Positions 1-64,000 of a stretch of DNA of 64,000 nucleotides are shown piece by piece (position 1 is the first letter of the stretch; every line of letters starts with the position of its first letter). Under the pieces are notes generated by a model. The model was not told where the DNA came from, did no database searches, and was given only the letters and a program-made list of their open reading frames with translations. The stretch is from positions 10,380 to 74,379 of the forward strand of contig DVIQ01000099.1 in the NCBI GenBank assembly GCA_018711185.1. Direction: 5' to 3'. Origin of the DNA: Candidatus Limivivens intestinipullorum (lineage in GTDB: Bacteria; Bacillota; Clostridia; Lachnospirales; Lachnospiraceae). The translations under genes and the position numbers were made by a program.

Positions 1-819
1 CTCCACGGAAATTTCATTGACACGGGGAAGGGGATGGAGCACCAGCATATCCTGCGGGGCCAGCTCCATTTTCTGGCGGTCCAGGATATAGAAGTCCTTC
101 ATGCGGACGTAGTCCTCTTCGTTGAAGAAACGCTCCTTCTGAACCCTGGTCATATACAGAAGATCCAGAGAGGGGAGAGCGTCCTCAAGGCGGATCACTT
201 CCTTAAACTCCACGTTGTTTTTGCGCAGAACGTCATCGCGGATATAGTCCGGGAGCCGGAGCTCTTCCGGGGAAATCAGGATAAACTTTACGTTCTCATA
301 GCGCACCAGGGCCCGGATCAGGGAGTGGACGGTGCGGCCGAATTTCAGATCTCCGCACAGGCCGATGGTCAGATTTCCAAGGCGCCCTTTCAGGGAGCGG
401 ATGGTCAGAAGGTCCGTCAGGGTCTGAGTGGGGTGCTGGTGTCCGCCGTCTCCGGCATTGATCACGGGAATGGAAGACTTTGTGCAGGCTACCATGGGAG
501 CGCCCTCCTTGGGGTGGCGCATGGCGCAGATATCGGCGTAGCAGGAAATCATCCGTATGGTGTCGGATACGCTTTCCCCTTTGGCTGCGGAACTGGAATC
601 GGCCGAAGAAAAACCAAGTACATTCCCCCCTAAATTCATCATCGCTGCTTCAAAACTCAGGCGGGTTCGTGTGCTTGGTTCATAGAATAATGTGGCAAGT
701 TTTTTTCCTTCACAGGCATGCGCGTATTTTTCCGGATGCTTTTCGATGTCGCCGGCAAGATCCATGATCTGATCCAGCTCAGCTACGGAAAAGTCCAGAG
801 GACTCATCAAATGTCTCAT
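1..819 (-). CDS. pyrB: aspartate carbamoyltransferase catalytic subunit (3' end runs off the window; absent from the ORF track)
   Basis: Manual reverse-complement translation from ATG at 819 (RBS AGGAGG): [11 protein letters not shown]...[14 protein letters not shown]...MRHPKEG...[17 protein letters not shown], the ATCase carbamoyl-phosphate binding motifs. Confidence 0.93.
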
Positions 820-897
820 AATAGCCTCCTTTGCGAATATGTGCTGTGCTGCTCCGAGACGGCACGGCGTGCCTTTCGGGGTATCAGCATTTTTTCT

Positions 898-926
898 ATC
901 ATATACCAAGCCGGCAGGAATTGCAA
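898..926 (-). promoter_or_regulatory. putative sigma-A promoter of pyrB
   Basis: Minus strand reads TTGCAA (926-921), 17 bp, TATGAT (903-898). Confidence 0.5.
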
Positions 927-1035
927 GACACAATTTGTCCCGAATCGATTACGCATTGTGAAATAAAAAGAACGAAATCCAACAAATTTCACAAAAGTCT
1001 GGAAAATATGGTATGATGATAGAAGCGCGGCAGAT

Positions 1036-1064
1036 GTAACAGTTCAGCAGGACTGAACCGTTGC
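1036..1064. repeat. 29-bp palindromic repeat, copy 1
   Basis: GTAACAGTTCAGCAGGACTGAACCGTTGC; matches five other copies in the window. Confidence 0.8.
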
Positions 1065-1087
1065 CTGTAGAAAGGAAGGAAACGAAA

Positions 1088-2170
1088 ATGGAAATGACAT
1101 TGCGATGGTACGGATCGGCCTTTGACACAGTAAAGCTGTGGCAGATCCGGCAGATTCCGGGGGTGACAGGCGTTATCACAACCTTGTATGACACGGCCCC
1201 CGGAGAGGTGTGGAGCCGCGAGCGCATCCGGGCTCTGAAAGAAGAGGTGGAGGAGGCGGGACTGCGCATTTCCGGAATTGAGAGCGTGAATGTCCACGAT
1301 GCCATAAAGACGGGAGCCCCCCAGCGGGAGGAATACATCGATCACTATATCGAAACCCTGGAAAACCTGGGGAAAGAGGACATTCATCTGGTCTGCTATA
1401 ATTTCATGCCGGTTTTTGACTGGACCCGGACGGAGCTTGCAAGGGTGCGGCCGGATGGCTCCACGGTACTGGCCTATACCCAGGAGGCGGTGGACGCCCT
1501 GAATCCGGAGGACATGTTCCAGTCCATTTCCGGGGACATGAACGGCACGGTGATGCCGGGGTGGGAGCCGGAGCGGATGGCGAAGATCAAGGAATTGTTC
1601 GCCATGTACCGGGATATCGACGAGGAGAAGCTGTTTGAGAACCTGACGTATTTCCTGGAACGGATTATGCCCGTCTGCGACCGGTATGATATCAATATGG
1701 CGATTCACCCGGACGATCCTGCCTGGAGTGTGTTCGGCCTTCCGAGGATTATCATTAACAAAGAAAACATCCTGCGCCTTATGAAGGCAGTGGACAATCC
1801 CCACAACGGCGTCACCTTCTGCTCCGGCTCCTACGGGACGAATCTGGAAAACGATCTTCCGGATATGATCCGCTCCCTGAAGGGGAGGATCCATTTCGCT
1901 CATGTGCGGAACCTGAAATTCCACTCGCCCACAAATTTTGAGGAGTCCGCCCATCTTTCTTCGGACGGCACCTTTGACATGTATGAAATCATGAAAGCCT
2001 TGTATGACATCGGCTTTGACGGCCCCATCCGTCCCGACCACGGCCGGATGATCTGGGGAGAGGTGGCCATGCCGGGCTACGGGCTTTACGACAGAGCTCT
2101 GGGAGCCGCGTACTTAAACGGGCTCTGGGAGGCCATAGAAAAGGGGGAGAAGCGCCATGCGGTTAAATGA
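1088..2170 (+). CDS. uxuA: mannonate dehydratase
   Basis: MTLRWYG, ESVNVHDAIK, CYNFMPVFDWTRT, HPDDP, RPDHGR and GYGLYDRALG motifs; start taken at ATG 1088 after AAGGAAGG. Confidence 0.95.
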   Translation: MEMTLRWYGSAFDTVKLWQIRQIPGVTGVITTLYDTAPGEVWSRERIRALKEEVEEAGLRISGIESVNVHDAIKTGAPQREEYIDHYIETLENLGKEDIHLVCYNFMPVFDWTRTELARVRPDGSTVLAYTQEAVDALNPEDMFQSISGDMNGTVMPGWEPERMAKIKELFAMYRDIDEEKLFENLTYFLERIMPVCDRYDINMAIHPDDPAWSVFGLPRIIINKENILRLMKAVDNPHNGVTFCSGSYGTNLENDLPDMIRSLKGRIHFAHVRNLKFHSPTNFEESAHLSSDGTFDMYEIMKALYDIGFDGPIRPDHGRMIWGEVAMPGYGLYDRALGAAYLNGLWEAIEKGEKRHAVK

Positions 2171-3770
2171 GCAGGGATTAAAGGACCGGGCGGCCTGGGA
2201 GGAAAAGGGCTACGAGCTCCCGGCCTTTGACCGGAAAAAGGTGACAGAGAATACGAAAGCGGCGCCGCGCTGGATTCACTTCGGGGCCGGAAACATTTTC
2301 CGGGCTTTTCAGGCGAATGCGGCCCAGCGGCTTTTAAACGAAGGCGTCATAGATACGGGGCTTACGGTGGCCGAGGGCTATGACTATGAGATTATTGAGA
2401 AAATGAACCGTCCCCATGACGGATACAGTATCCTTGTGACTTTAAAGGCGGACGGGAAGCTTGAAAAGACCGTGGTGGGAAGCATTGTGGAATCCCTTGC
2501 CCTTGACCGGGAAAACACGGAAGATTTTTCCAGACTTACGGAAATCTTCTCCGGGGATTCCCTTCAGATGGCAAGCTTTACCATTACGGAAAAGGGCTAC
2601 AGCCTGACGGACGCCGGCGGGGCGCTGCTGCCGGACGTGGCGGCAGATATGGAAAAGGGGCCGAAAGCTGCCGGAAGTTATATCGGGAAGGTGGCTTCTC
2701 TTCTGTACATCCGCTATCTGGCAGGGGAAAAGCCCCTGGCTATGGTGAGCATGGACAACTGCTCTCACAACGGCACAAAGCTTTATAGCGCAATGGCGGC
2801 CTTCGCGGACGCCTGGGAGGAGAAGGGCCTGGCGGAAGCGGGCTTCGCGGCTTACGTGAAGGATTCCGGCAAGGTGTCTTTCCCCTGGACGATGATCGAT
2901 AAGATCACGCCCCGGCCCTCAAAAGAGGTGGAAGAGGTGCTAGCCAAAGATGGGGTGGAGGAGCTGGATCCGGTGATCACCAGAAAGAAAACGTACATCG
3001 CGCCCTTTGTAAACGCGGAGGAGTGCGAGTACCTGGTGATCGAGGACTGCTTTCCGGGAGGCCGGCCGCCCCTTGAACGGGCGGGCCTGATCTTTACGGA
3101 CCGCAAGACCGTGGATAAGGTGGAGAAAATGAAGGTCTGCACCTGCTTGAATCCCCTGCACACGGCTCTGGCTGTTTTTGGCTGCCTTCTGGGCTATGAT
3201 CTGATTTCCGGCGAGATGAAGGATACGGCTCTGCGAAAACTCGCCGAGGGGATCGGCTACCGGGAGGGACTGCCGGTTGTGGTGGATCCCGGCATCTTAA
3301 ATCCCAGGGAGTTCCTGGATACGGTTCTCAATGTGCGGATTCCCAATCCCTTTATGCCGGATACGCCCCAGCGGATTGCCACGGACACTTCCCAGAAGCT
3401 GGCTATCCGCTTTGGGGAAACCATCAAGGCCTATCAGAGAGATCCGGACAAGGACGTTTCCGAGCTTCGGCTGATTCCCCTGGTGTTTGCCGGATGGCTG
3501 CGCTATCTGATGGGCGTGGACGACAATGGAGAGCCCTTCGCGTTAAGCCCGGACCCCATGCTGGATACTCTGTGCCCGGTTCTGAGCCGGATTTCCCTTG
3601 GAAAAACAGAGGGAGCCGGGGAGCTTCTGCGTCCCATTTTGGAAAACGAAAATCTATTCGGCGTGAATCTCTATGAAGCCGGTCTGGCGGACCGGGTATG
3701 CGCGTACTTTGCCGAGCTTACGGCGGGCCGGGGCGCGGTGCGCAGGACGCTGGACAAATATACGGCTTAA
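2157..3770 (+). CDS. mannitol dehydrogenase family protein (D-mannonate oxidoreductase, UxuB-type)
   Basis: HFGAGNIFRAF, SFTITEKGY, SMDNCSHNG, MIDKITPRP and KVCTCLNPLHT motifs; overlaps the uxuA stop codon. Confidence 0.88.
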   Translation: MRLNEQGLKDRAAWEEKGYELPAFDRKKVTENTKAAPRWIHFGAGNIFRAFQANAAQRLLNEGVIDTGLTVAEGYDYEIIEKMNRPHDGYSILVTLKADGKLEKTVVGSIVESLALDRENTEDFSRLTEIFSGDSLQMASFTITEKGYSLTDAGGALLPDVAADMEKGPKAAGSYIGKVASLLYIRYLAGEKPLAMVSMDNCSHNGTKLYSAMAAFADAWEEKGLAEAGFAAYVKDSGKVSFPWTMIDKITPRPSKEVEEVLAKDGVEELDPVITRKKTYIAPFVNAEECEYLVIEDCFPGGRPPLERAGLIFTDRKTVDKVEKMKVCTCLNPLHTALAVFGCLLGYDLISGEMKDTALRKLAEGIGYREGLPVVVDPGILNPREFLDTVLNVRIPNPFMPDTPQRIATDTSQKLAIRFGETIKAYQRDPDKDVSELRLIPLVFAGWLRYLMGVDDNGEPFALSPDPMLDTLCPVLSRISLGKTEGAGELLRPILENENLFGVNLYEAGLADRVCAYFAELTAGRGAVRRTLDKYTA

Positions 3771-3785
3771 AGCATTAAGGCAGCG

Positions 3786-3814
3786 GCAACGGTTTGGCAG
3801 GGCTGAACGGTTAT
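3786..3814. repeat. 29-bp palindromic repeat, copy 2
   Basis: GCAACGGTTTGGCAGGGCTGAACGGTTAT. Confidence 0.75.
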
Positions 3815-3843
3815 CCGCGGCGTAAGACAGGAGGACTGAGACA

Positions 3844-4233
3844 ATGAAATTTACAGAGCGAAAACGGCTTTTATTTTTCGGACTGCCCTGGACTTTTACG
3901 AAATACACGATCACCGAGGAACTGATTACGGTAAACTCCGGGATTATTCACGCCAGGGAGAACGACTGCTATATGTATAAGGTGGTGGACACCAGACTGT
4001 GCGTAAGCCTTCTGGAGCGGCTGTTCGGCCTGGGGACCATTCACTGTTTTGGCGGGGATACCACCGATCCGGTGCTCACCATCGCCCACGTAAAAAACGC
4101 CAAGAAAATCAAGGACTTTATTCTGGAAGCCTCAGAGGAGGAGCGCAGAAAGAAGCGGACTCTGCGCTCCCAGGATATCGGCCGGGGCGGCGTGGCACCG
4201 GACTTCCAGGAGCCGGTGGAGGACGACTTCTAA
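3844..4233 (+). CDS. bacterial PH domain-containing protein
   Basis: YTITEELITVNSG...ERLFGLGTI pattern typical of bPH_2 proteins; RBS GGAGG. Confidence 0.7.
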   Translation: MKFTERKRLLFFGLPWTFTKYTITEELITVNSGIIHARENDCYMYKVVDTRLCVSLLERLFGLGTIHCFGGDTTDPVLTIAHVKNAKKIKDFILEASEEERRKKRTLRSQDIGRGGVAPDFQEPVEDDF

Positions 4234-4289
4234 AATCGCTGCCGGTCAGTTGCTGACCCGCAGCCGCGCAGCAAATGCGCGGACCCGGA

Positions 4290-4676
4290 TTAATCCGAGA
4301 CGATTTTTTCAAAGAGCAGCCCGCAGAAAAACCACAGGGGCGCGTAGTCCAGCCGGATTACGCCCCGGATATTCAGCCTGGCCCGGTCGTAGTTCCAGGG
4401 ACAGCAGCTTCTGGCTTTTAGCCAGGAACCGGTCAGAAATTCCGTCAGAAAAATCAGAACCGTGTAGACACTGCCCCGGAAAAAGGCGCTTCGGTTTTTT
4501 AAGAGGGAGTAAACGGGGCGGATCAGGCCGGCCATTCCGTAAATCGGAAACATCCACAAAGAGGAGGTGCCCGTGAGGGTCATCTCCCGTTTCCGAAAGG
4601 AGAGAAAGCCGGTCCAAAGGATTTCCAGACACCATCCGCAGATGCCGCATTTCAAAAAATTACTGTTCATAACCAT
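4290..4676 (-). CDS. small membrane protein, putative ABC-permease-like (DUF1113-type)
   Basis: CGICGWCLE, MFPIYG, TEFLTG, CPWNY and IRLDYAPLWF motifs; start moved to MVMNSNF. Confidence 0.65.
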   Translation of the reverse strand: MVMNSNFLKCGICGWCLEILWTGFLSFRKREMTLTGTSSLWMFPIYGMAGLIRPVYSLLKNRSAFFRGSVYTVLIFLTEFLTGSWLKARSCCPWNYDRARLNIRGVIRLDYAPLWFFCGLLFEKIVSD

Positions 4677-4775
4677 AGGGTTTCCAGAAAGAAGAAATTC
4701 ATACACCGCTGCGGTGTACCGGAAAAAATACAATTTTTGTCTTGAAACCCGAAGCGCCCTGTGCTATACTTACTC

Positions 4776-5040
4776 AAATAAATGCAAAGAAGGAGACTCC
4801 GTCCTTGAAATCTGACAGGAATTTGGCATCACCGACTGAGAGTGCCGATTAGGGGAAGAGGACAATGGGGAACACTCCGGAGCAGGCTGTTTGAAAGAAT
4901 AGTAAGGCAGTCCGTTGGCGCGCGTTAAGCGCTTCAGAGTGGCAGTTACAAAGGCGTAGCTGCAATGCGGGTGGTACCGCGGATTATATAAATTGCATGA
5001 GAGATCCGTCCCGGAATTTTTAATTCCGGGACTTTTTTTG
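4776..5040 (+). ncRNA. T-box riboswitch, probable Asn (AAC) specifier
   Basis: T-box AATGCGGGTGGTACCGCGG near 4964-4982; terminator GTCCCGGAAT/ATTCCGGGAC plus T-run at 5008-5039; stem I base GGAG/CTCC with AAC at 4871-4873. Confidence 0.88.
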
Positions 5041-5148
5041 TTTCATAGGACTGTGAAGCAAAACTTCTTCTCATAAGAATCCGTCCCGTCACAGAAAATC
5101 CGGCGGCCAGAAAGAAATTTTTGGCGGCCGTACAGCGATGGTAAGGAG

Positions 5149-6489
5149 ATGAAAGAAATGGAATTTTTAAGCGGAGTGAAAACAACAGATGTACTTGAAA
5201 TCCCCCAGCTGCTCGCCTGCAAGGCCTGCGGCGAAACGGTGAAGGTGCAAGGCAGCGTCCACGCAATCCGGGAGATGGGAGACGTATCTTTTGTGATTTT
5301 GCGCAAGAGGGACGGACTCCTCCAGTGCGTCTATGAAAAGGGAAAAGCCGTCGGGGATATGAGTGCCCTGCATGAAGCGTCCACAGTGGAGATTACCGGG
5401 AGCCTGCAAAAAGAGCAGCGGGCGCCGGGAGGCATCGAGATCCGTATTCAGGAGTTTACGGTTTTAAGCGCGCCGGCGGCTCCTCTGCCCCTGCCGGTGG
5501 GAAAGTGGAAGCTGAACACCTCCCTGGAAGCAAAGCTGAACATGCGCTCCATTTCTCTCAGAAATGTGAGGGAGCGGGCAAAATTCCGGATTCAGGAGGG
5601 CATTGTCCGGGGCTTTCGGGATTTCCTGTACAGCCAGGGCTTTACGGAGATTCACACGCCAAAGATCGGAGCTAAAAGCGCCGAGGGCGGGGCGAACCTG
5701 TTTCGGCTGGAATATTTTCATCACCCGGCGGTGCTCCAGCAGAGTCCCCAGCTCTATAAGCAGATGATGGTAGGCGTTTTTGACCGGGTTTTCGAGACCG
5801 GACCCGTATTCCGGGCGGAGAAGCATAATACGAAGCGCCACTTAAACGAGTACACCAGCCTGGATTTCGAGATGGGCTTTATCGACGGATTTGAGGATAT
5901 CATGGCCATGGAGACGGGATTCCTTCAGTATATGCTCCGCCTTCTGGATACGGATTACAAAAAAGAGCTGGATATTTTAGGCGTGACGCTGCCGGATGCC
6001 GGAAAGATTCCCTGCGTCCGCTTTGACCGGGCCAAGGAGCTGGCGGCAGAGAAATACAACCGGAAAATCCGCAACCCCTTTGATTTGGAGCCGGAAGAGG
6101 AGGAGCTGATCGGCCGGTATTTTCAGGAGGAGTACGGATCGGATTTCGTGTTCGTGACCCATTATCCCTCCAAAAAGCGCCCCTTCTACGCCATGGACGA
6201 TCCCGCGGACAGCCGCTTTACGCTAAGCTTTGACCTGCTGTTTAGGGGACTGGAGATCACCACCGGCGGCCAGCGTATCCACGACTATCAGATGCTCTGC
6301 GACAAACTGGAAGCCAGGGGTATGACCCGGGATGGCCTTGAACAGTATCTGGATACTTTCAAATACGGAATGCCGCCCCACGGAGGCCTTGGCATCGGCC
6401 TTGAGCGGCTGACCATGAAGCTTGTGGGTGAGGAAAACGTCCGGGAGACCACCCTGTTCCCCAGAGATTTGAGCCGGCTGGAGCCGTAA
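5149..6489 (+). CDS. aspS: aspartate-tRNA(Asp/Asn) ligase, short archaeal-type, non-discriminating
   Basis: OB-fold plus class II motifs FRAEKHNTKRH, GGQRIH and PPHGGLGIGLER; 446 aa; followed by gatCAB. Confidence 0.92.
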   Translation: MKEMEFLSGVKTTDVLEIPQLLACKACGETVKVQGSVHAIREMGDVSFVILRKRDGLLQCVYEKGKAVGDMSALHEASTVEITGSLQKEQRAPGGIEIRIQEFTVLSAPAAPLPLPVGKWKLNTSLEAKLNMRSISLRNVRERAKFRIQEGIVRGFRDFLYSQGFTEIHTPKIGAKSAEGGANLFRLEYFHHPAVLQQSPQLYKQMMVGVFDRVFETGPVFRAEKHNTKRHLNEYTSLDFEMGFIDGFEDIMAMETGFLQYMLRLLDTDYKKELDILGVTLPDAGKIPCVRFDRAKELAAEKYNRKIRNPFDLEPEEEELIGRYFQEEYGSDFVFVTHYPSKKRPFYAMDDPADSRFTLSFDLLFRGLEITTGGQRIHDYQMLCDKLEARGMTRDGLEQYLDTFKYGMPPHGGLGIGLERLTMKLVGEENVRETTLFPRDLSRLEP

Positions 6490-6508
6490 GATGGCGTATT
6501 TGGCATCC

Positions 6509-6545
6509 CTGAATACATGCCGCCTATCCGGCGGCGGATTTTCAG
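6509..6545 (+). repeat. REP-like hairpin repeat, family 2 copy 1
   Basis: CTGAATACATGCCGCCTATCCGGCGGCGGATTTTCAG, near-identical to 35326-35361. Confidence 0.7.
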
Positions 6546-6565
6546 AGTAAGAAAGGAAAAGGATC

Positions 6566-6859
6566 ATGGCAAGACAAATCAGTGATGAGACCATAGAGTA
6601 TGTGAGTATATTGGCAAAGCTTGAGCTGACCGGTCCGGAGAAGGAGGAGGCCAAGCGGGATATGGGACGGATGCTGGACTATATCGACAAGCTGAACGAG
6701 CTGGATACGTCCGGGGTGGAACCAATGTCCCACATTTTTCCCTTAAACAACGTTTTCCGGGAGGACGTGGTGGAAAACGGGGATATGCGCGACGAGATGC
6801 TGGCAAACGCGCCGGCGGCCAAGGACGGCGCTTTCCAGGTGCCGAAAACTGTGGAATAG
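6566..6859 (+). CDS. gatC: Asp/Glu-tRNA amidotransferase subunit C
   Basis: [27 protein letters not shown] and FQVPK motifs. Confidence 0.95.
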
Positions 6860-6870
6860 GAGGAGAGACC

Positions 6871-8349
6871 GTGAGCATCACAGAACTGACAGCCGTTGAG
6901 CTTGGAAAGAAAATTCAGGCGGGGGAGATCTCGGCGGTGGAAGCCGTCCAGGCGTCCTTAGACCGGATTGACCGGGCCGAGGAGCAGATCCACGCCTATG
7001 TGACTATAGACCGGGAAGGCGCCTTAAAGCGCGCCGCCCAGGTGCAGGAGAAAATTGAAAAGGGAATCCTTTCGGGCCCCCTGGCCGGCGTTCCGGTGGC
7101 AATCAAAGACAATCTGTGCACCAAAGGGCTGAAAACCACCTGCAGCTCGAAAATCCTGTATAATTTCGTGCCGCCGTATTCCGCCACAGCAGTGGAAAGT
7201 CTGGAACGGGCCGGGGCGGTGATCCTCGGAAAGACGAATATGGATGAGTTCGCCATGGGAAGCACCACGGAGACCTCTGCCTTTGGAATCACCAGAAATC
7301 CCTGGAATACGGAGCATGTGCCCGGAGGTTCCTCCGGAGGTTCCTGCGCCGCGGTGGCCGCGGAGGAATGCTTCTTTGCGCTGGGTTCCGATACCGGCGG
7401 TTCCATCCGCCAGCCCAGCGCCTTCTGCGGCGTGACGGGCATGAAGCCTACCTACGGCACGGTTTCCAGATACGGGCTTATCGCCTACGGCTCCTCTCTG
7501 GACCAGATCGGACCTGTGGCAAAGGATGTGACGGACTGCGCTGTCATCCTGGAAGCGCTGGCCTCCCATGACGTCAAGGACAGCACTTCGGTAAAGCGGG
7601 AGGACACCCGCTTTACCGAGGCTCTGGTGGACGATGTGCGGGGAATGCGCATTGGGATCCCCAGAGATTATTTCGGGGAAGGCCTGGATGAGGAGGTCAA
7701 AGAGGCGGTTCTGGGGGCGGCGAAGGCTTTGGAGGCCAAGGGCGCCATTTTGGAAGAGTTTGATTTAAGCCTGGTGGATTACGCCATTCCCGCCTACTAT
7801 GTTATCGCTTCGGCGGAGGCCAGTTCCAACCTTGCCCGGTTTGACGGAGTAAAATACGGCTATCGGACAGCGGAAAACAGCGGCCTTCACAGCATGTACA
7901 AAAAGACCCGGTCCGAGGGCTTCGGTCCGGAGGTAAAGCGCCGGATTATGCTGGGCTCTTTTGTGTTAAGCTCCGGCTACTACGATGCCTATTATCTGAA
8001 AGCGCTCCGGACAAAGGCTTTGATTAAGAAAGCCTTTGACAAGGCATTTGAACGCTACGATGTGATTCTGGGACCGGCGGCGCCCACCACGGCGCCAAGG
8101 ATCGGGGAATCCCTTCAGGATCCTCTGAAGATGTACCTGGGAGATGTATATACTATTTCCGTAAATCTGGCAGGGCTTCCGGGGCTTGTGCTGCCCTGCG
8201 GCCGGGACCGGAAGGGACTTCCGGTGGGCGTGCAGCTCATCGGTGACTGCTTTCAGGAAAAGAAGCTGATCCGGGCCGGCTATGCCTATGAGAAGAGCCG
8301 TGCCTGGGAAGGCCCGGCCTTTGCCGGGAAAGGAGGCGCAAAAGAATGA
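6871..8349 (+). CDS. gatA: Asp/Glu-tRNA amidotransferase subunit A
   Basis: Amidase signature GKTNMDEFAMGS, PGGSSGGS, GSDTGGSIRQP; EVKRRIMLG. Confidence 0.96.
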   Translation: MSITELTAVELGKKIQAGEISAVEAVQASLDRIDRAEEQIHAYVTIDREGALKRAAQVQEKIEKGILSGPLAGVPVAIKDNLCTKGLKTTCSSKILYNFVPPYSATAVESLERAGAVILGKTNMDEFAMGSTTETSAFGITRNPWNTEHVPGGSSGGSCAAVAAEECFFALGSDTGGSIRQPSAFCGVTGMKPTYGTVSRYGLIAYGSSLDQIGPVAKDVTDCAVILEALASHDVKDSTSVKREDTRFTEALVDDVRGMRIGIPRDYFGEGLDEEVKEAVLGAAKALEAKGAILEEFDLSLVDYAIPAYYVIASAEASSNLARFDGVKYGYRTAENSGLHSMYKKTRSEGFGPEVKRRIMLGSFVLSSGYYDAYYLKALRTKALIKKAFDKAFERYDVILGPAAPTTAPRIGESLQDPLKMYLGDVYTISVNLAGLPGLVLPCGRDRKGLPVGVQLIGDCFQEKKLIRAGYAYEKSRAWEGPAFAGKGGAKE

Positions 8350-9776
8350 GCAGACAGTATGAAACCGTAATCGGTCTTGAAGTACATGTGGAGTTGGCTA
8401 CAAAGACAAAAATCTTCTGCGGCTGCTCCACAGAGTTCGGCGGCGCCCCCAACACCCACACTTGTCCGGTGTGTACGGGAATGCCGGGTTCCCTTCCGGT
8501 GCTGAACCGGCAGGTGGTGGAATACGCCCTGGCTGTGGGACTGGCGGCAAACTGTGAGATCAACCAGTTCTGCAAGTTTGACCGGAAAAATTATTTTTAC
8601 CCGGACAATCCCCAGAACTATCAGATTTCCCAGCTTTATCTGCCTATCTGCCACGATGGATGGGTGGAGATCGATACCCCTAAGGGACCAAAGAAGGTCC
8701 GCATCCATGAAATCCACATGGAGGAGGACGCCGGTAAGCTTGTTCACGATGAATGGGAGGACTGCTCCCTGGTGGACTATAACCGCAGCGGCGTGCCGCT
8801 GATTGAGATTGTGTCGGAGCCGGATATGCGAAGCGCGGAGGAGGTGATCGCCTACCTGGATAAGCTGCGGCTGATGATTCAGTATCTGGGAGCCTCGGAC
8901 TGCAAGCTCCAGGAGGGCTCTATGCGCGCCGACGTAAACCTGTCCGTGCGTCCGGTGGGTTCTGAGAACTTCGGAACCCGGACGGAGATGAAGAATCTGA
9001 ACTCCTTTAAGGCCATTTCCAGGGCCATTGAGGGAGAGCGGGAGCGGCAGATCGAGCTTTTGGAGGCCGGAAAAGAGGTTATTCAGGAGACGAGAAGGTG
9101 GGACGACAACAAGGAAGCCTCCTACGCCATGCGCTCCAAGGAGGACGCCAAGGATTACCGGTATTTTCCGGATCCGGATCTTCCTCCGGTGTGGATTGAC
9201 GATGCGTGGATCGAGCGGGTGAAGGCCAGACAGCCGGAGCTTCGCACAGAGAAGCTTGCGCGGTACAAACGGGAGTTTGATATTCCGGACTATGACGCGG
9301 GAATCATCACCTCATCCAAGAGGATGGCCGACATTTTTGAGGAAGCCACGGCCCTCTGCGAAAAGCCAAAGAAGGTGGCGAACTGGCTGATGGTGGAAAC
9401 TCTGCGCCTTTTAAAGGAGCGGGGAATGGAGCCGGAGGAGCTCTCTTTCTCCCCGGCAAATCTGGCAAAGCTGGTGGAGCTTGCTGACGCGGGGACCGTC
9501 AACAGCACCGTGGCCAAGGAGGTATTTGAAAAAATCTTCTCAGAGGATGTGGATCCGGAGGTTTACGTGGAGAAACACGGACTCAAGACCGTAAACGATG
9601 AGGGCGCTCTGCGAAAGACCGTGGAGGAGATTATCGCGGCAAATCCCCAGTCTGTGGCGGATTACCGCGGCGGAAAACAGAAGGCCATCGGCTTTCTGGT
9701 TGGCCAGACCATGAAGGCCATGAAGGGAAAAGCGGACCCCGGGGCGGTAAACCGTCTGCTGAAGGAGCTTTTGTAA
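8346..9776 (+). CDS. gatB: Asp/Glu-tRNA amidotransferase subunit B
   Basis: IGLEVHVEL, RKNYFYPD, HMEEDAGK, NRSGVPLIEIVSEPD and YRYFPDPDL motifs. Confidence 0.96.
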   Translation: MSRQYETVIGLEVHVELATKTKIFCGCSTEFGGAPNTHTCPVCTGMPGSLPVLNRQVVEYALAVGLAANCEINQFCKFDRKNYFYPDNPQNYQISQLYLPICHDGWVEIDTPKGPKKVRIHEIHMEEDAGKLVHDEWEDCSLVDYNRSGVPLIEIVSEPDMRSAEEVIAYLDKLRLMIQYLGASDCKLQEGSMRADVNLSVRPVGSENFGTRTEMKNLNSFKAISRAIEGERERQIELLEAGKEVIQETRRWDDNKEASYAMRSKEDAKDYRYFPDPDLPPVWIDDAWIERVKARQPELRTEKLARYKREFDIPDYDAGIITSSKRMADIFEEATALCEKPKKVANWLMVETLRLLKERGMEPEELSFSPANLAKLVELADAGTVNSTVAKEVFEKIFSEDVDPEVYVEKHGLKTVNDEGALRKTVEEIIAANPQSVADYRGGKQKAIGFLVGQTMKAMKGKADPGAVNRLLKELL

Positions 9777-9895
9777 CCTCTTGTAAAATTTTGTTTCCTC
9801 AGATATAATAAACCTGCAGAGAAGTCCGTAAAAGGCGGACTGCAAACAGCTATGCTGTGAGCTGGACGTGCAGTGTTGCATGAGGAGGAAAAATT

Positions 9896-11227
9896 TTGAA
9901 AAAACGAGTATGGAAGCGCGTGTTTTTGGCACTCGGGGCAGCGCTTTTGCTGACCGGACTTTCCGGCTGCAGCCGGGAAGAGTTGAACCGGCAGCTTGCC
10001 GAAAGCCTTGGTACCCTGGGGCTGTACGAAAACAATGAACCGGTGGAATCGCCGAAGATGAAAGCAGAGCGGGAGCTGCGGGAAAAGGAGGAGGCCCGGG
10101 AATCTGAGCGGGACGCCATCCTGGAAAGAGCCAGGGAAAAGGCGGATATTTACGATTACTCGGCCGCTCTGGATATCCTCGATGAAATCGACGAGGACTA
10201 CCAGGAGGACGAGGCCGTTGTGGAGGCAAAAATCGAGTACCAGCAGAAGCTGGGACAGATGGAAGATTACCAGGGAGACATTGCGCACCTTTGCTTTTCT
10301 TCTGTGATCGTGGATACGGACCGGGCTTTCGACGGAGATGGAAACGCTTCCACTTATAATATGTGGTCGGTAACGGTGGATGAGCTCAACGCGATTTTGG
10401 AGTTCCTTTATGAAAACAACTATGTGCTGATCGACGTTCATGAGACGATTTCCGAGGTGGAGGACGAGGAGGAAAATGTCACATATATCCGCGTCTATCC
10501 CCAGGTTCCGGAGGGGAAAACCCCCTTGATTATTTCCCAGGAGGGCGTCAATTATTATTCCTATACCTTGGAGGACGGATTTGCCCAGCGGCTGGTGCTG
10601 GACGACGACGGGAATGTGAAGGCTCTGTATGTGGATGAGAACGGAACGGAGCAGATTGGAAACTATGATCTGATTCCGATTCTGGACGCCTTTGTGGAGG
10701 CGCATCCGGATTTTTCCCTCCGGGGAGCCAGAGGAATCGTGAGTCTTACGGGCTATGAAGGAGCCTATGGCTACCGGATTCAGGATACGGAATCAGAGAC
10801 CCTTGAGGAGGACCGGGCGGCGGTTCAGGCCATCGGGGACCGGCTTGTGGAGACCGGATGGGAGATTGCCAGCAGCGGCTATTCCCACAGCTCCATGTCC
10901 GGGATGACCTACGAGGAACTGGTATCGGATACGGACAGCTGGATGGAGCTGATCGGGGCGTATGCCGGCAGCGCGGATATTCTTCTGTTTCCCTTTGGGG
11001 ATGAGGTGGAGTTTCCAGGAGACAAGCTTTCGTATCTTTTGGACAACGGATTCCGCTTTTTTTGCGGACTGTGGGGAAATGAGGATTATCTGAGCGTCCA
11101 GTCTACCTATGTGCGCCAGACAAGGCGGAATGTAAGCGGTTATATCATGCACTATTATCCGGAATATCTGGAGGAATTTTTCGACGTCTCCGCAGTCCTG
11201 GACGGCGCGCGGCCGGCGTTTGAGTAA
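9896..11227 (+). CDS. lipoprotein with a degenerate polysaccharide deacetylase (CE4/NodB-like) domain
   Basis: Signal peptide with lipobox LSGC; coiled acidic N-terminal region; HLCFSSVIVD, GKTPLIIS and LTGYEGAYGY resemble Lachnospiraceae deacetylase-like proteins. Confidence 0.55.
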   Translation: MKKRVWKRVFLALGAALLLTGLSGCSREELNRQLAESLGTLGLYENNEPVESPKMKAERELREKEEARESERDAILERAREKADIYDYSAALDILDEIDEDYQEDEAVVEAKIEYQQKLGQMEDYQGDIAHLCFSSVIVDTDRAFDGDGNASTYNMWSVTVDELNAILEFLYENNYVLIDVHETISEVEDEEENVTYIRVYPQVPEGKTPLIISQEGVNYYSYTLEDGFAQRLVLDDDGNVKALYVDENGTEQIGNYDLIPILDAFVEAHPDFSLRGARGIVSLTGYEGAYGYRIQDTESETLEEDRAAVQAIGDRLVETGWEIASSGYSHSSMSGMTYEELVSDTDSWMELIGAYAGSADILLFPFGDEVEFPGDKLSYLLDNGFRFFCGLWGNEDYLSVQSTYVRQTRRNVSGYIMHYYPEYLEEFFDVSAVLDGARPAFE

Positions 11228-11321
11228 CCGGATTTGTCCAAATTCTGGCGGGAAAAGTCCATAAAAGCGAAGGTGTCAAACGCTATACAAATTTCGGAAA
11301 CTCCGTTATACTGAGAATATC

Positions 11322-11350
11322 GTTACAGTTCAGCACGGCTGACTTGTTAC
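11322..11350. repeat. 29-bp palindromic repeat, copy 3
   Basis: GTTACAGTTCAGCACGGCTGACTTGTTAC, about 10 bp downstream of a TATACT -10 box. Confidence 0.75.
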
Positions 11351-11378
11351 GCACAAACAGGAAAAGGAGCGGACAAAA

Positions 11379-13820
11379 ATGGAAATTTTACAGGTAATTC
11401 CCGGAAAAACACAAGTTACAATCCGTACAGACCAGGGAAACTTCAGCTTTTTTGGCGTTTCGGACCGGATTATGCGCGCGGTGTACACGAAAAAGGAGAC
11501 GGTGGAGAACAAGTCTTTGATGATTGAATCCGCTGTATATGAAAACCCGCGGCCGCTGAAGACGGAAGAGTGCGATGACAGCGTGACCGTATACGGCGGC
11601 CGGATCAAGGCGGTCTTTTCCAAGAAAGACGGAAGCGTGGCCTGGACGGATGCCGCCAGCGGAAGCGTATGGCTTAGAGAGGGCAGAAAGGAGCTCTGCG
11701 AGGAGGAGGTTGCCCGCTTTACCACCGGGGACGAGGCCCCGGTGGTGCGGCGGGTGAAGACTGTGGACGGAGAGCGCAGCTTCATCGAGAACCTGAAGCG
11801 CGTGGTTGACCGCACGGCTTACCGGGCGAAGCTTCGCTTTTGCTGGGAACCGGACGAGGCCATCCACGGGCTGGGACAGGGAGAAGAGGGAATCTATAAT
11901 TACCGCCATCACACCCAGTATCTCTATCAGCACAATATGCGCATTCCCATGCCCTTTTTCGTGTCTTCCAAACAATACGGGGTTTTGGCAGACTGCTGTT
12001 CTCTAATGACCTTTCAGGACGATGAGAACGGCTCCTACCTGTTTTTCGACACGGTGGACCAGCTGGATTATTATTTTATCGGAGGGGAAAACCTGGATCA
12101 GGTAATCGGCGGATACCGGACCTTAACGGGCCGGGCGGCCATGCTGCCCAGGTGGGCCTTTGGCTATGTACAGTCTAAGGAGGCATACCGGACGGCGGAG
12201 GAGCTTCTGGCCGTGGGACAGGAGTACCGCAGGCGGCAGGTGCCTCTGGACTGTGTGGTCCAGGACTGGAATACCTGGGAAGCGGGCTTCTGGGGAGAGA
12301 AAAAGGTGGACAAGTCCCGTTACGGAAACCTGAAGGAGGTCAATGACCGGCTCCACGAAATGCACATTCACACCATGGTTTCCGTCTGGCCGAATATGGC
12401 TGAGGGAGGGGAAAACCATCAGGAGTTCGTGAAAAACAACATGATCCTGGGGGATTTTTCTACCTACGACGCGTTCAATGAAAAGGCCAGGGAGGTTTAC
12501 TGGAAGCAGGCGAATGAGGAGCTTTTTTCCGGAGGATTTGATTCCTGGTGGTGCGATTCCACGGAGCCCTTTTCCGGTCCGGACTGGGGAGGCCCGGTGA
12601 AGCGGGAGCCCTGGGAACGCTATGAGCTGGTGGGCGGCGAGCACAAAAAGTATCTGGACGCTGCCTGCGCCAACGCCTTCGCTCTGATGCACGCCAGGGG
12701 GATTTTCGAAAACCAAAGAAAGCAGGAGAAAAACAAGCGTGTGCTGAATCTGACCCGCTCCGGCTACGCGTCCCAGCAGAAGTACGGAGTGATGCTCTGG
12801 TCGGGGGATATTTATGCTTCCTGGCAGACCATGAAGCGCCAGATCGCGGAAGGGCTGAATATGGCCATGAGCGGCATGCCCTACTGGACGCTGGATATCG
12901 GCGGATTTTTCGTGGTAGGAAGCGCCTGGCAGAACCGGGGCTGCGGCTGTAATACCAACCCGGATCCCTTATGGTTCTGGACCGGAGAGTACAATGACGG
13001 CGTAAAGGATGACGGATACAAGGAGCTGTACACCCGCTGGTTTGAGTTCGGCGCTTTTCTTCCCATGCACCGGTCCCACGGCACGGATACCCCAAGGGAA
13101 ATCTGGAATTTCGGGGAGCCGGGAACGCGATTCTATGATACCCTGAAAAAGTACATCGATCTGCGCTACCGTCTTCTCCCATACATCTATTCTCTGGCAG
13201 GGGCGGTTACGCAGGAAAACAGCACCATGATGCGAAGCCTGCTGTTTGATTTCGCCGGGGATCCGGCGGCCAGGGAGGTGGCGGATGAGTACCTCTTCGG
13301 CCCGGCCTTTCTGGTGTGTCCGGTGACGGAGCCGATGTACTATGAGACGGGCAGCAGGCCCCTTGACCGGCCCGAGGTATGGAACTGCTATCTGCCAAAA
13401 GGTGCCCTGTGGCATCATTACTGGACCGGAGAAGTGTATGAGGGAGGCCGGACGGTGACCGTGCCGGCGCCCCTGGAAGATATGCCTCTCTTTGTAAAGG
13501 CAGGAAGCATCGTGCCGGAAAACAAAGAGGCGGTTCAGTACGCGGATCAGAAGACGGAGGCACCGCTGTGTCTGAGAATCTGGCCCGGCGCGGACGGAAG
13601 CTTTACCCTTTACGAGGACGCCGGGGACGATTACGCCTATGAGGAAGGGGAATTTCTGCAGATTCCTCTGACCTGGGACGACTCCGAGGGGCGGCTGACC
13701 ATCGGAAAAGCAGCGGGACATTACGCGGGAATGCCCGCGGAGCGGATCTTTCTGGCAGTCTGCGGTGAAAAACAGGCGGAAATCCGGTATACAGGCGAAG
13801 AGGTTTCCGTTGCTCTTTAA
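11379..13820 (+). CDS. glycoside hydrolase family 31 (alpha-xylosidase/alpha-glucosidase-like)
   Basis: MLPRWAFGYVQSKE, PLDCVVQDW, nucleophile motif WWCDSTEP, acid/base motif WSGD, RWFEFGAFLP and YRLLPYIYS. Confidence 0.9.
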   Translation: MEILQVIPGKTQVTIRTDQGNFSFFGVSDRIMRAVYTKKETVENKSLMIESAVYENPRPLKTEECDDSVTVYGGRIKAVFSKKDGSVAWTDAASGSVWLREGRKELCEEEVARFTTGDEAPVVRRVKTVDGERSFIENLKRVVDRTAYRAKLRFCWEPDEAIHGLGQGEEGIYNYRHHTQYLYQHNMRIPMPFFVSSKQYGVLADCCSLMTFQDDENGSYLFFDTVDQLDYYFIGGENLDQVIGGYRTLTGRAAMLPRWAFGYVQSKEAYRTAEELLAVGQEYRRRQVPLDCVVQDWNTWEAGFWGEKKVDKSRYGNLKEVNDRLHEMHIHTMVSVWPNMAEGGENHQEFVKNNMILGDFSTYDAFNEKAREVYWKQANEELFSGGFDSWWCDSTEPFSGPDWGGPVKREPWERYELVGGEHKKYLDAACANAFALMHARGIFENQRKQEKNKRVLNLTRSGYASQQKYGVMLWSGDIYASWQTMKRQIAEGLNMAMSGMPYWTLDIGGFFVVGSAWQNRGCGCNTNPDPLWFWTGEYNDGVKDDGYKELYTRWFEFGAFLPMHRSHGTDTPREIWNFGEPGTRFYDTLKKYIDLRYRLLPYIYSLAGAVTQENSTMMRSLLFDFAGDPAAREVADEYLFGPAFLVCPVTEPMYYETGSRPLDRPEVWNCYLPKGALWHHYWTGEVYEGGRTVTVPAPLEDMPLFVKAGSIVPENKEAVQYADQKTEAPLCLRIWPGADGSFTLYEDAGDDYAYEEGEFLQIPLTWDDSEGRLTIGKAAGHYAGMPAERIFLAVCGEKQAEIRYTGEEVSVAL

Positions 13821-13908
13821 ACGAATCAGGGAAGTCCCCTGCGTCTGCAGCGCAAAGCAGTGAGCAGAGGGACTTGCAAGGAGGCTGTCGGCCACAGATT
13901 TACAGGAG

Positions 13909-14775
13909 GTGGAAACAGTGGAGGCTTTGCAAGCCATATGGAAAACTGTCAGCGAAACGGCCTGGATTGCCATTCTTCTTCAGGCTGCGCTGACGTTTCT
14001 GATCACCTGGGGCGTCGTAAAGCTGATTAACCGGGCTTTTGAAAAACTGAAAAACAAAAAGAATCTGAATATCCAGTTTCTGCGCAGAATTCTCACAGGG
14101 ATTGTCTGGATTATCGGGGTTCTGCAGATCCTTTCGCTGATTCCTGGTATGTCCAGTCTTGCCAGGACGGTGCTGGCGGGCTCCGGAATCGCGGCTGTGG
14201 TCATTGGTCTTGCGGCCCAGGAATCCTGTGGAAACCTGGTGAGCGGTTTTTTGATCGCGGTGTTTCATCCTTTTAACGTAGGCGACCGGGTGCATCTGAT
14301 CGGAAGCAATCTTACCGGGTGGGTGGAGGACATTACCCTTCGCCATACGGTGATCCGCACTTCCACAAACAGCCGGATTATCATACCAAACTCGGAGATG
14401 AGCACGGAAAAAATCGAAAACTCGGACTACGCGGACAGCGCGGTGTCGGACGCCATTGAGGTTTCCGTATCTTATGAGAGCGATCTGGAAAGAGCCATGG
14501 AAATCATGGGGCAGGTGATCGGAGACCACCCCCTGTATTACGATACCAGAAGCCGGGAGGAAAAACTGAAGGACGCGCCGAAGGTACGGGTATTTGTGAA
14601 GGAATTCGCGGACAGCGGAATCGTTTTGCGGGCATCCATGTGGACCAGAACCATCAATGAAAATTACGGGGCCTGTTCTGACGCGCGGTTTGCCATCAAA
14701 AAGGCTTTTGACCAGGAAGGAATTGAGATTCCGTATCAGAAGCTGGTAATTTTACCGGAAAACAAAGAGTCCTGA
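13909..14775 (+). CDS. small-conductance mechanosensitive channel (MscS family)
   Basis: Three TM helices, GIAAVVIGLAAQ, PFNVGDRV, GWVEDITLRHT and IEIPY motifs; the true start may be GTG 13918. Confidence 0.88.
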   Translation: METVEALQAIWKTVSETAWIAILLQAALTFLITWGVVKLINRAFEKLKNKKNLNIQFLRRILTGIVWIIGVLQILSLIPGMSSLARTVLAGSGIAAVVIGLAAQESCGNLVSGFLIAVFHPFNVGDRVHLIGSNLTGWVEDITLRHTVIRTSTNSRIIIPNSEMSTEKIENSDYADSAVSDAIEVSVSYESDLERAMEIMGQVIGDHPLYYDTRSREEKLKDAPKVRVFVKEFADSGIVLRASMWTRTINENYGACSDARFAIKKAFDQEGIEIPYQKLVILPENKES

Positions 14776-14790
14776 AGGGCTTGGAAAAGA

Positions 14791-15519
14791 TTGGAGGATA
14801 CTTGCGTGAGCTGTGAAAAAGAGTGGTCAAGACTTGCCCTTTTGACGGGGGAGGAAGCTATCTGCCGGCTGAAAGACAGTCATGTGGCGATTTTCGGAAT
14901 CGGCGGGGTTGGAGGCTATGCGGCCGAAGCCCTGGCCCGATGCGGCATAGGAAGGTTTGATTTGTTTGACAAAGACACGGTAAGCCTGTCAAACATCAAC
15001 CGGCAGATCATTGCCCTTCACAGCACGGTTGGAAGGAAAAAAGCAGAGGTGATGAAGGAGCGGATCCGGGACATTAATCCTGAGGCGGAAGTTTGTGCCT
15101 GGGACTACTTTTATCTGCCGGAGAACGCGGACCAGTATCCTCTGGAACGCTATGATTATGTGGTGGATGCCGTGGACACGGTGACGGCAAAGCTTGAGAT
15201 CATTACCAGGGCAGCCCAGGCGGGCGTCCCGGTGATCAGCTCTATGGGGGCGGGAAATAAGCTGGATCCCGCGGGCTTTCAGGTAGCCGATATTTATGAA
15301 ACCTCCGTCTGCCCGCTGGCTCGGGTGATGCGGCGGGAGCTGAAGGCCAGAGGAATTTCTTCGCTGAAGGTCGTGTATTCAAAGGAAAAGCCGGTCCGGT
15401 TTGGGGAGACTGTCCGGGAAGAGGGCGCTCATCCGGTGCCCGGAAGCGCGGCCTTTGTGCCTTCCGCTGCCGGCCTTCTGCTGGCTTCCCAGGTTGTCCG
15501 GGATCTGGCGGGACTTTGA
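14791..15519 (+). CDS. tcdA: tRNA threonylcarbamoyladenosine dehydratase (ThiF/TcdA family)
   Basis: VAIFGIGGVGG, SNINRQ, ISSMGAGNKLDP, CPLARVMRRELK and VYSKE motifs; start probably GTG 14806. Confidence 0.85.
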   Translation: MEDTCVSCEKEWSRLALLTGEEAICRLKDSHVAIFGIGGVGGYAAEALARCGIGRFDLFDKDTVSLSNINRQIIALHSTVGRKKAEVMKERIRDINPEAEVCAWDYFYLPENADQYPLERYDYVVDAVDTVTAKLEIITRAAQAGVPVISSMGAGNKLDPAGFQVADIYETSVCPLARVMRRELKARGISSLKVVYSKEKPVRFGETVREEGAHPVPGSAAFVPSAAGLLLASQVVRDLAGL

Positions 15520-15635
15520 AGGATTCCAGGCGCAAGGCGCCTCCAGGAATAAGGTTTCTGTAAGAAAAACGACACAATAAGGTCACATTTCCTCTTTATA
15601 CTAAGTATGGTAAGACTTAGCAAAGGAAGTGGAGT

Positions 15636-17345
15636 ATGAAAAGAATGAATAAGAGGATTGGAAAGACGTTGACGATGGCGGCTCTGGCCGTATCCCTGGC
15701 AGGCTTCGGATGGAAAGAAGGACCCGGGATACCGCCAGAGACCGCCTTTGCCGCTTCTGAGGAGGGTTTGTTTTACGGGATCATTCTGGATATATCGGAG
15801 AGCTCGGTGGTTTTGGAAAACGCTGTCCGGGATGGGGACGTCCTGACTACGGACGGCAGCAGTACCGTATACGCCATCGGAGAAGACTGTGCGGTCCGGC
15901 GGGCAGGGGAAGAAGAAGGAGAGCTTGGCACAGAAGATCTCGCGGCAGGGGATATTGTATGTATCCGTTTAAATTACGCGAAGGAAGCCGGGGTGATTGA
16001 GCTGTACGGCTCGGATTCCCTTACCGTTCAGTCCGCCAAGGAGACGGAAAGCCAGGAGGAAAGCGAAACGGAGCAGCAGACAGAGACAGTAACTCTCCAG
16101 GGCGCTTATATCGCGGACGGTATCCAGGAAAGCCGGGAGAGCGCTTCCTTCGAAGGCAGCGGGGAGGATGAAAGCGCTGTTTTGGCGGTAAACGGCGCTT
16201 TTGTGACACTGAAAAACGCGGTGATTCAGAAAAGCGGCGGCACTTCCTCCCTGGCCCAGAGCCTTTTATACGGCCTGAATGCCGCGGTGAATGCGTCCGG
16301 CAGCAGCAGCCTGAGCCTGGAAGGAGCCGAAATCGCCTCCGATGGGGAAGGGGCGGCGGCACTGTTCGCCACAGGGGAGCGCTCCTCCGTGATGATCAGT
16401 GACAGCGAGCTTCAGACAAGCGAAAACGATGCTCCCGGGGTGTCCGTATCCCGGTCTGGTTCCGCTGTTTTGGCGGATACGAATGTTTCAACCAGCGGCG
16501 ACGGCAGCGGAGCGCTCTGCAGCCTGACGGAGTACGCGGTTCTCACCGCGCAGGGGGGCAGTCTCAAGACGCTGGGCTCTCATTCGCCGCTTCTTCTGGC
16601 AGAGGGAAGCCTTACGGCGGAACAGGTAAACGGGGATGCGGCAAATTCTCCGATTCTTACGCTGTATTCCCGGCTGGCAGGGGAGATATCCCTGTCGGAC
16701 TGCAGCTTTACCGGCGAAGGGGAGTGCGGTGTCCTGATTCAGGGCTTCAACGCGGACAGTGAGACACAGACGGAAACGGAATCCGGCCAGGAAGGGACGG
16801 CAGGGAACAATACTCAGGCACAGCTTTCTGTCCTGGGAGGGACGCTTTCCCTGAACAGTGATGGGCCGATGATCCTGGCCCAGGGCGCCCGGGCGCTGGT
16901 TCGCCTGGAGGAGGCGGAAATCACGGGGACTTCCAATACCCTTTTGCGGGCAGAGAGCCTGGGAGACGAAAACGGAGCGAATACTGGCGCGAATGTCACC
17001 GTAGAAGCGGCCCGTCAGGAGCTGGCGGGAGATATTGTATGCGATTCCGGGAGTACGGCGCAGCTTTCCCTTGAACTGGGAAGCCGGTACGAGGGAGCCG
17101 TTGACAGCGCGGGCCAGGGGGCGGTTTCCGTATCTTTGTCGGAGGACAGTACATGGATCGTTACCGGGGATTCCTATGTTCAGGGGTTCTCGGACGAGGA
17201 CGCGGATTTGTCGAATATTCAGGACCAGGGCTATACGATCTACTATGACGCTCTTGCGGAGGAATGCCAGTGGCTTGGGGGAGAAACACTGGAGCTTTCC
17301 CAAGGGGGTGTGCTGACCCCTGCGGTCCAGGAGCAGACCCCTTAA
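15636..17345 (+). CDS. secreted acidic protein with a predicted beta-helix (autotransporter passenger-like) region
   Basis: N-terminal signal peptide; repeated short beta-strand/Gly patterns; C-terminal SLSEDSTWIVTGDSYV resembles passenger C-terminal regions. Confidence 0.5.
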   Translation: MKRMNKRIGKTLTMAALAVSLAGFGWKEGPGIPPETAFAASEEGLFYGIILDISESSVVLENAVRDGDVLTTDGSSTVYAIGEDCAVRRAGEEEGELGTEDLAAGDIVCIRLNYAKEAGVIELYGSDSLTVQSAKETESQEESETEQQTETVTLQGAYIADGIQESRESASFEGSGEDESAVLAVNGAFVTLKNAVIQKSGGTSSLAQSLLYGLNAAVNASGSSSLSLEGAEIASDGEGAAALFATGERSSVMISDSELQTSENDAPGVSVSRSGSAVLADTNVSTSGDGSGALCSLTEYAVLTAQGGSLKTLGSHSPLLLAEGSLTAEQVNGDAANSPILTLYSRLAGEISLSDCSFTGEGECGVLIQGFNADSETQTETESGQEGTAGNNTQAQLSVLGGTLSLNSDGPMILAQGARALVRLEEAEITGTSNTLLRAESLGDENGANTGANVTVEAARQELAGDIVCDSGSTAQLSLELGSRYEGAVDSAGQGAVSVSLSEDSTWIVTGDSYVQGFSDEDADLSNIQDQGYTIYYDALAEECQWLGGETLELSQGGVLTPAVQEQTP

Positions 17346-17499
17346 CAGGAGACAAAAATCCTATTGATTATTTCATTTAAATTCTGTACAATAGACCACG
17401 GAAGGCAGCTGGCGGAGAAATCAAAGCAGCTGCCTGTAAAATGCGGTAAAAAAGAAAGAGTTGCAAATTTACAGGTTCAGAAAGGGATGTACGGAACAA

Positions 17500-18858
17500 A
17501 TGAAGATTATTATTGTCGGCTGCGGGAAAGTGGGAAGTACTCTGGCCGAACAGCTCAGCGCTGAGGACAATGACATTGTGGCGGTGGATCTGGACGGAGA
17601 ACTCGTCCAGGAACTGGCGGACAATCTGGACATCATGGGAGTTGTGGGAAGCGGAACGAATCACAAGGTGCTTCTTGAGGCAGGCGTCGAGGAGGCGGAT
17701 CTGCTGATTGCCGTCACGGGTTCCGACGAGTTAAATCTGCTGTGCTGTCTGATTGCGAAAAAGGCGGGCGACTGTCAGACGATTGCCAGAGTCAGAAACC
17801 CGGAATACAGTATGGAAAGCGGATATATTAAGGAGGAGCTTGGCCTTGCCATGGTGATCAATCCGGAATTCGCGGCCGCGGAGGAAATCTCTCGGATTTT
17901 GCGCTTCCCCAGCGCGATTAAAATCGAGACCTTCGCGAAAGGAAGAGTGGAACTGCTGAAATTCCGTATTCCCGCAGGCTCTGCCCTTGGATTTATGAAA
18001 GTGCAGGATATTATCAACAAGCTGCGCTGCGACGTTCTCGTCTGTACTGTGGAGCGGGGCGATCAGGTTTCCATCCCGGGAGGTAATTTTGAGCTTCGGG
18101 AAAAGGATGTGGTTTCGATCATAGCCCAGCCAAAGGAGGCGGCGCAGTTCTTCAAAAAGATTAAGGTTCAGACAAACCAGGTCCACGACACCATGATAAT
18201 CGGCGGAAGCAAGCTTGCGTATTATCTGACCCTGCGGCTTCTTGCCATGGGGATCGACGTAAAAATCATTGAGAAGGACAGGCATCGCTGCGAAGAACTC
18301 AGCGAGCTGCTGCCCAAGGCCACGGTTATCTGCGGAGACGCGGTGGAAAAAGAACTTTTGCAGGAGGAAGGGCTGGAGCATGCGGATTCTGTGGTGACTT
18401 TGACAAACCTTGACGAGGAGAACATCCTTCTGTCACTGTATGCCCAGAAAATCAGCAAGGCAAAGGTGGTTACAAAAATTAACGGAATTGCCTTTGACGA
18501 AGTCATCAATACCCTGGATCTGGATACGATTGTGTACCCCAGATACGTTACCTCGGAGACGATTATCCGTTTTGTCCGGGCTATGAAAAATTCCATCGGA
18601 AGTAATGTGGAAACGCTTTACCGCCTGGTGAATAATAAGGTGGAGGCGCTGGAATTTCAGATCGTCAGGACAGATTCCCGGCTTAGCCGGCCTTTGGAAG
18701 AGCTTTCTCTGAAGAAGAACCTGCTGATCGGCTGCATTTACCGGAATGGAAGAATGATTATACCCAGAGGACAGGATACGATGCAGCAGGGAGACAAAGT
18801 AATCGTAGTAACCACGACCCCGGGGCTTCAGGATATTTCCGATATCCTTGCGGACTAG
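17500..18858 (+). CDS. trkA: Trk potassium uptake NAD-binding subunit
   Basis: Two RCK repeats (IIIVGCGKVG; MIIGGSKLAYYL), IARVRNPEY and IIPRG motifs. Confidence 0.93.
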   Translation: MKIIIVGCGKVGSTLAEQLSAEDNDIVAVDLDGELVQELADNLDIMGVVGSGTNHKVLLEAGVEEADLLIAVTGSDELNLLCCLIAKKAGDCQTIARVRNPEYSMESGYIKEELGLAMVINPEFAAAEEISRILRFPSAIKIETFAKGRVELLKFRIPAGSALGFMKVQDIINKLRCDVLVCTVERGDQVSIPGGNFELREKDVVSIIAQPKEAAQFFKKIKVQTNQVHDTMIIGGSKLAYYLTLRLLAMGIDVKIIEKDRHRCEELSELLPKATVICGDAVEKELLQEEGLEHADSVVTLTNLDEENILLSLYAQKISKAKVVTKINGIAFDEVINTLDLDTIVYPRYVTSETIIRFVRAMKNSIGSNVETLYRLVNNKVEALEFQIVRTDSRLSRPLEELSLKKNLLIGCIYRNGRMIIPRGQDTMQQGDKVIVVTTTPGLQDISDILAD

Positions 18859-18873
18859 AAGGGAAGTGGGACG

Positions 18874-20313
18874 ATGAATTACGCAATGGTAATACATATG
18901 CTGGGCTGGGTAAGCTGCTTTGAGGCAGCTTTTCTGCTCCTGCCCCTTCTGGTATCCGTGATCTACGGAGAGTCCTGCGCCTTCGCGTTTCTGGTGGTGG
19001 CTGCCTTATGCGCTCTATTGGGCCTTCCCCTGGTGCTGAAAAGGCCGTCGAAAAGAACGATGGCTTCTAAGGACGGACTCGTGATTGTGGCGTTCAGCTG
19101 GATTCTGCTCAGCGTTTTCGGAGCCCTTCCCTTTGTGATTTCCGGTGAGATTCCGTTTTTTGTGGATGCTTTATTTGAGACCGTATCCGGCTTTACTACT
19201 ACCGGAGCAAGTATTCTGGCGGATGTGGAGTCCCTTTCCCATGGAACGCTGTTTTGGCGGAGCTTTACCCATTGGATCGGCGGAATGGGCATCCTGGTCT
19301 TTATTCTGGCCATCCTTCCTATGAAGGGAGGCAGCAGCGTCTTTCTGATGAAGGCAGAGAGCCCCGGGCCCAGCGTCAGCAAGCTGGTGCCGAGAATCCG
19401 GGAAACGGCATTCATCCTGTATGCGATTTATTTCGCCATGACGGTGGTGGAATGCGTTCTTCTCCTTGCAGGCGGAATGCCGCTGTTCGACACGCTGTGT
19501 ACGGCTTTTGGAACGGCCGGTACCGGAGGGTTTGGAATTAAAGCGGACAGCTTCGGCAGCTATTCTCCCTACCTGCAGGGTGTTGTGGCAGTGTTTATGA
19601 TGCTGTTCGGCATTAATTTTAACCTGTATTATCTGTGTCTGCGGAAAAAGTTCAGCCAGGCAGTCAAGTCCCTGGAGCTTTGGGCATATCTGCTGATTAT
19701 CGCGGCTGCCACCGGTGCCATTGCCATAAATGTATTTCCGATGTTCGACTCGGCGGGACAGGCGCTGCACCATGCCTTTTTCCAGGTAAGCTCCATTATT
19801 ACAACCACCGGATTCGCGACCACGGACTTTAACCTGTGGCCAGCGTTTTCCAGGACAATCCTGGTGACCTTGATGTTTGTGGGAGCCTGCGCCGGAAGTA
19901 CCGGCGGCGGGATCAAGGTTTCAAGGATTTTGATTATGCTCAAGGAAGTGCGCAAGGAGATCCGTCTGGCCTGCCATCCCAGAAGCGTCCGCAAAGTGAA
20001 AATCGATGGCCGGACGGTGGATCATGACGTAATCCGTTCGGTAAACGCGTTCCTGGTTGTTTATCTGGTCTTATTTGCTTCCTCCGTACTCATCGTCTCC
20101 CTGGATGAATTTGACCTGGTGACGACGTTTACGGCGGTGGCCACGACCCTGAATAACGTGGGGCCCGGACTGGAAGAAGTGGGACCGACGGGGAATTTTT
20201 CCGCTTTTTCGCCTGTCGCGAAGCTGGTGATGAGTTTCGATATGCTGGCTGGAAGGCTGGAGCTTATGCCTATGCTGATGCTGTTTGTACCTGCCACCTG
20301 GAAGAGAAAATAG
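18874..20313 (+). CDS. trkH: Trk potassium uptake membrane subunit
   Basis: FETVSGFTTTGAS, WIGGMG, TGGFG, TTTGF, GSTGGGIK, NNVGPG and GRLE pore motifs. Confidence 0.93.
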   Translation: MNYAMVIHMLGWVSCFEAAFLLLPLLVSVIYGESCAFAFLVVAALCALLGLPLVLKRPSKRTMASKDGLVIVAFSWILLSVFGALPFVISGEIPFFVDALFETVSGFTTTGASILADVESLSHGTLFWRSFTHWIGGMGILVFILAILPMKGGSSVFLMKAESPGPSVSKLVPRIRETAFILYAIYFAMTVVECVLLLAGGMPLFDTLCTAFGTAGTGGFGIKADSFGSYSPYLQGVVAVFMMLFGINFNLYYLCLRKKFSQAVKSLELWAYLLIIAAATGAIAINVFPMFDSAGQALHHAFFQVSSIITTTGFATTDFNLWPAFSRTILVTLMFVGACAGSTGGGIKVSRILIMLKEVRKEIRLACHPRSVRKVKIDGRTVDHDVIRSVNAFLVVYLVLFASSVLIVSLDEFDLVTTFTAVATTLNNVGPGLEEVGPTGNFSAFSPVAKLVMSFDMLAGRLELMPMLMLFVPATWKRK

Positions 20314-20331
20314 CGGGAAAAGAGGAAGCTT

Positions 20332-21192
20332 ATGTTTGGTGAATGTCATGCGCATATTTTTATGAACGGTTATGATTACGCAAAGGCAGTGGAAGATCAC
20401 GAAGACGGCGTTTGCCGGGAACTGGTCCGCGCCGCGTTTCTGGAATACCAGAAACACGGCGTAACGTTTCTGCGGGACGGCGGCGATCGCCTGGGCGTAT
20501 CCGAGTGGGCCAAAACGGCGGCACCGGAGTACGGGATTACCTACCGTACCCCGCTGTTTGCTATTCACCGGAATCACCGCTATGGAGGAATCGTAGGAAG
20601 AGGCTTTGATACCTGGAAGGAATACGAAGCTTTGGTAGAGGAAGTCCGCCGCCAGGGCGGCGATTTTATAAAGGTGATGTTTTCCGGAATCATGGATTTT
20701 GAGAAGCCCGGCGTGATTACGGGGACACCTCTTGGGGAAGCCGAGATAAAGGAAATGATCCGAATTGCTCATGAAAGCGGCTTTGCGGTGATGGCACATG
20801 TAAACGGCGCCAGGCAGGTGGAAGCCGCCGCCCGCTGGGGTGTGGACAGCGTTGAGCATGGAGCCTATCAGGATGCGGACAGCATTCAGGCAATGGCAGA
20901 GGCAGGTACTGTCTGGGTGCCTACCGTGGTGACGATAAAAAACCTTTTGGGAAGCGGCCGTTACCCGGAGGAAGCGGTTCGCCGGATCTACCGCATTCAT
21001 GCGGAAAATATACGGAGGGCTTACCGGGCGGGCGTAACCATGGCCCTTGGAAGCGACGCCGGGGCTTACCGGGTATTTCACGGACAGGGAATCGTAGACG
21101 AATACCGGGCTTTTCAGGAGATTCTGGCAGATGTTCCGGATTTGGATGCGTTTTTGGAGCGGGGAGAAAAACGAATACGAGAAGTATTTTAA
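20332..21192 (+). CDS. amidohydrolase family protein (metal-dependent)
   Basis: ECHAH, GVTFLRDGG, FIKVM, MAH, SVEHG and GSDAG motifs. Confidence 0.75.
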   Translation: MFGECHAHIFMNGYDYAKAVEDHEDGVCRELVRAAFLEYQKHGVTFLRDGGDRLGVSEWAKTAAPEYGITYRTPLFAIHRNHRYGGIVGRGFDTWKEYEALVEEVRRQGGDFIKVMFSGIMDFEKPGVITGTPLGEAEIKEMIRIAHESGFAVMAHVNGARQVEAAARWGVDSVEHGAYQDADSIQAMAEAGTVWVPTVVTIKNLLGSGRYPEEAVRRIYRIHAENIRRAYRAGVTMALGSDAGAYRVFHGQGIVDEYRAFQEILADVPDLDAFLERGEKRIREVF

Positions 21193-21249
21193 ACGAGTCC
21201 GGAAGCAAAAAACTTCATCGCCGCAGATGACTTTAAATGGTTTTTTGCG

Positions 21250-21278
21250 GTTACGGTCCAGCAGGGCTGAACTGTTAT
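21250..21278. repeat. 29-bp palindromic repeat, copy 4
   Basis: GTTACGGTCCAGCAGGGCTGAACTGTTAT. Confidence 0.75.
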
Positions 21279-21299
21279 GAGAAAATGATTTATTTAAAC

Positions 21300-21328
21300 T
21301 GGACAATGGGCGGCAATCGTTCTATAAT
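21300..21328 (+). promoter_or_regulatory. putative sigma-A promoter of the amino-acid ABC operon
   Basis: TGGACA, 17 bp, TATAAT. Confidence 0.55.
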
Positions 21329-21451
21329 GATAGAAGCGATAAATTGCTTCATACAAGTCTGCGCATATACCGCATGGCTGCAGAAAAGCAATGCAGGAGT
21401 GAGAGCCCTGCCGCGAAGATGCTGAGGGGAGAGCAAAAGGAAGGAGCAAAA

Positions 21452-23014
21452 ATGAAGAAGCGAATGAAGACACTGGCGGCCCTTATGCTGGCCGCATCCG
21501 TGGCTGCAGTAATGAGCGGCTGCAGTACCGGCGGAACTACAGATACCGAAGCAACGACTGTTGAAAGTACAGCGGAAACAGAGAGTGAGATTACAACGGA
21601 AGCAGAAAGCGAGACTGCAACTGAGACGGAGAGCGAAACCGTGACCGAAGCAGAAAGCGAAACTGCAACCGAGACGGAGAGCGAAACGGCAGCGGAGACG
21701 GAGAGTGAGACCGAAACCGAAACGGAAGCGGAAAGCGAAATCACAGCGGAGACGGAGAGCGAGACTGCGACGGAAGCAGAAAGCGAAACTGAGACCGACA
21801 GCGAAGCTACAACTGAGACGGAGAGCGAAATCGTGACCGAAGCAGAAAGCGAAACTGCAACCGAGGCAGAGAGTGAAACGGCAGCGGAGACGGAGAGTGA
21901 GACCGAAACCGAAACGGAAGCGGAAAGCGAAACCACAGCGGAGACGGAGAGCGAGACTGCGACGGAAGCAGAGAGTGAGACTGCAGCGGAGACGGAGAGC
22001 GAAACCGTGACCGAAGCAGAAAGCGAAACTGCAACCGAGACGGAGAGCGAAACTGCTACGGAAGCAGAGAGTGAGACCGCAGCGGAGACGGAGAGCGAAA
22101 CTGCGACGGAAGCAGAAAGCGAAACGGAAACTGTGACGGAAAGCGAAACGGAAGCAGAGAGTGAAACAGCGGCAGAGACCGAGACGGAAGCGGAAAGCGA
22201 ATCCGCGGCAGAAACCGACAGCGAAACAGAAGCGGACACAGAAACCGGGGAAAAGCCGGGTGAGGGGCAAACACTTCGGGTAGCTATGGAGTGTGTATAC
22301 GCGCCCTATAACTGGACACAGCCGGATGATGCCAACGGAGCGGTTCCGATTTCTGGTTCTTCCGACTATGCCAACGGCTATGATGTCATGATGGCAAAGC
22401 ATATCTGCGAGGAACTGGGATATGAGCTGGAGATCGTAAAACTTGATTGGGATTCTCTGGTGCCGGCTGTACAGTCCGGAAATGTAGACTGCGCGATTGC
22501 GGGACAGTCCATTACATCCCAGAGGCAGCTGGCGGTAGATTTCAGTGAGCCGTATTATTACGCTTCCATCGTTACCCTGGTAAAGGCAGATGGAGAATAC
22601 GCGGATGCTCAGTCCGTAGAGGACCTTGCCGGAGCGACCTGTACATCCCAGCAGAACACGGTTTGGTATGACACCTGCCTCCCGCAGATTCCGGATGCGA
22701 ATATCCTTGCTGCTCAGGACTCTGCCCCTGCAATGCTGGTAGCCCTGGACAGCGGACGCTGCGACCTGGTGGTGACGGATATGCCTACGGCTCTGGCGGC
22801 TTGCGTTGCCTATCCGGATTTTGAGCTTTTGGACTTCTCAGGAACGGATGGGGATTTTGAGGTATCTGACGAAGAAATCAATATCGGCATTTCAATTCAG
22901 AAGGGCAATACCGAACTGTTAGACCAGGTCAACAGTGTCCTGGACGATATGACAGAAGACGACTATGCGGAAATGATGGACGAAGCCATCTCCATACAGC
23001 CCCTTTCCGAATAA
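21452..23014 (+). CDS. polar amino acid ABC transporter substrate-binding lipoprotein with a long acidic repeat stalk
   Basis: Lipobox MSGC; about 235 aa of E/T/S/A repeats; C-terminal SBP_bac_3 domain (LRVAMECVYAPYNW, GYDV, WDSLVPAVQSG, VDFSEPYY). Confidence 0.88.
   Translation: MKKRMKTLAALMLAASVAAVMSGCSTGGTTDTEATTVESTAETESEITTEAESETATETESETVTEAESETATETESETAAETESETETETEAESEITAETESETATEAESETETDSEATTETESEIVTEAESETATEAESETAAETESETETETEAESETTAETESETATEAESETAAETESETVTEAESETATETESETATEAESETAAETESETATEAESETETVTESETEAESETAAETETEAESESAAETDSETEADTETGEKPGEGQTLRVAMECVYAPYNWTQPDDANGAVPISGSSDYANGYDVMMAKHICEELGYELEIVKLDWDSLVPAVQSGNVDCAIAGQSITSQRQLAVDFSEPYYYASIVTLVKADGEYADAQSVEDLAGATCTSQQNTVWYDTCLPQIPDANILAAQDSAPAMLVALDSGRCDLVVTDMPTALAACVAYPDFELLDFSGTDGDFEVSDEEINIGISIQKGNTELLDQVNSVLDDMTEDDYAEMMDEAISIQPLSE
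21540..22250 (+). repeat. intragenic tandem repeat (24-bp/octapeptide units, 192-bp higher-order duplication)
   Basis: Units encode E(T/A)ESET(A/V)(T/A); the block starting at 21631 recurs at 21823. Confidence 0.9.
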
Positions 23015-23032
23015 GACAAGGCACAATGTTTC

Positions 23033-23069
23033 TGGCACGGAAACTGGCAAAGGTTTCCGTGCCATTTTT
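23033..23069 (+). terminator. intra-operon hairpin/terminator between the SBP and permease genes
   Basis: Perfect 12-bp stem TGGCACGGAAAC/GTTTCCGTGCCA followed by TTTTT. Confidence 0.7.
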
Positions 23070-23106
23070 AAGAAGCCGGAAACGGTAAAAGAAAAGGAGC
23101 GATTTT

Positions 23107-23901
23107 ATGCCAGAGGATTTTGGAGGCTGGATTGTTTACATATTGCAGAATTATGGTCCGTCTTTCGCGGTAGGAGCCGGGAAAACGATGCTGATTGCCA
23201 TTGTAGGTACTGCGATAGGCTGTCTGATCGGCTTCGCTGTGGGAATTGTACAGACGATACCCATGTCCAGGAATGACCACATTCTGAAAAAAGTGATTTT
23301 GCGAGCCGCGCGTTTCATTTTAGGCGCTTATGTGGAAGTATTCCGCGGGACGCCCATGATGTGTCAGGCGATGGTTATTTTTTACGGTGCGGCCATGGTT
23401 TTTGGCATCAATATGTCTGAATGGTTTGCCGCGTTTTTTATTGTTTCTATCAATACGGGAGCTTATATGGCGGAGACTGTCCGGGGCGGCATCCTGTCGG
23501 TTGATGCCGGACAGACGGAGGGCGCAATGGCCATTGGCATGAATCACGTCCAGACAATGATGAATGTGATTCTTCCGCAGGCCCTGAGAAATATTATGCC
23601 CCAGATCGGAAACAACCTGATTATTAACATCAAGGATACCTGCGTGCTGTCTGTGATCGGAATTGTGGAGCTTTATTATACTACAAACGGGGTTGCCGGA
23701 GCGCTGTACCGGTATTTTGAAGCGTTTGCCATCGCGATGGTCATCTATTTTATTCTGACCTTTACCTGTTCAAAGATTCTGCGGTATATCGAAGGAAAAA
23801 TGGACGGCGCCGACAGCTATGACCTGGCAACCACGGATACGCTGGCCCACACCAGCGGTCTGTACAACTACCCGGACAAGAAGGGAGAAAACGAAGCATG
23901 A
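23107..23901 (+). CDS. amino acid ABC transporter permease
   Basis: [32 protein letters not shown] and VILPQALRN motifs. Confidence 0.92.
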
Positions 23902-24641
23902 GCCAAGAAGCACTTTTAGAGGTACGCCATTTGAGCAAGACCTTCGGGAAAAATGTGGTTTTAAGGGACATAGATTTCCAGGTTTATCCAAAAGATGTTA
24001 CCTGTATCATCGGAGCCTCCGGCTCCGGAAAATCAACCCTTCTGCGCTGCCTGAATCTTCTGGAAACTCCTACCACGGGAGAAATCCTTTATCACGGGAA
24101 AAATATAGCCGATGGCAAAATTAACGCTCCGGAGTACCGGACAAAAGTCGGTATGGTTTTTCAAAACTTTAATCTGTTTAACAATATGAGCGTTCTGGAA
24201 AACTGTCTGGTGGGCCAGATTAAAGTTCTGAAAAAGGAGAAAGAAGCCGCGAAGAAAACGGCCATGAGTTTTCTGGAAAAGGTAGGAATGGCTCCCTATA
24301 TCCACGCGAAGCCCAGGCAGCTTTCCGGCGGGCAGAAGCAGCGTGTAGCGATTGCCAGAGCGCTGGCGATGGAACCGGAGATGCTTTTGTTCGACGAGCC
24401 AACCTCCGCTTTGGATCCCCAGATGGTGGGAGAGGTGCTGGCAGTTATGCGCACCCTGGCCCAGGAAGGGCTGACTATGATAATTGTAACTCATGAAATG
24501 GCTTTTGCCCGGGATGTATCCAGCCATGTGGTCTATATGGCAAACGGGATTATCGCGGAAGAAGGGACTCCAAAGGATATCTTTACGAATCCGCAGAATC
24601 CGCTGACAAAAGAATTTTTAAGCCGTTTCCGTACTGCCTGA
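23898..24641 (+). CDS. amino acid ABC transporter ATP-binding protein
   Basis: Walker [10 protein letters not shown], signature LSGGQKQR, Walker [13 protein letters not shown]. Confidence 0.95.
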
Positions 24642-24694
24642 AAAGGTCGGACTGGGCGGCGGAAGTACAATGACGGAAAAAGAAAGGAAGCATT

Positions 24695-25432
24695 ATGGAA
24701 CAGAATGAAAAGATGGCTCTGTTAAGAGAGCTCAAGGACGCGAAGGAAATGTTTGTTTATGTATCGCCTTGTACAAGGATGCCTTTTGTATATTGCGACC
24801 CGGAAAGTTTTGACGACGAGGTGCTGCTGTTCCGCTCCCAGGAGACAGCGAAGGAAGCTTCAAAGGATTTTCTGGAAAAAAAGATTCCGCTTCAGCTGGC
24901 AAAGCTGGAGAATAATCAGTTTTTGGCTTTTTATTCAAGCCTTTACAGCATGGGAGTGAATGAATTGTGTCTGGACAAAGGTTCTGAAAAGGAGACAAAG
25001 CTTCAGCTTAACGAGCTGGTGCGCAGACCGGACGACTCGCAGATTCCAGAGGGAAAAGTGCGGGTGGAAAATCCCGAACTGATGCTGACTGCTCTCTATT
25101 TCATGCAGGAACTGCGTAAGAGCGCAAAGCCCCAGATTACGCCGCAGGTCAGGGAAATGGAAGAGGAGCTGATGGCCCATTTCCGGAAGGGTACTTATAT
25201 TATGGCCGTTCAGGATAAAAACATGGTGCCGTTTTTAAAACTGAAAAACGGGGACGCTTACCAGCCGATTTTTACAGACATCGGAGAATTTCAGAAGTTT
25301 AACAGAGAAAAAAAGTTCCGGACCGTGGTGGTACCCTACGCAAAGCTCTCTGCCATTGTCCAGAGTCCGGCAAAAGGAATCTGCATTAATCCAAATGGAG
25401 TGAATATCATTCTTCCCACCGCGCGCATCTGA
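24695..25432 (+). CDS. SseB family protein
   Basis: C-terminal PIFTDIGEF and GICINPNG pattern of SseB-like proteins. Confidence 0.55.
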   Translation: MEQNEKMALLRELKDAKEMFVYVSPCTRMPFVYCDPESFDDEVLLFRSQETAKEASKDFLEKKIPLQLAKLENNQFLAFYSSLYSMGVNELCLDKGSEKETKLQLNELVRRPDDSQIPEGKVRVENPELMLTALYFMQELRKSAKPQITPQVREMEEELMAHFRKGTYIMAVQDKNMVPFLKLKNGDAYQPIFTDIGEFQKFNREKKFRTVVVPYAKLSAIVQSPAKGICINPNGVNIILPTARI

Positions 25433-25459
25433 GCGCAGGCCAGAACAAGGAGGCGTAAC

Positions 25460-26281
25460 GTGAAATTAGATATGCATTGCCATACAAAAGAGGGATCTCT
25501 GGATGGAAAGGTAAGCATAGAGGATTATATAACCAGGCTCGAGGAGCTTGGCTATGACGGAATGCTTGTGACAGACCATAACAGCTATAACGGCTACCGG
25601 GAATGGAAGAAAAATATTAAAGGGAAAACCCACAAGAATTTCGTGGTGCTGAAGGGAATTGAGTATGACACCATCAACGCGGGCCATATGCTGGTAATTA
25701 TGCCGGAAAATGTAAAGCTGCGGATTCTTGAGCTGCGGGGGATGCCCCTTCCCCTGCTGATCTTTATCGTCCACACTTTCGGAGGAATTCTGGGACCGGC
25801 CCATCCTTTCGGAGAAAAGTATATGAGCCTGATCAGTACCAGATACTATCAGAAAAATAAGGAGATCCTGAAGAAGTTTGATTTCATGGAAACCTTCAAC
25901 TCCTGTGAGCCTGCCCAGGCAAATATGCAGGCAAGAAAAGCTGCCGCTCAATACGGTCTCGCGGGCTTTGGGGGCAGTGATTCTCACAAGCTGGACTGCA
26001 TTGGAACAGCATACACAAGGCTGCCGGAGAGAATCTCGAAGGAATCAGAGCTGATCGCTCTGGTGAAGAAGAGAGCGCCGATTCAATGGGGCGGTTCCCT
26101 TTACAAGGGAACGACCAGAGATCGAATCGGAAAAATGCATAAGGTTCTTTTGTATTCTTTCTGGTTGTACAATAAGGTGGCCGGCTATTCCACGATACGC
26201 AAGCGCCGGGGACAGTCGCGCTACCTGATGCTCAGCACGGTCCGCAGCAGTTACAGCACAGGTTTAAGAGACAGAGCTTAA
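25460..26281 (+). CDS. PHP domain phosphoesterase
   Basis: DMHCHT, TDHN, GIEY, GHML, AHPF and GGSDSH metal ligands. Confidence 0.85.
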
Positions 26282-26888
26282 CGCACCAGTTATCCCCAGC
26301 CATGGGCATTCCGTAGGAGTCGCCCATGGTATTGTACCAGCTCCCGCCGGATTCAAGCTGATCCAAAAGCTGCTGATAGCGGGGGTTGGCGGGGTCCATG
26401 GCATTCGCCTGCCTCGCGTAATCCATCGCCTTGATGTTGTTTCCAAGGCCCATGTGGGCAAGGGCGCTGTAGTAATACCAGGGCGCCTGCCGGTCGCTGA
26501 TGGAGGAGAGGACGTTCAGAGCTTCTTGAAAATGTCTCGCGTTGATGTAGTTGGCAGCCGCCTGATAACGCAGAGAGTCCTCATTTGTGCTTCCGTAATC
26601 GCCGCTGCTCTGGTTTCCATAGCCGCCAAAGCCTCTTCCAAAACCGCCGTAGCCGCCATAGGAGCTCTGGCTGTGTCCATAGCCGGATTCGCCCCGCTCT
26701 CTGGCGTCCATGATCTGCTGATAGGCTGCCTGGATTTCTTTGAATTTCTCTTCGATTTCTTTGATATTGGGAGCCCCCACATTCGCGTCCGGATGATATT
26801 TCCGGCTGAGGGCGCGGTAGGCTTTCTTAATTTCTTCATCTGTGGCATCCGGGCTGACGCCCAGCACCTTGTATGGATCGGATATCAT
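26232..26888 (-). CDS. J-domain (DnaJ-type) protein with a TPR-like segment and Cys-rich tail
   Basis: [22 protein letters not shown] (HPD motif intact), Gly-rich linker, C-terminal [18 protein letters not shown]. Confidence 0.85.
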
Positions 26889-26911
26889 GAAAACGTCTCC
26901 TGTATCTAAAG

Positions 26912-27757
26912 CTATTGTAACTGCTGCGCGTTTTTGCCGCTGTTCTCTGACAGACGGGCCGCATAGCGAACCCAGACGCCGGAGTACAGAATGTTGCGCA
27001 AAATCTCCGCTTCCTGAAGAATCGGAAGCTTTTCAAAACTTTTGGCGCACTCGGCCATCATCATCGTTAAAATCTTCTGACTCTTTTCCGAAAAGTCCGG
27101 CTGTTCAGCCATGGCTGCCCAGGGATTGTAATGCTTTTTTTTCTGATCCGTGCGAAGATCCTCCCAGGCATCCATCAGATAAATGAATTTTCCAAGATAG
27201 AACCCCATCTGGCGAAGAGTCGGCTCCCAGGCGTCCTGCTTCCAGACAAAGAGATCTCCTAAAAGATCTCCGGTGCAGCCGGAAAGAAGATCCAGATCCT
27301 GACAGTTTTCTGCCTCTCCTTTGCGGACTTTTTCCATATAGGAAAGCATGGATTTTGTCTGACGGGGATACTTCTCTTCAAGAGAGTGGTACTTCTTTTC
27401 AAGTGCCTTCGCGGTGGAAAGCTTTACCAGGCTTTTATCGTCAAACCAGTCATCCATGCAGTTGTGATAGGTTAAAAGGATGTTCATATCTGCCGCATAG
27501 CCAGTGGCCTCGGTTACCCTCATCCGATGCTTTTCGTAAGGCCGCGCGATGCATCGATGAATCTCTTCTGTGCCAGGAAGCTCGTAAAGGCCTGTGAGAA
27601 GAATCACGAGAAACGTCATGTCGTAGGTTAAGGTAACCTGACCGATACGGCCGTAGCGATCCTTCAGTACCTTGCACAGACCGCAGTAATAAGAGCGATA
27701 GCGGTCATATTCGCGTATTTTCAGCTCGGGTTTATTGATTGTGACATATCCAAACAT
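26912..27757 (-). CDS. DUF5685-like protein
   Basis: MFGYV...[19 protein letters not shown]...[13 protein letters not shown]...NILYSGV pattern recalled for this Clostridial family. Confidence 0.65.
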
Positions 27758-27765
27758 GATGCGCC

Positions 27766-28161
27766 TCAGCTTTTCTTGATAAATTTATTGCGACATTTCG
27801 GACAAGTGATCTCAATTTTGCCTTTTCCCCTGGGGATCCTTATTTTCTGTTTGCACTGGGGACAGGTATAGATGTGATAGTCCTTACGCTGCTTCAGAAG
27901 GTTGATCTGACCGGTCCAGAAGCCGGTGACACGGTTTTTGTACTTTAAAAAAACGGAATTTTCATGGCTGCGCGCAGAGAAATTTCTGGAAAAGATCCGG
28001 AAATACAGAACGATCAGAGCCAGGAAAACCAGAGCGTTCAAAAGTCCGCTGCGCAAAAACAGACTTAAAACGCACAGAACGACGGCAACGCCCAGGAGAA
28101 ACTTTGAGAGGTCGTCTACTCCATAGCGGCCGGTCATAAAACGCTGGAATTTTTCTTTCAT
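27766..28161 (-). CDS. membrane protein with a C-terminal zinc ribbon
   Basis: FMTGRYGVD, two TM segments, CPQCKQKIRIPRGKGKIEITCPKC. Confidence 0.75.
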   Translation of the reverse strand: MKEKFQRFMTGRYGVDDLSKFLLGVAVVLCVLSLFLRSGLLNALVFLALIVLYFRIFSRNFSARSHENSVFLKYKNRVTGFWTGQINLLKQRKDYHIYTCPQCKQKIRIPRGKGKIEITCPKCRNKFIKKS

Positions 28162-28268
28162 AAAACAAATCACTCCTCGTATGTAATGAAACTAGAATAG
28201 CATATTTTTCGGAAAAATAACAGCTTTCAATTCTAAAAAAATATGAAGTATTTATAAAATAGGGACCT

Positions 28269-29018
28269 TCAGCTGACCCGGCGTCCCCGCACATGGGGCA
28301 CCCGTTCGGGCCAGGAGGGGAGTGAGGCATTCAGAATCGCCGTGAACATCCGCTCGCAGACGCCTGGATTTTCCTGGTTCATCTGTCTTAACAGTTCTTT
28401 GGCGTATTCCCTTTTTGTGTGCCCGTCGGCCGGACAGGGGTTTTTCGCTACCGGAAGCTGGTACTTGTTTTTAAAGCCGATGACGTCTGCTTCGGGGACA
28501 AACATCAGCGGACGGATGACAGTCAGATCCATCCGGTCCAGGTAAGTTTTCGGGGAAAAGGAGTGAAACCGTCCTTCGTAAATCAGGGACAGAAGCATGG
28601 TCTCCACCATATCCTCCCGGTGATGGGCGTAAGCCACTTTATTGCAGCCCATATCCTTTACCGCCTGATTCAAAGCGCCTTTTCGCATTTTCGCGCAGAG
28701 AGAGCAGGGATTTTCTTCCTTGCGCTGTTCGAAGATCAGAGGGCCGATCTGCGTGGATACTGTGGTATGGGAAACGTTCAGCTCGCGGCACAGGGTTTTT
28801 ACCGCGTCAAGGTCAAAGCCCGGAAAACCGAGATCCACCGTCACGGCTTCCAGCTCAAAATGCTTTGGGTAGAAGCGCCGCAGGCCGGTCAGGGCATAAA
28901 GAAGGGTCAGGCTGTCCTTTCCACCGGAGATCCCCACCGCGATCCGATCCCCTTCGTCGATCATCTGATATTCGTCCACCGCTTTGCGGGTGTAGCTTAG
29001 AAGCTGCTGCAATTTCAT
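28269..29018 (-). CDS. tRNA 2-thiocytidine biosynthesis TtcA family protein
   Basis: PP-loop SGGKDS, CSLCAKMRKG, HHREDMVET and CPAD motifs; start at MKLQQ after AAAGGA. Confidence 0.85.
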   Translation of the reverse strand: MKLQQLLSYTRKAVDEYQMIDEGDRIAVGISGGKDSLTLLYALTGLRRFYPKHFELEAVTVDLGFPGFDLDAVKTLCRELNVSHTTVSTQIGPLIFEQRKEENPCSLCAKMRKGALNQAVKDMGCNKVAYAHHREDMVETMLLSLIYEGRFHSFSPKTYLDRMDLTVIRPLMFVPEADVIGFKNKYQLPVAKNPCPADGHTKREYAKELLRQMNQENPGVCERMFTAILNASLPSWPERVPHVRGRRVS

Positions 29019-29238
29019 GAATTTCATCCTTTCTGTCCGGCGGCCGCCATATGCCCCGGATTTACTGTATCCAGTATACAAGGTGACAATGGATTTTGTC
29101 AACGGTAACAGAATGTGAACTGTTACAATAATTCGCCATATTGATTAAAATAAAATTGCTTTTTTTTAATGTTTTCTGTATAATATTCCTATAAAAAGAC
29201 TTGCCCTCACGGCAGAGAGACAGTGTTTAGGAGGATGG

Positions 29239-30177
29239 ATGATGGATGTAATCTGCATCGGTGAAATGCTTATTGATTTTACTCCGGGGAAGGAGGCTGC
29301 CACATATGTGCGAAATCCCGGCGGAGCTCCGGCAAACGTCTGCATTTCCATGGCCAGGAACGGCCTGAAAACAGGATTTCTTGGGAAACTTGGAAACGAC
29401 GATTTTGGCCGTTTTCTGGTGGACACCCTGAAAAAAGAAGGGGTGGAGGTGCTCTGTCCTTCGCTCACGAATGAGGCGGTGACTACCCTGGCTTTTGTGA
29501 CACTGTATGAGAACGGAGAGAGGTCCTTTACTTTTGCGAGAAAGCCGGGAGCGGATCTGCTTCTGGCAGAGGAGGATATTAAAAGAGAGGATCTGGAAAA
29601 GACGGCTCTCGTCCATGCCGGATCTTTCGGTATGTCGGGAGAACCGGAGCGTTCCGCCACAGTTCGCGCCCTTTCTATGGCGAAAGACCTTGGAAAGCTG
29701 GTCAGCTTCGACGTCAATTACCGGGATGTCATATGGCCGGATGAGAAGACGGCGGTTGCGGCGGTTCAGTCGGTGCTCCATTATGTGGATTTCCTGAAGA
29801 TTTCAGAGGAGGAACTGGACTTCGTGGGTGGAGAAGCGAATATCCCCAGGCTCATGAAGGAGAGCGGCATCTCTGTCGTGATGGAAACCCTTGGAGCAGA
29901 GGGGGCTAAGTATTTTTATAATGGCAGGGAAGGCAGGGCTGCCGGATATCAGGTGAAGGCGGTGGATGCCACCGGAGCCGGAGATGCCTTCTGGGGTGGT
30001 TTCCTTTCCAAAATTCTGCTTGACGGCGTTCGTTCTCCGGAGGATTTGACGGAGGAGACGGTGCGGGCAGCTTTGGAGTACGGAAATGCCTCCGGGGCGC
30101 TGTGTGTGCAGCGCATGGGCGGTATTCCGGCGCTCCCCACCGGAGAGGAGATCCGGGATTGGCTTGCGAAGGCCTGA
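29239..30177 (+). CDS. PfkB family carbohydrate kinase (fructokinase-like)
   Basis: IGEMLIDF, PGGAPANV, SFDVNYR, KISEEE and DATGAGDAF motifs. Confidence 0.9.
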   Translation: MMDVICIGEMLIDFTPGKEAATYVRNPGGAPANVCISMARNGLKTGFLGKLGNDDFGRFLVDTLKKEGVEVLCPSLTNEAVTTLAFVTLYENGERSFTFARKPGADLLLAEEDIKREDLEKTALVHAGSFGMSGEPERSATVRALSMAKDLGKLVSFDVNYRDVIWPDEKTAVAAVQSVLHYVDFLKISEEELDFVGGEANIPRLMKESGISVVMETLGAEGAKYFYNGREGRAAGYQVKAVDATGAGDAFWGGFLSKILLDGVRSPEDLTEETVRAALEYGNASGALCVQRMGGIPALPTGEEIRDWLAKA

Positions 30178-30219
30178 ACTGTTTAGAAATTTCATTTACA
30201 TATGGAGGTATTTTGACTT

Positions 30220-31026
30220 ATGATTATTATTGGTGAGAAAATCAACGGTTCCATTCCTTCCATGGGAAAGGCCATTGCCGAGAGAAACGAGGAGTGGATT
30301 AAAGAGATCGCGAAAAAGCAGGCGGACGCGGGAGCTACCTACATTGACGTATGCGCATCCGTTGAGGAAAATATCGAAGTTGAGACGTTAAAGTGGATGA
30401 TCGATCTGGTACAGAGCGTTACAGATCTTCCCATCGCCGTTGACAGTCCAAGCCCCAGGGTTCTGAAGGAGGCTTATAAATTCTGCAATAAGCCGGGCCT
30501 GATCAACTCCGTGTCCATGGAGGGCGATAAGGTGGATATCATTTTCCCGGAAATCAAGGACACAAAGTGGGAAGTAATCGCTCTGCTCTGCGATGACACC
30601 GGTATTCCCAAATGCGCGGAAGACCGTCTGAGAGTGTTCGACAACATTATGGCAAAGGCAAAAGAATACGGCATCGCTCCCAGCCGCATTCATATTGATC
30701 CGCTCATTGAGATGCTTTGCACCTCCGAGGACGGCATCAACATGATCACAGAGGTTATGCGGACAATTCGAAGCCAGTATCCGGATATTCACATTACCTC
30801 AGCGGTCAGCAATATCTCCTTTAATCTTCCGGTCCGCAAGCTTCTGAATATGGGCTTCACCGTTCTTGCCATGAACGCCGGCCTGGACAGCGCGATTCTG
30901 GATCCCACAAACCGCGACATGATGGGATTGATTTACGCCACCGAAGCGCTGCTTGGAAAAGACGACTACTGCATGGAGTATATCGGCGCGTACCGTGCCG
31001 GCCTGATCGGTCCTGTAAAACAGTAA
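30220..31026 (+). CDS. methyltetrahydrofolate:corrinoid methyltransferase (AcsE-like pterin-binding MT2)
   Basis: IIGEKING, GATYIDV, AVDS, INSVS, HIDP, SAVSNISFNLP and SAILDP motifs. Confidence 0.85.
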   Translation: MIIIGEKINGSIPSMGKAIAERNEEWIKEIAKKQADAGATYIDVCASVEENIEVETLKWMIDLVQSVTDLPIAVDSPSPRVLKEAYKFCNKPGLINSVSMEGDKVDIIFPEIKDTKWEVIALLCDDTGIPKCAEDRLRVFDNIMAKAKEYGIAPSRIHIDPLIEMLCTSEDGINMITEVMRTIRSQYPDIHITSAVSNISFNLPVRKLLNMGFTVLAMNAGLDSAILDPTNRDMMGLIYATEALLGKDDYCMEYIGAYRAGLIGPVKQ

Positions 31027-31066
31027 ACGCGAAATCCATTCAAAGTTTCTCATTGGGAAGTTTATC

Positions 31067-31093
31067 AGCCCGGCCGCATGGCCGGGCTTTTTT
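31067..31093 (+). terminator. rho-independent terminator
   Basis: AGCCCGGCC-GCAT-GGCCGGGCT followed by a T-run. Confidence 0.8.
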
Positions 31094-31207
31094 CGCGAGC
31101 AGTTCGGCAAGGGGCTGCTGTGCTTGCGCAAGCAGACATTTGCCGATAAGTTAAGAAAATTTCTCAATAATCTCTATAGACAAAATCGCGGTTTTATAGT
31201 ATCCTTT

Positions 31208-31225
31208 GGTTAGACTTAACTAACC
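31208..31225. promoter_or_regulatory. palindromic operator candidate (DtxR/IdeR-like GTTAG...CTAAC)
   Basis: GGTTAG-ACTTAA-CTAACC, 16 bp before the DUF3793 start codon. Confidence 0.55.
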
Positions 31226-31241
31226 GAAGGAGTGAAGCAGT

Positions 31242-31823
31242 ATGTCACCGGAAAACAAGAAGACTCTTGAGCTGGAGATTGCAAGGCAGTGCGCGCCGGT
31301 GATGGCGGGACTGAAACCGGCGAATCTTCTGATCCTGAATCGTGAGGACGGACAAATCAAAGAAGGATTTTTTAAGGAGATGAAAGCCTGCGGCAAACTC
31401 CTTTATCTGAGTGAGCGAAAAACGATCTGGCTGATTTACCGTCAGACGGAGCTTGCAACAGTTCTCAGGAAACCGGAAAACCGGACGTTTCTGCAAATGT
31501 ACGGGTACAAAGAGGAGGACACGGCCGCCAAGATGCTGGAGCGGCTGGCAGAACGTTTTGCTTTTCACCGCAGATACGGAAACGGTTTTCCGCACGAGAT
31601 GGGTGTGTTCCTGGGATATCCGCTGGGGGATGTACAAGGCTTTATCCGGAATAACGGCAAAAATTATCTGTACTGCGGATATTGGAAGGTTTATGAAAAT
31701 CCGGAGGAGACCAGAAAAACCTTCGCGCTTTTCCGAAAAGCCCAGCGTGTCTTTACGGAAGCTTTAAAAGACGGGATGAACCTGGGGCAGGCCGTTTCCA
31801 TGGAGCCTGTTTTGCCGGCGTAA
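31242..31823 (+). CDS. DUF3793 family protein
   Basis: RQCAPVMAGLKPANL, FPHEMGVFLGYPLGDV and YWKVY motifs. Confidence 0.8.
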   Translation: MSPENKKTLELEIARQCAPVMAGLKPANLLILNREDGQIKEGFFKEMKACGKLLYLSERKTIWLIYRQTELATVLRKPENRTFLQMYGYKEEDTAAKMLERLAERFAFHRRYGNGFPHEMGVFLGYPLGDVQGFIRNNGKNYLYCGYWKVYENPEETRKTFALFRKAQRVFTEALKDGMNLGQAVSMEPVLPA

Positions 31824-31839
31824 GAAAGAGATTTAGATG

Positions 31840-31982
31840 GTTACTATTCACAGCAGCAGCAAACACTTGCTGTTTGCTGCGTAAGAAAATGATTCAGGCG
31901 TGAGCGGATTCCATTCGCGAAGCGAATTTTTAATGAATCCGCGATGTTGTTGTTCACGAACCGGAGGACCGTGAATAGTAAC
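31840..31982. mobile_element. 143-bp MITE-like element
   Basis: Perfect 12-bp terminal inverted repeats GTTACTATTCAC/GTGAATAGTAAC; flanks TTTAGATG and TTCAGATG (7/8 identical); internal hairpins; no ORF. Confidence 0.6.
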
Positions 31983-32044
31983 TTCAGATGTGAGCGGCTC
32001 GCGAAGATCCGCTTGACAGGAGAATACGATCAGGAGGAAAAAAT

Positions 32045-32335
32045 ATGAGCATCGTGATTATAGGAGGCCATGACTGCATGGTCTGTCAGTATAAGAAGAT
32101 CTGCAAAAAATTTAATCATAAGGCAAAGGTTTTCACCCATATGTCCGCGGATTTGAATAAGCAGATGGGCCAGCCGGATCTGTATGTGCTGTTTACAAAC
32201 ACGGTTTCCCATAAGATGGTGAAGTGCGCCATGGACGGCGCGAAAAAGACGAACGCCAAGGTGGTACGCAGCCATACCAGCAGCGGAGCGGCGCTGACGG
32301 CGATCCTGGAACAGGAAGCCGCTCTGGCCGGCTGA
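32045..32335 (+). CDS. DUF2325 family protein
   Basis: MSIVIIGGHD, PDLYVLFTNTVSHKMV and SHTSS motifs. Confidence 0.8.
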   Translation: MSIVIIGGHDCMVCQYKKICKKFNHKAKVFTHMSADLNKQMGQPDLYVLFTNTVSHKMVKCAMDGAKKTNAKVVRSHTSSGAALTAILEQEAALAG

Positions 32336-32418
32336 ACGCGGCAAGGGAATACTGACAGCCGTATTTTCTATGCGGCACCAGGCGGCACTTCGGCCGTTCC
32401 GAAGAGCTGCGGAAAAGG

Positions 32419-32447
32419 GTAAAAGTTCAGGTCTGCTGAACTGTTAT
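32419..32447. repeat. 29-bp palindromic repeat, copy 5
   Basis: GTAAAAGTTCAGGTCTGCTGAACTGTTAT. Confidence 0.75.
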
Positions 32448-32475
32448 GGAAAAAGAGCATTAGGAGGATGAAAAA

Positions 32476-32907
32476 ATGGATCAGATCACAGTCGTTTATT
32501 GGAGCAGTACCGGAAATACAGAGGCAATGGCCAAATATATCGGAGAAGGAATAGAGGATGCGGGGAAAAAAGCGAACGTAGTAGATATGGACAGTTTTTC
32601 GGCGGACGAGCTGAAGGACTGCGCCGTATTTGCCATGGGAGCCTCCGCCATGGGCGATGAGGAGCTGGACGACGGCACCGCGGAGCCTTTCGTATGCGAG
32701 GTGGAAACGTTTGCGCAGGGAAAGAAAATCGCCCTGTTCGGCTCCTATGACTGGGGCGACGGAGAATGGATGCGAAACTGGGTAAAGCGCATGGAAGATG
32801 CCGGGGCTGAGATTGTGGGAGGCGAAGGCCTGATCTGCAACAACGATCCCCAGGAAGAGGACGCCCAGAATTGCCGTGAGCTGGGAAGGAAACTGGCGGC
32901 CCTGTAA
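32476..32907 (+). CDS. short-chain flavodoxin
   Basis: VYWSSTGNTEAMA, GASAMGDE and LFGSYDWGDGEWM motifs. Confidence 0.93.
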   Translation: MDQITVVYWSSTGNTEAMAKYIGEGIEDAGKKANVVDMDSFSADELKDCAVFAMGASAMGDEELDDGTAEPFVCEVETFAQGKKIALFGSYDWGDGEWMRNWVKRMEDAGAEIVGGEGLICNNDPQEEDAQNCRELGRKLAAL

Positions 32908-33100
32908 TACCGGGCAGGTATTCGCGCGCAGATTCATCGGAAAAGCAGATTTTCGATGGGTCTGCGCTATTTTTCAATTTATTGAAGGATTGCCGAAGTT
33001 GTGGTAGGATAGTAATGATTCAGGACAGGACGAATCACTTGCTGATGAGCAGAGCGGTGGAAGCGGGATAAAGGAGTCCTGAAAAAGGAGTGATGGCAGG

Positions 33101-33964
33101 GTGCAGATCCGCAAGGATGAAATGGAAATGGACAGGGGCTTTCCTTTCCGGATTTTCCGGTATGAAACCGGGATCCAGGAGGAGGGGCTGGAGGATTACC
33201 ACTGGCATGAGTACATGGAAATCACTAGCATTCTCTCCGGAAGAGGCTGCTACTATGTAAACGGCTGCCCTTATGAGGTGGAGGCCGGAGATATGATTAT
33301 TTTCAACAACATGGATCTCCACGGCTGGAGGGCGGCGGAAAAGATGGAGCTGCTGGTTATCACCTTTGAGACAGAACTGATTTCCGACAGGATGAATACG
33401 CTGGAGTATGATTATCTGCTGCCCTTTCTGGAGCGCGGCAGCAATTTCCAGAACCGGATCGGGGGAGCGGAAGAATATACCGGGCAGATGAAGGAGATCA
33501 TGCTGGATACTTTCGAGGAATATGAAAACCAGAAGACCGGGTACCGGCTGATGATTAAAGCGAATGTACTGCGGCTTCTGACGATCCTGCTGCGCCATTA
33601 CCAAAAGGGGGAGCCTCAGACAGAGTCTCTTTCCGCGCGAAAGAAGCAGATGAAGCGCCTGGAGCAGGCCTTTGCGTATATCCGAGAAAACTATGATAAG
33701 AAGATCACCCTGGAAGAGGCGGCGAATCTGGCCTATATGAGTCCAAATTATTTTTCAGCGTATTTCAGGAAGGTTACCGGAAAAAGCCTGCGGGATTATC
33801 TTACGGAGCAGAGGGTGGAAAAGGCCCGGCATCTGCTGAAAAACAGCAGCCTGAGTCTTCAGGAGATCGAGCAGGAATGCGGATTTACGAATACCTCCAA
33901 TTTTTACCGCATTTTTAAGAAAAAAACGGGGGTTTCTCCGGGAGAAATGCGTAAAAAAGTATAA
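33101..33964 (+). CDS. AraC family transcriptional regulator (cupin sensor domain)
   Basis: HWHEYMEI cupin motif; C-terminal SPNYFSAYFRK and GFTNTSNFYRIFKKKTGVSP; start may be ATG 33122. Confidence 0.9.
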   Translation: MQIRKDEMEMDRGFPFRIFRYETGIQEEGLEDYHWHEYMEITSILSGRGCYYVNGCPYEVEAGDMIIFNNMDLHGWRAAEKMELLVITFETELISDRMNTLEYDYLLPFLERGSNFQNRIGGAEEYTGQMKEIMLDTFEEYENQKTGYRLMIKANVLRLLTILLRHYQKGEPQTESLSARKKQMKRLEQAFAYIRENYDKKITLEEAANLAYMSPNYFSAYFRKVTGKSLRDYLTEQRVEKARHLLKNSSLSLQEIEQECGFTNTSNFYRIFKKKTGVSPGEMRKKV

Positions 33965-34088
33965 TTTTATCGTAAAGAAGCAGAAGAAAGAACCAGGTGA
34001 AGCGATTATAATAAAAATAACAGAAAGCGAACCGGTTAGCTTTCGGTTTCGCGGCGGGAAATTTCATGGTCTTACAAGGAGGTTCTGT

Positions 34089-35270
34089 ATGAAGTATAAG
34101 GATAACTGGGAAGAAACAAAGGAAAAATTTCGGAACTACTGGCATCATAAGAACACTGGCCGGCCTTTAATGTGCGTGGTGGCCAGAAAGCCGGAGATCG
34201 AACATCTGTCCGACAGCCGTCCGGTGGAGGGCGGATATTCGGATGTGATCTGCCAGGGGAAATACTACGCTCTTCCCGAAGAATTGCGTTGGAAGGATAT
34301 GGAGGACAAGTATCAGAACGCGGAGCGCATTGTGGCCAGATACCGGGACTTCTGTGAGAAACACCTTTTCCTGGCTGAGAGTTTTCCGAACCTGAATGTG
34401 GATTTCGGCCCGGGCTCCCTTGCCGCTTATCTCGGCTCGGACATCGGCTTTAAGGAGGATACGGTGTGGTTTAAGCCCTGCCTGGACAGCTGGGACGGCG
34501 TTCCGCCTTTCCAGTTCGACCCGGATAACGAATGGTTCAAAAAGCACATTGCTCTGGTGAAAAAGTGCCGTGAGCTGGCCGGAGACGACTTCCTGGTGGA
34601 TATGCCGGATCTCATGGAAAATGTGGATGTGCTGGCATCCCTGCGCGGGGCTCAGGAAATGCTTTACGATACCATCGACGAGCCGGAGATTGTTTCGGAG
34701 CGGGTTAAGGAAATTACAGATCTGTATTACGATTATTTTGACCGCTTTTATGATATTATTAAGGACGAAGAGGGAGGAAACGCCTATACGGTATTTCAGA
34801 TCTGGGGCCCTGGAAAGACCACGAAGCTTCAGTGCGATTTCTCGGCAATGATGTCGCCTACAGGCTTTAGGGAGTTTGTACTTGATTCCTTAAAGGAGCA
34901 GTCTAAAAAGGCGGACTACGTGCTGTATCACCTGGACGGGCCTGACGCCATTAAGCATATGGACGCCCTGATGGAGGTGGATGGAATCGACGCCCTCCAG
35001 TGGACCAGCGGCGACGCGGGCCCCGACGGGACATTGGAGGATTGGGACGTGATCTATGATAAGGCCATTGCTGCGGGCAAATCTCTATGGATCAAGGTTT
35101 ACTCCGGAGAGTTTGAGGATTGGCTGCGCAATTGCGAACGCCTGGTTATGAAATACGGTTCCCACAGCATTTTCTTCTTTTTCCCGGAGATGTCTTTGGA
35201 ACAGGCAAATAAGCTTATTTCCTATGCGGACGAGCATTGGAGCGATATTAAGGGCTGGTTTAACGAATAA
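34089..35270 (+). CDS. URO-D/MtaA-fold protein, probable corrinoid-dependent methyltransferase MT1 (substrate unknown)
   Basis: DFGPGSLAAYLG, QCDFSAMMSP, YHLDGPDA and LQWTSG resemble the uroporphyrinogen decarboxylase/methylcobamide methyltransferase superfamily. Confidence 0.62.
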   Translation: MKYKDNWEETKEKFRNYWHHKNTGRPLMCVVARKPEIEHLSDSRPVEGGYSDVICQGKYYALPEELRWKDMEDKYQNAERIVARYRDFCEKHLFLAESFPNLNVDFGPGSLAAYLGSDIGFKEDTVWFKPCLDSWDGVPPFQFDPDNEWFKKHIALVKKCRELAGDDFLVDMPDLMENVDVLASLRGAQEMLYDTIDEPEIVSERVKEITDLYYDYFDRFYDIIKDEEGGNAYTVFQIWGPGKTTKLQCDFSAMMSPTGFREFVLDSLKEQSKKADYVLYHLDGPDAIKHMDALMEVDGIDALQWTSGDAGPDGTLEDWDVIYDKAIAAGKSLWIKVYSGEFEDWLRNCERLVMKYGSHSIFFFFPEMSLEQANKLISYADEHWSDIKGWFNE

Positions 35271-35325
35271 ACCTGCATACGCCCGCGGGGCGGGCGTGCC
35301 ACCCTCCCGGAAAACCGGCGGGCGT

Positions 35326-35361
35326 CTGAATACATGCCGCCTGTTCGGCGGCGGATTTCAG
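35326..35361 (+). repeat. REP-like hairpin repeat, family 2 copy 2
   Basis: CTGAATACATGCCGCCTGTTCGGCGGCGGATTTCAG. Confidence 0.7.
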
Positions 35362-35467
35362 AAAAAACACCCTGGAAGGAAACCGAAAAACGGCTGCCTT
35401 TCAGGGTGTTTCTATATGCGCTGTTTTCCAAAAAAACGGAGAAACAGGCAATGGTTTGGACAAGCTG

Positions 35468-35953
35468 TCAGAAGCCTGCTTTTGACAGAATATTTTCAGC
35501 GGTCTCCGTGTCGTCGCAGACGCAGAGCACCACATAGTTTCCTGAGGTTCTCAGAATAGCGGCTTCCAGCTTCTGTGTCTCCGTGGCGTTGTAGGAAGAG
35601 TAGAGGGTGGTCTGATTGTCCACGCGGGTCTGGAGGAGGTCCTGAACCTCAGAGACATAGGAGCTGTCCTTGCACTGGATCACAGCGACTTCGCAGGCCG
35701 ACGCGGCGGTGCTCATGTAGACAGAGCTTGCCTCGATCTGATCCATATCCACAAAATAGGTGGACGCCACGATGTCCGCGGATACTTCATTTAAGGTATC
35801 GCTGGTGACCGTTTCCTGGGCAAGCTGCTTTGCCAGCTCAGAGGGGGCCACGGTGACCTCACCGGAGGATGTGTTTGTGCCGCTGCTGCAGCCTGTCAGC
35901 GCCAGAAGGCAGATAAGCAGGACTGCCGTAAAAATACAAAGTTTCTTTCTCAT
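35468..35953 (-). CDS. DUF4358-like lipoprotein
   Basis: Lipobox LTGC; EVAVIQCKD, RVDNQ and GNYVVLCV pattern. Confidence 0.65.
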   Translation of the reverse strand: MRKKLCIFTAVLLICLLALTGCSSGTNTSSGEVTVAPSELAKQLAQETVTSDTLNEVSADIVASTYFVDMDQIEASSVYMSTAASACEVAVIQCKDSSYVSEVQDLLQTRVDNQTTLYSSYNATETQKLEAAILRTSGNYVVLCVCDDTETAENILSKAGF

Positions 35954-36879
35954 GTTTCTTCTCCTTCTTGATCTTGTGGTACATAATGATTTTTCAGATA
36001 GTTCAGCCAGATCTCACAGTATTGCGGATACATGTGGACGCCGTCGCTGGTGGCTCCCTCAATCAGGGAGTGATTTCCATTGGAAAGCACTTCGTTGATA
36101 TTCAGGAAATGGTAGCCATTTTCTTCACAAAGCTCAAGGATTACGCGATTCATGGTGTCCACATTTTCGTTGTTAATGTAGTCGCCAGTGGTTACCTTGT
36201 CCTCTTCCACATAGGGAACGGACATCACGTAAATCAGAGCGTTGGGAGACAATTTTTTCAGTTCGCCCAGGACAATGCGGTAGTTTTCCTTAAATTCACT
36301 CCAGTCATACGTTCCCAGCTCGTTTGTACCCAGCAGAACATAAAACTTTTCGCAGTCGGTTCCGTAGAGGGCCTGGAATACCAGGATATTTCCGGAGGGG
36401 CTGCTGATAAATGGCGTCTGGAAGATGTTTGTCGTATCCATGCCGACGCCGGTCAGGAACGTGCCCTCTGTGATACCGGAATTAATCCGGAATCCTTCCA
36501 TCCTCGAATCGCCGATGAAGGTAGCGTCAGAAAAGTAGGAATCATCCACAGGAACAGCCTGTTCAGGCACAATGGCGGGGCTTTCCAGGGGCGGCCCTGT
36601 CTGGGGAGCTTCCGTGGCAGCCTCAGAGGAAATCTGGGTATCTGCCTCAGAGGAAACCTCTGTAACCGGAGCAGCTTCGGTTTCCGTTTCCGCCGTAGTT
36701 TCTTCCTCGGATGGAAACAGTTCGCTTAACTGGGCATTAAAGCGTTCCTGGAAGCCCTCCCGTGAAAAAATGCTGATTAACATTCTTCCCTCAAAGATAA
36801 TCAGCACTGAAATAATCAGAATCACTATATGAAGAAGGCGGCCGGGCTTAGGCGCCTTCCTTTTCTTTTGTACAGTCAT
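35950..36879 (-). CDS. membrane-anchored SGNH/GDSL hydrolase or acetyltransferase
   Basis: TM anchor, acidic linker, FIGDSR (block I), LGTNE (block III), DGVH (block V); start at MTVQ after GGGAGA. Confidence 0.8.
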   Translation of the reverse strand: MTVQKKRKAPKPGRLLHIVILIISVLIIFEGRMLISIFSREGFQERFNAQLSELFPSEEETTAETETEAAPVTEVSSEADTQISSEAATEAPQTGPPLESPAIVPEQAVPVDDSYFSDATFIGDSRMEGFRINSGITEGTFLTGVGMDTTNIFQTPFISSPSGNILVFQALYGTDCEKFYVLLGTNELGTYDWSEFKENYRIVLGELKKLSPNALIYVMSVPYVEEDKVTTGDYINNENVDTMNRVILELCEENGYHFLNINEVLSNGNHSLIEGATSDGVHMYPQYCEIWLNYLKNHYVPQDQEGEET

Positions 36880-37017
36880 AGATTCTCCCATACCGTCGAA
36901 TTTTTGAATTGCCTTTTCTTCTCCTCTATTATATAATGAATCCGTTAATTGTAAATAGTTTTTTCGCAATGTAATGAAAACTTAAAAAAATTTAAGAAAG
37001 GAACTTTTGTAGCAGTT

Positions 37018-38439
37018 ATGGTTTTTTCCAGTCTGTTGTTTCTGTTCCGCTTTCTTCCGGCTGTGTTTCTTCTTTATTATGTAGCACCCAGAAGATTGCG
37101 AAACGTCATTCTGTTTCTGTTCAGCCTCTTTTTTTATGCCTGGGGCGAGCCAAAGTATGTGTTTTTAATGCTCTTTTCGATTACCATGGATTTCTTTGTG
37201 GGCCGGCAAATTGATAAGAGCAAGCAAAATGGAAACATGAGAAGGGCCAGAGGCTTTCTTATGATTTCCATTGTGGTAAATTTGAGCATTCTCTGCTTCT
37301 TTAAGTACGCGGATTTTATCATTGGTTCCATAAACAGCGTTACCGGGTTTTCGATTCCCCTTCTGGGGATTCCTCTGCCCATCGGTATCTCCTTTTTTAC
37401 ATTCCAGACCATGTCCTATACCATCGACGTCTACAAAGGCGCCACGAAGGTTCAGAAAAACTGGATCAAGTATGGGACGTATGTGTCCATGTTTCCCCAG
37501 CTTATCGCGGGGCCCATTGTTCAGTATAAGACCATTGCAAAGCAGATGGAGACGAGAAAGGAGAATGTCCGCGATTTTTCCGCAGGCATTCATCGTTTTA
37601 TGATCGGTCTGGGGAAAAAGGTCCTTCTGGCAAACAACATCGGACTTTTGTGCGATGCGGTTATGGCTTTGGATATTGCCACGGTGCCGGTGCTGACAGC
37701 CTGGCTGGGAGCGGTGGCCTTTACCTTCCAGCTTTATTTTGATTTTTCCGCTTACTCGGATATGGCCATTGGCCTTGGAAAAATGTTCGGCTTCTATTTC
37801 CTTGAGAACTTTAATTATCCGTACATAGCAAAGAGCATTACCGAGTTCTGGCATCGGTGGCATATTTCACTGAGCTCCTGGTTTAAGGAATACGTCTACA
37901 TACCCCTGGGAGGAAACCGCCGGGGACTTCCAAAGCAGGTTCGGAATATCCTGATTGTGTGGCTTCTGACAGGCATCTGGCATGGAGCCAGCTGGAACTA
38001 TGTGCTCTGGGGCGTTTACTACGGTATTCTCCTGATTCTGGAGAAGTTTTTATTCCGCCATATTCTCAAACGGCTGCCGGGGATTGTCCAGAATGTTTAT
38101 ACGCTGTTTTTTGTAATTCTGGGATGGGTATTGTTTAAATGTGAGGATCTCGGGTACTGCGTATCCTATTTAAAGGCTATGTTTGGAGGTTTCGGCCAGG
38201 AAATTTTAGGAAATCAGACCATGTTTTATCTGGGGAATTACGGCGTGCTGCTGATTCTTCTGTTTTTCGGAAGCACCATGCTGCCCAAGAAAATCGGCCT
38301 TGCCATTCAGGGAAAGCTTGGGGAAGGCTCCTGGCTTCTTCTGCTGCTGAAATGTATTTTTTACGCCGGAATCTTCGTGGTTTCCGTTGCCTATCTGGTG
38401 GATGCCACGTATAACCCCTTCTTATATTTCCGGTTCTGA
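37018..38439 (+). CDS. MBOAT family O-acyltransferase (AlgI/PatA-like)
   Basis: LPIGISFFTFQ, FPQLIAGPI, DFSAYSDMAIG, ENFNYPY, FWHRWHISLS and GIWHGASW motifs. Confidence 0.92.
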   Translation: MVFSSLLFLFRFLPAVFLLYYVAPRRLRNVILFLFSLFFYAWGEPKYVFLMLFSITMDFFVGRQIDKSKQNGNMRRARGFLMISIVVNLSILCFFKYADFIIGSINSVTGFSIPLLGIPLPIGISFFTFQTMSYTIDVYKGATKVQKNWIKYGTYVSMFPQLIAGPIVQYKTIAKQMETRKENVRDFSAGIHRFMIGLGKKVLLANNIGLLCDAVMALDIATVPVLTAWLGAVAFTFQLYFDFSAYSDMAIGLGKMFGFYFLENFNYPYIAKSITEFWHRWHISLSSWFKEYVYIPLGGNRRGLPKQVRNILIVWLLTGIWHGASWNYVLWGVYYGILLILEKFLFRHILKRLPGIVQNVYTLFFVILGWVLFKCEDLGYCVSYLKAMFGGFGQEILGNQTMFYLGNYGVLLILLFFGSTMLPKKIGLAIQGKLGEGSWLLLLLKCIFYAGIFVVSVAYLVDATYNPFLYFRF

Positions 38440-38447
38440 TAAAGGAG

Positions 38448-39593
38448 ATGCCAATGAAAAAAGTACAAAATTGGATTGTGACAATCCTGTTTCTGGCAGT
38501 CATCTTTGGGACGACTGCTTTAACGATCCTGCATAAGCCCCAGGATTTTTCGGAAAGAGAAAACCGGGCCCTGGCTCAGCTTCCGATCCCTACGGTGGAC
38601 AGCGTATTCTCCGGGGATTTTGCTTCGGACTATGAGACATATCTGAGCGACCAGTTTGTGGGGCGCGACCAGTGGATCAGCCTGAAGACGCGGGTGGAGC
38701 GCATGGCAGGAAAGCAGGAGATTAAGGATGTGTATTATGCCCGGGATAACTATCTGATCGAATCTCATAACGGAACCTTTGAAACCGACCAGGCAAAGAC
38801 AAATATCCGTCTGCTGGCTCAGTTTGCGGAAATCTACCGGTCTCAGTTTCCGGAGGAGCACATGACGGTGATGGTGGTTCCAAACGCGGTGGAGGTTTTG
38901 GATTATCTGCTGCCGCTGTACGCGCCGGACAGCGGAGAACGGGCCTATCTGGATGCCATTGAAGCGGCGCTTCCGGAGGGTGTATGGTTTGAGAGCGAGC
39001 CGGTGCTGAAGGATCACGTGGAGGATCAGCTCTATTATCGGACGGATCACCACTGGACTACCCTGGCGGCGTTCTATGTGTATGAGGCCTGGGCGGATTC
39101 CCTGGGACTTTCCACAGCGGGACTTTCCACGTATACCAGGGAGACGCTGACGACGGATTTCCTGGGAACCATTGAATCCAAGGTAGGTGGCACGGTGACC
39201 CCGGATTCTATCCAGCGTTTTGTGCCGGCGAATCCGGCGGCTTATACGGTAAATTACAACAATGGGCAGGATACCGGAACGGATCTTTACCATATGGACA
39301 TGCTGGAGACCAAGGACAAGTACGCGGTATTTTTTGGCGGGAACCAGGGACTGGTTCAGGTAAACGTTGACAACGGCCAGGCGCGGAAGCTTCTGGTGGT
39401 GAAGGATTCCTATGCCAACTGCTTCGTGCCTTTTGCCTTTGAGAACTTCGGACAGGTGGATATGGTGGATGTGCGCTACTATAACGGCAGCCTGTCGGAA
39501 CTGATCGGTACGGGAGAGTATACGGATCTGCTGTTCCTTTACAACGCTTCCGGATTCGCGGAGGATGTGAGCCTGCAAAGGCTGCTGAATTAA
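38448..39593 (+). CDS. DHHW family protein (AlgJ/PatB-like O-acetyltransferase partner)
   Basis: YYRTDHHWT and LVVKDSYANCF motifs; N-terminal TM anchor. Confidence 0.85.
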   Translation: MPMKKVQNWIVTILFLAVIFGTTALTILHKPQDFSERENRALAQLPIPTVDSVFSGDFASDYETYLSDQFVGRDQWISLKTRVERMAGKQEIKDVYYARDNYLIESHNGTFETDQAKTNIRLLAQFAEIYRSQFPEEHMTVMVVPNAVEVLDYLLPLYAPDSGERAYLDAIEAALPEGVWFESEPVLKDHVEDQLYYRTDHHWTTLAAFYVYEAWADSLGLSTAGLSTYTRETLTTDFLGTIESKVGGTVTPDSIQRFVPANPAAYTVNYNNGQDTGTDLYHMDMLETKDKYAVFFGGNQGLVQVNVDNGQARKLLVVKDSYANCFVPFAFENFGQVDMVDVRYYNGSLSELIGTGEYTDLLFLYNASGFAEDVSLQRLLN

Positions 39594-39600
39594 AAAAGAG

Positions 39601-39629
39601 GTAACCGTTCAGCCCTGCTGAACGGTTAC
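39601..39629. repeat. 29-bp palindromic repeat, copy 6 (perfect 13-3-13)
   Basis: GTAACCGTTCAGC-CCT-GCTGAACGGTTAC between convergent genes. Confidence 0.85.
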
Positions 39630-39712
39630 AAAAAGAGGACCCCTGAGGTCCTCTTTTTGGCTGCGGGGAGCGAAGACCGGCTATGCTGTGAGCCGGACGG
39701 TCCGATCCGTTT

Positions 39713-40657
39713 TCAGCCGAGAAGCTCCGGAATCTCATCCAGATACCGGCGCAGGGCGTCCTGCCAGTGGGGCAGGGGCGTAAAGCCGCTGGCGGCAAGT
39801 TTGCTCTTGTCCAGCCGGCTGTTAAAGGGGCGCCTGGCCTTGGAAACGCCGTATTCCTCGGTGGTAACCGGAAGGACGTTTACCTTGCTGTAGACATCCT
39901 GGCCCCGGGCTGCGGCCTGGCGGAAGATTTCCTTTGTGAAGTCGTACCAGCTTATGAATCCGCCCTCGTTGGTGGCGTGATAATAGCCGTATTTCTCCGT
40001 CTGGATCATGTCAACCAGAAGACGGGCCAGATCCAGGGTGTAGGTGGGGGTGCCGATCTGGTCGTTTACCACTCGGATGGTGTCGTGGGTTTTCCCAAGG
40101 CGAAGCATGGTTTTGATGAAGTTGCTGCCGTTTTTGCCAAAGACCCAGGCGATGCGCACGATAAAGTATTTTTCCAGAAGCTCGCTTACGGCAAGCTCGC
40201 CTTCCAGCTTGGTCTGTCCGTAGACATTCAGGGGCTTGTAGTCCTTGCAGTCCGGTTCCCATGGGGTCTCTCCCTGGCCGTCGAAGACGTAATCCGTGCT
40301 CAGATATACCATCTTGCAGTCAAGCTCCTTGCAGGCGGCGGCGATGTTACGGGTGCCGTCGGCGTTGATCCGGCGCACGGCAGCGATCTTGTCCGTATCC
40401 TCTGCCAGATCCACAGCGGTCCAGGCGGCGCAGTGAACCACCGCGTCCGGAGCGGTTTCTTTCAGAACCCGGTTTACACAGTCCGCGTCCGTGATGTCTA
40501 TGGGCACATAGGGCATAGTGGTCACGGCGCTTCCGTCCGCAATGCCGCTGTACACTTCTTTTAAATCCGAACCCACGCCCGCGATACCCCGGGCAGCCAG
40601 TTCGTTCATAACGTCGTGGCCAAGCTGGCCGGCGACTCCGGTAACTAAAACCTTCAT
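39713..40657 (-). CDS. rmlD: dTDP-4-dehydrorhamnose reductase
   Basis: LVTGVAGQLG, HCAAWTAVD, STDYVFDG, YGQTKLEGE and DQIGTPT motifs. Confidence 0.93.
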   Translation of the reverse strand: MKVLVTGVAGQLGHDVMNELAARGIAGVGSDLKEVYSGIADGSAVTTMPYVPIDITDADCVNRVLKETAPDAVVHCAAWTAVDLAEDTDKIAAVRRINADGTRNIAAACKELDCKMVYLSTDYVFDGQGETPWEPDCKDYKPLNVYGQTKLEGELAVSELLEKYFIVRIAWVFGKNGSNFIKTMLRLGKTHDTIRVVNDQIGTPTYTLDLARLLVDMIQTEKYGYYHATNEGGFISWYDFTKEIFRQAAARGQDVYSKVNVLPVTTEEYGVSKARRPFNSRLDKSKLAASGFTPLPHWQDALRRYLDEIPELLG

Positions 40658-40669
40658 ATCAGCGCCTCC

Positions 40670-41689
40670 TTAGCGGTTTCCGTACATTTTTTCATAGTAA
40701 TTCTGATATTCACCGGAAATGATGGTTTCCCACCACTCTCTGTTATCCAGATACCAGCGGATGGTTTTCTTGATGCCGTCCTCGAACTTTGTCTCCGGGA
40801 GCCAGCCAAGCTCATTGTGGATCTTCGTGGGATCGATGGCGTAGCGCATGTCGTGGCCTTTGCGGTCTGTGACATAGGTGATCAGGCTCTCCGGCTTGCC
40901 AAGCTCGCGGCAGATGATCTTCACAATATCGATGTTGCGCATTTCGTTGTGTCCGCCGATATTGTAAACCTCGCCCTCACGGCCTTTGTGGATAATCAGG
41001 TCGATGGCCTTGCAGTGATCCTCAACGTACAGCCAGTCGCGGACGTTTTCGCCTTTTCCGTAAACGGGAAGGGGTTTGTCGTTCAGGGCATTGGCGATCA
41101 TCAGAGGGATCAGCTTTTCCGGGAAATGGTAGGGACCATAGTTGTTGGAGCAGCGGCTGATGGTCACCGGCAGCCCGTAGGTTCTGTGGTAGGCCAGCAC
41201 CAGAAGATCCGCTGAGGCCTTGGAGGCGCTGTAGGGGCTGCTGGTGTGGATGGGAGTTTCCTCCGTGAAAAACAGGTCGGGACGGTCCAAGGGCAGATCG
41301 CCGTACACCTCGTCCGTGGAAACCTGATGGTATCTCTGGATTCCATATTTGCGGCAGGCGTCCATCAAAACAGCGGTTCCCTTGATGTTCGTGTCCAGGA
41401 AAACCTCCGGGTTTTCGATGGAACGGTCCACATGGCTCTCCGCGGCGAAGTTTACCACCATATCCGGGAGTTCCTCCTCAAAGAGACGGTAAACGGCCTC
41501 CCGGTCTGTGATGTTTTCCTTTACGAAGCGGAAGTTCGGATTGTCCATGACCGGAGCCAGGGTGGAAAGATTACCCGCGTAAGTCAGGCAGTCCAGACAG
41601 ATAATCCGGTAATCCGGATATTTTTTCAACATGTGGAAAATAAAGTTGCTTCCGATAAAACCGGCGCCGCCGGTAACAATAATCTTCAT
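40670..41689 (-). CDS. rmlB: dTDP-glucose 4,6-dehydratase
   Basis: MKIIVTGGAGFIGSNF, FAAESHVDRS, STDEVYG and YSASK motifs; real start at 41689. Confidence 0.95.
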   Translation of the reverse strand: MKIIVTGGAGFIGSNFIFHMLKKYPDYRIICLDCLTYAGNLSTLAPVMDNPNFRFVKENITDREAVYRLFEEELPDMVVNFAAESHVDRSIENPEVFLDTNIKGTAVLMDACRKYGIQRYHQVSTDEVYGDLPLDRPDLFFTEETPIHTSSPYSASKASADLLVLAYHRTYGLPVTISRCSNNYGPYHFPEKLIPLMIANALNDKPLPVYGKGENVRDWLYVEDHCKAIDLIIHKGREGEVYNIGGHNEMRNIDIVKIICRELGKPESLITYVTDRKGHDMRYAIDPTKIHNELGWLPETKFEDGIKKTIRWYLDNREWWETIISGEYQNYYEKMYGNR

Positions 41690-41911
41690 ACTCTTATACG
41701 CTCTCTTTCCGGCGCCGGAAAATGCTCCCGGCGCCTGTGTGTTTTTTGATTCCCGTAAGCAACGAGCCAAGCGGGCATGCTTGTATGTCCATTTGGCGGT
41801 GCTGTGTGCCGGTGGCACACGTTTCGCACCAACCGAAGCGTAGACCAAATACCCCGCAGCTCTGCTGCGCTGCAAGTTTGATGCCCCGCAGCTTGCTGCG
41901 GGCCTTCTGGC
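41690..41911. repeat. hairpin-rich intergenic insertion with two CCCCGCAGCT(C)TGCTGCG palindromes
   Basis: Copies at 41852-41869 and 41884-41902, plus GTGTGCCGGTGGCACAC; this is an unusually long rmlA-rmlB spacer. Confidence 0.55.
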
Positions 41912-42811
41912 TTATCCGTGAAGTACGTCCAGATATTTTCCGTCCAGCACATCCTTTAAATACTGGCCATACTGATTCTTTTTCAGAACCTCGTAAACTT
42001 TCAGCACATCCTCCCGGCTGATCCAGCCGTTCAGATAGGCGATTTCCTCCAGGCAGGCGATTTTGCGGTGCTGGTGGGTCTCCATGGTTTTCACAAAGTT
42101 CGTGGCGTCCACCAGGCTTTCATGGGTACCGGTGTCCAGCCAGGTAAAGCCTTGTCCCAAAAGCTCTACATTCAGCCGCCCCGCCTCAAGATAAATCCGG
42201 TTCAGGTCCGTGATTTCCAGTTCGCCTCTCGCGCTGGGCTTTAAGTTTCTGGCGTATTCTACGACCTGGTTGTCGTAGAAGTACAGTCCGGTTACGCAGT
42301 AATTGCTCTTGGGCTGCTTCGGCTTCTCCTCAATGGAGACGGCGCGGCCTTCCTTGTCAAACTCTACAATGCCAAACCGCTCCGGATCGTCCACATAGTA
42401 GCCGAACACCGTGGCGCCTTTGCCGTTTTCGGCATTCTCCACGGCTGCCCGCAGGCGTTTGGAAAGACCGTGGCCGGCGAAGATATTGTCGCCGAGAATC
42501 ATGGCCACCGTGTCGTCTCCGATGAAATCCGCGCCGATGGTGAAGGCCTGGGCCAAACCGTCGGGGCTTGGCTGCACGGCATAGGAAAGCTCCACGCCGA
42601 ACTGGTGGCCGTCCTTTAAAAGCTCCTGGAACCTGGGGGTATCCTGGGGTGTGGAAATGATTAAAATTTCCCGGATGCCGGCTGTCATCAGCACGGACAT
42701 GGGGTAGTAGATCATGGGCTTGTCATAGATGGGCAGAAGCTGCTTGGACGTCACCATGGTCAGAGGGTAAAGCCTTGTGCCGGAACCTCCGGCAAGAATA
42801 ATCCCTTTCAT
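41912..42811 (-). CDS. rmlA: glucose-1-phosphate thymidylyltransferase
   Basis: [42 protein letters not shown] and WLDTGT motifs. Confidence 0.96.
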
Positions 42812-42945
42812 TTGTTCGAATCTCCTTTGCGTTTTTGCCGCGGACCAGCGCTGTTTTAAACCATCTCCCCGGAATCCGGGGCGCTTTCGCGGCTGGCCGG
42901 TTACGGCGTCTCTTATCACGTCTGCACTTTTCGGTCTATGTCGGT

Positions 42946-42976
42946 ATTATACAGGGTGACGTTACGTCACCTGCAA
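42946..42976 (-). promoter_or_regulatory. MerR-type promoter/operator upstream of rmlA
   Basis: Minus strand reads TTGCAG-gtgacgtaacgtcaccctg (19 bp)-TATAAT; dyad GGTGACGT-N-ACGTCACC at 42955-42971. Confidence 0.8.
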
Positions 42977-42992
42977 GGGTTTTTTTAAATTT

Positions 42993-44180
42993 CTAAGAGA
43001 TTTTTTGGCAGAGAAAAATGCCGGCCTCCTTGGTGATGGAGAAGCCGTTTTTGGTTTTGCTCTCCACGAAGGCTCGGAAATCTTTATAGCGGTCCAGAAG
43101 GTACGTATTCTGATTTCCGTGACAGGAGAGGATGTACTCCACCAGAGGCTCCGGGTTGTTCACCAGAAGGCGGTCCGGGTAGCGCAGGCTCTGAATGGAG
43201 GAGAAGAAGGGCTCCAGAAGCCCGCGGCCGTTTTCCAGGCCAAAGCGCTCATAAAGCTTTTCGGCGGCAAGGACGATCCGGTCGTCAAATTCCTGGACAA
43301 GGCGGCTGATTTCCTTCATATGACCCGCTCCGTAGGTGCTGCACAGGAAACGGCCCCCGGACTTTAAAACCCGGCGGACCTGTCCGAAAACGCCGGGAAG
43401 ATCTTCACAGTAAAACAAGAGATGGTTGGCGATCACCAGATCAAAGGAGGCATCCGGGAAGGGAATCCGTGCGCAGTCAAATTCCAGAAAGGAGAAACGG
43501 GAATCGGAAGGGCCGATGGCCCGCTTGGCGTCTCTTAGCATGCCCTCGGAGATGTCGGAGAGGGTGATGGAAACGCCCTGGGGAAGCCGCTCCCTGTTTT
43601 CCGTCCAGAGAGCGCCGTTGCCGCAGCCAAGCTCGAGAACGCGCATGCCGGGCCGGATCCGGCACTGTTCATAGATCCAGGGAAACCAGCCCTGGGGATT
43701 CGTGGAATAGAGGGCGTGGAGGTTAATGCGGGCAGAAATATTGGAGGCATTCTGGTACTGGGTTTTCAGGCTCTCCTCCATGCCCGTCAGGTGGATCAGA
43801 TCCAGCATCTGGCTCCAGTTCACCTGCTTTTCGGTCTGGAGGGCCGCGGCCGTCTCTTCGATGGCCTTTTCCACAAGCTGCATCTGCTCAATCCGGTCAC
43901 GGACGAGTTTGAGCTGGAGCTTCAGGGAGCGCCGCATCCTTTGAGGGTCCGGCTCTCCGATGGTCATGGCCCGGATATCTTCAAGGGAAAAACCCAGATA
44001 TTTCAGGAGCAGGATCTGCTGGAGCCTGGCGAAATCTCCGTCTGTGTAGAAACGCGCGCCGGCGGGGCTTACATAGGCGGGCTTTAAAAGATTCTGTTTG
44101 TCATAGTACCGGATGGTACGGATGGACACATGGGCCATCCGGGCGAATTCTCCGGAGGTGTAGTAGCCTGGAAGTTTCAT
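42993..44180 (-). CDS. MerR-family regulator fused to a class I SAM-dependent methyltransferase domain
   Basis: N-terminal YTSGEFARMAHVSIRTIRYYDKQNLLKP and LGFSLEDIR; C-terminal VLELGCGNG, FDLVIANHLLFY and VLKSGG; start at MKLPG. Confidence 0.88.
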   Translation of the reverse strand: MKLPGYYTSGEFARMAHVSIRTIRYYDKQNLLKPAYVSPAGARFYTDGDFARLQQILLLKYLGFSLEDIRAMTIGEPDPQRMRRSLKLQLKLVRDRIEQMQLVEKAIEETAAALQTEKQVNWSQMLDLIHLTGMEESLKTQYQNASNISARINLHALYSTNPQGWFPWIYEQCRIRPGMRVLELGCGNGALWTENRERLPQGVSITLSDISEGMLRDAKRAIGPSDSRFSFLEFDCARIPFPDASFDLVIANHLLFYCEDLPGVFGQVRRVLKSGGRFLCSTYGAGHMKEISRLVQEFDDRIVLAAEKLYERFGLENGRGLLEPFFSSIQSLRYPDRLLVNNPEPLVEYILSCHGNQNTYLLDRYKDFRAFVESKTKNGFSITKEAGIFLCQKIS

Positions 44181-44205
44181 GGCGGACGTCCTTTCTTTTT
44201 CTGCC

Positions 44206-44234
44206 ATTATACTGAAAAAACGAAGATGTGGCAA
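44206..44234 (-). promoter_or_regulatory. putative sigma-A promoter of the MerR-methyltransferase gene
   Basis: TTGCCA, 17 bp, TATAAT on the minus strand, with no dyad. Confidence 0.6.
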
Positions 44235-44439
44235 CCGGTTCGACACACAAGCGTGTTTTTGGACAAAAGGATAAGAGTGTCGGAATTTGTAACAAAGTGC
44301 GCGAACTAGGGCAAAAGTGGGACATATATCGTTCTCTGACCGGAGAGATATCCCAGAGGATTTGATATAATAAATAAAATGATGAACAGGCTCGCGCACA
44401 TTGGGCGAACCGTGGAAAATTAAGGAAGGGGAGATTTTT

Positions 44440-47055
44440 ATGTCTGCATACGACAAAAAGATTAACGAGGTTATAACTGCGCTCCAGACGGATCCGGCAA
44501 AGGGACTGACCGGGAATCAGGTTTCGGAAAGACGCGCGAAATACGGCGAAAACAAGCTGCGGGAAAAAAAGAAAAAAACAAATCTTCAGCGGTTTGCGGA
44601 GCAGTTTAAGGACGCGATGATTTTAATTCTGATTGTTGCGGCGGCGGTTTCTTTTGTTATCGCTTGTACCCAGGGGGAACCACAGGAGTTTTTTGAGCCG
44701 ATTCTGATTCTGCTGATTGTTTTGCTGAACGCGGTCATGGGCGTGATACAGGAGAGCAAGGCGGAAAAGGCGCTGGATGCTTTAAAGGGTTTGTCCGCGC
44801 CCCACGCGCGGGTGATCCGGGACGGGGAAGAAAAGATCATTGACGCGGCAGAACTGGTTCCCGGCGATGTGATCCGCCTGGAGGCCGGAGACTTCATCCC
44901 GGCCGACGCCAGGCTTGTGCGCAGCGTCAGCTTAAAGAGCGAGGAGTCCGCCCTGACCGGAGAATCCGTTCCTTCGGAGAAGGACGCTGACGCGGCAGTG
45001 GATGAGAAAGCCCCTCTGGGCGACCGCGTAAATATGGTATTTTCCGGATGCAGCGTCACCTATGGCACCGCGGCGGCGATTGTCACCGCTACAGGCATGG
45101 ACACGGAAATGGGTAAGATCGCGAATCTGCTGGAAAATGAGAAGGAAGAGCAGACGCCTCTGCAGAAGAAGCTCGCCCAGCTTGGAAAATACCTGGGCGC
45201 TTTGGCTCTGGCAGCCTGCGCGATTATTTTTATTGTAGGCGTGGCTAACGGGATTCCTGCCCTGGAAATTTTTATGACTGCGGTATCCCTGGCGGTTTCC
45301 GCGATACCGGAGGGGCTTCCGGCCATTGTCACCATCGTTTTGTCCATCGGCGTGCAGCGGATGGTCAAAAAGAACGCGATTATCCGCCGCCTGCCCGCGG
45401 TGGAAACCCTGGGAAGCGCTTCGGTGATCTGTTCGGATAAGACCGGAACCCTGACCCAGAACCGCATGACGCTGGTAAAGGCCTGGACAGACGGAAAGGA
45501 AGACTGCGAGAACATTGGAACGCAGAACTCTCAGGAAATGCAAAGGCTGCTTTGCTGTGCTGCCCTTTGCTGCGACGGCAGCGTGGTCTTTCATGGAACC
45601 GAGGAGCAGCATATCGGGGATCCCACGGAAACGGCCATTGTGCTGGCGGCCCATAAAAACGGTATGCCGAAGGATGAGCTGAACAGACAGTTTCCCCGGC
45701 TGGCAGAGATTCCCTTTGATTCGGACCGGAAACTGATGACCACGATAAACCGCATGGACGGAAAAAACAGGGTGATTGTCAAGGGCGCTTTTGACGTCAT
45801 GGCTTCCCGGTGCGTGGCGGGAGACCTGAAAAAAGCCGCCGAAATCAATGAGGAGATGAGCAGAAACGCCCTGCGGGTGCTGGCGGTGGGGTATAAAGAA
45901 ATTCCTGAGGTTCCCGAACGGGCTCTGCCGGAGGAAATGGAAACGGGCCTGACCTTACTGGGACTTCTGGGAATGATCGATCCGCCAAGACCGGAAGCGA
46001 AGGCGGCGGTGGAAACTTGCCGGAGAGCCGGCATCAAGCCGGTGATGATTACCGGAGACCACGTTGTGACGGCTTCGGCTATCGCGAGGGAACTGGGCAT
46101 TCTGCAGGAAGGCGATAAAGCGGTTACAGGTCCGGAACTGGACGCCATGACGGACACGGAGCTGGACGGGCAGGTGGAGCGCATTTCCGTTTACGCCCGC
46201 GTATCGCCGGAGAACAAAATCCGGATTGTCAAAGCCTGGCAGCGGAAAGGCCAGGTGGTCTCCATGACTGGCGACGGCGTGAACGACGCTCCGGCACTGA
46301 AAGCTGCCGATATCGGCTGCGCCATGGGAATCACCGGAACGGATGTGGCAAAGGGAGCGGCGGATATGACGCTTACCGACGACAATTTCGCCACGATTGT
46401 GGACGCGGTCCGGGAAGGGCGGGGAATTTACGCGAACATCAAAAAGGTGGTGGGCTTTCTTCTGGGGACGAACATCGGCGAGGTGATCACGGTGTTTGTG
46501 GCTATGCTTTTGTGGCATAAGTCGCCGCTGATGTCCATGCAGCTGTTGTGGATCAACCTTGTGACCGACAGCCTTCCCGCCATTGCACTTGGCGTAGAGC
46601 CGGTGGAGAAGGATATTATGACACAGAAGCCAAAGCCCAAAGACGAAGGCCTCTTCGCCCATGGATTCGGCGTGCGCATTGTCCTGCAGGGAGCGATGTT
46701 CGGGATTCTCGCCCTGGCAGCGTTCTATTTTGGCGAAAGCGCCACGGGGCAGGACGCCGGAGGGCAGACCCTGGCGTTTATGGTGCTTGCCCTTTCTCAG
46801 ATTGTGCAGGCGTTTAATATGCGTTCAGAGCATTCCCTGTTTCAAATCGGCGTATTTACAAACGCCAGGCTGAACCAGGCGGCTCTTCTTTCCATCGTTC
46901 TGGTGCTGCTGGTAATGTTCAGTCCCTTGTCCATTCTGTTTGGGCTGATCCGGCTTCCGTGGAACCTTTATCTGGCGGGGGTGGGATTGATTCTCGTTCC
47001 GCTGCTTGTGATGGAAGTGTCCAAGGCGGCGGGGCTGATCCGGCATCATCACTGA
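44440..47055 (+). CDS. cation-translocating P-type ATPase (type IIA, Ca2+-like)
   Basis: LTGES, AIPEGLP, CSDKTGTLT, MITGDH, TGDGVNDAPALK and QLLWINLVTD motifs. Confidence 0.93.
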   Translation: MSAYDKKINEVITALQTDPAKGLTGNQVSERRAKYGENKLREKKKKTNLQRFAEQFKDAMILILIVAAAVSFVIACTQGEPQEFFEPILILLIVLLNAVMGVIQESKAEKALDALKGLSAPHARVIRDGEEKIIDAAELVPGDVIRLEAGDFIPADARLVRSVSLKSEESALTGESVPSEKDADAAVDEKAPLGDRVNMVFSGCSVTYGTAAAIVTATGMDTEMGKIANLLENEKEEQTPLQKKLAQLGKYLGALALAACAIIFIVGVANGIPALEIFMTAVSLAVSAIPEGLPAIVTIVLSIGVQRMVKKNAIIRRLPAVETLGSASVICSDKTGTLTQNRMTLVKAWTDGKEDCENIGTQNSQEMQRLLCCAALCCDGSVVFHGTEEQHIGDPTETAIVLAAHKNGMPKDELNRQFPRLAEIPFDSDRKLMTTINRMDGKNRVIVKGAFDVMASRCVAGDLKKAAEINEEMSRNALRVLAVGYKEIPEVPERALPEEMETGLTLLGLLGMIDPPRPEAKAAVETCRRAGIKPVMITGDHVVTASAIARELGILQEGDKAVTGPELDAMTDTELDGQVERISVYARVSPENKIRIVKAWQRKGQVVSMTGDGVNDAPALKAADIGCAMGITGTDVAKGAADMTLTDDNFATIVDAVREGRGIYANIKKVVGFLLGTNIGEVITVFVAMLLWHKSPLMSMQLLWINLVTDSLPAIALGVEPVEKDIMTQKPKPKDEGLFAHGFGVRIVLQGAMFGILALAAFYFGESATGQDAGGQTLAFMVLALSQIVQAFNMRSEHSLFQIGVFTNARLNQAALLSIVLVLLVMFSPLSILFGLIRLPWNLYLAGVGLILVPLLVMEVSKAAGLIRHHH

Positions 47056-47099
47056 CGCGCATAGAAAGCGAAAGCTGCTGCAAACGGCTGTGAGCAGTA

Positions 47100-47447
47100 A
47101 TGACGAAGGGATTGTCTGGAAAAACGACGCGGCGGATCCGCCGGGTTCTGGAGTATATCCGGCTTCATGTTCATACGAACGTCACCAGATCAGAGGCCGC
47201 GGGGCTTATTAACCTGAATGAGGAATATTTTTCCAAGGTATTTAAGACGCATACGGGTATGTCCTTTAAAAACTATGTGCTGTCGGAAAAAATGAAAGCG
47301 GCCATGAATCTTCTGGCAAACACAAATCTTTCCGTCGGACTGATCGCTTCGAAGGTCGGCTTTGATAATTTTTCGCATTTTTCAAAAACATTTAAAAAGT
47401 ATACGGATTTATCCCCACAGGAGTACCGCAGAATCTACCAGAAATGA
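47100..47447 (+). pseudogene. AraC C-terminal HTH fragment lacking a sensor domain
   Basis: 115 aa with YFSKVFK and GFDNFSHFSKTFKKYT; starts 45 bp after the ATPase stop with no clear RBS. Confidence 0.6.
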
Positions 47448-47534
47448 AGCGGCCGGAGGGGGACAATCTCACAATCAGAAAAGAAATGTCACAAAAGGGA
47501 CAAATGCGCCGGCAAGAGGCGGGGCAATATCTCA

Positions 47535-47585
47535 CAAAGGGAACAGAAACCTCCTACATATTTGGTAGAGGTTCCTGTTCTTTTT
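47535..47585. terminator. hairpin, possible terminator
   Basis: GAACAG..AACCT.CTAC-ATATTTG-GTAG.AGGTT..CTGTTC followed by a T-run. Confidence 0.5.
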
Positions 47586-47631
47586 GATTAAAATAGAACC
47601 ATCAACAGACGGATAGGAGGTTCTTAAAAGT

Positions 47632-48230
47632 ATGAAGAGAACAAAGAAAATGCTGCTGGCCGCCACAGCCGCGGCCATGACGCTGGGGGCGGCGGCCACG
47701 CTCTGGTAAACTGCCGGAACCACGGCGATACCATTGTTCTGGACATCGATGAGGAAATCGCGGACGCCATGGGCGTGGAAGCCGGGTCTTTCATGACGCT
47801 GGACGAGGTGGACGAGCTTCTTGGAAGGATCAATGAGGCGTATCCGGACCGCTACACAATCGTTCCCCAGGGAAGCTCAAAGATGAGCAACGGCGGCTGG
47901 ACCTGGGACGGACTTGGCGATATTTCCTTTATCGGCGTGATCGAAGCAGGACAGGAAGACTACACGGTACAGAATCTTCTGGAAACGGATTCCTTTAAGG
48001 AGTTTACCAGCCATACCCGTTCCTGGTATGAAAACGGCTATATGATGCAGGACTGCTTAAGCAACACGGAGACGGGTTCTTCCATGATCCGGAACGGAAA
48101 AGCGGCCACCTGCTTTGACAACGGCGCGTATTATTCGGATTTGGACTATCACAACAGCGGAATCGTGCGCGTACAGCTCACAACGGCAAAAGCGGATACC
48201 ACTACGATTTCCGGTATGTGCTGGGTATAA
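47632..48230 (+). pseudogene. degraded ABC sugar-binding protein gene
   Basis: RBS plus signal peptide MKRTKKMLLAATAAAMTLGAAA (stop at 47709) joined out of frame to a mid-protein SBP-like segment (TLDEVDELLGRINEAYP...WYENGYMMQD) that stops early. Confidence 0.65.
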
Positions 48231-48384
48231 TAGACTTATAGTATTGGTATATTATGCTCTGATATCAGAATGAGAGTATGTTTCCAAAAGGCGATATTGG
48301 TGTATTCATGAAACAACCCTGTCTGACATAAATTTAGCTCTTGCTTTTTTCAGTGGATTCCGCTATAATAGCAGAAACGCAAAA

Positions 48385-48643
48385 GAAAAGGCGATGACGG
48401 GAAGAAGTAGCGCAGATACCTGAGTTCAGAGAGCATCCGGCTGGTGTGAGGGTGCCAAAGGCCTGCGGCGAATACATCTCTGAGCTGCTGCCTGAAAGGT
48501 TTCCGTAGGGTAAGACGGGCGCGCCCGATACAGCGCGGGGGATTGTCAGATCCCTGTTGAGGAAGACTTGTAGTCTTTGAATATGAGGTGGTACCACGGT
48601 AGATCCGTCCTCTGTCTGTTCGCAGGCAGGGGACTTTTTTATT
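48385..48643 (+). ncRNA. T-box riboswitch, Tyr (TAC) specifier
   Basis: GCGATGA GA-motif, AGTA/GAA S-turn then TAC at 48473-48475; T-box AATATGAGGTGGTACCACGG at 48580-48599; terminator plus T-run at about 48608-48640. Confidence 0.92.
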
Positions 48644-48797
48644 TTCGCGGGCAATGAGCGGGCGGATATGCCTGCATCAGGGGATTTGACTTCTGGGGAA
48701 AGTGAGCAGGCATGCGTCCAAGGATACCCGTTGACTGCGGTGGAGGACAAATACCGCGCCGGCGTTCTATTAAGACTTTGAAAAGGAGATTGGGAAA

Positions 48798-50018
48798 ATG
48801 GGAATTTATGAAGAATTACAAGCTAGAGGGCTTATTGCCCAGGTGACGGATGAGGAGGAAATCCGGGAGCTGATCAACAATGGAAAGGCGAAGTTTTATA
48901 TCGGCTTTGACCCCACAGCCGATTCCCTTCATGTGGGCCATTTCATGGCGCTCTGCCTGATGAAGCGACTGCAGATGGCGGGCAATACGCCGGTAGTCCT
49001 TGTGGGCGGCGGAACCGGCTACATCGGGGATCCCTCCGGAAGAACCGACATGCGCTCCATGATGACGCCGGAGACCATCCAGCACAACTGCGACTGCTTC
49101 CGCAAACAGATGGAGCGCTTTATCGAGTTTGGCCCGGACAAGGCGATTCTGGTCAACAATGCCGACTGGCTTCTGGACTTAAATTATATCGATCTGCTCA
49201 GAGAGGTAGGCGCCTGCTTTTCTGTCAACAACATGCTCCGGGCAGAGTGCTATAAGCAGAGAATGGAAAAAGGACTGAGCTTTTTGGAGTTTAACTACAT
49301 GATCATGCAGTCCTATGATTTCTACCATCTGTTTAAGGAGTACGGCTGCAACATGCAGTTCGGCGGCGATGACCAGTGGTCAAACATGCTGGGCGGCACG
49401 GAGCTGATCCGGAAGAAGCTGGGAAAGGACGCCTATGCCATGACCATCACCCTGCTTCTGAACTCCGAGGGAAAGAAGATGGGCAAGACGGCCAAGGGCG
49501 CTGTGTGGCTTGACCCGAACAAGACATCTCCCTATGAATTTTTCCAGTACTGGAGAAATGTGGGAGACCAGGACGTTCTGAAATGCATCCGCATGCTGAC
49601 CTTCCTTCCTCTGGAAGAAATCGACCGGATGGACAAATGGGAGGGTAGCCAGCTCAATGAGGCGAAGGAAATCCTGGCTTACGAGCTGACAAAGCTGGTG
49701 CATGGACAGGAGGAGGCCGACAAGGCAAGAACCGCCTCACACGCTCTGTTCGCCCAGGGAAGCGACGATTCGGATATGCCCACCACAGAGCTTTCGGCGG
49801 ATCAGCTTTCCGGCGATTCCATGGCGATCCTGGATCTGATGATGGCCTGCGGTCTGGCAGCCAGCAGAAGCGAGGCCAGAAGGCTTTTGACCCAGGGCGG
49901 CGTGTCCGTTGACGGTGAGAAGGCCGGACTGGATACGGTGGTGACAAAGGATGCCCTGGAAAAGGGCGTGAAGATCCGCAAGGGCAAAAAGGTGTTCCAT
50001 AAGGCGGTATTGAAATAA
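48798..50018 (+). CDS. tyrS: tyrosine-tRNA ligase
   Basis: YIGFDPTADSLHVGH, QFGGDDQW, KMGKT and a C-terminal S4 domain. Confidence 0.96.
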   Translation: MGIYEELQARGLIAQVTDEEEIRELINNGKAKFYIGFDPTADSLHVGHFMALCLMKRLQMAGNTPVVLVGGGTGYIGDPSGRTDMRSMMTPETIQHNCDCFRKQMERFIEFGPDKAILVNNADWLLDLNYIDLLREVGACFSVNNMLRAECYKQRMEKGLSFLEFNYMIMQSYDFYHLFKEYGCNMQFGGDDQWSNMLGGTELIRKKLGKDAYAMTITLLLNSEGKKMGKTAKGAVWLDPNKTSPYEFFQYWRNVGDQDVLKCIRMLTFLPLEEIDRMDKWEGSQLNEAKEILAYELTKLVHGQEEADKARTASHALFAQGSDDSDMPTTELSADQLSGDSMAILDLMMACGLAASRSEARRLLTQGGVSVDGEKAGLDTVVTKDALEKGVKIRKGKKVFHKAVLK

Positions 50019-50102
50019 GGAAAATATAAATAAGAAACTCGCGGCGGCCGTTTCCGGTAAGAGAGACGGCCGCTGCGCTGGGCGTGGGAGGGAGAGCAGA
50101 CT

Positions 50103-50660
50103 ATGAAAATCGCGATTATCGGCTACAGCGGGTGCGGAAAATCCACGCTGGCCAGGTATCTTGGAAAAAAGTATAAGGCAGAGGTTCTGTATCTGGATAA
50201 GGTGCACTGGCTTCCGGGATGGCGGGAACAGGAGCGCGATAGAGAAAAGGCAGCAGTGCGCCGGTTTCTGGATACCCATTCCTCCTGGGTGATCGACGGA
50301 AATTACGGGGATCTGCTTTACGGAAGGAGACTTCGGGAGGCAGACCAGATTCTGTTTTTAAATTTTAACCGGGTTGCCTGCCTGTGCCGGGCACTCAAAC
50401 GATACCTTCGTTTTCGCGGGCAGAGCCGGGATTCCATGACCCCTGGCTGCCCGGAAAAGCTGGACGCGGAATTTGTCCGCTGGATTCTCTGGGACGGCAG
50501 GCGGAAAAAATACCGGGACCGGTATCGGGCCGTGATGCGGAAGTATCCGGAGAAGGTGGTGGTGATACGGGGGCAGAGGGAGTTGGAACGGTATAAAAAA
50601 TCATTACCGCTTTCGCCTGCATCTTTTACTTACGCTGCAAACAGCAGATGTTTGCATTAA
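50103..50660 (+). CDS. adenylate kinase-like P-loop protein (topology modulation/FlaR family)
   Basis: IAIIGYSGCGKSTLA, LDKVHW, WVIDGNY and GCPEKLD motifs. Confidence 0.8.
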   Translation: MKIAIIGYSGCGKSTLARYLGKKYKAEVLYLDKVHWLPGWREQERDREKAAVRRFLDTHSSWVIDGNYGDLLYGRRLREADQILFLNFNRVACLCRALKRYLRFRGQSRDSMTPGCPEKLDAEFVRWILWDGRRKKYRDRYRAVMRKYPEKVVVIRGQRELERYKKSLPLSPASFTYAANSRCLH

Positions 50661-51120
50661 ATTTGCTTATTGCTTTTCTGCACTCCATCAGCCAAATTGG
50701 GGTTCCTTGGCAGCAGAGAAATTGACTGCCCTAAACTGGTATGCAGCTGATTTTTTTTATATTCTTTAGGCGTCAAGCCGGTGATTTTCTTAAATACCCG
50801 GTAGAAATGCTGCACACTGGTAAAACCGCATTCCATGCCGATTTCGATAATCGGCATATCGCTGTTCAGCAGCAGCTTCTGGGCTTCCAGGATTCGCTTG
50901 TATTGGAGATAATTCACCAGAGAAATTCCCATGGTTTTGCGAAAGATCCTGCAGATATAGGACTTGTTCAGAAAAAAATTTTCTTCAAGATCCTGCAGAG
51001 TAATCTGCTGAGAGTAATGGTCATTAATATATACTAAAATCTGCTCCACCGGGGAGAAATGGCGGAGAAAACGGCGTCCTATCTGACTTCTTATACGGAT
51101 AAATCCGTGGGATGATAAAA
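50657..51120 (-). pseudogene. AraC C-terminal HTH fragment (AT-rich)
   Basis: YINDHYSQQITLQDL, NKSYICRIFRK and GFTSVQHFYRVFKKITGLTP; the upstream part of the track ORF is the antisense shadow of the next gene. Confidence 0.55.
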
Positions 51121-51196
51121 ACAGCAGTGTTTTGCGGACGAAGCGTATTTGTATGTCGATAGAGAAACAGGAAAAAGAAAGGGAACAAATCAGAAT

Positions 51197-52813
51197 ATGA
51201 GGATTATCGAGACGGAGAATTATCAGGAGATGTCGGAAGTTCTTCTGCGCCTTTTTACGGAACAGATTCGAAAAAAGCCGGACAGTGTGCTTTCCTTTAC
51301 CACCGGAAAGACGCCGGAAATGTTTTTGGAGCTGCTGGCGGACGCAATCAATGAAGGACTTGACGTAAGCCAATGCGTTTTTTTGAATCTGGATGAATAT
51401 GTGGGGCGAAGAGACATGCCCTACAGTGTCTATTCTTTTATGCACAGCCATTTGTATGACCGTATTGCCGCGGGCCCCTGCTATGCGGATATGATGGACG
51501 CCCAGGCGGAAAACGCAGAGGCGGAGCTTGCCAGGTATGCCGGGGTGCTGGAGCGCTATCCAAGAGATATTCAGCTTCTGGGACTTGGAACCAACGGGCA
51601 CATCGGCGCAAACGAGCCGGGAACGCCCTTTGACTCGTCTCTGTTTGTGGCGGACAGCTTTGCGTCCACCATCGAGGCAACACAGAAGCTGTTCCATTTA
51701 AAGCGGGAGGAGACGCCGGTTCAAATGTATACCATGGGCTTTCAGGAGATCATGGCGGCGAAGCAGGTAATCCTGGCGGCGTCCGGGTCCGGAAAGGCTG
51801 AGGCGGTGCGGGCGCTGGCAGAGGGAGAGATCACGGAACAGGTGCCGGCCTCCCTGCTGCGTACCCATGAAAATTTTACGCTGGTGATCGACAAAGAAGC
51901 GGGCGCTCTGCTGAGACAGGACGGATGGAATTTCCTTTCCACCTGGGAGATGTCGGAGACGGGAATCCGGCGCGGAATCCAGCGCTACAAAGAATCCGGC
52001 GAACTGGAATGCGCGGTGACGGAGGCGGTGAAAGCGGTGGAGGACGAAGAAAGCTTTCATTCGGTGGGATACGGCGGCCTGCCAAACCGGGAAGGACGGG
52101 TGGAACTGGACGCGGCCTACATGGATGGAAATACCTTGGGAGCAGGAGGCGTCATGGCGGTCCATGAAATCAAAAATCCCATTGAGGCAGCCATGCTTCT
52201 CAGTCACAAAAAAAGGGACTGCTTCCTGGCAGGGGAGGGAGCGGAGAAATTTGCCAGAAGTCAGGGACTGGCCTTCGCGGATATGCTGTCAGAAGAAGCC
52301 AGACGGCAGTATGAGGAGGTCAAAGAGAAAACAAAAGAAGAAATGGAGGCCTACCAGGGACATGATACGGTATGCGTGATCGGAAGAGACGAGCAGGGCT
52401 CCATGGCCTGCGGCGTGTCAACCTCCGGCCTGTTTTTAAAGCATCCGGGCAGAGTAGGAGACAGCCCGATCATCGGCTCCGGCTTTTATGCGGACTCCCA
52501 GACGGGCGCCGCGGCGGCTACAGGCGTCGGGGAGGATATTATGAAGGGCTGCCTGTCCTTTGCCATCGTAGAAAGAATGGCCGCCGGACAGCCGGTGCAG
52601 CAGGCATGCGAGGATGTTTTGCGGGCCCACGCGGAAAAGCTGGAACGCCTCGGGGGCGAATGCGGAAGTATGTCGGTGATTGCCATGGATAGAAAAGGGA
52701 ATATCGGGGCAGCCACAAACCTGGATCGCTTTCCGTTTGTAGCCGGGCGGTACACCGGGGAACACAAGTTGATGACTGTGAAAAATTGCATGAAGAACGT
52801 GATTCAAGCGTGA
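51197..52813 (+). CDS. fusion of glucosamine-6-phosphate deaminase (NagB-like) and N4-(beta-N-acetylglucosaminyl)-L-asparaginase (Ntn hydrolase)
   Basis: N-terminal TTGKTP, NLDEYVG, GLGTNGHIGANEPG and PASLL; C-terminal STW, SVGYGGLPN, ELDAAYM, HDTV and GRVGDSPIIGSG; one continuous frame. Confidence 0.85.
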   Translation: MRIIETENYQEMSEVLLRLFTEQIRKKPDSVLSFTTGKTPEMFLELLADAINEGLDVSQCVFLNLDEYVGRRDMPYSVYSFMHSHLYDRIAAGPCYADMMDAQAENAEAELARYAGVLERYPRDIQLLGLGTNGHIGANEPGTPFDSSLFVADSFASTIEATQKLFHLKREETPVQMYTMGFQEIMAAKQVILAASGSGKAEAVRALAEGEITEQVPASLLRTHENFTLVIDKEAGALLRQDGWNFLSTWEMSETGIRRGIQRYKESGELECAVTEAVKAVEDEESFHSVGYGGLPNREGRVELDAAYMDGNTLGAGGVMAVHEIKNPIEAAMLLSHKKRDCFLAGEGAEKFARSQGLAFADMLSEEARRQYEEVKEKTKEEMEAYQGHDTVCVIGRDEQGSMACGVSTSGLFLKHPGRVGDSPIIGSGFYADSQTGAAAATGVGEDIMKGCLSFAIVERMAAGQPVQQACEDVLRAHAEKLERLGGECGSMSVIAMDRKGNIGAATNLDRFPFVAGRYTGEHKLMTVKNCMKNVIQA

Positions 52814-52948
52814 AAGGATTCTATTCGCGGTGCTGCCGCGAATGGCCATGAGCAGTAATAATAAGAAAAACGCTATGGAAATGGAACATAAACTCCATTA
52901 CCCATAGCGTTTTCGCGTATATTGCGGAGAACGGGGAAAGGAGGCAGG

Positions 52949-55600
52949 TTACTTAAACTTCGCCTTCACAGAAATCCCCCTCTGCCTCAGCAATTTCTTG
53001 TAAGCCGTCTTCTTCGCCTTCGGAACCGTCACGGTCAGCTTCTTATAGTTTTTGCTTCCCGCTTTCGTAAAGGCACTGCTCTTAACCGTGCCGGAAGTCA
53101 GCTTCTCCGTCTTTATGGTGATGGAGGTAAGCCTGGAGCAGTTGTAAAACGCCCGGCTGCCGATCTTCGCCACCTTTGACGGAAGGGTAATCTTCGTAAG
53201 GGACGTGCAGTTGGCGAAGGCGGAGGTCCCGATGGAAGTCACATTCTTCCCAAGGGTTACGGAAGTCAGCTTCTTGCATCCGTAGAAGGCCTTGGTGTCG
53301 ATGGATTTGACGCCGCTTCCGATCTGTACCTTTTGCAGGGCGGTGCAGCCGCTGAAGGCGCCGGCTCCGATGCTGGTGACGCTTCCGCCGATGGTTACAT
53401 TTTTCAGCCGCTTGTTGTTTCTCAGCGCGTTGTCTGAGATGGCGGTTACCTTGTAGGTGACGCCCTTCAGCTTGATCTTGGACGGAATAGTTAGGGAAGT
53501 GCTTTTTACGTTTTTCGCGCTTGTATATGCCACGGTGCTTCCCTTCTTCGTAACCGTGTAGACGCTCTTCGTTTTGGAATCCGTCAGCTTGGTTCCCACG
53601 GCCGGCGAGGTGATTTTGAATTTCACGGAGAGGGTACCCTCAAAACGGCCTGTGCCAGTGACTTTCAGTGTAGCGGTTCCCGGCTTGGTGTTGTTTGAGT
53701 AGGATACCTTATATTCTGTTCCCTTTTTCAGGGTACGGCTGCCAATTTTCACCTTTAAGGTTGACGGCTCAACCGCCTTGCCGGCGAAGGTGTAGGAACT
53801 TCTCACGCCGCTGATCTTCGCGTTATCCAGGGTGAGATAGTAAGTGATTCCGTTTCGCTTGGCGTATTTCGCTGCCTGGGAATTATACTCCGTATGAATC
53901 GCGGCATATACCACATGGCTCTGGTCACCGACCCAGTAGGAGCCGGTCCAGAGGATATCGTCCCCGATGGAAGTTACGCTTGCGGGAATGGTGATTTTTT
54001 CCAGATTCCCGCAGTTGTAAAAGGCTTTCTCTCCGATGCGCTTTAAACCGGATTCGATTTCGACCTCGGTGAGGCTGCTGAAAGAGGAAAAGCATTCGTC
54101 CGCTATAGCGGTAATTCCCTTTTTGATTACAATTTTTTTCACCTTGTCTTGAAGAGACTTCCATCTGCCGGGATAATAGACCGAACTGTAGGAAGTGGTT
54201 GACAGGGGAGAACGGTAGGATTCCTCCGGAACGGAAACCTCGCCGCTTCCGGATATGGTGAGGACGCCGTTGGAATACTTCCAGGTGGCGTTTTCCCCTG
54301 CCACGCGGTACGCTTTTTTGCTTGCCGAACCGGTCTGGGCGTTGATGGAATAAAAATTCACCATGTTTCCGTTGGAAGCGTAGTATACCACCTTTGAATC
54401 CTTTACAATGGGCTGGCACTCTGAAATCGGCGCGGCGCTTGTGTATTCTTTGCCGATTTTGTTCCCGTTTCCGTCGAGAAACACATAGTGGAGAATGCTT
54501 CCGGAGAGGCTGTCGTCGGTGCTGGCGTTATCCCCGGAGGAGGTCTCTTCCCAGGAAACAAGGAAGCGGTTGTCATTGATTTTGGTGAGCTTGACGCCCA
54601 GGAAGGATTTCCCGCCGCCCGTATAACTGGTGAGCCATTTTACCGTGGTGGCGTCCTCTGAAAAATTCGACAGGGGAGTTACCGTCAGATAGATGTTGTG
54701 GGGCGTGTCTGAGGTAACGCTGTCGTATTTGGACTGATCGATGGAGGTTCCGATGCAGAGCACGTTGCTTCCGGAAATTTCCATGCCGTCCACGCTGGCG
54801 TAGCAGTTGATGGCCCAGACGGAATCCCAGGCGCCGCCGTAATCCAGGACGGAGAGCTTCTGACTATCGAGCGTATCTGCGTTGTATTTTGTCAGGGTAG
54901 TGCATCTGGAACCTTCGCTCTGTTCCAGAACGTATAAATCCGAGCCATTGCATTTAATATACTGGGCGAAGGAGTGCCACAGATCGCTGCGGACAATTTT
55001 TCCTTCCATGGTGGAGGTGTTCACCGCGATCATCAGAAAGCCCTGGTGGCCCTGGCCCACCGCCTCGTCCACATACCCTTCGTGGCCGGTGACGATATAG
55101 AGGGTTCCGCCCTGCTCCGCGAATTCCACGCATCCGTAGTCAAAGGGATAACGCACATCGCCGCCGAAAAGATCCGGGTTGCTGGTGATGCTGGCAACTC
55201 CGATCCGCCTCCAGTTTGTGTCGTATTTAATGACACGAATGACCTCCGCGGTATCGGATTCGGCAGTGTTTGCCTTTCCCTCCACGAGATAGTAGGCGTT
55301 TGAACCGGCATAGAAACCGCCCCACAGATCCAGATCCATGGCCAGCGTTTTTTTGCTCTGGATGTTGAAATTGTTGTCATAGTATTCGATGTGAACGGTG
55401 TCGTCGAGGTAAAAAACCCGCATGTAGCCGCTGCTGGTGGCCACGAGGCTTGAAGATTTCCGCAAACCGACATCGAGGTTGCTGGCGGCGGTGGGCACGA
55501 GGTTTGATGCCGCTTCTGACGGGAAACCCGGCAGAAGCGCGAAAAACAGAGCCCCGCAGAAGAGAAACAGCGCGGCCAGCTTTTGTTTCAGAACATTCAT
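52949..55600 (-). CDS. secreted surface protein with BspA-type leucine-rich repeats and Ig-like segments
   Basis: Signal peptide; repeated LxxVxIxxxVTSIGxxAFxxC units; YSNNTKPGTATLKVTGTG Ig/MBG-like segment; basic C-terminus. Confidence 0.8.
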   Translation of the reverse strand: MNVLKQKLAALFLFCGALFFALLPGFPSEAASNLVPTAASNLDVGLRKSSSLVATSSGYMRVFYLDDTVHIEYYDNNFNIQSKKTLAMDLDLWGGFYAGSNAYYLVEGKANTAESDTAEVIRVIKYDTNWRRIGVASITSNPDLFGGDVRYPFDYGCVEFAEQGGTLYIVTGHEGYVDEAVGQGHQGFLMIAVNTSTMEGKIVRSDLWHSFAQYIKCNGSDLYVLEQSEGSRCTTLTKYNADTLDSQKLSVLDYGGAWDSVWAINCYASVDGMEISGSNVLCIGTSIDQSKYDSVTSDTPHNIYLTVTPLSNFSEDATTVKWLTSYTGGGKSFLGVKLTKINDNRFLVSWEETSSGDNASTDDSLSGSILHYVFLDGNGNKIGKEYTSAAPISECQPIVKDSKVVYYASNGNMVNFYSINAQTGSASKKAYRVAGENATWKYSNGVLTISGSGEVSVPEESYRSPLSTTSYSSVYYPGRWKSLQDKVKKIVIKKGITAIADECFSSFSSLTEVEIESGLKRIGEKAFYNCGNLEKITIPASVTSIGDDILWTGSYWVGDQSHVVYAAIHTEYNSQAAKYAKRNGITYYLTLDNAKISGVRSSYTFAGKAVEPSTLKVKIGSRTLKKGTEYKVSYSNNTKPGTATLKVTGTGRFEGTLSVKFKITSPAVGTKLTDSKTKSVYTVTKKGSTVAYTSAKNVKSTSLTIPSKIKLKGVTYKVTAISDNALRNNKRLKNVTIGGSVTSIGAGAFSGCTALQKVQIGSGVKSIDTKAFYGCKKLTSVTLGKNVTSIGTSAFANCTSLTKITLPSKVAKIGSRAFYNCSRLTSITIKTEKLTSGTVKSSAFTKAGSKNYKKLTVTVPKAKKTAYKKLLRQRGISVKAKFK

Positions 55601-55820
55601 ACACTTTTCCTCCTTCATTTCTTTCTACATATAATATTAGAGATGCCGGGAGGAAAAGTCAATAGCGTGATTTCCATATCTTTGAAAGTTTTCTCCCTTG
55701 AAAAACCGTACCTTATGGGCTATAATTAGTTGTCAAAAGCAGCTGCGGAACAGCTGCCTGCAAACGAGGGACCGGACGTATCCGGTTGCGGAAGAGAAGG
55801 TCCCTCCGGTTAGGAGAACT

Positions 55821-57116
55821 ATGAATTATCAAGAGGCAAGAGTCTATTTAGGCGAAATGGCTAAATACGGAAGTGTACTTGGCCTGGAAACAATGAAAGA
55901 ACTGCTGACCCGCCTGGGGAATCCCCAGGACTCCCTGCGGTTTATCTATATCGGGGGGACCAACGGCAAGGGATCGGTACTGGCGTACGTGTCGGAGATC
56001 CTTAAGGAAGCCGGATACCGGGTCGGCAGGTATTTGTCGCCAACCCTTTTTTCCCGCCGGGAGAACATCCAGGTGAACGGGGAAATGATCAGCCGGGAGG
56101 ATCTGGCCCGCCTTGCCACGAAGGTGAGGGAGGCGTCAGACCGCATGCAGGAGGAGGGCCTGGCCCATCCGACGGTGTTCGAGATGGAGACGGCCATAGG
56201 TTTTCTGTATTTTCAGGAGCAGGCCTGCGGCGTTGTCGTGCTGGAGACCGGGTTTGGCGGCAGCGAGGATGCGACGAACGTGGTGAAGACCACGGTTTTG
56301 GAAATCCTGACTTCAATAAGTATGGATCACACGGACCTGTTTGGGAGTACCGTCGGACAGGTTGCCAAAAGCGAGGCGGGTATCATAAAGCCCGGGGCCC
56401 GGGTGGTTTCCGCCTGGCAGGAGGAAGAGGCCTGGAAGGCCATTCAGGAAGTATGCCAGGAACGAAAGGCACGTCTGACATCCGCGGACTGCCGGGAGGC
56501 GAAGAATCTGGCGGTATACGGATGGGAGGAGCAGAGCTTTTCCTACGGGGGCTTTTCGGATCTGAAGATCCGCTTGGCCGGAGTATGCCAGATCGAAAAC
56601 GCGGCGCTGGCTGTGGAAGCGGTTAAGGCTCTCAGGGAAATGGGCTGGGAGATCTCAGAGGAGGCCCTGCGAAGGGGACTCTATCATACCCGGTGGAAGG
56701 GACGTTTTACCGTCCTCTCTAAAGACCCGGTGCTGATTATCGATGGGGCCCATAATCCGGGAGCGGCGAAGAGCCTTCGGGATTCTTTGGAGCGCTATTT
56801 TGCCGGGAAAAGGCTGTTTTACATATTCGGGGTGTTTCGGGACAAGGATTACCGGGAGGTGATCCGGCTGACGGCGGATCTGGCGGAGCATATCACGGCG
56901 GTGCAGACGCCGGGAAGCGCCCGGGCCCTTCCGGCAGAGGAGCTTGCCGGCGTACTGCGGGAATACCACAAAAACGTGAGCTGTCAGCCGGACATCCGCA
57001 AGGCGGTGGAGGAAAACTACCGGCTGGCGGACCGAAAAGACGATGTGATCATTGCTTTTGGCTCCCTTTCATTTCTGGGAGCTGTGGAGAAAGCAGCAAA
57101 AGAGGTTAGGAGATAG
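55821..57116 (+). CDS. folC: folylpolyglutamate synthase/dihydrofolate synthase
   Basis: IGGTNGKGS, YLSP, FEMETA, LETGFGG, WKGRF and IDGAHNP motifs. Confidence 0.9.
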   Translation: MNYQEARVYLGEMAKYGSVLGLETMKELLTRLGNPQDSLRFIYIGGTNGKGSVLAYVSEILKEAGYRVGRYLSPTLFSRRENIQVNGEMISREDLARLATKVREASDRMQEEGLAHPTVFEMETAIGFLYFQEQACGVVVLETGFGGSEDATNVVKTTVLEILTSISMDHTDLFGSTVGQVAKSEAGIIKPGARVVSAWQEEEAWKAIQEVCQERKARLTSADCREAKNLAVYGWEEQSFSYGGFSDLKIRLAGVCQIENAALAVEAVKALREMGWEISEEALRRGLYHTRWKGRFTVLSKDPVLIIDGAHNPGAAKSLRDSLERYFAGKRLFYIFGVFRDKDYREVIRLTADLAEHITAVQTPGSARALPAEELAGVLREYHKNVSCQPDIRKAVEENYRLADRKDDVIIAFGSLSFLGAVEKAAKEVRR

Positions 57117-57119
57117 AGT

Positions 57120-57680
57120 ATGATGGATCAGGAAAAAATAAAGAAAGGAATACGTCTGATACTGGAAGGAATCGGGGAGGATCCTAAGAGAGAGGGACTT
57201 TTGGAGACGCCGGACCGGATTGCCCGGATGTACGAGGAGCTTGCGGGAGGCATGCATGAGGATCCTGCCGTGCATCTTGCCAAGCGTTTCCATGTGGATA
57301 ATAACGAAATGGTAATTGAGAAGGACATTACGTTCTACTCTCTCTGTGAGCACCATATGCTGCCATTTTTCGGGAAAGCCCATGTGGCCTATATCCCGGA
57401 TGGGGAAGTTGTGGGGCTGAGCAAGATCGCCCGGACCGTGGAGGTGTTCGCCAAGAGACTGCAGCTCCAGGAGCGCCTGACGGCTCAGATTGCCGACGCG
57501 TTTATGGAGAATCTGCACCCTAAGGGGGTGCTGGTGATGATCGAGGCAGAGCATTTGTGCATGACCATGCGGGGCGTGAAAAAGCCCGGCGCAAAGACTG
57601 TCACCCTCACGGCCAGAGGTGTTTTCCAGGACAACGACGCGCTCCAGAACACCTTTTTCAGAATGATACAGGAAAGATAA
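57120..57680 (+). CDS. folE: GTP cyclohydrolase I
   Basis: [35 protein letters not shown] and HLCMTMRG motifs. Confidence 0.96.
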
Positions 57681-57683
57681 ACG

Positions 57684-58166
57684 ATGGACAGGATTAATCG
57701 GATTCTTAATCATCCGCTGTTTCAAAACTGCACAGAGCAAATCGCGGGTCTTGAGGAGTCGCGTATTTTCTGCGGCCATGATATGTCACATCTTCTGGAT
57801 GTGGCACGTCTGGCCTACATTTTTACCCTGGAGGAGGGGCTGGGGATTGACCGGGAACGGATTTACGCCGCCGCCCTTCTCCACGATATCGGGCGGCATA
57901 TCCAGTATCTGGAGGGAACGCCTCATCAGGAGGCCGGGCTTCCCCTGGCAAAGGAGATTTTGGCGGACTGCGGATTTTCGGCGGAAGAGAGCCGGGAGAT
58001 TTCAGAGGCTATCGGGCGCCATAGGGACAAAACCGCGGCAGCGGAAAAGAACCTTTCCGGCGTTTTGTACCGGGCGGATAAGATGTCCCGGTCCTGTTTC
58101 TCCTGCGCGGCTGAAAAAGAGTGCGACTGGAGCAGGGAAAAGAAAAATCTGGCGCTGAAGTATTAG
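57684..58166 (+). CDS. HD-domain phosphohydrolase
   Basis: HDMSHLLDVAR, ALLHDIGR, H, and LYRADK HD-fold metal ligands. Confidence 0.85.
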   Translation: MDRINRILNHPLFQNCTEQIAGLEESRIFCGHDMSHLLDVARLAYIFTLEEGLGIDRERIYAAALLHDIGRHIQYLEGTPHQEAGLPLAKEILADCGFSAEESREISEAIGRHRDKTAAAEKNLSGVLYRADKMSRSCFSCAAEKECDWSREKKNLALKY

Positions 58167-58242
58167 CCGCGAAAGGGCGTTTTTTTAAAAAGACCGCCGG
58201 TGGCTGGCGGTACGCATTCGAAATAGAAAGGCAGAAGAATTT

Positions 58243-59061
58243 ATGAGAATAGGCAACCGAGAGTTTGACACAAAGAATCAGAATTATATCATGGGAATCC
58301 TGAATGTAACGCCGGATTCTTTTTCGGACGGAGGAAAATGGAACTCTTATGACGCGGCCCTTCGCCATGCCCAGGAGATGATCGGGGACGGGGCTGCCAT
58401 TATCGATGTGGGCGGCGAGTCCACAAGGCCTGGCTATACGCGCATCAGCGACCAGGAGGAGATTGAGCGGGTGGTGCCGGTGATCGAGCTTCTGAAGAAG
58501 CACTTTGATACGCCCATTTCCGTGGATACCTACAAAAGCCGGGTGGCGGAGGCAGCGCTGAAGGCAGGAGCGGATCTGATCAACGACATCTGGGGACTGA
58601 AGGCGGATGAGAAGCTGGCGGAGGTGATCCAAAGATATGAGGTTCCCTGCTGCCTGATGCACAACCGGAATGAGGAAAATTATACGTCTTTCTGGCGGGA
58701 CATGACAGCGGACTTAAAGGAAACGCTGGAAATCGCCGCCAGGGCGGGAATCCCGGATGACCGGATTATTCTGGATCCCGGCGTGGGCTTTGGAAAGACG
58801 CATCAGCAGAATCTGACGGTGGTAAACCATCTGGAGAAGCTCCATGAGCTGGGGTATCCGATTCTGCTGGGAACCTCAAGAAAGCGGATTGTGGGCTTTG
58901 CTCTGGATCTCCCGGCCGACCAGCGGGTGGAGGGAACCCTTGTGACGACAGTTTTCGGCGTGCTGAAGGGAGCCGCTTTTTTCCGGGTTCACGACGTAAA
59001 GGAAAACGTCCGGGCAGTGAAAATGGCCAGGGCGATTTTGGAAGGAAACGAGGTGGAATGA
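58243..59061 (+). CDS. folP: dihydropteroate synthase
   Basis: MGILNVTPDSFSDGG, DVGGESTRPG, DPGVGFGK, SRKR and RVHDV motifs. Confidence 0.95.
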   Translation: MRIGNREFDTKNQNYIMGILNVTPDSFSDGGKWNSYDAALRHAQEMIGDGAAIIDVGGESTRPGYTRISDQEEIERVVPVIELLKKHFDTPISVDTYKSRVAEAALKAGADLINDIWGLKADEKLAEVIQRYEVPCCLMHNRNEENYTSFWRDMTADLKETLEIAARAGIPDDRIILDPGVGFGKTHQQNLTVVNHLEKLHELGYPILLGTSRKRIVGFALDLPADQRVEGTLVTTVFGVLKGAAFFRVHDVKENVRAVKMARAILEGNEVE

Positions 59062-59879
59062 TGCCGGACAAGATTCATATCAAGGATTTGGAGCTTTTCT
59101 GCAATCACGGCGTTTTTCCGGAGGAGACAAAGCTTGGACAGAAGTTTCTGCTGTCCCTGACGCTCTATACGGATACCAGAGAGGCGGGACGGACGGATGA
59201 CCTGACAAAATCCATCCATTATGGGGATGTGAGCCATATGGCGAAAACGTATCTTCAGGAGCACACCTTTTTGCTGATCGAGGCCGCGGCGGAGGGGCTG
59301 GCGGCGCATCTTCTGCGGAATGTAGAACGTCTGGAAAGGGTGGACGTGGAACTGAAAAAACCCTGGGCCCCTGTGGGCCTTCCGCTGGATACGGTTTCCG
59401 TGGAGATTTCCAGACAGTGGCATACCGCCTGGATCGCCCTGGGCTCGAATATGGGAGACCGGAAAGGCTATCTGGACATGGCGGTGGAGACGCTGAAAAG
59501 CGCCGAGGATGTGCGGCTTCTGACCGTGTCTGAGTACATAGAGACAGAGCCCTACGGGGTGACGGACCAGGCCCCCTTTTTAAACGGCGCTCTGGTGATG
59601 CGCACGCTGGACACGCCCCAGGAACTGCTTGAGCGGCTTCACAGGATCGAGGAGAAAGCCGAACGGGTGCGTACCCGCCGCTGGGGACCAAGGACCCTGG
59701 ATCTGGATATTCTGTTTTACGATGATCTGGTGCTGGATACGCCCACTCTTCACATTCCCCACGCGGATCTGCACAGAAGGGATTTCGTGCTGACGCCCCT
59801 GGCGTCCATCACCCCCTGGAAGAGGCATCCGGTTCTCGGGAAAACCGTGGAGGAGCTAAAAGGAGAATTGCATGACTGA
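59058..59879 (+). CDS. folK: bifunctional dihydroneopterin aldolase / HPPK (FolB-FolK fusion)
   Basis: N-terminal HGVFPEE, QKFLL, SIHYG and LIE; C-terminal ALGSNMGD, ETEPYG, RWGPRTLDLDIL and IPH motifs. Confidence 0.92.
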   Translation: MMPDKIHIKDLELFCNHGVFPEETKLGQKFLLSLTLYTDTREAGRTDDLTKSIHYGDVSHMAKTYLQEHTFLLIEAAAEGLAAHLLRNVERLERVDVELKKPWAPVGLPLDTVSVEISRQWHTAWIALGSNMGDRKGYLDMAVETLKSAEDVRLLTVSEYIETEPYGVTDQAPFLNGALVMRTLDTPQELLERLHRIEEKAERVRTRRWGPRTLDLDILFYDDLVLDTPTLHIPHADLHRRDFVLTPLASITPWKRHPVLGKTVEELKGELHD

Positions 59880-61002
59880 TTTAACGGAATTGAGAAAAGA
59901 AATCGACCGGATCGACGGGGAGATGGTCCGGCTTTTTGAGGAACGCATGAAAATCAGCGGCCAGGTGGCGGAGTACAAAATCCGCACCGGGAAAAAGGTG
60001 TTTGACCGGGAGAGGGAAGAGAGCAAAATCGAAACCCTCACCGGCATGGCGGACAGTGATTTTAACCGGCATGGCATCGAGGAGCTGTTTCGCCAGATCA
60101 TGGCCATGAGCCGGAAACTCCAGTATCAGCTGCTGGCGAAAAACGGCGTGGCCGGCCGCCTGCCCTTTATCGCGGTGGACGATATCGAGCGCGCAAACAT
60201 CCGCGTGGTATTCCAGGGAGTGGAGGGGGCTTACAGCCAGGCAGCCATGAAGGCTTACTTTGGCGATCAGATTTCCTCCTTCCACGTACCCCAGTGGAAG
60301 GACGCCATGGAGGCCATCGCCGAGGGAAGCGCGGATTTTGCCGTGCTTCCCATCGAAAACTCCACGGCGGGAAGCGTCAGCGATATGTACGACCTTTTGG
60401 TAGAGTTTGAAAATTACATCGTGGGCGAGCAGATCATCCGCTGCCGGCATGTGCTCCTTGGCGTGCCGGGAGCTGACCTTTCCGATATCCGCACGGTCTA
60501 TTCCCATCCCCAGGCCCTTGCCCAGTGCCGGCAGTATCTGGATGAACACCGGAACTGGAAGCAGGTGCCTCTGGAGAATACGGCGGTGGCGGCGAAAAAG
60601 GTGGCGGATGATAAGGACCCGGCCCAGGCGGCCATCGGAAGCACTTTCGCGGGAGAGTGCTTCGGCCTTTCCGTGCTGGCGGAGCAGATTTACAGCAACG
60701 AGGCCAATGCCACCCGGTTTATCATTGTGACAAACCAGCGGATTTTCCGCCGGGACGCGAAAAAGGTCAGCATTTACTTTGAACTGCCCCACAAGAGCGG
60801 TTCCTTATATAATATCCTGTCTCATTTCATTTACAACAACCTGAACCTGGAAAAGATCGAGTCCAGACCGATCCCCGGCAGAAACTGGGAATACCGGTTC
60901 TTTATGGATTTTGAGGGAAACTTAAATGACGGCGCGGTGAAAAATGCCCTCCGGGGAATCCGGGAGGAAGCCACAAACATGTGTATTCTGGGAAATTACT
61001 GA
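59872..61002 (+). CDS. pheA: chorismate mutase / prephenate dehydratase
   Basis: LRKEIDRID (chorismate mutase), QGVEGAYS, PIENSTAGSV, SHPQALAQC, NATRF and ACT domain KIESRP. Confidence 0.92.
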   Translation: MTDLTELRKEIDRIDGEMVRLFEERMKISGQVAEYKIRTGKKVFDREREESKIETLTGMADSDFNRHGIEELFRQIMAMSRKLQYQLLAKNGVAGRLPFIAVDDIERANIRVVFQGVEGAYSQAAMKAYFGDQISSFHVPQWKDAMEAIAEGSADFAVLPIENSTAGSVSDMYDLLVEFENYIVGEQIIRCRHVLLGVPGADLSDIRTVYSHPQALAQCRQYLDEHRNWKQVPLENTAVAAKKVADDKDPAQAAIGSTFAGECFGLSVLAEQIYSNEANATRFIIVTNQRIFRRDAKKVSIYFELPHKSGSLYNILSHFIYNNLNLEKIESRPIPGRNWEYRFFMDFEGNLNDGAVKNALRGIREEATNMCILGNY

Positions 61003-61024
61003 GAACGGCAGATTGGAGGCAGCG

Positions 61025-62353
61025 ATGTATCGAATAAACGAAAGAATCCTTTACCGGGATTATGAACAGGGGCAGGATCAGATTCTTCTGGATCTGGCGG
61101 GACTGGCCTGCGGGGAAAACTGGCAGACGGAGGAGCGGATCCTGCGGGAAAAGCGGAACCTGTATTTTTCCTGTATTCACCGGCTGGTGGATCTGGCCGG
61201 GACTTACGGCTTTTCCGGAAACCTGTGGCACTGTTATCTGACGTATCTGCTGGTGCAGCATGAGAATGTGTTCAGCAGGGCCTGCGAGATCCGGGGAGCG
61301 GTTCGCGGAAGCATCAATGAGATCGCGGAGCACGACTTCGTCATCTTTATGGAACTCTTTGACTTCGAATTTGAGGAGCTAGAGCGAAAGCTTGGAACCA
61401 CAGGCTTTTCCATGATCCGCGCCTATGAAAACGCGGATGAGGGGAACAAAATTTTCAATAAGCGCGTCCGGGATCGGATCTGCCAGCTGGCGGCGCGGCT
61501 GGCGAAGGCTCCTTCTGTAGAGGAGTTCCAGAAGGATATGGTGGAGTTTTATAAGGATTTTGGCGTCGGGAAGCTGGGGCTTCACAAGGCTTTCCGGGTG
61601 GCCCATGATGAGGGCGGGGTGCATATTGTGCCCATCACCAATACCGCCCATGTCCACCTGGACGATCTCGTGGGCTATGAGATTGCCAAGAAGAAGCTCA
61701 TCGACAACACGGAAGCCTTTGTGTCCGGCAGAAGGGCGAACAACTGCCTGCTGTTCGGGGACGCGGGAACCGGAAAATCCTCCAGTATCAAGGGGATTCT
61801 TAATCAATACTATGACCGGGGCCTTCGGATTATCGAGGTTTACAAACACCAGTTCCAGGATTTAAACGATGTGATCAGCCAGATCAAGAACCGGAATTAC
61901 CGGTTTATCATCTATATGGACGACCTGTCCTTTGAGGAGTTTGAGATTGAGTACAAGTACCTGAAGGCGGTGATCGAGGGCGGCCTGGAAAAGAAGCCGG
62001 AAAACATCCTGATCTACGCCACCTCCAACCGGCGTCATCTGATCCGGGAGGAGTTCCGGGATAAGGAGGGACGCAGGGAGGATCTGCACGCGTCGGATAC
62101 GGTACAGGAGAAGCTGTCTTTGGTTTACCGGTTTGGCGTCACCATCTTTTTCTGCGCGCCCAATAAAAAGGAGTTTCAGAACATCGTGCGCACCCTTGCC
62201 GAACGGTACGGTGTGCGTATGCCGGAGGAGGAGCTTCTGCTGAAGGCAAACCAATGGGAACTTCAGCACGGAGGCCTTTCCGGCAGAACCGCCCAGCAGT
62301 TTATCGATTATCTGCTGGGACAGCCGCCCGCAAAAAGCAAAGAGGCGCTGTGA
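61025..62353 (+). CDS. DUF815-type AAA+ ATP-binding protein
   Basis: ANNCLLFGDAGTGKSS, YMDDLSFE, YATSNRRHL and SGRTAQQF motifs. Confidence 0.82.
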   Translation: MYRINERILYRDYEQGQDQILLDLAGLACGENWQTEERILREKRNLYFSCIHRLVDLAGTYGFSGNLWHCYLTYLLVQHENVFSRACEIRGAVRGSINEIAEHDFVIFMELFDFEFEELERKLGTTGFSMIRAYENADEGNKIFNKRVRDRICQLAARLAKAPSVEEFQKDMVEFYKDFGVGKLGLHKAFRVAHDEGGVHIVPITNTAHVHLDDLVGYEIAKKKLIDNTEAFVSGRRANNCLLFGDAGTGKSSSIKGILNQYYDRGLRIIEVYKHQFQDLNDVISQIKNRNYRFIIYMDDLSFEEFEIEYKYLKAVIEGGLEKKPENILIYATSNRRHLIREEFRDKEGRREDLHASDTVQEKLSLVYRFGVTIFFCAPNKKEFQNIVRTLAERYGVRMPEEELLLKANQWELQHGGLSGRTAQQFIDYLLGQPPAKSKEAL

Positions 62354-62473
62354 GACTGCTGTATGAAAAAGTTAAGGAATGAGTAAAAATGCGGCTGTTC
62401 GGATAACCGGGGTGTACTCTGGACGGCCGTGGGAAATATGGCGCCGTGAAGGCGCCGGAAGGGAGGGGCAGCT

Positions 62474-63988
62474 ATGCAGTATACGATTTTTGCTGCCATT
62501 GACATTGGCTCTTATGAGCTGGAACTCAAGATCTATGAGCTCTCTAAGGCCAGGGGCATGAAGGAACTGGACTGCGTCCGCCACAGGCTGGAGCTTGGAA
62601 CGGACACGTACTCCACCGGAAAAGTGGGACCGGAAAAGATGGAAGAGTTGTGCGAGGTGCTTTTGTCTTTTACGGGAATTATGAAAAGCTACGGGGCTTC
62701 GCAGTATCGCGCCTTTGCCACCAGCGCCATCCGGGAGGCAAAAAACAGGATCATTATCCTGGACTACATTGAAAAAAGAACCGGACTGCATATCGAAGTG
62801 CTGAGCAATTCAGAGCAGCGTTTTCTGGACTATAAGTCCTTTGCGTCCCTGGAAAATGAATTTAACCGCATTATCCAGAAGGGAACGGCGATCATCGACG
62901 TGGGAGGAAGCAGCGTCCAGATCTCCCTCTTTGACAAGGACAGTCTGGTCACCACCCAGAATATCCGGCTGGGCAATCTGCGCCTGAGGGAGCGGATGTC
63001 GGATATCGAGTACCGGTACGGCCATAAGGAACATCTCCTGGAGGAACTGGTAAATTCGGATATTACCAGCTTCCGGAAGCTGTATCTGAAGGACCGGAAG
63101 GTGGAAAACATTGTGCTGATCGGCGATTATATCAGCCAGCTTTCGGACTCCACCTCTGTGAGCAGGGATGACTTCATGGGGATTTACGACCAGGTGCTCC
63201 ACAATACGGCCAGCACTGTGGCTTTAAAATACGGACTTCCCGAGGAGAGCGTCTCTCTGATTATTCCGTCTCTGGTGATCTATAAGCGCTGCATCGAGGA
63301 ATTTGGCGGCGAGACCGTCTGGATGCCGGGCCTTGAGCTCAATGATGGAAACGCCTATGATTTCGCCAGAAAGAATGGGATCATCCGTTCCGGGCATAAT
63401 TTCGATGAGGATATCGTGGCCGCGGCCCGGAACATGGCAAAGCGCTATCAGTGCAGCAAAAGCCATATCCGTCTTTTGGAGAACGCGGCCATGGCCATTT
63501 TTGACCGTACGAAGAAGATCCATGGCCTTGGGGCCAGGGAGCGCCTGCTTCTGCAGATCGCGGTGATCCTTCACGGGTGCGGGAAGTACATCAGCCTTTC
63601 CGATGTGGCGAATTGTTCCTACAGCATCATCATGGCGACGGAAATCATCGGACTTTCCCATAATGAGCGGGAGATTGTGGCAAACGTGGTTAAATACAAC
63701 ACGCTGCCTTTTGCCTACTATGAGGATGGAGGATACAATATTTCTGTGGATGAGTATCTGACCGTTGCCAAGCTGGCGGCGATTCTGCGGGTGGTGAATG
63801 CCCTGGACCGCAGCCACAGGCAGAAGTTTACCGGGATAAAGGTAGCGTTAAAAGATAAGGAACTGGTGATTACCGTTGAGACGACAGAGGATATCTCCCT
63901 GGAACGGGGCCTGTTCGCGGAGAAAGCGGAGTTTTTCGAGGAAGTCTACAGCATCCGTCCGGTGCTCCGCCAGAAGAAGAGTGTATAG
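62474..63988 (+). CDS. Ppx/GppA family exopolyphosphatase with C-terminal HD domain
   Basis: AAIDIGS, ATSAIREAKN, SNSEQ, IDVGGSS and VILHGCGK motifs. Confidence 0.88.
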   Translation: MQYTIFAAIDIGSYELELKIYELSKARGMKELDCVRHRLELGTDTYSTGKVGPEKMEELCEVLLSFTGIMKSYGASQYRAFATSAIREAKNRIIILDYIEKRTGLHIEVLSNSEQRFLDYKSFASLENEFNRIIQKGTAIIDVGGSSVQISLFDKDSLVTTQNIRLGNLRLRERMSDIEYRYGHKEHLLEELVNSDITSFRKLYLKDRKVENIVLIGDYISQLSDSTSVSRDDFMGIYDQVLHNTASTVALKYGLPEESVSLIIPSLVIYKRCIEEFGGETVWMPGLELNDGNAYDFARKNGIIRSGHNFDEDIVAAARNMAKRYQCSKSHIRLLENAAMAIFDRTKKIHGLGARERLLLQIAVILHGCGKYISLSDVANCSYSIIMATEIIGLSHNEREIVANVVKYNTLPFAYYEDGGYNISVDEYLTVAKLAAILRVVNALDRSHRQKFTGIKVALKDKELVITVETTEDISLERGLFAEKAEFFEEVYSIRPVLRQKKSV

Positions 63989-64000
63989 TGGAGGGAATGG

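Follow-up and report, generated by a model that had tools for sequence, protein, structure and literature searches.

Transcriptional activators of the MerR family sense metals, oxidants or drugs and switch on genes for detoxification or efflux. BmrR acts as a dimer bound to a dyad within a 19-bp promoter spacer and activates through distortion of the DNA (PMC7722741; review PMC9909328). For AlbA and TipAL, a preprint on AlbA reports activation even when the ligand is absent. In the full-text literature that we searched (most subscription journals being outside its coverage, the MerR review and a MerR site-correlation study within it), neither a MerR-methyltransferase regulator nor a case of rml genes under MerR control was found, and the review PMC9909328, searched for the term, makes no mention of an enzyme-fold sensor. 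The circuit described below, for which the earlier note had known of no described counterpart, was likewise met nowhere in this literature, with the same coverage. Within that coverage, both its effector domain (a methyltransferase) and its target class (dTDP-rhamnose genes) would be new for MerR activators; the DNA-twisting mechanism appears here to gate a core cell-envelope precursor pathway via an enzyme-fold sensor.

The locus was analysed within a window of 64,000 nucleotides from a gut bacterium of the Lachnospiraceae, by which we mean the whole stretch of DNA under study. Genomic linkage points to the MerR::methyltransferase fusion protein encoded there as probably the dedicated MerR-type activator of the adjacent rml operon, which it would both bind and activate. 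The features of the locus are as follows, from upstream to downstream.

44206..44234, minus strand: promoter-like site of the regulator gene, TTGCCA, 17 nt, TATAAT (11 of 12 consensus matches; called by consensus match only)
42993..44180, minus strand: gene for a fusion of a MerR-type helix-turn-helix (HTH) and a class I SAM-methyltransferase, 395 aa (Pfam, PDB phmmer, AF2 and Foldseek)
42980..42986, minus strand: A-tract AAAAAAA, just upstream of the -35 hexamer
42971..42976, minus strand: -35 hexamer TTGCAG (3 of 6 matches to TTGACA)
42955..42971, minus strand: putative operator dyad GGTGACGTAACGTCACC, a perfect 17-bp palindrome
42952..42970, minus strand: spacer of 19 nt between TTGCAG and TATAAT
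42946..42951, minus strand: -10 hexamer TATAAT, exactly 19 nt from the -35 hexamer
42812..42939, minus strand: predicted transcription start at about 42939 (from the position of the -10 hexamer) and 5' leader of about 128 nt before rmlA
41912..42811, minus strand: rmlA, glucose-1-phosphate thymidylyltransferase (TIGR01207, 485 bits, cut-off 361)
40670..41692, minus strand: rmlB, dTDP-glucose 4,6-dehydratase (TIGR01181, 497 bits, cut-off 365)
39713..40657, minus strand: rmlD, dTDP-4-dehydrorhamnose reductase (TIGR01214, 298 bits, cut-off 224)
39601..39629, minus strand: strong terminator-like hairpin closing the rml operon, a 13-bp stem followed by a T-run (terminator scan)

The promoter in front of rmlA, P_rml, possesses the traits by which promoters of the MerR type are recognised, namely a dyad between the -35 and -10 hexamers and an over-long spacer of 19 nt. 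The palindrome has an 8-1-8 layout, GGTGACGT-A-ACGTCACC, and overlaps the -35 hexamer by one base, its first G being the final base of that hexamer; with a transcription start at 42939 (7 nt downstream of the -10 hexamer) it would extend from -32 to -16, with its centre at -24. The fusion gene ends with a TAG stop codon (42995-42993), 16 nt (42992-42977) separate this codon from the -35 hexamer, and the promoter points into rmlA-rmlB-rmlD, with the ATG of rmlA at 42811. The earlier note had reported the two hexamers, the 19-nt spacer, the perfect dyad and the 16-nt gap, and each was recovered base for base at its coordinates. Its description of the regulator's own promoter as an ordinary one, with a 17-nt spacer and no dyad, also holds: it reads TTGCCA-17-TATAAT, and a palindrome of at least 6 bp is absent from the 260 bp ahead of the gene. 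The genome scan that it had proposed returned a single copy of the dyad in 3.77 Mb. Allowing two mismatches at most, 0.07 chance occurrences of the dyad pattern would be expected per window; a stronger argument than this rarity against a chance occurrence is the conservation of the dyad across species, described below. We also considered whether the 128-nt leader harbours a riboswitch or another RNA element and rejected this, as Rfam at E values up to 1 matched nothing in 40000-46000; among relatives, the leader varies in length and sequence, with no conservation.

The three downstream genes were called by NCBIfam equivalog cut-offs, and all three scored above them. An ORF for rmlC was not seen between rmlA and the operon terminator, and a crude scan for the D.RG.F motif yielded no candidate in the window. 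dTDP-rhamnose is a precursor sugar for cell-wall and surface glycans.

In the fusion protein, Pfam detected MerR_1 (PF13411, 7.5e-17; 61.6 bits versus a cut-off of 21.6) and PF00376 (2.1e-11), with PF09278 (MerR-DNA-bind) covering residues 51-109, and, in the C-terminal part, Methyltransf_11 (PF08241, 1.9e-20), which was accompanied by matches to Methyltransf_25 and Methyltransf_31. The chain is divided into a winged HTH (residues 7-72), a coiled-coil helix (79-115), conserved helices assigned to a lid (122-158) and a Rossmann methyltransferase (165-395). In the AF2 model (pLDDT 84, built on 33 homologues), residues 79-115 form a single long helix, the predicted MerR coiled coil, with pLDDT of 60-75. 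The protein has the N-terminal winged HTH of MerR type and, after it, the long coiled-coil helix (the latter predicted) that together define the family. PDB phmmer placed the HTH nearest to BmrR, TipAN and MtaN (E about 2e-14), and for the N-terminal 125 residues BmrR was the best PDB sequence match (E 1.7e-14). The C-terminal half carries the hallmarks of a class I methyltransferase, i.e. motif I LELGCGNG (E/DxGxGxG) and the acidic residue D209 at the end of strand 2, and Foldseek matched it to many methyltransferases with a probability of 1.00. Individual alignments covered approximately 250-300 columns, with 286 for the best match, a length that suggests to us that the lid of these enzymes is represented by the helices that come after the coiled coil.

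Alignment A1 (33 sequences, down to 36% identity) revealed that G185, G187, D209, A251, H253, Y257, S352, G355 and N356 are invariant, and that the HTH contact residues T22, R24, Y26, D27, R43 and Y45 are invariant too, so that the DNA-binding half is conserved equally with the enzyme half. This shared invariance of HTH contacts and methyltransferase motifs argues that both halves of the fusion protein are functional. SAM binding has very likely been retained, given the invariant glycines of motif I, the acidic, ribose-binding D209 and A251/H253/Y257. An S-C-H-G-N-Q loop (352-357) and a lid motif QYQNA-NIS-RI-LH are conserved in the family, and its putative acceptor or ligand pocket appears to be under selection. 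It should be added that the class I methyltransferase fold has no universal catalytic residues. The invariant motifs and the small-molecule methyltransferase fold are consistent with a domain that would act as a sensor of SAM/SAH or of a methyl acceptor. The family comprises at least 5,630 clusters at 90% identity, all with generic names ('MerR family transcriptional regulator' or 'methyltransferase domain-containing protein' only), and homologues of the methyltransferase domain without an HTH occur as stand-alone proteins (L012, L014 and L015).

By scanning one genome per species we obtained 207 relatives of the fusion protein, the best 80 of which, from as many Lachnospiraceae species, were analysed for their gene context. 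In 70 of these 80 loci (best 80 of 207), the dyad promoter stands directly before rmlA (57 loci) or before rmlB (13 loci, without an adjacent rmlA); in one further locus of the 80 the promoter is at the contig end, and in nine (again of the best 80 of 207) the fusion gene has neither rml nor the dyad within 3 kb. Three more relatives (L006-L008) likewise carry the fusion gene with no rml gene or dyad nearby. The version with a 19-nt spacer, with TTG and TAnnnT, was found in all 70 rml-adjacent loci, and in them the site reads CTTG[A/C]AGGTGAC-N5-GTCACCTTTTATA[A/C]T or a variant thereof with one or two substitutions. The consensus of the family promoter, derived from 74 unique sites, is AAAAAA..CTTGAAGGTGAC-N5-GTCACCTTTTATAAT with a 19-nt spacer. 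The TTG of the -35 hexamer is invariant, the relatives having either TTGAAG or TTGCAG, and the half-sites GGTGAC/GTCACC are conserved in sequence over 86 unique sites. Upstream of the -35 hexamer, AAAAAA is present in at least 90% of the 74 unique promoters of the consensus; this conserved tract is possibly UP-element-like, a function suggested by its sequence and position.

The arrangement of the genes differs among relatives, and in all layouts the promoter accompanies rml. Relatives from the same genus (L003-L005) have the order fusion gene, dyad promoter, rmlA. In the divergent layout, seen in L010 (genome G016) and L042, the dyad promoter lies between the fusion gene and rmlA and is aimed at rmlA. 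Six loci (L072, L074, L084, L093, L097 and L103) have 0.5-2.2 kb of unrelated genes inserted between the fusion gene and rmlA, including, as judged by N-terminal sequences only, a Phd-like antitoxin, a nucleotidyltransferase, AAA-type ATPases and a membrane protein; in these loci the dyad is located immediately upstream of rmlA and not behind the fusion gene. The earlier note had stated that its proposal would fall if the dyad in relatives preceded an unrelated gene, with rml as a recent passenger. In the relatives, the dyad precedes only rmlA or rmlB and never an unrelated gene, and it is absent beside those fusion genes that have no rml nearby; rml is therefore not a recent passenger, and this candidate explanation was rejected. 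A more distant homologue of 37% identity, L011, belongs to a different family within this order; the promoter preceding its gene has a 19-nt spacer and contains ATGACGTAACGTAAG, which ties the fusion protein family to this type of dyad independently of rml. Co-variation between recognition helix and half-site (GTGAC versus ATGAC) was inspected by eye and gave no clean correlation, since the DNA-reading residues are nearly invariant.

In the reverse direction, metagenome contigs were scanned by the promoter pattern alone, without protein information, and 80 loci with the 19-nt-spacer dyad promoter were kept. The fusion gene was present upstream on the same strand in 57 of the 58 loci with at least 1350 bp of upstream flank, a count which, as the contigs are redundant (63 distinct contexts) and the relatives non-independent, expresses consistency and not probability; the same applies to the 51 of those 57 loci in which the fusion gene ends no more than 350 bp from the promoter, and to the 70 of 71 loci (with at least 400 bp downstream) where the first downstream gene is rmlA (52) or rmlB (18). 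One metagenome locus, L147, has the promoter and rmlA with no fusion gene within 9 kb upstream. This locus, together with the fusion loci devoid of rml and dyad (the nine of 80 and L006-L008), counts against a dedicated pairing of the fusion protein with rml. The module is common among the metagenome contigs scanned, many of which are human-gut assemblies. It is also carried by non-pathogenic strains that can be cultivated, such as Blautia schinkii DSM 10518 (L025) and Blautia wexlerae (L028).

Mechanistically, P_rml would be a sigma-A promoter of the MerR type (BmrR/TipA/Mta/AlbA class) that is kept deliberately poor by a weak -35 hexamer (3 of 6 matches) and the 19-nt spacer, a combination expected to make it dependent on an activator. 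A dimer of the fusion protein would bind the GGTGAC-N5-GTCACC dyad from -32 to -16 and, in its active state, kink and under-twist the spacer, so that the -35 and -10 hexamers become aligned for RNA polymerase; rmlA-rmlB-rmlD would thereby be switched on and dTDP-rhamnose provided for cell-wall and surface glycans. The signal would be read by the methyltransferase-like domain, the candidates being SAM or SAH, or a small methyl acceptor. The lid helices (122-158) directly follow the coiled coil in the model, which makes them a plausible coupling route: closure of the lid over SAM/SAH and/or the acceptor might be relayed to the DNA-binding heads. Read-through from the regulator's promoter with its 17-nt spacer may supply basal rml expression, since there is no terminator between the fusion gene and P_rml here; it would not be essential, given the divergent and separated layouts in relatives. 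The regulator's own promoter lacks an operator, unlike those of TipA, AlbA and Mta, an observation that counts against the model as set out here.

An extension of this model, which we regard as unlikely, is that the fusion protein is bifunctional and that its SAM-binding domain methylates its own inducer, or an intermediate of the wall or sugar pathway, in which case the switch would be self-resetting. Should this be true, the supply of dTDP-rhamnose, and hence rhamnan synthesis, would be tied to methyl-donor status or to an envelope-related metabolite. Dominant gut Lachnospiraceae would be affected, and MerR regulators would have a new effector logic and the immunologically relevant glycans of gut commensals a new control point.

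The palindrome could in addition have a double role in the tandem layout, as terminator of the fusion gene and as operator, and we consider this improbable. The dyad begins close behind the fusion gene (16 nt past its stop codon), as RNA it would fold with -13.4 kcal/mol here and with -14.4 kcal/mol in the family consensus, and in that consensus it is followed by UUUUAUAAU and preceded by the A-tract. In the window, however, the stem is followed by CUGUAUAAU, with no U-run, and the terminator scan made no call.

Another explanation is that a different MerR paralog binds the dyad, and that the fusion protein is mainly an enzyme with a metabolic link to rml, e.g. by methylating a rhamnose-containing product. 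The source genome has 11 MerR_1 matches, which correspond to approximately nine MerR genes besides the fusion gene. The closest HTH paralog, C84 (contig 84; phmmer E 3e-23 versus the N-terminal 115 aa of the fusion protein), has a recognition helix similar to that of the fusion protein. The methyltransferase, for its part, looks catalytically intact from its motifs and model, and the HTH-less homologues mentioned above (L012, L014 and L015) are in keeping with an enzymatic role. Furthermore, several classes of 19-nt-spacer promoters in Lachnospiraceae have a common TGAC-N5-GTCA core. The promoter-geometry pattern TTG-N4-TGAC-N5-GTCA-N5-TAnnnT was matched in 102 of 401 Lachnospiraceae genomes, where the reversed-pattern control gave 5 hits. 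The rml class of these hits reads TTGAAGGTGAC..GTCACCTTT, other flank classes read TTGACTCTGAC..GTCATAG, TTGACTTTGAC..GTCAA and TTGCTTGTGAC..GTCATGA. A promoter class written TTGACAGTGAC..GTCACCCTGTATAAT is among these hits.

In the source genome, the sole other geometry hit lies before another MerR gene (C87, on contig 87), and C84 is also preceded by a dyad of its own in a 19-nt spacer. A wider regulon in this genome was thus rejected, the dyad being unique and the only other promoter of such geometry belonging to a MerR paralog. For at least two of the paralogs, C84 and C87, the promoter cores are related to the rml dyad (T[GA]AC-N5-GTCA), and cross-binding is conceivable, which counts against the model in which the fusion protein acts on P_rml. 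Against a paralog as the activator, C84 and C87 each own a distinct dyad at their own gene; the TGAC core would so be a family trait and the flanks would confer specificity, with each operator beside its regulator, and this pattern supports the neighbouring fusion protein as the one that acts at the rml operator. In this protein, moreover, the HTH is conserved as strongly as the enzyme part, for which an enzyme-only role would have no need, and the dyad was found with the fusion gene in all but one of the 58 loci retrieved by promoter alone.

Among 25 genomes with both protein and promoter scans, G016 alone carries the rml-class promoter, and it has the fusion gene as well; two genomes have distant homologues of the fusion protein (47-58% identity) without the rml-class promoter, and the other 22 have neither. 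In the window's own genome (G000), both fusion gene and rml-class promoter are present. Taking these points together, we hold a paralog at the dyad to be very unlikely.

We give equally little credence to binding of the dyad by the fusion protein without gating by a ligand, whether as a constitutive activator, or as a repressor or block to read-through, with the methyltransferase serving as an enzyme or as a dimerisation scaffold. The ligand-independent activity of AlbA and TipAL in the AlbA preprint speaks for such behaviour, and with no terminator ahead of P_rml in the window, read-through or roadblock effects are possible. Yet the residues for SAM binding and those of the putative acceptor pocket are invariant throughout the family, which argues that ligand binding matters, and relatives in which the layout is divergent or separated, and read-through hence impossible, keep the same promoter.

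The weakest alternative, an intrinsic terminator of the fusion gene with incidental promoter-like hexamers, appeals to the same position behind the stop codon, folding energies and flanking tracts as the double role and is extremely improbable: besides the missing U-run, the dyad lies downstream of no gene in the divergent loci L010 and L042, stays before rml where other genes have been inserted, and keeps TTG, TAnnnT and the 19-nt spacing in every one of the 70 rml-adjacent loci, and the bases of the stem are conserved as sequence, with single-sided changes that break pairs (33 of the 86 sites lack an intact inner pair), for which reasons it was rejected as the main role.

Rhamnose-rich wall polysaccharides of Lachnospiraceae include the glucorhamnan of Ruminococcus gnavus. 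For this inflammatory polysaccharide, the rhamnose genes are expressed only during growth (PMC6601261). A defined promoter and operator with a candidate regulator would offer a direct handle on the control of such glycans, and the regulator with its 31-bp promoter could serve as a compact and portable set of parts for finding the ligand by reporter screening.

Compared with known systems, the methyltransferase part is closest in fold (residues approximately 110-395) to the gliotoxin thiol methyltransferases TmtA/GtmA, MitM, AtmM/RebM, phosphoethanolamine N-methyltransferases and TleD. Foldseek E values to these small-molecule methyltransferases ranged from 5e-14 to 1e-12, with TM scores up to 0.69 (target-normalised). 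They share with the fusion protein motif I, the acidic residue after strand 2 and the lid helices, but have no DNA-binding domain, and the identity to the fusion protein is only 14-21%, so that their substrates are not transferable to it.

Regulators in which an enzyme fold serves as the sensor include MocR/GabR (aminotransferase fold), Ada (methyl-acceptor domains), BirA and NadR. The concept is the same in all of them, a DNA-binding head joined to a domain of enzyme type by which a metabolite or cofactor is sensed, whereas their DNA-binding families and their mechanisms are other ones; to our knowledge, none is a spacer-distorting activator of MerR type with a SAM-methyltransferase domain.

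Among MerR regulators, TipAL (Streptomyces), AlbA (Klebsiella and others) and Mta (Bacillus subtilis) resemble the fusion protein in their HTH, which is closest to it in sequence for TipAN and MtaN. As in promoters of the TipA class, the rml promoter has a 19-nt spacer and a palindrome whose first base is also the final one of the -35 hexamer. In complex with RNA polymerase, the AlbA operator has a geometry identical to the one predicted for the rml dyad (-32 to -16, centre -24), and the AlbA SELEX motif ACNCTNACG contains a TNACG part that resembles the inner half-site TGACG of rml. Stand-alone copies of the fusion protein's ligand domain in other genomes recall TipAS and AlbAS. The differences are nevertheless substantial. 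The TipA class has an antibiotic-binding domain of TipAS type, whereas the C-terminal 270 residues of the fusion protein are a class I methyltransferase with no TipAS-like match. TipAL, AlbA, Mta and SkgA, the members of that class, autoregulate, whereas autoregulation is not evident for the fusion protein, whose own promoter is operator-free, although the L011 homologue does have such an operator. The probable target here is a housekeeping sugar-nucleotide pathway and, for the TipA class, the regulator itself or an efflux pump. By sequence, the fusion protein is a member of the MerR family and stands outside the TipA class proper, as it has neither the TipAS-type domain nor an operator in its own promoter. 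BmrR (Bacillus subtilis) differs from it in having a GyrI-like drug-binding domain in place of a methyltransferase fold and an efflux pump as its target in place of rmlABD, the probable one here; by analogy, the same mechanism of activation is to be expected for the fusion protein.

The operon downstream of the rml promoter (39713-42811 of the window) comprises rmlA, rmlB and rmlD and lacks rmlC, of which a crude motif scan of the whole 64-kb window likewise found no copy. The features within and around it are as follows:

35950-36969, GDSL-family protein, convergent to the rml operon
37018-38439, MBOAT acyltransferase, convergent to the rml operon
38448-39593, DHHW/AlgX-like SGNH protein, convergent to the rml operon
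41876-41853, weak terminator-like hairpin inside the 220-bp gap between rmlA and rmlB (41693-41911)
44401-47055, plus strand, P-type cation ATPase of 884 aa, divergent from the fusion gene

The three convergent genes (35950-39593) look like a surface-polymer O-acylation set adjoining the rhamnose genes. The P-type ATPase does not belong to the module, because the upstream neighbour of the gene for the MerR-methyltransferase fusion varies among relatives. Accessory genes have been inserted repeatedly between the stop of the fusion gene and the rml promoter (loci L072, L093, L097 and L103); judged by their N-terminal sequences only, the inserts resemble a Phd-like antitoxin, a nucleotidyltransferase and AAA-type ATPases. 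Two metagenome loci are exceptions to the module: L147 carries the promoter and rmlA with no fusion gene in the 9 kb upstream, and in L170 the fusion gene and promoter are followed by 1.3 kb in which no rml gene could be recognised.

Promoters of the pattern TTG-N4-TGAC-N5-GTCA-N5-TAnnnT were matched in 102 of the 401 Lachnospiraceae genomes scanned, as against 5 control hits, and fall into at least five recurring flank classes, of which one, TTGACAGTGAC..GTCACCCTGTATAAT, has the GTGAC/GTCACC half-sites in common with the rml class. Elsewhere in the genome of Candidatus Limivivens intestinipullorum, two MerR paralogs, L020 (contig 87, about 46944-47207) and L017 (contig 84, about 69045-69320), each have their own promoter with a 19-nt spacer upstream. 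The dyads of these promoters, TTGACTCTGACGCTGTGTCATAGTTTATAAT and TTGCTCATAACGCCGCGTCATATACTATACT, are related to the rml dyad yet distinct from it, and both paralogs look like self-regulated, TipA-style units.

Outside the family, a MerR-methyltransferase homologue with 37% identity to the fusion protein was found in G053, a genome from another family of the same order (L011, locus coordinates about 1400-4158), with the dyad inside its own promoter. This homologue is followed, after a gap of 177 bp, by ORFs whose N-terminal sequences resemble those of the Zn-finger methyl acceptor AdaA and of AlkA, neighbours which may hint at a connection with alkylation stress. The methyltransferase part also occurs alone, as proteins of about 260–270 aa with no HTH (L012, L014 and, on contig 9 of G053, L015), all of which retain the lid motif QY.N..N...R..LH of the fusion protein. 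L015 is flanked by galK-like and galE-galT-like ORFs, as judged from N-terminal sequences, and this neighbourhood is a possible hint that the ligand might be a sugar or sugar-nucleotide. The stand-alone proteins start near the position that corresponds to M134 in the fusion protein, an almost invariant residue, and in this they recall the short forms TipAS and AlbAS.

Follow-up and report, generated by a model that had tools for sequence, protein, structure and literature searches.

A rare fusion of a NagB-like domain with a predicted glycosylasparaginase in a gut Lachnospiraceae bacterium, apparently orphaned by deletion of its uptake operon

The window analysed here, a 64,000-nucleotide stretch of the genome of Candidatus Limivivens intestinipullorum, carries a genuine and very rare gene fusion in which a NagB-like domain and an Ntn hydrolase of the glycosylasparaginase (GA) type share one reading frame. 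Our preferred reading, to which we assign a probability of roughly 0.6, is that the product is a cytoplasmic bifunctional catabolic enzyme which arose by fusion of a gene pair and was orphaned by deletion after its acquisition, its present use being uncertain.

The fusion gene and its occurrence

The frame and its surroundings are laid out in Table 1. Pfam places Glucosamine_iso at residues 9-225 (E 2.7e-20, 73.6 bits) and Asparaginase_2 at residues 255-510 (E 7e-66, 222.8 bits against a cut-off of 27), and an AF2 model of the 538-residue protein has a mean pLDDT of 92.5; among solved structures, none covers both NagB and GA domains. The domain identities given in a first-pass annotation of this DNA (NagB-like and Asp-Thr Ntn hydrolase, joined by an RQDG linker) hold, and all the motifs that it named are present: DEY at residues 66-68, GHIGANEP at 134-141, GHD/TV at 388-392, with T391 (codon 52367-52369) as the putative nucleophile, and RVGDSP at 419-424. 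The N-terminus (MRIIETENYQEMSEVLL...) is devoid of a hydrophobic leader and the protein looks cytoplasmic, which fits the earlier remark that a signal peptide is absent. Self-cleavage would yield an alpha piece of ~43.4 kDa, including the NagB half, and a second piece of 15.5 kDa, so that the suggestion that NagB stays on the alpha chain is borne out as a prediction. Comparison of the tails of the fusion clusters shows that the window copy is without the conserved C-terminal ~15 residues, a loss overlooked in the first-pass annotation.

Table 1. Coordinates of the fusion gene, its parts and the neighbouring remnants in the window
Feature	Position	Strand	Remarks
AraC-family regulator remnant	50657..51055	-	C-terminal HTH only; Pfam HTH_18; gene callers start at GTG 51049 (130 aa)
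LplD-like GH4 3' remnant	51053..51118	+	last ~20 codons and double stop; short remnant, modest evidence
Short untranslated leader	51119..51196	+	SD-like purine-rich AAAGGGA ~12 nt before ATG
NagB-like::glycosylasparaginase fusion gene	51197..52813	+	538 aa; single ORF without internal stop; PF01182 + PF01112
NagB-type deaminase domain	51197..51913	+	residues 1-239; D66, H135, E140, K200 conserved; signature A138 + T162
Linker RQDG	51914..51925	+	four codons, residues 240-243; replaced in relatives by a stop codon followed by a new start (junction alignment)
Glycosylasparaginase (Ntn hydrolase) domain	51926..52813	+	W250, H389-D390-T391, R419/D422, T442-G443; conserved C-terminal tail missing

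Independent assemblies (NCBI, ENA and Logan) contain the exact 538-residue protein on 26 contigs, alongside several 538-residue variants that are at least 98.5% identical. Five sister clusters of fusions, at 64-70% identity and with the same junction geometry, bring the number of fusion clusters to six. A search of representatives of 50%-identity clusters found both halves matched by a single representative out of 1.84 billion (1.84e9). The first-pass annotation had allowed that the fusion might already be widely characterised, and our literature searches found nothing on either the nagB-like/GA pair or the fusion.

An error of sequencing or assembly, in a strain that truly has two genes, is an extremely improbable source of the fusion. 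Close relatives do differ by one stop codon between the genes, but the identical product comes from different sources on its 26 contigs, the same junction recurs in the five other clusters, and the truncations in one record (L054) sit together with split tyrS and AAA genes, resembling long-read indel noise. On the same grounds, a 362-residue family member in that record was rejected as a true truncation. Family members of 219 residues lie on contigs of 0.7-2.9 kb, the ends of which may cut them. The sole apparent truncation that could be traced to a real insertion is a split into 337 + 176 residues (L052, L053), where a 186-nt MITE-like element has broken the gene of another strain.

Identity of the two halves

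Alignment and fold comparison support the assignment of the Ntn half to the glycosylasparaginase type rather than to the plain isoaspartyl peptidases, and the first-pass call of a glycosylasparaginase thus held, the HDT site, a Trp at the sugar-stacking position and the top matches by PDB search and by fold being all of the GA kind. It matches residues 8-281 of PDB 1p4k with an E of 2.5e-48, scores 168 bits to GA in a phmmer search of the PDB as against at most 134 to ASRGL1 and ~123 to EcAIII, and has GAs as its top ten Foldseek matches (TMt 0.90-0.94 and rmsd 1.7-2.3 to GA precursors). The putative autoproteolysis site H389-D390-T391 falls on H150-D151-T152 of 1p4k; isoaspartyl peptidases have Gly-Thr there, and GAs have His-Asp-Thr. 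The Arg and Asp that hold the alpha-carboxylate and alpha-amino groups are present (R419 and D422 in GRVGDSP), as is the Thr-Gly oxyanion hole (T442-G443 in ATGVGE). We judged the GlcNAc-stacking aromatics against Trp11 and Phe13 of the Elizabethkingia enzyme: W250 aligns with Trp11, and the position of Phe13 is taken by Met252, a Met conserved in this Firmicutes clade. The GA of Elizabethkingia (Flavobacterium) meningoseptica (1p4k, 9gaa, 2gaw) has the fold of this half at 34-36% identity and has in common with it the His-Asp-Thr site, Trp11, Arg180/Asp183 and the oxyanion hole. It is, however, a secreted and standalone protein, whereas the fusion has no signal peptide and bears the 239 residues of its NagB domain on the alpha chain; its Phe13 position is occupied by Met, and the C-terminal tail typical of its clade is missing.

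We consider it very unlikely that this half is instead a general isoaspartyl peptidase/asparaginase, the Asn-derived ammonia of which would feed, or couple to, the reversible NagB reaction in the manner of a GlmS analogue. PF01112 does include such enzymes, there is a weak match to the NCBIfam beta-aspartyl-peptidase model (133.7 bits against a cut-off of 567), and the domain logic is like that of GlmS, in which an Ntn amidase is joined to a sugar-phosphate isomerase; GA is nevertheless favoured by the His-Asp-Thr site, by W250 and by the order in which PDB and fold matches rank, and the context, with its uptake systems and glycosidases, is catabolic. Both GlmS and the NagB::LmbE/PIG-L protein (PRK02122, which scores 119 bits against the N-terminal half of the fusion in NCBIfam) likewise join an amino-sugar isomerase/deaminase to an amidohydrolase, the partner being a glutaminase in the former and a de-N-acetylase in the latter, as opposed to the glycosylasparaginase here.

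The NagB half (residues 1-238) aligns over its full length with residues 1-240 of B. subtilis NagB (2bkv; E 2e-46, 38% identity, Foldseek TMt 0.94), a monomeric, non-allosteric GlcN-6-P deaminase; the residues at the D72, H143, E148 and Lys208 positions (E. coli numbering) are conserved in the fusion. D66, H135 and E140 are invariant across 57 close and 66 more distant homologues, and align with Asp72, His143 and Glu148, the catalytic residues of E. coli NagB, Asp72 being the one that abstracts the C2 proton. The earlier alternative of a GlcN-6-P sensor is unsupported because this catalytic Asp/His/Glu set is intact. Phosphate binding in the E. coli enzyme involves Arg172 and Lys208, and the canonical motifs are GHIGFNEP and A-N-x-R-F-F. 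K200, at the Lys208 position, is invariant; at the Arg172 position this protein has K164, and the GA-linked clade has K, N or D. Ala138 stands for the canonical Phe and Thr162 for the canonical Asn without exception in the subfamily, whereas the genome's own nagB (C109) retains F, N and R at these positions. By these residues the NagB half falls into a separate subfamily with the signature A138/T162. The half differs from B. subtilis NagB also in the variable Arg172 position, in the fused GA and in NCBIfam scores below cut-off (165.6 against 236.9 for TIGR00502, with all other NagB and AgaI models below their cut-offs too). This subfamily identity had been overlooked in the earlier annotation. 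That the subfamily is always GA-linked was ruled out, two Bacillaceae members being without a GA nearby; one of them adjoins a Glc-family PTS EIICB.

Operon of origin and the deletion in the window

A conserved Lachnospiraceae operon, with a divergent AraC regulator, encodes an LplA-like binding protein, two permeases, an esterase, a URO-D-like protein, an LplD-like GH4, in some cases an M24-like protein and, as its last genes, the nagB-like and GA pair. At other loci the pair stands behind a PTS EIICB, or behind an ABC transporter accompanied by GH36. The two genes are split and adjacent in relatives (L016, of Robinsoniella type, L017, G041, G112 and L056, of Blautia type), with a single in-frame TAA plus 6 nt between them in G047/L017; fused orthologues sit within an intact operon (L001 and L031), and in our tree the GAs of the fusions group together with support, inside the LPL-operon GAs. 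Comparison of these loci shows that the fusion arose when neighbouring nagB-like and GA genes lost the stop codon that separated them, in a single Lachnospiraceae lineage. The adjacent pair is much commoner than the fusion, and the derivation from it had been overlooked earlier. The ancestral operon has the LplA-like binding protein, two permeases and LplD-like GH4 in common with B. subtilis lplABCD, to which it adds the esterase, the URO-D-like protein, sometimes the M24-like protein, and the nagB-like/GA pair. Its GH4 matches LplD with an E of 1e-147, and the closest solved relative is annotated as an alpha-galacturonidase (PDB 3fef).

The ancestral operon yielded no endo-GlcNAc-ase, fucosidase, NagA or kinase in our searches, and the conserved partners (LplD-like GH4, esterase, URO-D-like protein) do not look like N-glycan enzymes. 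The host N-glycan-remnant setting proposed in the first-pass annotation is accordingly left unsupported, and any host N-glycan link is conjectural, as is the precise part played by the NagB half. The related idea that the fusion unites the first and last steps of GlcNAc-Asn breakdown is weak: it passes over three steps for which the operon never has the genes, and with kinase and NagA always missing from it, a true GlcN6P deaminase would act three steps away from GA. Some related lineages have no NagB half altogether and keep the GA; the NagB half having been discarded there, the GA evidently has no need of it, and the locus is prone to decay.

Cytoplasmic, self-processing GAs have already been characterised in L. 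casei, where AsnA2 (alf-2 cluster) releases Asp from imported GlcNAc-Asn (PMC6960285), and in E. faecalis, where EgaG (ega locus) is described as doing likewise (10.1101/2024.05.30.596650). These loci set the GA beside an MFS transporter or a Lac/Cel-type PTS, a peptidase, GntR and, in L. casei, a ROK kinase, and neither has a NagB partner or fusion; the partners of our fusion are LplABCD-like or missing. The window locus holds only the fused GA and the truncated AraC, with no ega/alf-2-type transporter or peptidase, and the loci of relatives, though served by ABC or PTS systems, combine these with GH4 or GH36 rather than with PepV or GntR.

Homology to AraC ends at 51055 in the window, and the remnant is 74% identical at the amino acid level (75% at the nucleotide level) to the C-terminus of the intact operon's divergent AraC in G041 (L046:19418-19759). 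The GH4 remnant, GEMAEKTASYL..., resembles the GH4 C-termini SEMVEKTANYL (L031) and GEMVENTKDYL (L001); it was detected by protein-level search alone, and a DNA-level search of 51056-51196 against the operon loci found no homology. The AraC break and the GH4 remnant together show an apparent deletion junction, with roughly 8 kb lost. Both deletion endpoints are still readable, and the window copy is a clear example of operon erosion. The first-pass suggestion of an acquired and trimmed locus with a divergent AraC remnant is thus strongly borne out: the remnant is real, comprises the HTH only and abuts the 3' end of the GH4, and the fusion gene is absent from all seven of the other species of the genus that we searched. 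A 346-residue minus-strand ORF (50657-51697) was rejected as a full AraC, since its last ~130 residues match and the rest is antisense to the fusion gene; its "matches" to other fusion loci arise solely from this antisense overlap. Within the genus the fol operon is conserved and the region upstream of folC differs, such that the empty site is not reconstructable. A search of the organism's own genome for the missing operon returned only paralogous ABC systems and a GH4 on C46, which is 54% identical and lies in an unrelated GH43 locus; GH85 was not found in this genome. A nagB-nagA pair elsewhere in the genome should be able to finish GlcNAc-6-P catabolism.

It is possible, though rather unlikely, that the gene is a decaying leftover without physiological role, open only because the deletion is recent. 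The transporter, esterase, URO-D-like gene, GH4, native promoter and the regulator's sensor domain have been deleted, the C-terminal tail is gone, and a promoter scan of the leader region performed no better than shuffles and gave no convincing promoter; one allele carries the disruptive MITE-like insertion, and erosion has gone further in related lineages. Yet the 538-codon frame and all catalytic residues are intact in most assemblies of the species (the 26 contigs plus variants), an SD-like run precedes the ATG, and the GA could still use substrates imported by other systems. Between the window and allele L052 there are four SNPs and one amino acid difference in the first 336 residues; about three of the SNPs appear silent, counts too small to test.

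Proposed function and its meaning

We return to our preferred reading of a bifunctional catabolic enzyme, for which substrate, both activities, self-cleavage and expression are what we infer rather than show. The GA half would cleave itself between D390 and T391 and hydrolyse the amide that joins Asn to a beta-linked sugar, most probably in GlcNAc-Asn or its 6-phosphate, giving aspartate and a glycosylamine that would decay to sugar and ammonia. The N-terminal half, its catalytic set intact, would be an aldose-ketose isomerase/deaminase of the monomeric, NagB-like kind known from Bacillus and, held covalently on the alpha chain, would deaminate an amino-sugar phosphate derived from the same substrate. 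As to history, the stop codon was lost between the last two genes of the conserved uptake operon, and the locus was acquired and then trimmed by one deletion that took away the N-terminal two-thirds of AraC and everything onwards up to the last part of the GH4 gene. This deletion stripped the fusion gene of its transporter, partner enzymes and native promoter, and therefore left it an orphan of uncertain present use.

To our knowledge, the step from glycosylamine to sugar and ammonia has hitherto been assumed to be spontaneous. One might imagine that the two halves instead catalyse consecutive steps, the NagB-like half acting on the GA product, 1-amino-GlcNAc or its 6-phosphate, and not on GlcN-6-P; we think this unlikely. 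The NagB-like partner would then be a new enzyme, a glycosylamine deaminase, and the pair or fusion would complete the conversion of glycosyl-Asn to Asp, sugar and NH3 at neutral pH, a proposal that is correspondingly speculative. Fusions and tightly coupled pairs usually join consecutive steps, and here the two genes stay together behind three kinds of uptake system, with neither nagA nor a kinase beside them; A138 and T162 are invariant beside the catalytic His/Glu, and the Arg172 position is relaxed. The product 1-amino-GlcNAc cannot be metabolised and breaks down under acidic conditions (PMC6960285), so an enzyme could help at neutral pH, and the ring-opening machinery would hasten the loss of ammonia in a neutral cytoplasm. 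Such an enzyme is, however, without known precedent, the invariance of D66 at the Asp72 position is what one would expect of a true isomerase-deaminase, Bacillaceae have members of the A138/T162 subfamily with no GA nearby, and the GA is kept in lineages without the NagB half.

As a single orphan gene in this genome, the fusion probably carries little physiological weight. Gene fusions are a strong hint that two proteins work together, and in gut Lachnospiraceae the fusion and the commoner adjacent pair connect the cleavage of glycosyl-asparagine with a separate NagB subfamily, a link on which we found no paper in the literature searched. The questions that they raise are which sugar-asparagine compound is imported by the LplABCD-like, GH36-type and PTS-type operons, and whether the NagB-like protein is an ordinary GlcN-6-P deaminase or the finisher of the GA reaction.

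Authenticity and distribution of the fusion

The NagB-like and glycosylasparaginase (GA) domains are encoded in a single uninterrupted frame of 538 codons in the window sequence, as the first-pass annotation had proposed, and the motifs it had assigned to each half are all in place. In Pfam, residues 9-225 match Glucosamine_iso and residues 255-510 match Asparaginase_2, both with scores well over the cut-offs. The N-terminal half aligns over its full length with NagB of B. subtilis, a monomeric enzyme (2bkv residues 1-240, E 2e-46), and the C-terminal half aligns with the Elizabethkingia glycosylasparaginase precursor (1p4k residues 8-281, E 2.5e-48), the linker between them being only four residues long (RQDG, 240-243). 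AlphaFold, given 90 homologues, predicts the structure with confidence (mean pLDDT 92.5, pTM 0.73). When this predicted model was searched with Foldseek, its N-half matched B. subtilis NagB (TMt 0.94) and its C-half GA precursors (TMt 0.90-0.94), and no solved structure among the matches spans both halves.

The fusion is not an artefact, as judged from independent assemblies. NCBI, ENA and Logan together supply 26 contigs encoding the identical protein, as well as several 538-aa variants at 98.5-99.8% identity. The same architecture recurs in five further clusters made at 90% identity, whose proteins are 553 aa long and 64-70% identical, with a common junction geometry (...EA[AG]SLL-xxxx-W[NS]F[LIV][SA]TW...). 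It is very rare. When all of 1.84 billion cluster representatives were searched with HMMER, exactly one protein matched both halves (P0003), all remaining matches being to one half only. Among 300 genera of the family, sampled at one genome per genus, about 8 of the 300 genomes encode a close GA homologue, and only G041, G112 and G047 also carry a matching nagB-like gene (~60% identity), in each case as a separate gene adjoining GA. Neither GA nor the fusion is present in the seven other species of the genus that were searched.

Identity of the two halves

The C-terminal half has a His-Asp-Thr site where isoaspartyl peptidases have Gly-Thr; present too are the Arg/Asp pair that would hold the free amino-acid end, a Thr-Gly oxyanion hole and the Trp that stacks on the sugar, and comparison with GAs gives clearly higher scores than comparison with ASRGL1 or EcAIII. 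We therefore class it as a glycosylasparaginase by predicted activity, which supports the initial assignment of this Ntn half over a plain isoaspartyl peptidase. The NagB half retains D66, H135, E140 and K200, aligned with the catalytic D72, H143 and E148 and with Lys208 of E. coli NagB. It falls below all NCBIfam equivalog cut-offs and belongs to a subfamily in which Ala138 and Thr162 are invariant, as opposed to Phe and Asn in canonical enzymes, and in which the Arg172-aligned position is variable. This subfamily also occurs in Bacillaceae with no GA nearby, once beside a Glc-family PTS EIICB and an RpiR regulator. On contig C109 the window's genome encodes an ordinary nagB paired with nagA, and this nagB keeps Phe and Asn at the two positions. 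A third, divergent NagB-like gene (contig C87) is 28% identical to the fused N-half, has Gln at the catalytic Glu position, and adjoins a BadF/BcrAD-type (GlcNAc-kinase-like) ATPase and a DUF3502 binding protein.

Origin from a gene pair and proposed function

In relatives, a nagB-like gene (239-249 aa) lies directly upstream of a GA gene (311-320 aa), with a gap of 21 nt in the Robinsoniella-like locus L016 and 6 nt in L017; the split pair is also found in G041, G112 and the Blautia-type locus L056, and matching lengths of the longest contigs point to a dozen or more additional metagenomic clusters with both genes on one contig. Because the two genes of G047/L017 are in the same frame with a single TAA between them, loss of one stop codon would be enough for fusion. 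Maximum-likelihood analysis of the GA domains groups the fused proteins in a clade with good support (97/94), nested among the GAs of LplABCD-like operons.

The fused orthologues of L001 and L031, like the split pairs of L016, G041 and G112, lie at the 3' end of one operon type, which comprises a divergent AraC regulator, an LplA-like binding protein (~555 aa) with two permeases, an Abhydrolase_7 esterase, a URO-D-like protein, a GH4 enzyme, an M24-like protein in some loci, and finally nagB-like followed by GA. The GH4 enzyme is close to B. subtilis LplD (PDB 3fef, annotated alpha-galacturonidase; E 1e-147). In two of the intact operons GA is followed by a conserved protein of 530 aa that matches nothing in Pfam, the two copies being 92% identical. 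In L017 the pair closes a unit of a Glc-family PTS EIICB and a DeoR regulator, and in L056 it comes last in an operon that also encodes an ABC transporter, GH36, a DUF4432 protein and a 1108-aa DUF5107/TPR protein. Since it closes LplABCD-like, PTS and GH36 units, we regard the pair as a portable two-gene module serving different importers. No nagA or sugar kinase was seen in these three kinds of locus.

We favour, with a probability of roughly 60%, a cytoplasmic enzyme with two functions. Its GA half would self-cleave at D390/T391 and hydrolyse a glycosyl-asparagine, most likely GlcNAc-Asn or GlcNAc-Asn 6-phosphate, and the NagB half would ride on the alpha chain and deaminate an amino-sugar phosphate. 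Against this, the operon never carries genes for the three intermediate steps that are missing, and the partners it does carry do not resemble N-glycan enzymes. A more novel alternative, that the NagB-like half acts on the glycosylamine released by GA, seems to us quite unlikely.

Erosion of the locus

The divergent AraC gene in the window retains its HTH domain only. Its homology with the regulator of G041 (74% protein, 75% DNA) starts at SPVEQIL and ends at 51055, and the plus strand from 51053 encodes ...GEMAEKTASYLTSYTDKSVG, then two stops; this segment matches the last ~20 residues of the operon GH4 (SEMVEKTANYL in L031, GEMVENTKDYL in L001). These coinciding breaks therefore indicate one deletion, joining AraC codon ~215 to GH4 codon ~440. 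By comparison with L001 it spans roughly 8 kb, and it took out the AraC sensor domain, promoter region, transporter, esterase, URO-D-like gene and almost the whole of GH4. The first-pass view of an acquired, trimmed locus thus proved correct, both deletion ends still being readable as an AraC HTH remnant and a GH4 3' remnant. The neighbours are unrelated: upstream lie tyrS and the gene of an AAA kinase, downstream a BspA-type gene and the fol operon; the BspA-type gene sits within a variable region from tyrS to the fol operon. Two truncated AraC genes within 4 kb suggest that the region is rearrangement-prone.

Features located in the window or in related loci (named where outside the window)
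Feature	Position	Strand	Remark
NagB-GA fusion gene	51197-52813	+	
HTH-only AraC-family ORF	47100-47447	+	115 aa, no sensor domain; 3.5 kb upstream
BspA-type leucine-rich-repeat protein	52949-55618	-	889 aa; convergent with fusion gene
Insertion in other-strain allele	L052:4010-4195		
Third NagB-like gene, window's genome	G000:C87:116366-118108		
Blautia-type operon	L056:444-11699		
Eroded GA locus	L005:5900-8000		
530-aa protein	L016:10201-11793		
530-aa protein	L047:7633-9222		

The window protein stops early, without the ...F.P...W..Y.GD tail kept in fused and unfused relatives, and no remnant of the tail is present in other frames at the locus. In one allele of the source species (L052, L053) the fusion gene is split at window ~52200 by a 186-nt AT-rich insertion, which has 9-nt terminal inverted repeats (TGAACTTCC...GGAAGTTCA) and has duplicated 5 bp of its target (CAGTC); the window's genome has no copy of it. 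We think it unlikely that the gene is a functionless relic in this genome, a reading which concerns present role rather than chemistry and so can hold together with the others.

The closest 'stand-alone' GAs (P0008, P0009, P0013; 316-322 aa) nest within the fused clade. L005 has the final NagB-domain residues in frame upstream of the GA start and retains a fragmentary GH4, the URO-D gene and half of the esterase; L018 likewise retains GA with a fragmentary GH4, half esterase and NagB-domain end. These loci represent independent erosion of the same operon. In such lineages the NagB half was lost secondarily and GA kept, now beside an Opp-type peptide transporter; GA is thus of use even where the NagB half is absent.

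Cytoplasmic GAs for imported GlcNAc-Asn are already known from L. casei (PMC6960285) and, as cited in 10.1101/2024.05.30.596650, from the E. faecalis ega locus (Combret et al. 2023). Our literature searches found no publication on a nagB-like/GA pair or fusion. The fusion is of moderate interest, carrying less weight as a gene of this particular genome than as a pointer to a functional link between NagB-like proteins and GA.
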